Source: an uncultured virus (IMG/VR IMGVR_UViG_3300013426_000033)
Taxonomy: Duplodnaviria; Heunggongvirae; Uroviricota; Caudoviricetes
IMG/VR virus record: IMGVR_UViG_3300013426_000033
Reading direction: 5' to 3' (one strand)
DNA: 20,000 nucleotides
The notes beneath the pieces are model-generated. The model saw only the letters and a list, made by a program, of their open reading frames with translations. It did no database searches and had not been told where the DNA came from. The number at the start of each line of letters is the position of its first letter. The first letter of the stretch is position 1. Shown here one piece after another: positions 1 through 20,000 of this stretch. Made by a program: the position numbers and the translations under genes.

Positions 1-1010
1 TTTATCTTTACTTCTGCAACATTACATTGCAGTCCAGCATAACTTTTCACGCTTAATGTCGATGCGTGGCGCGGCCTCGTGGTAGGATTATATCTTTTCA
101 CCTACTATGCGTTGCCCCTGACTATATTTAATATAGCCTTCGGTTCTGATTGCCTTTGTATACGGTTTTCCAGCTTAATTCCGCGCTAATAATATTAAAT
201 CTTCAATCGACTTGATTTAATACGGCATTTCTAATTTGAACAAATTTTTCATATTTACGGTCTAAAAATATATTACTGTTTAAATAAATAGAAGATAAAT
301 TAGAATAACATTTCCAACTACACCATTCAATGCTATACGCATTACTTCTTTTATCTTTGCGCATTTTAGCATCAAACCAATCCATTTTAGAAATTAATTC
401 TGTTAAAAATTCTGGAGAGCCAGATGTTAAACTCATCCTGCCAGTTAAACAATGTTTATTTTGTGTAATTCCTATATATCCGTCCCCATCAAAATATCCT
501 CTAACAAAATCTCTAAGAAAATCATTAGGAACCTATTCTTCTGTGGGGAATTGTAATTGCAAACTTTTATTAGGACAACAGCCTAATTTAATTAAATCAT
601 TATGCATCTTTTTTCTACTAATAGCAAAAGATACTTCATTATACCCATTTACAATTTTATCGCTTACTTTTGCCGGAGAATTCAAAAACTTCTTAAACTT
701 AACCAAATGATTAATATCTCTTTGCTGTAATACAATGCTTATATGATTATTTTCTCCTTTCCGAATATATCCATCGGCATAAAGAAAACCTAACCAATAA
801 GCTTTTTCTTCCGTATCAATTAAAGAAAAAATATTGTCATTAGTTCCATTATCATTCTATCTATTTATTACAATATATCCTTGGCTTTTTATATACTCTC
901 CCAAATGACCTCGACTACATTGTAATTTTTTAGAAATCTAAGTCAAACTTAAATCTCCTTGTAAATATAATTTTAAATCCTCTTCGTATTTTTCGTTCAT
1001 TTTAGATTTT
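1..1010 (-). mobile_element. Group I intron in the DnaB-like helicase gene (3' splice site just beyond the left edge of the window)
   Basis: The helicase frame breaks right after Walker A ...GTGVG (GGT at 1013-1011), with TAA at 1004-1002. Minus-strand core: P2 TATTAAATC/GATTTAATA, P3 GCGCGG(186-181)/CCGCGC(74-69), P-like GCGGAATTAAGCTGGAA, Q-like AATCAGAACCGAAG, R-like GGGGCAACGCATAG, P7 GCATA(110-106)/TATGC(41-37), P8 CACGC/GCGTG, P9 CTGCAA/TTGCAG. The core is clearly similar to the intron at 3399-3699. The 5' splice site is inferred by analogy because the 3' exon is outside the window. Confidence 0.88.
203..1000 (-). CDS. Intron-encoded double-motif LAGLIDADG homing endonuclease, 265 aa (3 TAG read as Gln)
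   Basis: ATG at 1000 to TGA at 205-203, open except for 3 TAG. Motifs KAYWLGFLYADG and FVRGYFDGDG, C-terminal FLDRKYEKF, HTH-like N-terminus. The ORF track shows only the last 77 aa. Confidence 0.92.
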
Positions 1011-1694
1011 ACCAACACCCGTTCCTGCCGAAGAAACTACAAACTTTCTTGGCTGGATACCTTTTGTTATAGTTGTCATATAATTGCTTGCATAAGACAG
1101 ACCATAAGCAGGAGTTTTCTTCCATTCTTCTTTTTGCTTTTTAGCTTCATCGCTACCAGCTTTAACACTATCTCGCCCAACTTTAGGACTATATTCTTGC
1201 GTGATATTAGATACTTTTTGCCTAAAATGATTAAGAATTTCATCAATAGTCATTTGACTAAATTTATATCTTTGTTCATCAGCAATCTCAGGGTCTTCTT
1301 CGTTAGGGTCAAAAATTTCATCAACTTCAATACCTGATTTAAGATAGGCACGAAGAAGAGAAAACTTTTTCATTTCTTGATAATTAGAGTTAAAATTTTC
1401 TGGTGTGGCTAATTCTTTAGCCTTTTCAACATAAAGATTACCATTATTCCTTGTATAAATATTATACAAAGACTGAAGATTATTTTTTAAATAATCATCA
1501 ATAATATATTGGTCAAGCTTTACCGCGCCTTGTGAGAAAAGATTGTTTATTGCTACAAACAAAAGCTGATGGAAAGCTTCAACAAAATCTTTTTTGTCGA
1601 TTTTATTACTTGTTAATAAAGTTGGATTCTACAGTAAACAGCCAAGAACTTCTTTAATTGCAGATTTGCTTTGATAATCTCTATAATCCGCCAA
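1011..1694 (-). CDS. dnaB: DnaB-like replicative helicase, exon 1 (228 codons; remainder beyond the window)
   Basis: TTG at 1694 after a G-rich SD. N-terminus MADYRDYQSKSAIKEVLGCLL(TAG=Q)NPTLL...DFVEAFHQLLFVAINNL resembles the DnaB N-terminal domain. The exon ends in ...TKGIQPRKFVVSSAGTGVG, the Walker A region of SF4 helicases. Confidence 0.82.
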
Positions 1695-1695
1695 G

Positions 1696-2391
1696 TTACC
1701 CCCCCCATTCTTCAGGATGTTCAGACATTATTTCCTGAATATCTCTTTGTAGTTCTGATAAATACATACCATCTTTTCCTCTTTGCTTTTGAAGTCCTCT
1801 TCTAAAATCATAATCTCCAATAAAGTCAGTGTTAACAAGACCATCATCAACGATATCATCAGCAGAAATTTCTTCTTTATGATTTCGTTTGTCTCGTTTT
1901 TCATCGTCCTCTTCTTGTTTCTTAATAATTTCAGAACGAGCTACATCTATCGCTATAGGCGGTTTTGTTAATATATATTCGATAAATTCAGATTTAGTCA
2001 TCCTCATCTCTTTATACTTTTGCCAAAATTCTCTTGATTCGGCAAAATAACGTATAACCATGAAGATATCTGATTCTGTTTCTATCTTGGGAGCTGGATT
2101 GTCAGCATACTCATACATATAATATAAAGTAAAAAGAATTTGAGAATTAGTCATTCCATATTTTTCTTTGATTCTTTTTATATATGTTGTTATAAGAGGA
2201 GCATTCACCCATTCTCTTATACCAAGAACATCCCAAAGATAATCAGTTAAAGTCTTGTAATCTTTTGCATCTTGTGCTGGCTATTTACCACAAATAGGAC
2301 AATAATTTTTACCATTTACAGTAATAATTTCCTCTGTAGGAAACATCTTACCACAAACGCTACATTTTCTGTTCTTCTTTGGTGGTGCTAT
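1696..2391 (-). CDS. Zn-finger (CxxC...CxxC) hypothetical protein, about 231 aa, possibly a replication accessory factor
   Basis: Reading through TAG at 2283-2281 extends the 1696..2208 ORF to include RKCSVCGKMF...KNYCPICGK. SD GAAAGGAG precedes ATA at 2391 by 8 nt; the alternative in-frame GTG at 2400 overlaps the SD. Ends in TAA 1 nt before the helicase start. Confidence 0.8.
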
Positions 2392-2424
2392 AATCCTCAC
2401 TCCTTTCTTAAAATATTAAAACGG

Positions 2425-2462
2425 AAAATAAAGGGGAATAGTAATCAATTTTACTATTCCCC
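2425..2462 (-). terminator. Rho-independent terminator after the Sak4-like ATPase
   Basis: Perfect 12-bp inverted repeat GGGGAATAGTAA/TTACTATTCCCC (2433-2444, 2451-2462), 6-nt loop, followed on the minus strand by TTTATTTT. Confidence 0.8.
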
Positions 2463-2471
2463 AATAATTAT

Positions 2472-3792
2472 TTATTCTACTGTAATATTATTTTCAGTAC
2501 AGTAATCTTTCAAATCATCGAGAATAAGCAAAAGCATATCCAATTGAGATTCATCGCAATCTTTTACACTCTTACCCTTTCCAAGATATTCTGCAATAAT
2601 CTTCTTATACTCTGTACTACCAGTATTATGAATAGCCTTTACATAACTACCAATTTCAGCAATAAGCTCATCAACGCTCTTCTTTTCATCTTCGGTTACT
2701 TCGTTATCCTTAAAGAGATTAACCTCATTATCAACAACTGTAGCACCGTGAGCCTTTTGTTCATCAATAGCCTTTGCCATGTCATCACGCAATGCTTCAT
2801 AAGTAAATGGAATGCATTCAGACATATAAGGGCTACGAGAACCAGCCTCAAGATGTTTGTTACCTCTCATCGTAAGCATGGAATGAACATTACCTTGTTC
2901 ATCAGTTTCGTAAGAAGCATAACCAGTTACGTCAACAAGACGAGAAACGACAAGGAATCCACGGTCAGGTACAGTAGGAATAGTCTTATCATACTTTTCA
3001 CCGTTTTCCTTAATCTGTTTAGTAGTAGCATGAGAAATACAAATCAAAGTATAACCAGCTTTAACAATCTCTTGGAAAAATTTATCATATTCACGAGACA
3101 AAGCACGATAACCACGCATCTTTTCAGTCTCGTCAAGATAATCTACACCTTCTTTGTCTACGATATACTTTTCACAAAGGTCGTAGGCAATATCAATAGT
3201 ATCGACAATTACCGTTTTAAAGATTGTTTCTCTATTTTCCTTTTCAGCCGCTTCTGCATCTTTAAGCAACTGCTTCTTTACTTCAAGAGCTTCTTTCCAA
3301 GTGTTAATTGGCTGTGCAATAATGCCATCCAAAAAACCATAGCCCTTTTCGAAACCGAGCAAAATAGGCTTTGGGAATTTACAAGCGTTTGTAGTTTTCA
3401 TTGTTATTATCTGTAAGCTTTTTATCTTACACTCTGGAGCTTTCGCTCATTTTCATCAATCTGTCAATTCAGATTCAGTTTGGCGTACTTTTTCAACCTT
3501 ATACGAGATAAGGTGTTGCGGACTCTTGGTAATATTATATTCTTTAATCAAAGGTTCAATTACTACGCTCTGCCCCTGTTTATCATTTTAATAATAAACT
3601 TCGGTTCGAGTTAACATAATTATTACAAATTAAGTCTTCTCGCTTAATTCCGCAATTTCGTCAATTGTCTTACAACAAAGGGTGGCAAAACACTACGCTA
3701 CCACTTTTTCTTTCTCCATAAATGAGAAAACTCTTACCACTAAGGTCACGAGTGACCACATTAGGCTTAATGCTAAAAATATCAATACCCAT
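2472..3792 (-). CDS. P-loop ATPase, Sak4/AAA_24-like phage recombinase, 339 aa; spliced join(3792..3700, 3398..2472)
   Basis: Exon 1 MGIDIFSIKPNVVTRDLSGKSFLIYGERKSG (SD TAAGGAG) joins exon 2 KTTNACKFPKPILLGFEKG to rebuild Walker A GERKSGKT. Walker B TVIVDTID and ICISH motif are present. An SSB gene lies nearby, which is typical of Sak4 systems. Confidence 0.85.
3399..3699 (-). mobile_element. ORF-less group I intron, 301 nt, in Walker A of the ATPase
   Basis: 5' exon ends in U (AGTGGT) and pairs with internal GCCAC through a U.G wobble (P1). GTAGTGTTTT can pair with 3' exon AAAACTAC (P10). P3 TTGCGGA(3655-3649)/TCCGCAA(3522-3516), P7 GCGTA(3568-3564)/TACGC(3487-3483), P8 CCTTAT/ATAAGG. Terminal G at 3399. 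Removal restores the frame and the GKT motif. Confidence 0.93.
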
Positions 3793-4586
3793 TATTTAAA
3801 TGTCTCCTTATTATATTCTTTTAATTTTAAATAACTCTCATATTTTCTTGTTAAACGTATATCATCTGTAGAATCTTTATACAATTTATCTAAATATTCT
3901 TCACATAAAAACCTTCCACTACAACCAAAGTTCCAAGCATTTGCTCTTTTAACTTTAGTGACTTTAGATTCAGATTTTCCATTACTTAAATAAAATTGAA
4001 TTTGTTTTAAAAAAGCTTCTTATCCAACAAAATCTATCCTGTAATGATGTTCTGATACAACAAAAGAAATACTTCCGTCTCCATCAAAATATCCGCGAAT
4101 AAAGTGAAAAATATAATTTTCTCCTATGTTTGGAATACGGTCAATTTTTAAAGACTTCTAAGGAACACAACCCCATTTTCTTAAGTCTTCTACCATTTGT
4201 TCACTTTTCACTTGAAAACAATAAGTTGTACAAACAGGAGTGAATCTTTTATCTTCTCTTACCCTAATTGAATATCCCTCTGTAGATATTGCCGTTTTAA
4301 ATTTTTTTACATGGTCTAAATCTTTTAATTCTAAGCAAACTTTGTTGGCATGAACACAACCGTCTGCATATAAAAAACCTAACCAATAAGCCTTTGCAAA
4401 ACTATCAATCTAATTAAAATACAGATGATTTACAGAGTATAAATCTGTATAAGTTCTTGTAGAGTAGCCAAAAGATTCTAATGCTTTTTTAATTTCATCC
4501 CTTGTAACTTTTAACTACTCTTGAATTTCTCTTACAGATTTTTTCTCTTTTTTAAATAATTTAACAATTTCTTCTTCCTATCTCAT
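3792..4586 (-). pseudogene. Free-standing double-motif LAGLIDADG endonuclease gene (265 codons, 4 TAG=Gln) with an internal TAA at codon 189
   Basis: ATG at 4586, 3 nt after the SSB stop. Motifs KAYWLGFLYADG and FIRGYFDGDG, C-terminal RLTRKYESY. In-frame TAA at 4022-4020 (GTT GGA TAA GAA GCT), after which the frame continues homologously to TAA 3794-3792, which overlaps the ATPase ATG (TAATG). Absent from the ORF track. Confidence 0.85.
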
Positions 4587-4589
4587 TTG

Positions 4590-5537
4590 TTAGAAAGGAA
4601 TGTCCGAGTCATCATCAATAACAGGAGACATCTTTCCAGAACCCTTCTTACCAAAGCCTGTAGGTGCAGAAGAATTACTACTACCCTTAGAACCCTGATA
4701 TCCAGCTTCCTCAAGTTCCTTTAAACGACTTGCTCTCTCATTGAGCATAGCTTTACACATCTGAGGAGTGATAATCATATCTTCCTGCTCATCTTCATCA
4801 TAAGCAATATCACCACCAGTAAGAACCATTTCAAGATAGCTCTTACCCTCAGTTACTCTCTGCTGACCAAAACCCTTGGTCTTAGGCTTTGCTTCGCCCT
4901 TTTCATTAGGCTTCCAGCTAACATACATCTTAGCAGTAGCTCCCTTGACATAACCGTTATCTTCAAGAGCATCCACAAAATCCTTTGGGATAATAATGTT
5001 CTTAATATCAAGAGCGTTATGATAAAAATCCATGCTAATAAGATTTAAACGCTTTCTACCAGTAGGCTTCTTATCATCTTCAGGACCACGCTCTTCATCT
5101 GTAATACTCTTAATATATCCTTCAATATCAAGGTCGCAAGCAAACTTTTCAAAATCATTAAAGAATTGCATAGAAGCGACAGTGCCCTCATGAAGCTGTT
5201 CATCAGAACCTACATAATCATTTGCACTAAGAGAACCAACAAGTCTTACCATAGTAGCATTTTCCTTGTCTTTGGTCATAGGAACTGCTTTCTTAACCCA
5301 GTCAAGAACCTTTTCATAGTTCTCACTATCTGTACCATCGGCCTTCTTAGCCTTAATGAAAGAAGTGAAAGAACGAGTCATTACACTGTCTTCGCCACAC
5401 TGAATTTGTCCACGAATACGAATGTAATCAACACCATTCTTATCTACGCCCTACTTGGACTCAATATCAGCGAGATAACCCGCAAGAGTCACACTATTTG
5501 TCAATCTACGAATCTGGTCAGTATTTTTTGTAGCCAT
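4590..5537 (-). CDS. ssb: Single-stranded DNA-binding protein, 315 aa (probably tandem OB folds)
   Basis: SD AAAGGAG, ATG at 5537, N-terminal NSVTLAGYL, one TAG at 5453-5451 (codon 29). Gly/Ser-rich linker and acidic C-terminal tail DDDSDIPF characteristic of SSB. Confidence 0.85.
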
Positions 5538-5572
5538 TATTTTTGTACTCCTTTAATTTTGTCTTTTAATTT

Positions 5573-5752
5573 TTAGTCTTCGTTTTCATTGTCATTATCG
5601 TCATCGTCAATAGACTTGTAATCATTACAAGCATCAAACGTTAAAGTTACACCCAAATCTCTTCGAGCATCTTCAAGGAAAGGCTTAAGCTTTGCATACG
5701 CCGAGCACTTTACCAAAAAACGACAATCTTCACACGCAAGATTATTAACCAT
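5573..5752 (-). CDS. Small Cys-containing protein, 59 aa, acidic tail
   Basis: SD TAGGAG, ATG at 5752, MVNNLACEDCRFLVKCSAYAKLKPFLEDARRDLGVTLTFDACNDYKSIDDDDNDNENED, TAA at 5575-5573. First gene after the promoter. Confidence 0.75.
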   Translation of the reverse strand: MVNNLACEDCRFLVKCSAYAKLKPFLEDARRDLGVTLTFDACNDYKSIDDDDNDNENED

Positions 5753-5803
5753 TGTACTATCTCCTAATTATTCAAAAAATCAACCTACCTTGGTTGTGAA
5801 TAA

Positions 5804-5832
5804 AATATAACACAACTTTGCTATCTTGTCAA
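5804..5832 (-). promoter_or_regulatory. sigma70/sigmaA-type promoter for the replication module
   Basis: TTGACA(5832-5827)-17 nt-TATATT(5809-5804), with an extended -10 TGn and an upstream A/T tract. Confidence 0.8.
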
Positions 5833-5853
5833 GCACTTCTGAAAAAAATTTTT

Positions 5854-6186
5854 TTAATCGGTCAATCCATTGTCATCAGCGCCAAAACGCCTTGTCGTTC
5901 CATGTTTTGCCATAACCCAGCAATTGTTAAAGCTTCCCTTTTTAAGCATTATCTCTACAGAATCTCCTTCTCTTAACTCAAAAGGAGTTTGATTCTAAAT
6001 TCTCGTAAATTCCGTTTCAGGCTCCCGAGGTAAAATTACATCTACTGTACCATCACTATTTACATTAGTCACTGTGGCACTTTCAATTCTCGGCGAGGTT
6101 CTTTTTATTTCTGCCGTGACACACTAAAGTATTCTATTTAGCATTTCATCAGCATATTGGTCATAATTATTATTTTTATCTATCAT
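5854..6186 (-). CDS. Hypothetical 110-aa protein at the end of the tail module (possible OB-fold baseplate/spike-type protein)
   Basis: ATG at 6186, 3 nt after the upstream TGA. Open with 2 TAG to TAA 5856-5854. Contains ESATVTNVNSDGTVDVILP...FELREGDSVEIML. Not in the ORF track. Confidence 0.75.
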
Positions 6187-6189
6187 ATG

Positions 6190-7431
6190 TCACCATCTTA
6201 TTTTCTCTCCTTGACTTTCTTTGTCTGAAGTATTAGAGGGTAAGTCAGAAGTATTGCAACAACTTAATGATATTTTACCATCTTTACTATTGTAAGAAAT
6301 AGAAGTAATTAACAACTTTTCTCTTTGTAAAGACAAAAATTCATCTTCAACTTCGCATAAATTATTTACTGTTAATATTGGATTAAAGCTAACTGAAACA
6401 GAAAATTGAACTCCAACAAAACTTGATTTTCTTAAATAATAATTTGCTAAATCTAAAGCTAAATCATCACTCCACACCTAAGAAGATGTATAGGGAGCAT
6501 CCATGCGCCTTCCAATACGCTCTACGCAAATAGGAGAAGAGGGGTTGTTATTTGTAACCGTAGCGGTATAAATAGTAGAATCCACACTATCCCCTACCAC
6601 CTTTACACAATTAATAATTTGTTCATTTTGATATTGTAAATCCATATTATGCAAATCTCTGCTAAATTTTGGATAAGTCCAAATAATAGGTTTGACCGAG
6701 TCATCAACTGTTTCATTAATTGGATAGAAACATAAATTCCCCACTGTATTGTAATAATATTCGGCAGACAACTGCGTTGCCAAAGCATCTAAAATTGAGC
6801 CCAATGTTTCTCCCTGTTCGGCTCTAATGGTCTGTTGTGTTTTCAAACCAATAAAACTGGGGTCAAAAATAGGCTCTTTATAATCCAAAATATAGCCATT
6901 GCCTAAAGAGAAATTTAAAACCCCTTTTACAGCATCAATAATATTGCTCCCCAATTCTACTTCATATGCAGTTTCAAGAGTACCAGTTTTACCTTCAAAA
7001 ACAGCGTACTTGTCTGACAGTTGTAATTGAATTGTTTTACTGGAATTTTCTCTGGTTAAGCTAACATCTCCTAAAATATATATGCCCTTAGGAAACCAAA
7101 TAATAGTATCTTGATATTTAATTCCAACATCAAAACTAAATCTTGTATTTACCCAAATGCCATCAATATTAGGAGTGTATCTTCCATCTTCATTGGCTAA
7201 CGTAACGGTAATACTTCTTCTCTATCCATTCTAATAAGATTCAGTATAATTTAATCCGTCTAAAGTAATATCTCCTTCTGGAATAATGTATGATACCTAT
7301 TCATCAGGAGTGAGTACAGACAAACGATAACAAGGTTGTATAACAGGACGCTCCAAAATCTTTTTTAAAGTATTGAAAGGAATAGCATTTTCATCTCTTA
7401 ACAACACATCTCCAAAAATATTATCAGCCAT
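6190..7431 (-). CDS. Tail/baseplate hub-like structural protein, 413 aa
   Basis: SD AAGGAGG, ATG at 7431. Four TAG read through, joining track ORFs 6478..6954 and 6190..6477 in frame. Ends in TGA. Segments such as YYYNTVGNLCF, INCVKVVG and NPILTVNNLCEV, plus position downstream of the tape measure gene, suggest a hub/Tal-type protein. Confidence 0.72.
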
Positions 7432-7440
7432 GTTTCCTCC

Positions 7441-8460
7441 TTATCTAGCACTGGAAACAATAGATATGGAATTTACGTCTAAAGCTTCTTGCCAAGAAAA
7501 GGTAATTGTAGTCTACATAAGATTGGACTGCAAATTCATGTTATAAGTGGGAGAAGAGGTTATTTGTACAACCCAAGAATTTCCTTTATAATCCTTTAAC
7601 AATTTTAAATTACCGTTATTTATAAAAGTGCGCCAAGCGTCATATTTTTCTACTTCACGAGAATACATGTCATCTTTATTAATACGTTCTGTATATCCAT
7701 CGGCGGTTTTTATCTTTAATATTGTTAGAGTTGAACCATTTTCGGTTGCAGTTACAGGCTCTGTTTCTTTATATTCAGTAATATCTCCTAACAAACAGGT
7801 AACAGAAGAACTCATATAATCTTTTGTGCCAATTGAATATTTAGGGAATTGACCCAAAGTATCCCAAGTTGTCACACTATTATTTTGAGTCAACTCTCCA
7901 TTATCCATATTATAACGTAATTTCCAAATATCGCCTGTTTTAACATAAAGCCGCTCTGTTTCTGTTTCTTCTATATCACAAATTGTCCAAAAATCCCATT
8001 TTGTAGCAATATAAGCTGGCGAAGAAGTGCCGTCCGCATTGGCAATATTATCTTCATACATTTTATAAGAACCGCTACTTTGACGATATGCAACTAAATA
8101 ATGATAAAAAGCATTAGCTTTTATGTTGTAATCTAACATACTATAATTACCATACATATCACAAATATATGTATAAAAAGTGTCTTCTGGTGCTTTTTTA
8201 TATACAGAAAGAGCGCCATTAGAGCCAAGTAAACTTTGGAAATAATAAGCCAAAATTGAAGTACCCGTACCCTAATCCTTCAAGTTAAATTTGTTATATA
8301 AAATTAAATCGGAGGACAAAGGCGAAGAATAAGGATTAGCTTTTAATTTAGCAGTAACTTCTTTACGAATAGTATCAGGAGATTTTGTAATATCAGTATC
8401 AACACCAACATCACGAATTTCTAACCGTGGTGCATAATAAATATAGCTATTAATATTCAT
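7441..8460 (-). CDS. Putative minor tail (distal-tail-like) structural protein, 339 aa
   Basis: SD GAAAGGAGG, ATG at 8460. TAG at 8274-8272 and 7515-7513 read through to TAA 7443-7441. Function inferred from synteny only. Confidence 0.72.
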
Positions 8461-8477
8461 TAATTATCCTCCTTTCT

Positions 8478-11400
8478 TTATTCTGTAACTAAAACGATAG
8501 AACAATTAACAGGAACTTCTTTAGAATTATCCACCGTTAAATTAAAGTCAAACCATCTCTAAGCAATCTAAGCCATATTAGTTTGCTTAACAGCTTGAGA
8601 GTCAGGCATCCAAATATAATCTGATTCTTCTTTGCCTGTACCATTTTTAGGACCCCAACGATATTTAACAGGCCCGCTAACTGTACCGCCAGTTGGGTCG
8701 CTTGCAATAATCTTACCATCACCAATTTTATCAAGTTCAGTATAAGTATTACTAATATAATTATAAGCGGTATAAGTTAAAGAATCAAGGTCAGAATCAG
8801 AAAGCAAAATAGAAATTCCACCTTCGATAGTTAATTTCTTATCAGAAGTGTAAGTTAAAATTTTCTTTTTATCTATTAATGTCGTTGTACCATTCATCAC
8901 TGAAAGATATACATAAGAAGTCTTTGGAGTAAGCCCCTTATTCGTTAAATTGTCCAAAATTGTAGAATCTTCTATATTGACTCCCCCACTAGTTTGCCAA
9001 TATGCTCTGTATCCATATATTGTTCCAGTATACGCTACTGAAGAATCAAATGTTAAAACAGAACCAGTATAAGAAGAAATTTTATATAAAATAGGGTCTC
9101 CATTTGAATCTGTATAATCTGTAGTTAAAGATTCAGAAATTAGCAAAGATATATAACAATTAGAATGAGAATTTACTAAACTAGCTAAATTTTCATTGTA
9201 CTCGTTAGTTGTAAATATTCTGTTCTGCGAAGTCGCTAACAAAGCATTACTAAGAATAGTATCAAATTCGTTAGTATAAATCTAAGAATAAATCTAACTG
9301 CCAGTAGATTCTCCCTCGGTCAAATCTTTATCAATTACAACATCAATAGCTTTACCTTCTTCATCTTTGTAATCTCCACTTTCATCAAGATACAAATATT
9401 CAGTGTCAACCTGAAGAACCCAGTCGGCAGAACCATCTGCATTAACAGTATATTTATATTGACCAACATAATAAGTTTTAGCTTCTTTTCCAAAAGGAGC
9501 AAAAATAATATCTTTGGTTAAAATATAAATCATATTCTAATCCATATAGTCTGGCTCTTCTTTAAATTCTTCTACAAGCATATATTTCAAAGTAGTTTTG
9601 TTAGAATCAGTATATTTATACTGTAGAGCAAAACCAAATTTATCGGGGACAGTCATATTACTTAACATGCTTTGTATATCATAGCTGGTAGATTTGCCAC
9701 CATTAAAACAAGCTAAAGGCTCGTTAGAACCATTTTTAAATACTTGCATCTTAAGCATATTAGGATTTTTGCGAATCACTTTGTTTTCTTCATCAACGAG
9801 AAGCAAATCCAGCCCACCAACTTTTACGGTATAAACATCTCCACCAAGAGATATATCACCTGACGTAGAAGAAGGCAGAGGAATATAATTGTTCGCAGAT
9901 TTAAGAGTGTATGCTTTATAATTAAGATTATTATAACTATCACTCTTCAAACTACTTTCAATAACAAGTTCTCCTATTTCTTTGTCATAAGAAAGCAACC
10001 TCTTATATTCATCAGCAGAATTTTCATCTGAGAAAATAGAAAGATAAATTGAACGTCTATCAAGCTATCCATTATTTAAAGAAGCAGAGGAGCCAATTTC
10101 ATCTTTAGTAACCTTATCATAATAAACATAATGGTCAAAAGATGCAATTAAAGTATCAATCTTTTCTTCTACAACAATTTTAGTAGAAGACATTGTATAA
10201 CTACTTAAAGTATAATATACGACATTCCCACTTGCATCTTTAATTGGAGTATTTTCATCAGAATACAAAACAATAGAAATTCCATCTGGATAAAGAGGAA
10301 TTGCATCTAAAAGAGCTTGGTTGTCTTGTCTCGTATACAAAGTAGAATAAAGTTCATTATAAAGAACTGTATCTACTTCACTTAAATAAAATTGCGTATA
10401 ACTTGCATGAGCAATTTCCATCAAAGTCTTCAATTCAGTTCCAGTAATATTATTAAAGAAACCAACTTTGTTGTCAGAAGTCACATAAGGGAACCTAAAA
10501 CGAGTAAAGAAAGAGAATACTTCTGGAATCTGAATGGGCGTGTTATTTGCGTCTGCAACCTGAGTATAATTTAATACTCTACCAGAAGTTGTGTCAACAT
10601 AATAATATTTTGAATTGCTACTCAAATACACATCATTGGAAGTAACTGTCTTTTCTGTCTCTCTATCGGTAGAGATAACATAAACAGGACTAACTACTTC
10701 AAGTTTAATAGCTTGTTCATCACAAATCAAAGAGTTAGCAAGAGGGACAACAGAACTATAAACTGCATATTCAATATAAAAAGTATCTTCTTCGCTATAT
10801 GCTTTACCATATTTATCGTGAATAGTTATTCTAACTTTATAGAAATTATTCGTTTCAAAGCCCTTAAAATCCCATTCAAGGGAAGAATCGTAAATATCAT
10901 CAGATTCAGAAATTAAAGTTTCATTATTATAGTTATCAATCGAATACAAATAATAATGGTAATACTTAATTTCAACATTATTTACAGATTCCCACGTCCC
11001 CAAAAAAGCGACATCTCTCCATGGTGCAGGAACAGATTGGTCGATATCTATATAAGGAACAGATTCTAAATCTAATTCACGATAATCTTTATATTTAATT
11101 CCTAATGTCGGCGCTTGCCTTGCGTACAAAACAGCATTAGGAATAGAATCCATAAAGTCAGTATAAACTGTGTAATCAGTTTGAGGAACAATAATTTGTT
11201 GAATATCGCCAGTACTTTGTGTAGCAATAGTACAGTTATTTTTCAATAACCATTGAGTATTATCAAGCTTATTAAAAGTAATATCAGTTTTCTTTCCAGC
11301 AACATATTGTCCCAGCTCACTAATTTTTTGCTTAACATTTAAACGAACTCCATTTTCCCATACAATTTGAGGAGGATTTTTTGCATCCGACTTAATATTA

Positions 11401-12494
11401 ATATTAGGCTAGACAAAAATTTGATGGTCTTTATCACTATTCCAATAAGAGGTCATTATTTTAAAATAAGGACTAGTAATAGCTGCTCCGCCAACTTTTC
11501 TTTCAGCAGAGCTATGATAAGTTTTTTGACTGAAAGTGTTAGAACTGGAAGTTAAATCTTTTGTCCAGAGTTTATAAGTATCACCATTTTCAGGTACAGT
11601 CGTAAACCCCTCTTGCAACCTGATTTCTCCAGTTTCTTGACCATACCCAATAATTTTTCTTTTTTCACCATCATTGGAATTTAAAGAAATATAGTTTCCC
11701 AATTCGATATCATCACTAGGTTCTACATAAAAATTTGTTAACGTGTGCTAATCGGAAACATTGTATAATGTAAAAGTTTTACCGTTTGTATAATTATATG
11801 TGAAAGATTCGGTTAGTTCAATTTTTATAACATCTTTATCCCAGCCCAAATCTGTATAAACCCAGTTGATTTGTCTACGTTCTCTATAAGGCCATGTAGT
11901 AGGATAGGCTAAATCGTCTTCGTTTGGAAGAGTGATATTCATCATACCATCATTTTTACTTGAAGCACTAATTTCTATCCATCTATCATATTTAAGCTAA
12001 TCCTTAACCTTCTTTTTTTCAGAATCACTTAAATTTTTATCAAGATTGACCCAAATTACAGAAGTTGTAGACCCGACAGTAAAACCAGAACAAACCAAAG
12101 TTGTGGGGTCTTCCTCTGCCGTTCTTGGAGAATGGTTTTCATACATTCTAATATTCCACTGATAATCTTTTCCATTACTTAAAGATTGGTCTTCTTCGCA
12201 TTGAGCCGTAACCGACAAACCCTTTTTTCCCTCTTCTTGAAACGTAACATAATTGCCAGTCTAATCCACTTTTAAATTCAAAGAAAGCTGCTCTTTGTTC
12301 CTAATTTCCTATCCAAGTGCTTGAGAAGGCTAATTAAGGATTGTCGTAGCACCGTCTCCTGACAAAATATTGACAGAATACGCTTTTACGGACGTTCCAA
12401 GGGTGTTAACTTGGGCCTAAAACGGGTTCCGAGAGGTAGATAAAATATCTATTTCATTTAAGTTCGGACTCAGCGATGATGCCTTGTATATCAT
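8478..12494 (-). CDS. Large beta-rich putative tail/baseplate protein, 1338 aa
   Basis: SD GAAAGGAG, ATG at 12494. Seven track ORFs (ending 11997, 11748, 11409, 10065, 9537, 9294, 8568) share one frame and each ends in TAG. 13 TAG and no TAA/TGA until 8480-8478. Tyr/Thr/Ser/Asp-rich, directly after the tape measure gene. Confidence 0.8.
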
Positions 12495-12529
12495 TTTCTT
12501 TTAACTCCTTTCATTATATTTTTAACTAA

Positions 12530-12576
12530 GGGATGAGGTGTGGCGAGTTTTTGTTCCACACCACACCCCTTTTTTT
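12530..12576. terminator. Intergenic hairpin; terminator-like on the plus strand, leader structure on the minus strand
   Basis: GGTGTGG...CCACACC stem, extendable with GGG/CCC, followed on the plus strand by T7 (12570-12576). There is no good U-tract on the coding strand. Confidence 0.45.
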
Positions 12577-12585
12577 CATGCTCTT

Positions 12586-12614
12586 ATTATAAGCTATTCT
12601 TATTTAATTGTCAA
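12586..12614 (-). promoter_or_regulatory. Consensus sigma70/sigmaA promoter between the tape measure gene and the 1338-aa gene
   Basis: Exact TTGACA(12614-12609)-17 nt-TATAAT(12591-12586) in an intergenic gap. Confidence 0.8.
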
Positions 12615-12679
12615 TAAATTTCCCCAAATTTTTTACCCTCTTTTTTGAGAATTTTATTTGGATTCAAATCATTTTAAAA

Positions 12680-15600
12680 TTATCCTCTGCTCTTTCGAGT
12701 TACATTCCATCTGGAACCCATTGCGGTTGTTACTCCACTCCAGAACTTAGCAGGGTCATTTACTCCTTCAAGCACAACATCGCCCTGAACAATATATTGT
12801 GTACCACAATTATTATCAGTTCCAGTACGCTCCATTTCAGGAAGTCTCGTGGTTGCCATATTGCGTAACAAATTATAAGCTTGGTCATTATTTAAAACAT
12901 ACTCAGGCTTAGAAGGTGTACCATGCAACATTGCAAGTCCTGTATAAGTTACTGGTCCTTCTTCAAGTCCAGAGGCATAACGTGAAACTCTATTAGAATT
13001 GCTTCCTCCGCCTCCAAGAGAACCTCCACTGGACTAATTTCGTTTAGCCAACCATTGTAGTTTAAGCGTTTCATTCAAAGGTACTTGGGAAGTTCCGTAT
13101 AATTTCCTTAACGTTGGGTCGCTATCAATTTTATCTTTACGTAATTTAGCGTAATACTCAAATTCCGCAGGTGTTTTAGCAGCCAACATCAATTTACCGT
13201 AATCTTCTTTACCATAATTAACCGAAGAAGAGCTGGAACTGGAAGAACTACTCGAATTATTCTTGTTAGAACTAGTCGAACCAGAAGAGCTTCCTTTGTT
13301 TGAATTGCTATAATTATAGTTGGAATTGGAATTAGAAGAAGAATTACTCTTACCCTGATTTGCTAACCACTCTTGATAAATTTCAGCATTGCTTTTTATT
13401 CTGTACGCATTACCCGCGCCATCATAACCAATACCATTACCACTAATATCTGTGTTCTGTCTACGAGCTTTTTCAGCACGATAAGCCGCCCACTTATTAA
13501 ATTCAGTTTCACTTCTAGCGGCTAACATCTTGGCATGATAATCTTCATTTTCATCAAGGTCGGAAAAATCATAAGTATTTAAATCATCTTCATCATAATA
13601 ACCATCAGGGGTATCATTCTTGTCATAGAAATCAGAGGTATCTAATAATTCAAGCCTCTGTCTGCGTAATTCTGCTAATTGTTCATTAGCTTGACGATAA
13701 GGCGTAAGCAAGTTGTCTTGGAAAATCGTAGTATAATTCTTATAGTTCTATTGAATATTAGAATTAAACTTCTCCATATCTGCGGTGATACGAGCGCGAA
13801 TTTCTTCTTCAGAGTTCGCGTTCATAAGCTCTTTTAGGATACGTTCATTTTCAAGACGCTCATATTCCTTATAGTCCCATTCAAGTTGTTCAAGATATTT
13901 ATCCCAAGCGTCTATACGGTCTTGGAGAATTTGTTGCTCTGCATCTTTTGTGTTATTGAGGTCATCAAGGCGGTCTTGTTTATAGAAATCGTCGATATCC
14001 TTCTAAGCTTCACGTAACTTAGTAGGATTGGATTCGTATACCCAACCTATCGAATCTGTTACTTTTGTGACCATAATTAAAATTATGGCGGCAAGGTATT
14101 TCTGCCTTACTCTCGTGTTTCATTTTTAGATTATAGCACGAGTCCAGACTGTATATTATATTATTTAATAATATTATTTAAATAACACGATAGCTGAACT
14201 CAACATGTTACCATATTAAGTATGACAGTCGTTCGAGTTTCTGTTAAAATTATTAAAAAAATCATCCAAAATTTCAGTAAGCCTTTTTTTATCCTTGTAA
14301 GAAATTTCTAAGAGACAAATTCCTTTTTGCTAACAATATTCTTTCTTTATTTTATCCCTCTTTTGTCCATCTTCAAATCTTTTTGCAGCTTTCTATTTAG
14401 ATTCTTCTGTAGGAGTATAAGAAAAATCTACTGGTTTATAATGTTGTTCTCCCTAATATTCTATACATACATTATAGTCTAACAAATAAAAATCAAATGG
14501 AAGAAGCTATTTATATCTACAATCATCAAAGCGTTTCTGCGGGGTAAAATTTATATTATGGTCTTCTAAATAAGTGTAAATAATACTTTCCCCGATAGAT
14601 AGCTTACAAAAATGGCACCCTGTTTGCAAAGTTGTAAATTTGTCTGCTTTTGTAGTAGTTAATCTACCACAAACTTTACAACGACAAGTTACATCTTCTT
14701 TTATGCCATTATATTCTCCAACCACTTCCAAAGAAGGATTAACTTTAGCCAATTTTTCTTCATACCATTTTTTATCTTTTATAAAGCATTCTCTTAATTT
14801 TCTTTTTTTACATTCTGGACAACCTTCTCCTCTTTTTATTTTATTTGGCCTTGCAGAAAAAACGTGCCGATATTTACAAACGAATTCTGTTTTTTCGGTA
14901 TCATTTTTATATTTGCCATAAAGTTTAACTTCTTTATCTGCAATATCTTCTATAAAATCTTCTTCAGTATAATATTTTAATCTGCATCCACAACTTCTTG
15001 CATATAAAAAGCTATATGCGGGAGAAACTCTATCAGGTTTATTGGGATGATTTAGGCAATGAAAAATTACCACTCTTTGATTTTTCTCATTTTTCTTTGT
15101 TCTAACAATTTCAACATTTAAAAATTTAGCTTGTTCTAAATACTTATCTGTTAGTTTCCATTCGAATTTATTTTCTTCTTTATTTTCTTTCATTTTATCC
15201 TCCTTTCTTTATTAATACATAATAATTTTAACAGTCTTACTTCGGTCTCGGCCTTCTCAGGCTATTAACCGATATAGCTATCTTTTACGAGGGCATTGGT
15301 GTTCACCCTCACGGTATACTCTCTCCTTCTCTTTATTGGCGTTCTTTTTAGCCAAAAGAAGATTTTCAAGTTCTATTGCCCTTTCGCGCTCTTTATTAGC
15401 ATCTTCCAAAGGCTTTATTTCATCTTCATAAGCGTCTTCAATAGCATCAATAGCATCTTGCAGTTCTTCCTTATAAAGATTAATTCTATAAACAATTGCG
15501 TCATATTGCTTTTCTTGAAGCTCAGTCTTGTCTTCCAAAGCATTAATTTCAGCTTCATGCAAAGCGACTGTAGCTTCATTTAAACCATCAACAAGGTCTT

Positions 15601-18600
15601 TGATTTGTTCATCTGTTAAATCAGACACATCTTCCAAAGCCTTTTGATATACTTCAATCTAGCTTTGTAATAACGAACTTCTACTTGCATAATAGCTTTC
15701 AATATCAGAAATTCTAATCCACTCTTGAGGTTTGGAATCTTCAAGAAGTTGTAATTTATTAGAAAGTTCTTCAATTTGTGCAGAAGTCCTATTAACAACA
15801 TATTCAACCTGACTATCAATCAAACCAAGATATTTTTCTTGGTCTTCACGATATCTTTGAGAATATTCACTATTACCAAGAGCAACATAAGCACGGGCTT
15901 CAGCTTCACTCATGCCCTCGGTCATATAACCATAAACAGCTTGACTGAAATTAAATTGCATAGAAGCCTTGGTAGCTTCAATTTGCTTTTCAATTTCTGC
16001 GAGAGAAGCATTCATGGCATCATCGTAAGCTGTGCTATTACTCCATGCAGTTCCCTTTACATATTCAAGTTGCCTGTCAGTTAAATTTTGTTGCCACTCA
16101 GAAACTTCTTTACGCAAATCAATCTCATCTTGAAGCAAACTATTAAGGTCTTTCTGATTCTCAAGAAGTTCTTCATAAGTATCAGAAGTTTTGACTAATT
16201 GTTGCTTCATCAGAATCAAAGAATTAATAGATGCCCCATACAATTCAAGAATCTTATACTTATCCTCAACCTCTTCGTCATCAAGGTTATTAATAGCTTT
16301 TTGATTCTCAATGTAATTCTTTTCAGCATCTAATCTCTCTTCTTCTGTAAGATTGGTGTTTTGCATCATGCCTTCATAATAAGCTGCTAATTTTTCAAGA
16401 CTTGCTCTCTTCTTCTCGAAGTACTTTGTATATCCAGTAGGAGTTAAAGTATCTTCATCAAATACCTTCATAGCTTCCCATTCTTTGTCGATTAAAGAAT
16501 CATAGGCTTTGAGAAGGTCGAGGACTTTGTCTTTGGTGTCAGAAGCAGTTTTACCAGCTTCTTTGATGGGATTACGATAATTCTTTTTCCAACTACTCTA
16601 AGTAAGTTTGCCAGAATTAAGCATATCGTCTATTTTATAGCCAAAATGTTCCCAAGTAGCTATATCACCATCATCAAAATGTAACTCACCATCATCGCCA
16701 ACATGGGTTTGACCTGTCCAAGTCCGTGTTTTAGCATTATAATCCATACCACCAGAAAGTTCATCAATTTGAGCTTTTAGAGCATTCATTTTTTCTATTC
16801 TCTATTCTTCATTAAGAGTAATAGTTTTCGTTTCAACTTTGGTATCGTAAACTTTTGCTTTCTATGTGCCAAATTTAACTTTCTTTTTAGCTTCATTATA
16901 TTCTTCAGGAGTAATATCATTATTTTTAGCTTGATTATAAAGCGCCCACATTCCAGCAACATACTCCAAATTATTGGCTTGATTAATTAAAGCATCGCTT
17001 TCCTTTTGAAGTGCATCAATTTTTGCATTTGCAGAGGTTACTGTTGCATCTGCAACTTCTTGATAAGTATTGCCAGCCGCTAATTGTGCATACTGGTTTT
17101 GAAGAGTTGCTAAAGTATTTTTCTTTTCAGCAATAGTTGCCTATACGCTAGCTTGAATAGCTAATAAGCGCACTCTTGCCATAATTTCTTCAGCATCCGT
17201 CTTCAATTTAATAGTGTCACCCTCAAAAGTAAGAGCATTAACATAATCCTCGTTAGCAGCCAAAAGTTCCAGCGTAGTTTCTAAACTTAACTATCCCGTA
17301 GAATTTTGCTCTTCACGAGCAGAAGCTAATTCTTCGAAAATAGTATCAACACCTTCTAAGGCCTCTTTCAGTTCAGCAAAAGTATTAATAATTCCATCTT
17401 CGCCAAAATCTATATCGGAAAACAAACCTTCAAGGCTGTTTGCAATAGTTTGCATATCATATTCAAGGTCGTCTTGAATTACAGCAAGATTAATTTGCTC
17501 ATCAAGTCCTTTTTCAAGGGCTTCGTTCCATTCTTTCCCGTATAGTTGTCCTGCATCATCTAATTCACCTTGTAAATTAAGAATGGCGTTCCAAGTTTCT
17601 TCTCCATAATCTGAAAAAGTTTCTGCAATAGCAGATTTGCTATCAAATCTTGCCCCACTTTGCCATAGCTCTCTTAATCTGCCAGTAATTTCCGTATCTC
17701 CACTCTCATCTACGGCGCGACGATTGGCTCTTCTTTGAGATTCTTGTTGTCTAAGATAATCATCTTTACCATTATAATAATCTCCATTAACAATTTTCAT
17801 CATTGTGTCAGGATTATTAATTGCATTATATCCAATCCAACCTTCTTGAGCTAAATTAAAAGCTCTCTAATATTGGTCTTGGGTCATACCATTAACAGCC
17901 TTCGTGAACTGTTCAGAAATACGCTTACCAATAATGTCAGAATCTAACCCCATAGCTTCAATTAGCTTATCAGTAGAAGAAGCGACAGAAACAGATTCCA
18001 CACCTTTAAATTCAGGATTAATCTTATACCCCATAGTAATAAGGAAAGTCTTAGCATCAGCAGATAACTCGCCATTTTCATCAAGAAGAGCTTCAACTAA
18101 TTGTTTCATCATTTTCTTCTTGGCTTCATCAGATGCACCAACAGTAGCAAATTCTCCCGTGCCATAATACAAATCTACGATAATAGGATTATCTTTAACC
18201 AATTCAGTCATCTGTTGAGATATAGATAAAATCTAAGTTTTAAATTCATCCATATCAGTATATTCTACATCTTCACCACGAATCTTTACCATGGCATTAA
18301 TGAATGTTTGCTCATCTTCATCCATAGCACCAATCGTAGAACTAAGTCCAGAGAACTTATATCCAACATCAACTATACCTTCAGCGGTTGCTGCATAATC
18401 AATCAAAGCATCTGTATATTCTAATACCTCTTGCTTAGAATCGCTCAATACTTTTTCATATGCTTCTTGCTCTGCTTTTAATTCAGCTAATGCTTCAAGT
18501 TGTTTTTTATACTCTTCCGAATTCTTATCAAGAGTTTCAATATAACTTTCTTTCTTAGCTATACGAGTGTTTAAACCAGTTACAGTTCGACCATTAACTT

Positions 18601-19999
18601 TTCTATCTTCTAACTTATTTTGGGCTTTTTGAATATTTTTAGAAGCATTTTCGAATTGTTGGCCAAAAACACTTAAATCGCTACCATTATTAAAAATCTT
18701 GTTAACCCAGTTAAGGAAATCGCTAAAAATTCCACCTGTATCATTATTAAAAAATGCTGTCGTTGAAGCCTCTTTTAACGAAGCCACCATTTTATCAACA
18801 GAGTCAGTTACCTGTCCAACTTTTCCAGATAAACCATCAGGGCCAATTAATTTATTCCCATATTCATCTGTACGAACAACTAACTCAGGGAATGCTTCTG
18901 CTAATTTATTAGATAAATCTAAGAATTGTTGATACTCTTCACTTGTAAGAGAAATATTACGACCTAAAAAGTCAACTCCTTTAGCAAGTTTATCATATTC
19001 AACTGTATTAGCAGAAGAAGACAAAGCATTACTATAAGCCTCAGATGCCTCGTTGTAATTTTCTTGAAGTTGCGTTTTAGCACTGTCAATTCCTTTCATA
19101 ATTCCAGAAACTATTGCTCCTGCAATCATTACGCCTATACCGACCAGCCCTGCTGTCCCCAGAGATGCTTTTACTGCACTTCCGACTGCACTTACTCCCG
19201 AAGAAACCCGTTTTAAAACCGTCCCTCCAACCTAATTAACGGCCTAATTATAAGCTTCTTGATAAACTTTTTTTGCTATCGCGTCACCCAATCCTGAGCC
19301 AGCTTTTGATAATATCTTTCCACCAACGACACTACCCAAGGTCATACCGACAGTTTGCCCGCTAGTTCCTCCAATATTTTTACCTATTGTTGAACCCATC
19401 CAACCACCACTTAATAAACCAAGTAAGCTACCAGCACCAGATAAGGTCATTCCTAAACTCGTTTGTTTTGCAGACTAACCCATGTTTTGCCCCATCTAAT
19501 CAAGTGCTCTTTTACGATTGGGACCAGTATTGTTTCCATTCAACGCCCGACGAGCTAAAAAATCTTTTTTCCGCGCTTCATATTGTTTTAAGGCATTTTT
19601 ATACTCGGCATCGGTCATATTAAGTCTTTTTAAAGCCGCTCTTTTTGCTTGTTCATAAGCCTCAGAAGCTCCTTGCTCATCACCATACTGAGTTGCTAAA
19701 TTCTTTAATGCTACAATATCTTCCCACATAGCATCGTACTAAGCCTCTAATGCCGCTCTACTTTCATTTTTTAAACCAGCAATTAATTTGGTCTTTGTAG
19801 TATCATCTAATAAAGCAACAGTTTCATTTGTTATATTTCCAGATAATAATTCTTCCGCAATTCGTTTTCTATCTACGGATTCTTGCGCTAAAAATGTAGA
19901 TTGAATAATTTTATAAGTAGCTTTTTCTTCATCAGTCAAAGCCGCCGCTGCGCGATTTAATGCGCTACTATAAACTTCACTAGCTACACTATCCATACC
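12680..19999 (-). CDS. Tape-measure-like protein, 5'-partial, about 2020 aa in window; spliced join(>19999..15305, 14050..12680)
   Basis: Track ORFs ending at 19739, 19496, 19244, 18233, 17867, 17291, 16598, 15659 and 13034 are in one frame and all end in TAG (at least 15 TAG). Long helical E/K/A/L-rich sequence, Gly-rich hydrophobic block at about 19100-19450, C-terminal RYASG...LAMLHGTPSKPEYVLN motif typical of tape measure proteins. Splicing gives KERVYREG|IGWVYESNP. TAA at 12682-12680. Confidence 0.85.
14051..15304 (-). mobile_element. Group I intron, 1254 nt, in the tape-measure gene, with endonuclease ORF looped out of P6
   Basis: 5' exon GAGGGT pairs with GCCCTC (P1, U.G). ACCAAT pairs partly with 3' exon ATAGGT (P10). 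P3 GATAGCT(15282-15276)/AGCTATC(14195-14189), P7 GACTG(14230-14226)/CAGTC(14151-14147). A perfect 14-bp stem (15234-15221 with 14254-14241) brackets most of the ORF. Terminal G at 14051. Confidence 0.92.
14216..15193 (-). CDS. Intron-encoded endonuclease, 325 aa: repeated Cys/His Zn-ribbon modules plus a C-terminal Vsr/PD-(D/E)xK-like nuclease domain
   Basis: SD GAAAGGAGG, ATG at 15193. Motifs CKYRH, GCPEC, CKVCG, GCHFC, SIGESII. After TAG at 14509-14507 it continues LLPFDFYLLDYNVCIEY(TAG)GEQHY...RDKIKKEYC(TAG)QKGICLLEISY to TAA 14218-14216. Confidence 0.88.
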
Positions 20000-20000
20000 A

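What the first reader, a model, noticed from the sequence alone, without database searches (positions are those of the whole stretch)
1..3699. Two related group I introns at the same Walker A G|K position in two different ATPases
Seen: the intron at 3399-3699 splits GERKSG|KT. The intron starting at 1010 follows AGTGVG and apparently splits G|K of the helicase. Their cores share blocks (GCGGAATTAAGC, GAACCGAAG, CAGGGGCA, TAA(A)GATAAA). Inference: one intron lineage targets P-loop codons (GGT|AAA) across unrelated ATPases, the same hot spot inteins use in DnaB-type proteins. An intron in a Sak4-like recombinase is not one I recognise as described.
Basis: partly seen in the sequence, partly recalled or inferred. 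Interest (0 to 1): 0.72.

Follow-up and report, generated by a model that had tools for sequence, protein, structure and literature searches.

The report
Intron family repeatedly hits ATPase P-loops
Two related introns, predicted to be self-splicing, interrupt a phage helicase gene and a likely DNA-annealing ATPase gene at the same Gly|Lys point of the ATP-binding loop, but their family sits in dozens of other conserved gene positions too, so this is likely one favoured landing spot of a known intron type rather than a P-loop-seeking lineage.

Summary
Intron A (3399-3699, 301 nt) splits a Sak4-like gene at GERKSG|KT. Intron B (1010 to 21 nt left of the window, 1031 nt, LAGLIDADG ORF) splits a DnaB-like helicase at GTGVG|KT. 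Intronless alleles in relatives fix both sites. A covarying group I core (P3-P9, atypical P7) is well supported, although Rfam misses it.

The targeting inference is only partly right. The same family interrupts DnaE twice in this genome and about 57 distinct sites elsewhere; 6-7 are Walker A G|K, in five ATPase families. Walker A introns do not form one clade (AU p=0.027), nor do their endonucleases (p=0.008). A and B are only 68% alike in the core.

Best reading: a near-fixed GCC guide demands GGU at the 5' exon, and retention at conserved motifs makes G|K a recurrent site. A wider-family member annotated in GenBank (JCL1032 terL) already sits at this site. Inteins insert one codon downstream (K|T). 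Two metatranscriptome contigs show the exact Sak4 junction (suggestive only). This scan noted Walker A introns earlier on other DNA.

The parts
3700..3792 (-). Sak4-like ATPase exon 1 (31 codons, ends Walker A GERKSG, last codon GGT)
   Evidence: contiguous GERKSGKT in 15 of 20 related loci
3399..3699 (-). Intron A, 301 nt, ORF-less group I intron, ends in G
   Evidence: model R1 141 bits (A was in the training alignment); exact 301-nt skip in contigs of runs X9 and X11
3682..3691 (-). Intron A internal guide: G3686 opposite exon U3700 (P1, 5 bp), 3691-3687 complementary to the first five bases of exon 2 (P10)
   Evidence: read from sequence; P1 also in the MFE folds
3482..3655 (-). Intron A catalytic core: P3 3655-3649 with 3522-3516; P4 3642-3639 with 3610-3607; P7 3570-3564 with 3487-3482; one extra helix P7.1; P8
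   Evidence: coordinates; covariation on alignment A2
2472..3398 (-). Sak4-like ATPase exon 2 (starts at the Walker A Lys)
   Evidence: PF13479, phrog_124
1011..1694 (-). DnaB-like helicase exon 1 (ends SSAGTGVG, last codon GGT; one TAG read as Gln; start codon inferred)
1..1010 (-). Intron B, 1031 nt in all; runs 21 nt past the left edge to the terminal G at genome 51531; exon 2 (genome 51530 downward) starts KTRLTIAN
   Evidence: R1 196 bits (B was in the training alignment); a 268-nt ORF-less version at the same site in L122
203..1000 (-). Double-motif LAGLIDADG ORF, 265 aa, in the L1 loop of intron B; four TAG codons read as Gln; its last codons overlap the guide and P2
   Evidence: PF14528 6.7e-10, phrog_4645 2.5e-57
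36..226 (-). Intron B guide and core: guide GCC 226-224; P3 186-181 with 74-69; P7 112-106 with 41-36

Best explanation
The two inserts have the group I intron fold and sit at GGT|AAA in two ATPase genes; they are predicted to self-splice, and the shared site is likely convergent, because this intron family almost always needs an exon ending in GGU and likely persists only at highly conserved codons such as the Walker A Gly-Lys. Shown: boundaries, empty alleles, covarying P3/P4/P6/P7/P7.1/P8/P9 helices, wide spread of sites, GGT at most 5' exon ends with a GCC guide. Inferred: guanosine-initiated two-step splicing (from group I chemistry); spread at a given site by homing through the L1 LAGLIDADG (B), with A as an endonuclease-less remnant; rare moves to new sites that offer GGU to the guide; long-term retention where precise loss is the only viable loss and the homing target cannot drift. 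Until splicing, neither ATPase could be made, since each break precedes the catalytic Lys.
For: Structure on 53 aligned members: 97.2% of cells paired, 27 of 42 pairs with two-sided changes, 0 of 500 shuffles as high, slid controls 31-42% paired; the P7 pair 127-250 and the bulged base covary. Family spread: 122 matches in 120 of about 350 viral stretches and 62 matches in 60 GTDB stretches, 5 of them chance, in terminase, capsid, tape measure, dUTPase, RecA, gyrase, NrdD, Pol A, RNR and others. 81 of 97 motif-placed 5' exons end GGT. Two more members in DnaE of this genome at GCT|AAA and GGT|TTT. Walker A introns not one clade (10 changes on 13 rows, p-AU 0.027); their endonucleases group by site, not by motif (p-AU 0.008). 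Intron-bearing alleles carry GGT while 11 of 11 close empty Sak4 alleles carry GGC and 15 of 18 empty helicase alleles GGA or GGC, as a U-G splice pair requires. Preference for conserved sites is published (PMC2814812, abstract).
Against: Splicing was not shown: the joined GGT|AAA contigs in X9 and X11 (one study) have no intron coverage and could be an empty GGT allele (2 of 15 empty alleles have GGT). Walker A G|K is enriched about tenfold over random GGT codons (6 of 57 sites against about 5 of 510 codons, p about 2e-5); no conservation-matched null was available, so a real extra preference is not excluded. A+B as sisters is not rejected (p-AU 0.52). The core tree has 167 columns and only 5 starred branches of 75. 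The GGT count came from hand-written motif patterns; 16 of 97 placements were not GGT. Why the guide stays GCC is not explained.
Confidence: 0.72

Rival explanations
1. A P-loop-seeking sub-lineage: the introns move between unrelated ATPases because guide plus P10 read GGU|AAA (reverse splicing), or because one endonuclease clade cuts GGT-AAA-like DNA.
For: 6-7 independent Walker A G|K sites; A has a full 5-bp P10 against exon 2; by BLAST the best hits of B's endonuclease are mostly from G|K sites; A+B clade not rejected.
Against: All-Walker-A clade rejected (p-AU 0.027); G|K endonuclease clade rejected (p-AU 0.008); B ranks 94th of 157 among A's neighbours and A 148th among B's; outside Walker A only 5 of 50 sites start exon 2 with Lys, as chance gives.
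Confidence: 0.18
2. The introns are kept as regulatory switches that gate ATPase synthesis on GTP or translation state, coupled here to TAG recoding.
For: Each break precedes the catalytic Lys; B's endonuclease needs TAG read as Gln and overlaps the guide; a 'molecular on-switch' idea is discussed for phage introns (PMC11878797, Discussion).
Against: Both sites are empty in most close relatives (15 of 20 and 18 of 20), and the family also occupies structural genes.
Confidence: 0.07
3. One intron is a recent within-genome copy of the other.
For: Same genome, same junction, shared blocks.
Against: Core identity 68%, below the family median for both; B's 3' half is closer to the DnaE intron D (73.5% over 136 nt) and A's P7 spelling matches intron C.
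Confidence: 0.03

Closest known systems
Lactobacillus phage JCL1032 terL intron (NC_019456, CDS joined from two pieces; described as spliced in vivo and subgroup IA1 by Riipinen and Alatossava 2004: recalled, not read)
   Same: Scores 105 bits with the model built here; same P7 spelling as many members, same P7.1 and 3' end; 226 nt inserted at Walker A MGRKNG|KT, GGT|AAA, with a GCC guide.
   Different: P4/P5 of the type found in this genome's DnaE introns rather than the A/B type; host gene is terminase; no ORF.
Bacillus phage AR9 gyrA introns (KU878088, CDS joined from three pieces)
   Same: 109 and 106 bits with R1; same P7 variant.
   Different: Non-P-loop sites in gyrase A; the describing paper was not held.
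Canonical phage IA2 introns (Bastille/Megatron DNA polymerase intron; T4 td type; Rfam RF00028)
   Same: Group I core with an extra helix between P7 and P3; homing endonuclease in a loop.
   Different: Canonical GACUA-type P7, only 38 bits with R1; Rfam does not detect A or B.
Classic P-loop inteins (DnaB-b, MCM-a, TerL1-a)
   Same: Recurrent insertion in Walker A of unrelated ATPases (PMC4760082, PMC5050341, passages).
   Different: Protein splicing; inserted between Lys and Thr/Ser, one codon downstream of G|K; constraint is a +1 nucleophile, not a 5' U-G pair.
Group I introns in crAss-like phage ATP_43b and in staphylococcal phage helicases
   Same: Introns in an AAA ATPase (PMC7886860, passages) and in a helicase (PMC5526547, passages).
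   Different: Neither passage gives the site, the intron family or a Walker A link.

Membership tests
Group I intron | Exon-terminal U paired with guide G in P1 | tested here: met
   A: U3700-G3686 in a 5-bp P1; B: U1011-G226 in a 3-4 bp P1 across the ORF
Group I intron | Terminal G and precise restoration of the reading frame | tested here: met
   empty alleles
Group I intron | P3-P7 pseudoknot with G-C binding pair after a bulged base | tested here: met
   P3 99.7% and P7 100% paired, two compensated pairs each; invariant G-C at 129-249; bulge covaries
Group I intron | P4-P5-P6 domain, P8, P9 | tested here: met
   (P4 99.5%, P5 78.6%, P6a 94.8%, P8 96.9%); the invariant pairs lie in the search pattern and say nothing
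Group I intron | Guanosine-dependent self-splicing | not testable with these tools
   joined junction in two RNA-library contigs is suggestive only
Rfam RF00028 | Score above threshold | tested here: not met
   no hit at E<=1 or E<=10
Class IA group I intron | Extra helix between P7 and P3 (criterion recalled; P7.1 named as a class feature in PMC3984707) | tested here: met
   P7.1, 5 of 5 pairs compensated, 100% paired
Subgroup IA1 / IA2 / IA3 | Best score among GISSD subtype models | not testable with these tools
   models not held; likeness to JCL1032 terL (IA1 by recall) and low score of an IA2-type intron
Sak4 recombinase | AAA_24/Sak4 profile match with Walker A and B | tested here: met
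   PF13479, phrog_124
Sak4 recombinase | ssDNA annealing with a cognate SSB | not testable with these tools
   an upstream gene ending DDDSDIPF looks SSB-like but has no Pfam hit
DnaB-like SF4 helicase | DnaB N and C domains | tested here: met
   PF00772, PF03796, phrog_19
   p-AU 0.027
   6-7 of 57 sites; DnaE sites in own genome

The most novel reading that the evidence does not exclude
A large Rfam-invisible group I family with a structurally locked GCC guide colonises new genes by RNA-level recognition of GGU|AAA, making Walker A G|K an intron counterpart of the classic intein P-loop hot spot, hit independently in helicases, Sak4 recombinases, Clp ATPases and terminases beyond what conservation alone predicts.
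Probability: 0.25. Interest if true: 0.6.

Novelty: new member of a known kind. Interest (0 to 1): 0.34.

Why it matters
Practically, this family splits core genes in many gut phages and in Bacillaceae chromosomes and is missed by Rfam, so helicases, terminases and Sak4 genes are annotated as fragments (for example the cultured phage KLEB27-3 helicase). Conceptually, a family with dozens of natural sites and a near-constant GGU| rule is a good system for separating how introns reach new sites (RNA guide, endonuclease) from why they stay (conservation). The Walker A coincidence alone is not surprising to a specialist, as a wider-family member is already annotated at this site in JCL1032.

Tried and rejected
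Rfam scans found nothing relevant. Two automatic splice-site callers were too noisy and were replaced by motif-guided placement and hand curation; one search's Walker A tally (17 viral, 7 GTDB) was lowered by one each after L059 and L200 proved to lie elsewhere in the motif. Five GTDB matches (L155, L165, L185, L189, L198) were dropped as chance; matches whose 3' end lay outside the locus gave no site. Endonuclease-led targeting looked possible from BLAST ranks but the tree rejected it. Collaborative homing by the free-standing LAGLIDADG upstream of Sak4 is not supported: it was found only in the window and near-identical L123, has an internal TAA here, and three other intron-bearing loci lack it. 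RNA runs: all contigs, none raw reads; X12 and X4 hold an empty GGC allele, X1 and X4 hold the intron, X10 showed no junction; no spliced helicase junction was seen. Paper searches for 'group I intron + Sak4', '+ P-loop + intron insertion site' (0 papers), '+ helicase + Walker A' and '+ intein + Walker A' gave no description of Walker A targeting by introns; the library lacks most subscription journals. The intron catalogue in the supplement of PMC11878797 could not be read and may list helicase or Sak4 introns.
Full report
Context. The window is the last 20 kb of a 71.5-kb phage fragment; relatives reach 210-220 kb. Long ORFs open only when TAG is read as Gln. All genes discussed are on the minus strand.

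Observation. Intron A spans 3699-3399. Exon 1 ends GERKSG (GGT), the intron ends in G, exon 2 begins KTTNACK, and the join gives 340 aa matching AAA_24 and phrog_124 Sak4-like. Intron B starts at 1010 after SSAGTGVG (GGT) and ends 21 nt left of the window; the helicase resumes KTRLTIAN and both DnaB domains are found. B carries a 265-aa LAGLIDADG ORF between the 5' splice site and the guide. Of 20 related loci, 15 lack A and 18 lack B, with contiguous Walker A motifs; L122 has a 268-nt ORF-less B at the same site. All filled alleles have GGT; all 11 close empty Sak4 alleles have GGC, and 15 of 18 empty helicase alleles have GGA or GGC.

Structure. Rfam finds neither intron. A two-block pattern from the shared motifs found about 350 viral stretches, of which 120 loci (122 matches; 40 loci with only 300-nt flanks) were returned, and 60 GTDB stretches (62 matches, 5 chance). 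An alignment of A, B and 51 short non-redundant members supports P3, P4, P5, P6, P7, one P7.1, P8 and a P9 hairpin: 97.2% of cells paired, 27 of 42 pairs compensated, 0 of 500 shuffles as high, slid controls 31-42%. The structure was drawn from this alignment, and pattern columns are invariant by construction. P7 is not the canonical spelling but keeps the G-C binding pair, and the flanking pair covaries with the bulged base. A has a 5-bp P1 with U-G and a 5-bp P10; B has a short P1.

Where the family sits. Model R1 finds four members in this genome: B, A and two in DnaE at KSIA|KK (GCT|AAA) and RGYG|FN (GGT|TTT). Elsewhere the hosts include terminase (several sites), capsid, tape measure, dUTPase, RecA, gyrase A, NrdD, Pol A and Bacillaceae RNR at NPCG|EQ. 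Walker A G|K accounts for 16 of 122 viral matches (5' exon seen in 13) and 5-6 of 57 GTDB matches. By hand-curated distinct sites it is 6 of 57, or 7 with L190, whose exon 1 was not fetched: DnaB, two Sak4-like families, ClpX-like, TerL, and a RecQ-like helicase (the RecQ label and that of L177 rest on recalled motifs, not a profile search). That is roughly tenfold over random in-frame GGT codons (p about 2e-5, crude null). At least three intact GGT-encoded P-loops in this genome are empty. 81 of 97 motif-placed 5' exons end in GGT opposite a GCC guide; of the other 16, seven are GGT as placed, four are a capsid site with GCT and a GGC guide (two shown), one is GGC, and four are unresolved or elsewhere.

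Is there a P-loop lineage? Core identity of A and B is 68%; B ranks 94th of 157 for A and A 148th for B; Walker A introns at different sites average 0.711 against 0.738 for other between-site pairs and 0.823 within a site. On a 78-row tree the label needs 10 changes for 13 rows (25 of 500 shuffles as low) and one clade is rejected at p-AU 0.027, while A+B+L009 is not rejected (0.52). The tree is weak (167 columns). The endonucleases of G|K introns group by site and are rejected as a clade (p-AU 0.008, 21 rows).

Expression. No raw-read RNA run was offered. Contigs of X9 and X11 (one study, RNA libraries) skip exactly 301 nt and read GGT|AAA, with 111 nt of the upstream side and the first 43 nt of exon 2 identical to the window's intron-bearing allele. 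They show no intron coverage and may contain DNA, so an empty GGT allele is not excluded.

Mechanism. Shown: boundaries, fold, polymorphic presence, GGU rule, scattered ancestry. Inferred: standard group I splicing restores the P-loop; B spreads by homing, with its ORF translated from unspliced RNA just after the in-frame stop and needing TAG readthrough; A has lost or never had its own endonuclease; new sites are sampled among GGU-ending positions and kept where the protein motif cannot change (PMC2814812, abstract; PMC3984707, passages and section 5).

What is known. A lead from earlier finding e1-5403179 pointed to JCL1032. Its terL intron scores 105 bits with R1 and lies at MGRKNG|KT, GGT|AAA; removing 226 nt from the joined CDS leaves 603 codons. 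Its splicing in vivo and IA1 label are recalled, not read. AR9 gyrA introns, phiR1-37 and KLEB27-3 also score above 100 bits, a Bastille-type intron 38; KLEB27-3 has an unannotated member at its helicase GQSNVG|KS. Classic P-loop inteins lie between Lys and Thr (PMC5050341; PMC4760082; passages). Introns in a crAss AAA ATPase (PMC7886860, passages) and staphylococcal phage helicases (PMC5526547, passages) are mentioned without sites. Also seen: PMC11878797 (parts 1, 3, 4), PMC12880540, PMC6125680, PMC2504315, PMC5312081 (passages), PMC11835236 (part 2). Searches found no paper on Walker A targeting by introns or naming a Sak4 intron.

Verdict. Real, well-supported introns; new members of a known kind. 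The Walker A coincidence reflects a recurrent site of a broad family, not a dedicated lineage. The residual interest lies in the family-wide GGU rule and the untested size of the Walker A excess.

Noticed in passing
G000 44676-43437 and 43307-43038 (L001), minus strand: Two more members of the wider family split DNA polymerase III alpha; the first (1240 nt) carries a LAGLIDADG ORF; 129-nt exon between them.
   Followed up: yes
window 15304-14051, minus: A 1254-nt group I intron with canonical-type P7 and a zinc-finger/nuclease-like ORF splits the tape-measure-like gene at YREG|IGW; not found by R1 or Rfam.
   Followed up: partly
window 3792-4586, minus: Free-standing LAGLIDADG gene (phrog_4645) overlapping the Sak4 start codon, with an in-frame TAA at 4022-4020; found only here and in L123 among 20 related loci.
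   Followed up: partly
whole fragment: TAG read as Gln (code 15); the intron endonucleases hold 3-4 TAG codons each while the Sak4 gene holds none.
   Followed up: partly
L140 about 4845-5998: A different group I intron (canonical P7, LAGLIDADG ORF) in the same Sak4 gene about 14 codons downstream of the Walker A site.
   Followed up: partly
L203 (OM634661, Bacillus phage KLEB27-3) 1983-2653: Unannotated family member at the helicase Walker A GQSNVG|KS in a cultured phage; helicase annotated as two ORFs.
   Followed up: partly
L143, L146, L151-L153 and 13 other GTDB loci: Family members in Bacillaceae ribonucleotide reductase genes at TNPCG|EQPL, with or without an ORF.
   Followed up: partly
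L170: A member appears to interrupt a tRNA-like gene rather than a protein gene.
   Followed up: no
L032, L059, L200: Terminase Walker A introns whose 5' exon seems to end in C rather than U; L059/L200 lie at another position of the motif.
   Followed up: partly
L095: Three family members within about 1 kb of one gene, probably a capsid gene.
   Followed up: no
L005, L010, L015 and 14 other loci: Frequent site in an unannotated glycine-rich membrane-like protein (GAW|WIIIL; phrog_16490), often with an ORF in L8.
   Followed up: no

Follow-up and report, generated by a model that had tools for sequence, protein, structure and literature searches.

A group I intron with a predicted CapR-repeat/Vsr-like homing endonuclease in the tape measure gene of a recoded uncultured phage

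The DNA analyzed here (hereafter the window) is a 20,000-nt stretch of the uncultured virus IMGVR_UViG_3300013426_000033; positions are counted from its first letter, and the intron and its host gene lie on the minus strand. Because long frames are open only when TAG is read as glutamine (table 15), we read the tape measure gene under this code, as for the other long genes of the phage. An upstream exon (15305–20000; 1,565 codons, 13 TAG read as Gln) runs off the window and ends ...KERVYREG at 15305. It is followed by a 1,254-nt group I intron of IA type (14051–15304) at an insertion site that we call site B and by a last exon of 456 codons plus stop (12680–14050). The loop of intron helix P6a holds a 325-aa open reading frame (ORF; 14216–15193) for a predicted homing endonuclease. 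A Shine–Dalgarno-like AGGAGG (15199–15204), also present in sister introns, lies 5 nt before its ATG, and its 3′ end overlaps P6a′, P6′ and P7, reaching into P7.1.

A first-pass annotation had named the host gene a tape measure gene, and this assignment is upheld by an orthologue and by annotated homologues. The portion in the window matches PHROG 4211 (tape measure) weakly (E 4e-5), and the upstream exon protein is 70% identical over 1,000 aa to the orthologue G002, whose gene consists of two open frames (2,485 and 2,315 codons) with PF10145 over the cut-off at their junction; the equivalent domain lies outside the window, and membership is read from G002. Homologues of the motif region around the junction sit in annotated tape measure genes of the phages PMBT24 and TR-TP1, and a tail protein (PHROG 1887) is encoded downstream. 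The first 100 aa of the last exon are 89–97% identical to intron-less alleles. The gene is mosaic: G003, G005 and G006 are 30% identical to window positions 17000–19999 (the N-terminal part), and G003 and G005 show 93–96% identity directly upstream of the intron site. The last exon also contains a Ser/Asn-rich low-complexity stretch (13160–13300, minus strand), with no contig coverage at 13001–13334.

The intron splits a short protein motif, RVYREG-IGWVYE, into a left half (15305–15322) and a right half (14033–14050), with two further insertion sites, A (between 15318 and 15317) and C (between 14040 and 14039), within them. That this segment is a conserved island holds at the protein level, where the 12-aa motif is 76% identical among 14 distant alleles versus 36% and 23% in its flanks, but not at the DNA level, where it is hypervariable among close relatives.

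The splice boundaries are those proposed earlier. U (15305) is the last nucleotide of the 5′ exon and G (ωG, 14051) that of the intron, and excision of 15304–14051 gives an in-frame join, ...KERVYREG|IGWVYESNPT..., that stays open to the stop at 12682–12680. The same position is an exact 0-nt gap in L002–L006 and L011, and the exon junction of the window matches contiguous intron-less alleles at the exact nucleotide level. The expected intron-less homologue was found in L005, which reads YREGIGWVYE exactly, and the unspliced frame ends at TGA 15259–15257 under table 15, as had also been stated. The match of the nearest record, G001, to the intron region is confined to 27 nt. In three sequencing runs, probably of DNA, two contigs bridge the intron position; they carry other letters at the site, being intron-less alleles, and are thus uninformative on splicing.

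The intron contains the helices of a group I ribozyme, including the P3–P7 pseudoknot core (general definitions in PMC3984707). P1 pairs the exon end with the internal guide sequence (15311–15305/15294–15288, 7 bp) and places a U·G pair at the 5′ splice site, which is conserved in all nine related introns; P3 (5′ strand 15282–15276, paired with 14195–14189, 7 bp) shows compensatory changes in sister introns. Helix mapping and folding locate the P4–P5 hairpin and the 5′ strands of P6 and P6a at 15221–15272, and P6a′, P6′, the P7 5′ strand (14232–14225, the G-binding site) and a single P7.1 hairpin at 14198–14254. The 14-bp P6a closes the loop holding the ORF. P3′, P8, J8/7 and P7′ (14152–14146) occupy 14146–14195 by mapping and covariation, and P9.0, P9, P9.1, P9.2 and the terminal ωG occupy 14051–14144 by mapping, covariation and folding. 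In P7 (14232–14225/14152–14146), the bulged C covaries with the neighboring pair: A–U occurs with bulged C in five of the nine introns and G–C with bulged A in the other four. The pairings P1, P3, P7 and P10 had been called complete; P10 forms five of six pairs and so is not; P9.0 has two pairs in the window and is weaker in sister introns. Subgroup IA2 introns have both P7.1 and P7.2 between P7 and P3′, and subgroup IA1 introns combine one inserted P7.1 with tertiary and peripheral elements of their own. Here a single 10-bp hairpin stands between P7 and P3′, at odds with IA2; with this single P7.1 and no P2, the intron could belong to IA1.

This helix set, together with covariation in nine related introns, bears out the group I call. 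Imposed on those introns, the window structure pairs in 91% of cells versus 37–43% in slid controls, a percentage favored by derivation of the structure from the window's own sequence; two-sided (compensatory) changes occur in 41 of 94 pairs, a count that none of 500 shuffles reaches and that this derivation and the relatedness of the introns inflate somewhat. The 5′ and 3′ ends of the intron fold better than shuffled sequence (z = −4.1 each, 0/200 shuffles as good), and the middle piece (14130–14260) only slightly so (z = −1.5, 14/200). The proposed covariance-model check gave no match despite the mapped covarying core: Rfam group I (RF00028) found neither the window, nor its 3′ part, nor an ORF-less 254-nt sister intron. 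The coverage of phage introns by this model has been called incomplete (PMC11878797). Since Rfam misses the family, tape measure genes in these gut phages would be mis-annotated as split. At the level of sequence, the existence of a group I intron with a CapR-repeat/Vsr-like predicted homing endonuclease at 15304–14051 is confirmed.

The ORF comprises three CapR/DUF723-like zinc-finger repeats (about aa 14–198) followed by a Vsr/EDxHD domain (about aa 197–320). We found 550 homologues among 1,965 candidates. Of the 120 that were listed, 88 were aligned with the window ORF, and all 89 sequences share E202, D234, E245, Q250, H251, D280 and five cysteines of the repeats. Pfam matches to the window protein are weak (DUF4379, E 0.008; DUF723, E 0.09); CapR is over the cut-off in sister L010, and the DUF4379, DUF723 and CapR families are matched on most homologues. 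The best family match is PHROG 559 (E 4e-54). A PDB sequence search returned no matches for the single protein and, for the profile, two weak DUF4379 matches and no nuclease. In the AlphaFold model (pLDDT 94), three similar helix–strand repeats precede a C-terminal domain, for which the top structural matches are Vsr (1cw0; Z 11.3, rmsd 2.8, 111 residues aligned) and I-Bth0305I (3r3p; Z 9.7, rmsd 3.0, 95 aligned), along with a mitoribosomal chain (Z 10.1) and ngo0050 (Z 9.9). Foldseek ranks 1cw0, 1vsr and 3r3p at the top, with E values (1.4e-3 to 0.05) all above the 1e-3 mark. By order, conservation and fold, rather than residue superposition, E202, D234, H251 and D280 correspond to E170, D196, H213 and D222 of I-Bth0305I. 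The C-terminal domain is thus predicted to be a Vsr/EDxHD nuclease fold, and the structure prediction bears out the earlier proposal of Vsr-like (EDxHD) cargo with zinc-finger repeats. The HNH label attached to PHROG 559 and to the TR-TP1 record is rejected, as the fold is Vsr-like; an N-terminal Pfam match to Fragilysin (E 0.003, under the cut-off, 0 stretches) was taken as chance.

The ORF is under purifying selection: dN/dS is 0.077 across its whole length and 0.026 within the nuclease domain. Internal promoter sites show no excess (9 sites versus 7.1 ± 2.3 in shuffles). A 7-bp dyad at ±9 to 15, centered on site B, is present in the window, L001 and L015, and few centers would match it by chance (4 of 4,014). 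L194, whose nuclease is 72% identical, lacks the dyad and TR-TP1 has half of it, so we keep a symmetric nuclease target as a weak lead only. Homodimer prediction for the nuclease domain of an 88%-identical homologue (P0001) scored 0.01 against a mark of 0.42, which is uninformative either way. Relatives at the DNA level are annotated as 'homing endonuclease EDxHD' in Klebsiella phage Muenster and 'intron-encoded protein B' at a Staphylococcus terminase locus. Among other loci with the same nuclease family, only 3 of 79 match the intron profile, so much of the family may stand free or lie in introns of other types.

Scans of viral, metagenome and genome collections yielded 86 loci around the motif. 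We collapsed identical junctions and dropped loci with one flank (L012, L030, L051, L058 and L069) and distant loci lacking a two-sided profile match (L074, L083–L086, L088 and L089), which left 43 alleles including the window, 29 from the recoded lineage (largest records, 206–221 kb) and 14 distant. These alleles are related rather than independent; L001, for instance, is 99.9% identical to the window. The 29 distinct lineage alleles comprise 12 without an intron, nine with an intron at site A, three at B and five at C, and none carries two introns. Site A lies 13 nt upstream of B and its introns carry GIY-YIG ORFs; site C lies 11 nt downstream, and four of its five introns have a shorter Vsr-like ORF, the fifth (L031) being ORF-less. 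The three sites thus span 24 nt, and the RNA parts of their introns are 63–78% identical. The single-intron picture of the first-pass annotation was therefore incomplete, in that it missed two sister-intron sites. A pattern scan of viral contigs gave four site-B matches: two already in the set, plus L194, whose ORF is 72% identical to that of the window and of the same nuclease family, and L192. Degenerate forms include the 254-nt site-C intron of L031 (2665–2918) and the site-B intron of L192 (~440 nt), from which most of the ORF is deleted. One record from an uncultured Clostridium sp. (L082), a contig with the length and range of the viral record L019, was binned in a Clostridium MAG, which hints weakly at a Firmicutes host.

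The alleles point to recent mobility. L015 and the window are identical at 87 of 120 and 67 of 120 nt in the flanks (72% and 56%), yet share 45 of 46 nt in the tract around the site and 92% of the intron; this disparity points to recent transfer by homing, with two-sided co-conversion. Among 14 close alleles, nucleotide diversity is 0.26 at −15 to +15 versus 0.056 and 0.061 in distant flanks, roughly 4.5-fold higher at the site. It is 0.16–0.21 in the next 60–100 nt and about 0.06 beyond, giving a broad peak of about −120 to +75, and removal of the three most divergent alleles leaves 0.25 at the site versus 0.05–0.06. Of the 29 lineage alleles, 10 retain the R-E-G triplet, versus 13 of 14 distant intron-free alleles (of the dropped distant loci, L086 keeps it and L088 does not), and the motif Gly is changed to Arg in seven lineage alleles. 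Such a diversified site fits escape from, or conversion by, nucleases, an origin left unproven by alleles that are related and mosaic, and the breadth of the peak could also reflect ordinary recombination.

The window ORF has four TAG codons (229, 247, 267 and 288), every one of them in the nuclease domain. The E-Y-Q-G-E-Q-H motif itself contains one TAG in the window, L015 and L194. A TAG precedes the end of the catalytic motif in 17 of 17 intact intron ORFs examined. GIY-YIG nucleases have a catalytic Glu, and in four GIY-YIG ORFs the chance of a TAG before it is 0.33, 0.62, 0.23 and 0.77. Given these values, and because almost any TAG qualifies in C-terminal nucleases, amber enrichment is not supported. 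A tRNA with a CTA anticodon occurs in the tRNA clusters of two of four relatives. Agate phages offer a parallel, a group I intron endonuclease with recoded in-frame stops, which Borges et al. proposed to delay nuclease production until the code switch (bioRxiv 10.1101/2021.08.26.457843). In Agate TGA encodes Trp and the host gene is early, whereas in the window TAG encodes Gln and the host gene is late and itself recoded, which makes the need for a timing role less obvious.

A cultured relative, Thomasclavelia phage TR-TP1, has a homologous intron of 1,531 nt (PQ571309, about 28517–30047) at the position equivalent to site B (RVYEEG|VGWTWQ); the nuclease that it encodes is related to the window ORF (32% identity) and falls in the same family. 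The TR-TP1 record annotates three separate genes there and leaves the intron unannotated, and a term search of the main text of the isolation paper (PMC12694917) did not find 'intron'. In a small unrooted tree, the TR-TP1 RNA core is nearer to site-C introns than to that of the window (supports 71–97), so site B may have been colonized repeatedly. TR-TP1 also has an apparent second unannotated tape measure intron (L095 6720–8355; PQ571309 about 24720–26350), which carries a further member of this nuclease family (gp28).

Other possible introns were seen. In relatives, the PF10145 core of the tape measure gene contains introns at sites differing from A, B and C (L040 7542–9508; L041 ~9574–9897, minus strand; L042 8127–9278), with other cargo ORFs or none. 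In the window, a DnaB-like helicase frame stops just past Walker A and is followed by a LAGLIDADG ORF with four TAG codons (203–1042 and 1002–1694, minus strand), and group I-like motifs at 1–200 beside this helicase probably mark another intron. A second LAGLIDADG ORF (3400–4586, minus strand) has an in-frame TAA (4022–4020), with the frame open for 75 codons beyond it; group I-like motifs lie at about 3450–3760, between a 315-aa gene and a Sak4-like gene.

Taken together, these data are best explained, with a probability of about 0.85, by a mobile group IA-type intron that interrupts a TP901-type tape measure gene and carries an ORF in its P6a loop. This figure covers the whole explanation, in which the ribozyme core, site and ORF are visible in the sequence and the steps of splicing and homing are deduced. 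We infer the splicing steps from the way group I introns are known to react. Once the gene has been transcribed late in infection, the internal guide would pair with the exon end (P1), a guanosine bound in P7 would attack the U·G site, and P9.0 and P10 would bring in the 3′ site. In-frame exon joining would then give a full-length tail ruler, and unspliced RNA would cost the protein its last 456 residues; dependence on splicing was anticipated from the TGA at 15259–15257. As soon as the phage reads TAG as Gln, the ORF could be translated, using a ribosome-binding site of its own. Its three zinc-finger repeats would bind DNA, and its Vsr/EDxHD domain would cut intron-less alleles near the insertion site during co-infection; repair of the break would copy the intron with about 20–25 nt of exon on each side. 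The motif would then be a homing hotspot, shared with sister introns 13 nt upstream and 11 nt downstream in which the guide has been exchanged and the nuclease differs; the codons at the site have diversified as nuclease escape and gene conversion would predict.

Compatible with this explanation is a reading in which the intron is real but the nuclease mainly interferes with co-infecting relatives, cutting their tape measure gene and blocking tail assembly, with homing as a by-product. The escape-like variation, including R-E-G retention in 13/14 distant intron-free versus 10/29 lineage alleles, and a precedent reported for PhiPA3 (PMC11620839) speak for it; the co-conversion tract of L015, where cutting ended in intron transfer, and the ample homology that close relatives offer for repair speak against it, and we regard it as possible but rather unlikely. 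A passenger ORF, or one that cuts elsewhere, in a splicing intron moved by recombination or another nuclease is improbable. Sister introns of nearly the same RNA do carry unrelated GIY-YIG ORFs or none, and relatives have more free or intronic copies of the nuclease family. Strong purifying selection on the ORF, the same family at site B in three lineages (window/L015, L194 and TR-TP1) and a short two-sided conversion tract centered on the site all argue otherwise. Finally, the locus might not splice at all and might encode two tape measure proteins flanking a free-standing nuclease: a 464-aa ORF can be read in frame from an ATG at 14074, gene callers divide such genes, as in the TR-TP1 record, and Rfam gives no match. 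We judge this highly implausible given that the ribozyme core is complete and covaries and that the exons match contiguous intron-less alleles to the nucleotide; moreover, by eye, no ribosome-binding site precedes 14074, and this ATG lies within P9.2.

A broader joint reading of the locus is speculative and, as a whole, doubtful. The R-x-G-x-G-W-V-x-E island would be a three-way battleground in which sister introns with unrelated nucleases are mutually exclusive because each insertion splits the other targets, and cutting would drive amino-acid change in an otherwise near-invariant tail-protein motif. The amber codons would act as a switch: before the code change, or in a non-recoded phage, the ORF would yield a 228-aa zinc-finger DNA-binding protein lacking the active site.

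The system has several experimental attractions. The nuclease family, a large one, is described only computationally in the literature that we found; here putatively susceptible alleles of natural origin (L005/L006-type) are available alongside candidate resistant ones, which would allow direct mapping of its target. Three introns in 24 nt with a diversity peak offer a system in which to ask whether homing nucleases drive change in structural proteins, and splicing can be tested in the cultured TR-TP1, which has an intron at the same site.

For the cargo, too, the earlier reading was overstated: the family has been described from phage introns (PMC12350094; PMC11878797, Table 2, PHROG 559). 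Merk, Jones and Eddy (2025) describe CapR-repeat plus EDxHD/Vsr proteins as a large unrecognized outgroup of EDxHD/Vsr nucleases (PMC12350094), in which three to five CapR/DUF4379/DUF723-like domains (~60 aa) precede a Vsr-like nuclease of ~100 aa, in phage group I and II introns. The window ORF, with three repeats and a C-terminal Vsr-like domain, has this composition. PHROG 559 'VSR' ORFs are reported in Bastillevirinae terminase introns; the hosts given for the outgroup and PHROG 559 are RNA polymerase and terminase genes, whereas the host here is a tape measure gene. I-Bth0305I (PMC3239194; PDB 3r3p), encoded in P5 of a recA intron and homodimeric on a central 14-bp pseudopalindrome, likewise is a group I intron-encoded protein with a C-terminal Vsr-like domain and E-D-H-D order. 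Its N terminus has NUMOD2/HTH DNA-binding repeats, in place of which the window ORF, which lies in P6a, has three Cys/His zinc-finger repeats; in this trait it departs from the I-Bth0305I subfamily proper.

The view that a tape measure gene is an unusual homing target proved wrong, as tape measure introns have been published (PMC2504315; PMC10448857). Tourasse and Kolsto (2008) describe TMP-IVS1/2/3 in Bacillus cereus-group prophages and a TMP intron in JCL1032 (PMC2504315). The B. cereus introns resemble the window family in being of class IA, occupying several tape measure sites, re-targeting through P1/IGS and swapping nucleases; they differ in phage group and in cargo, which is GIY-YIG, HNH or absent, whereas the window has a Vsr-like, recoded ORF and three sites in 24 nt. 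In Vibrio phage ICP1, Barth, Dunham and Seed (2023) showed splicing of three tape measure introns by RNA-seq and RT–PCR (PMC10448857). Both systems have an intron-split tape measure gene and exchangeable intron nucleases, with splicing shown for ICP1 and deduced for the window, but ICP1 has HNH-3 cargo, a Gram-negative host, the standard code and co-occurring introns, whereas introns of the window lineage are alternatives. A 23-nt exon is described for Twort orf142 (PMC10136302). A literature search covering top results, with subscription journals mostly outside its reach, found no paper on the motif as a three-intron hotspot. The window intron is thus another example of the published tape measure introns and less surprising than first thought; what is added here is three alternative introns within 24 nt, a diversity peak at the site, amber codons and an intron in a cultured phage.
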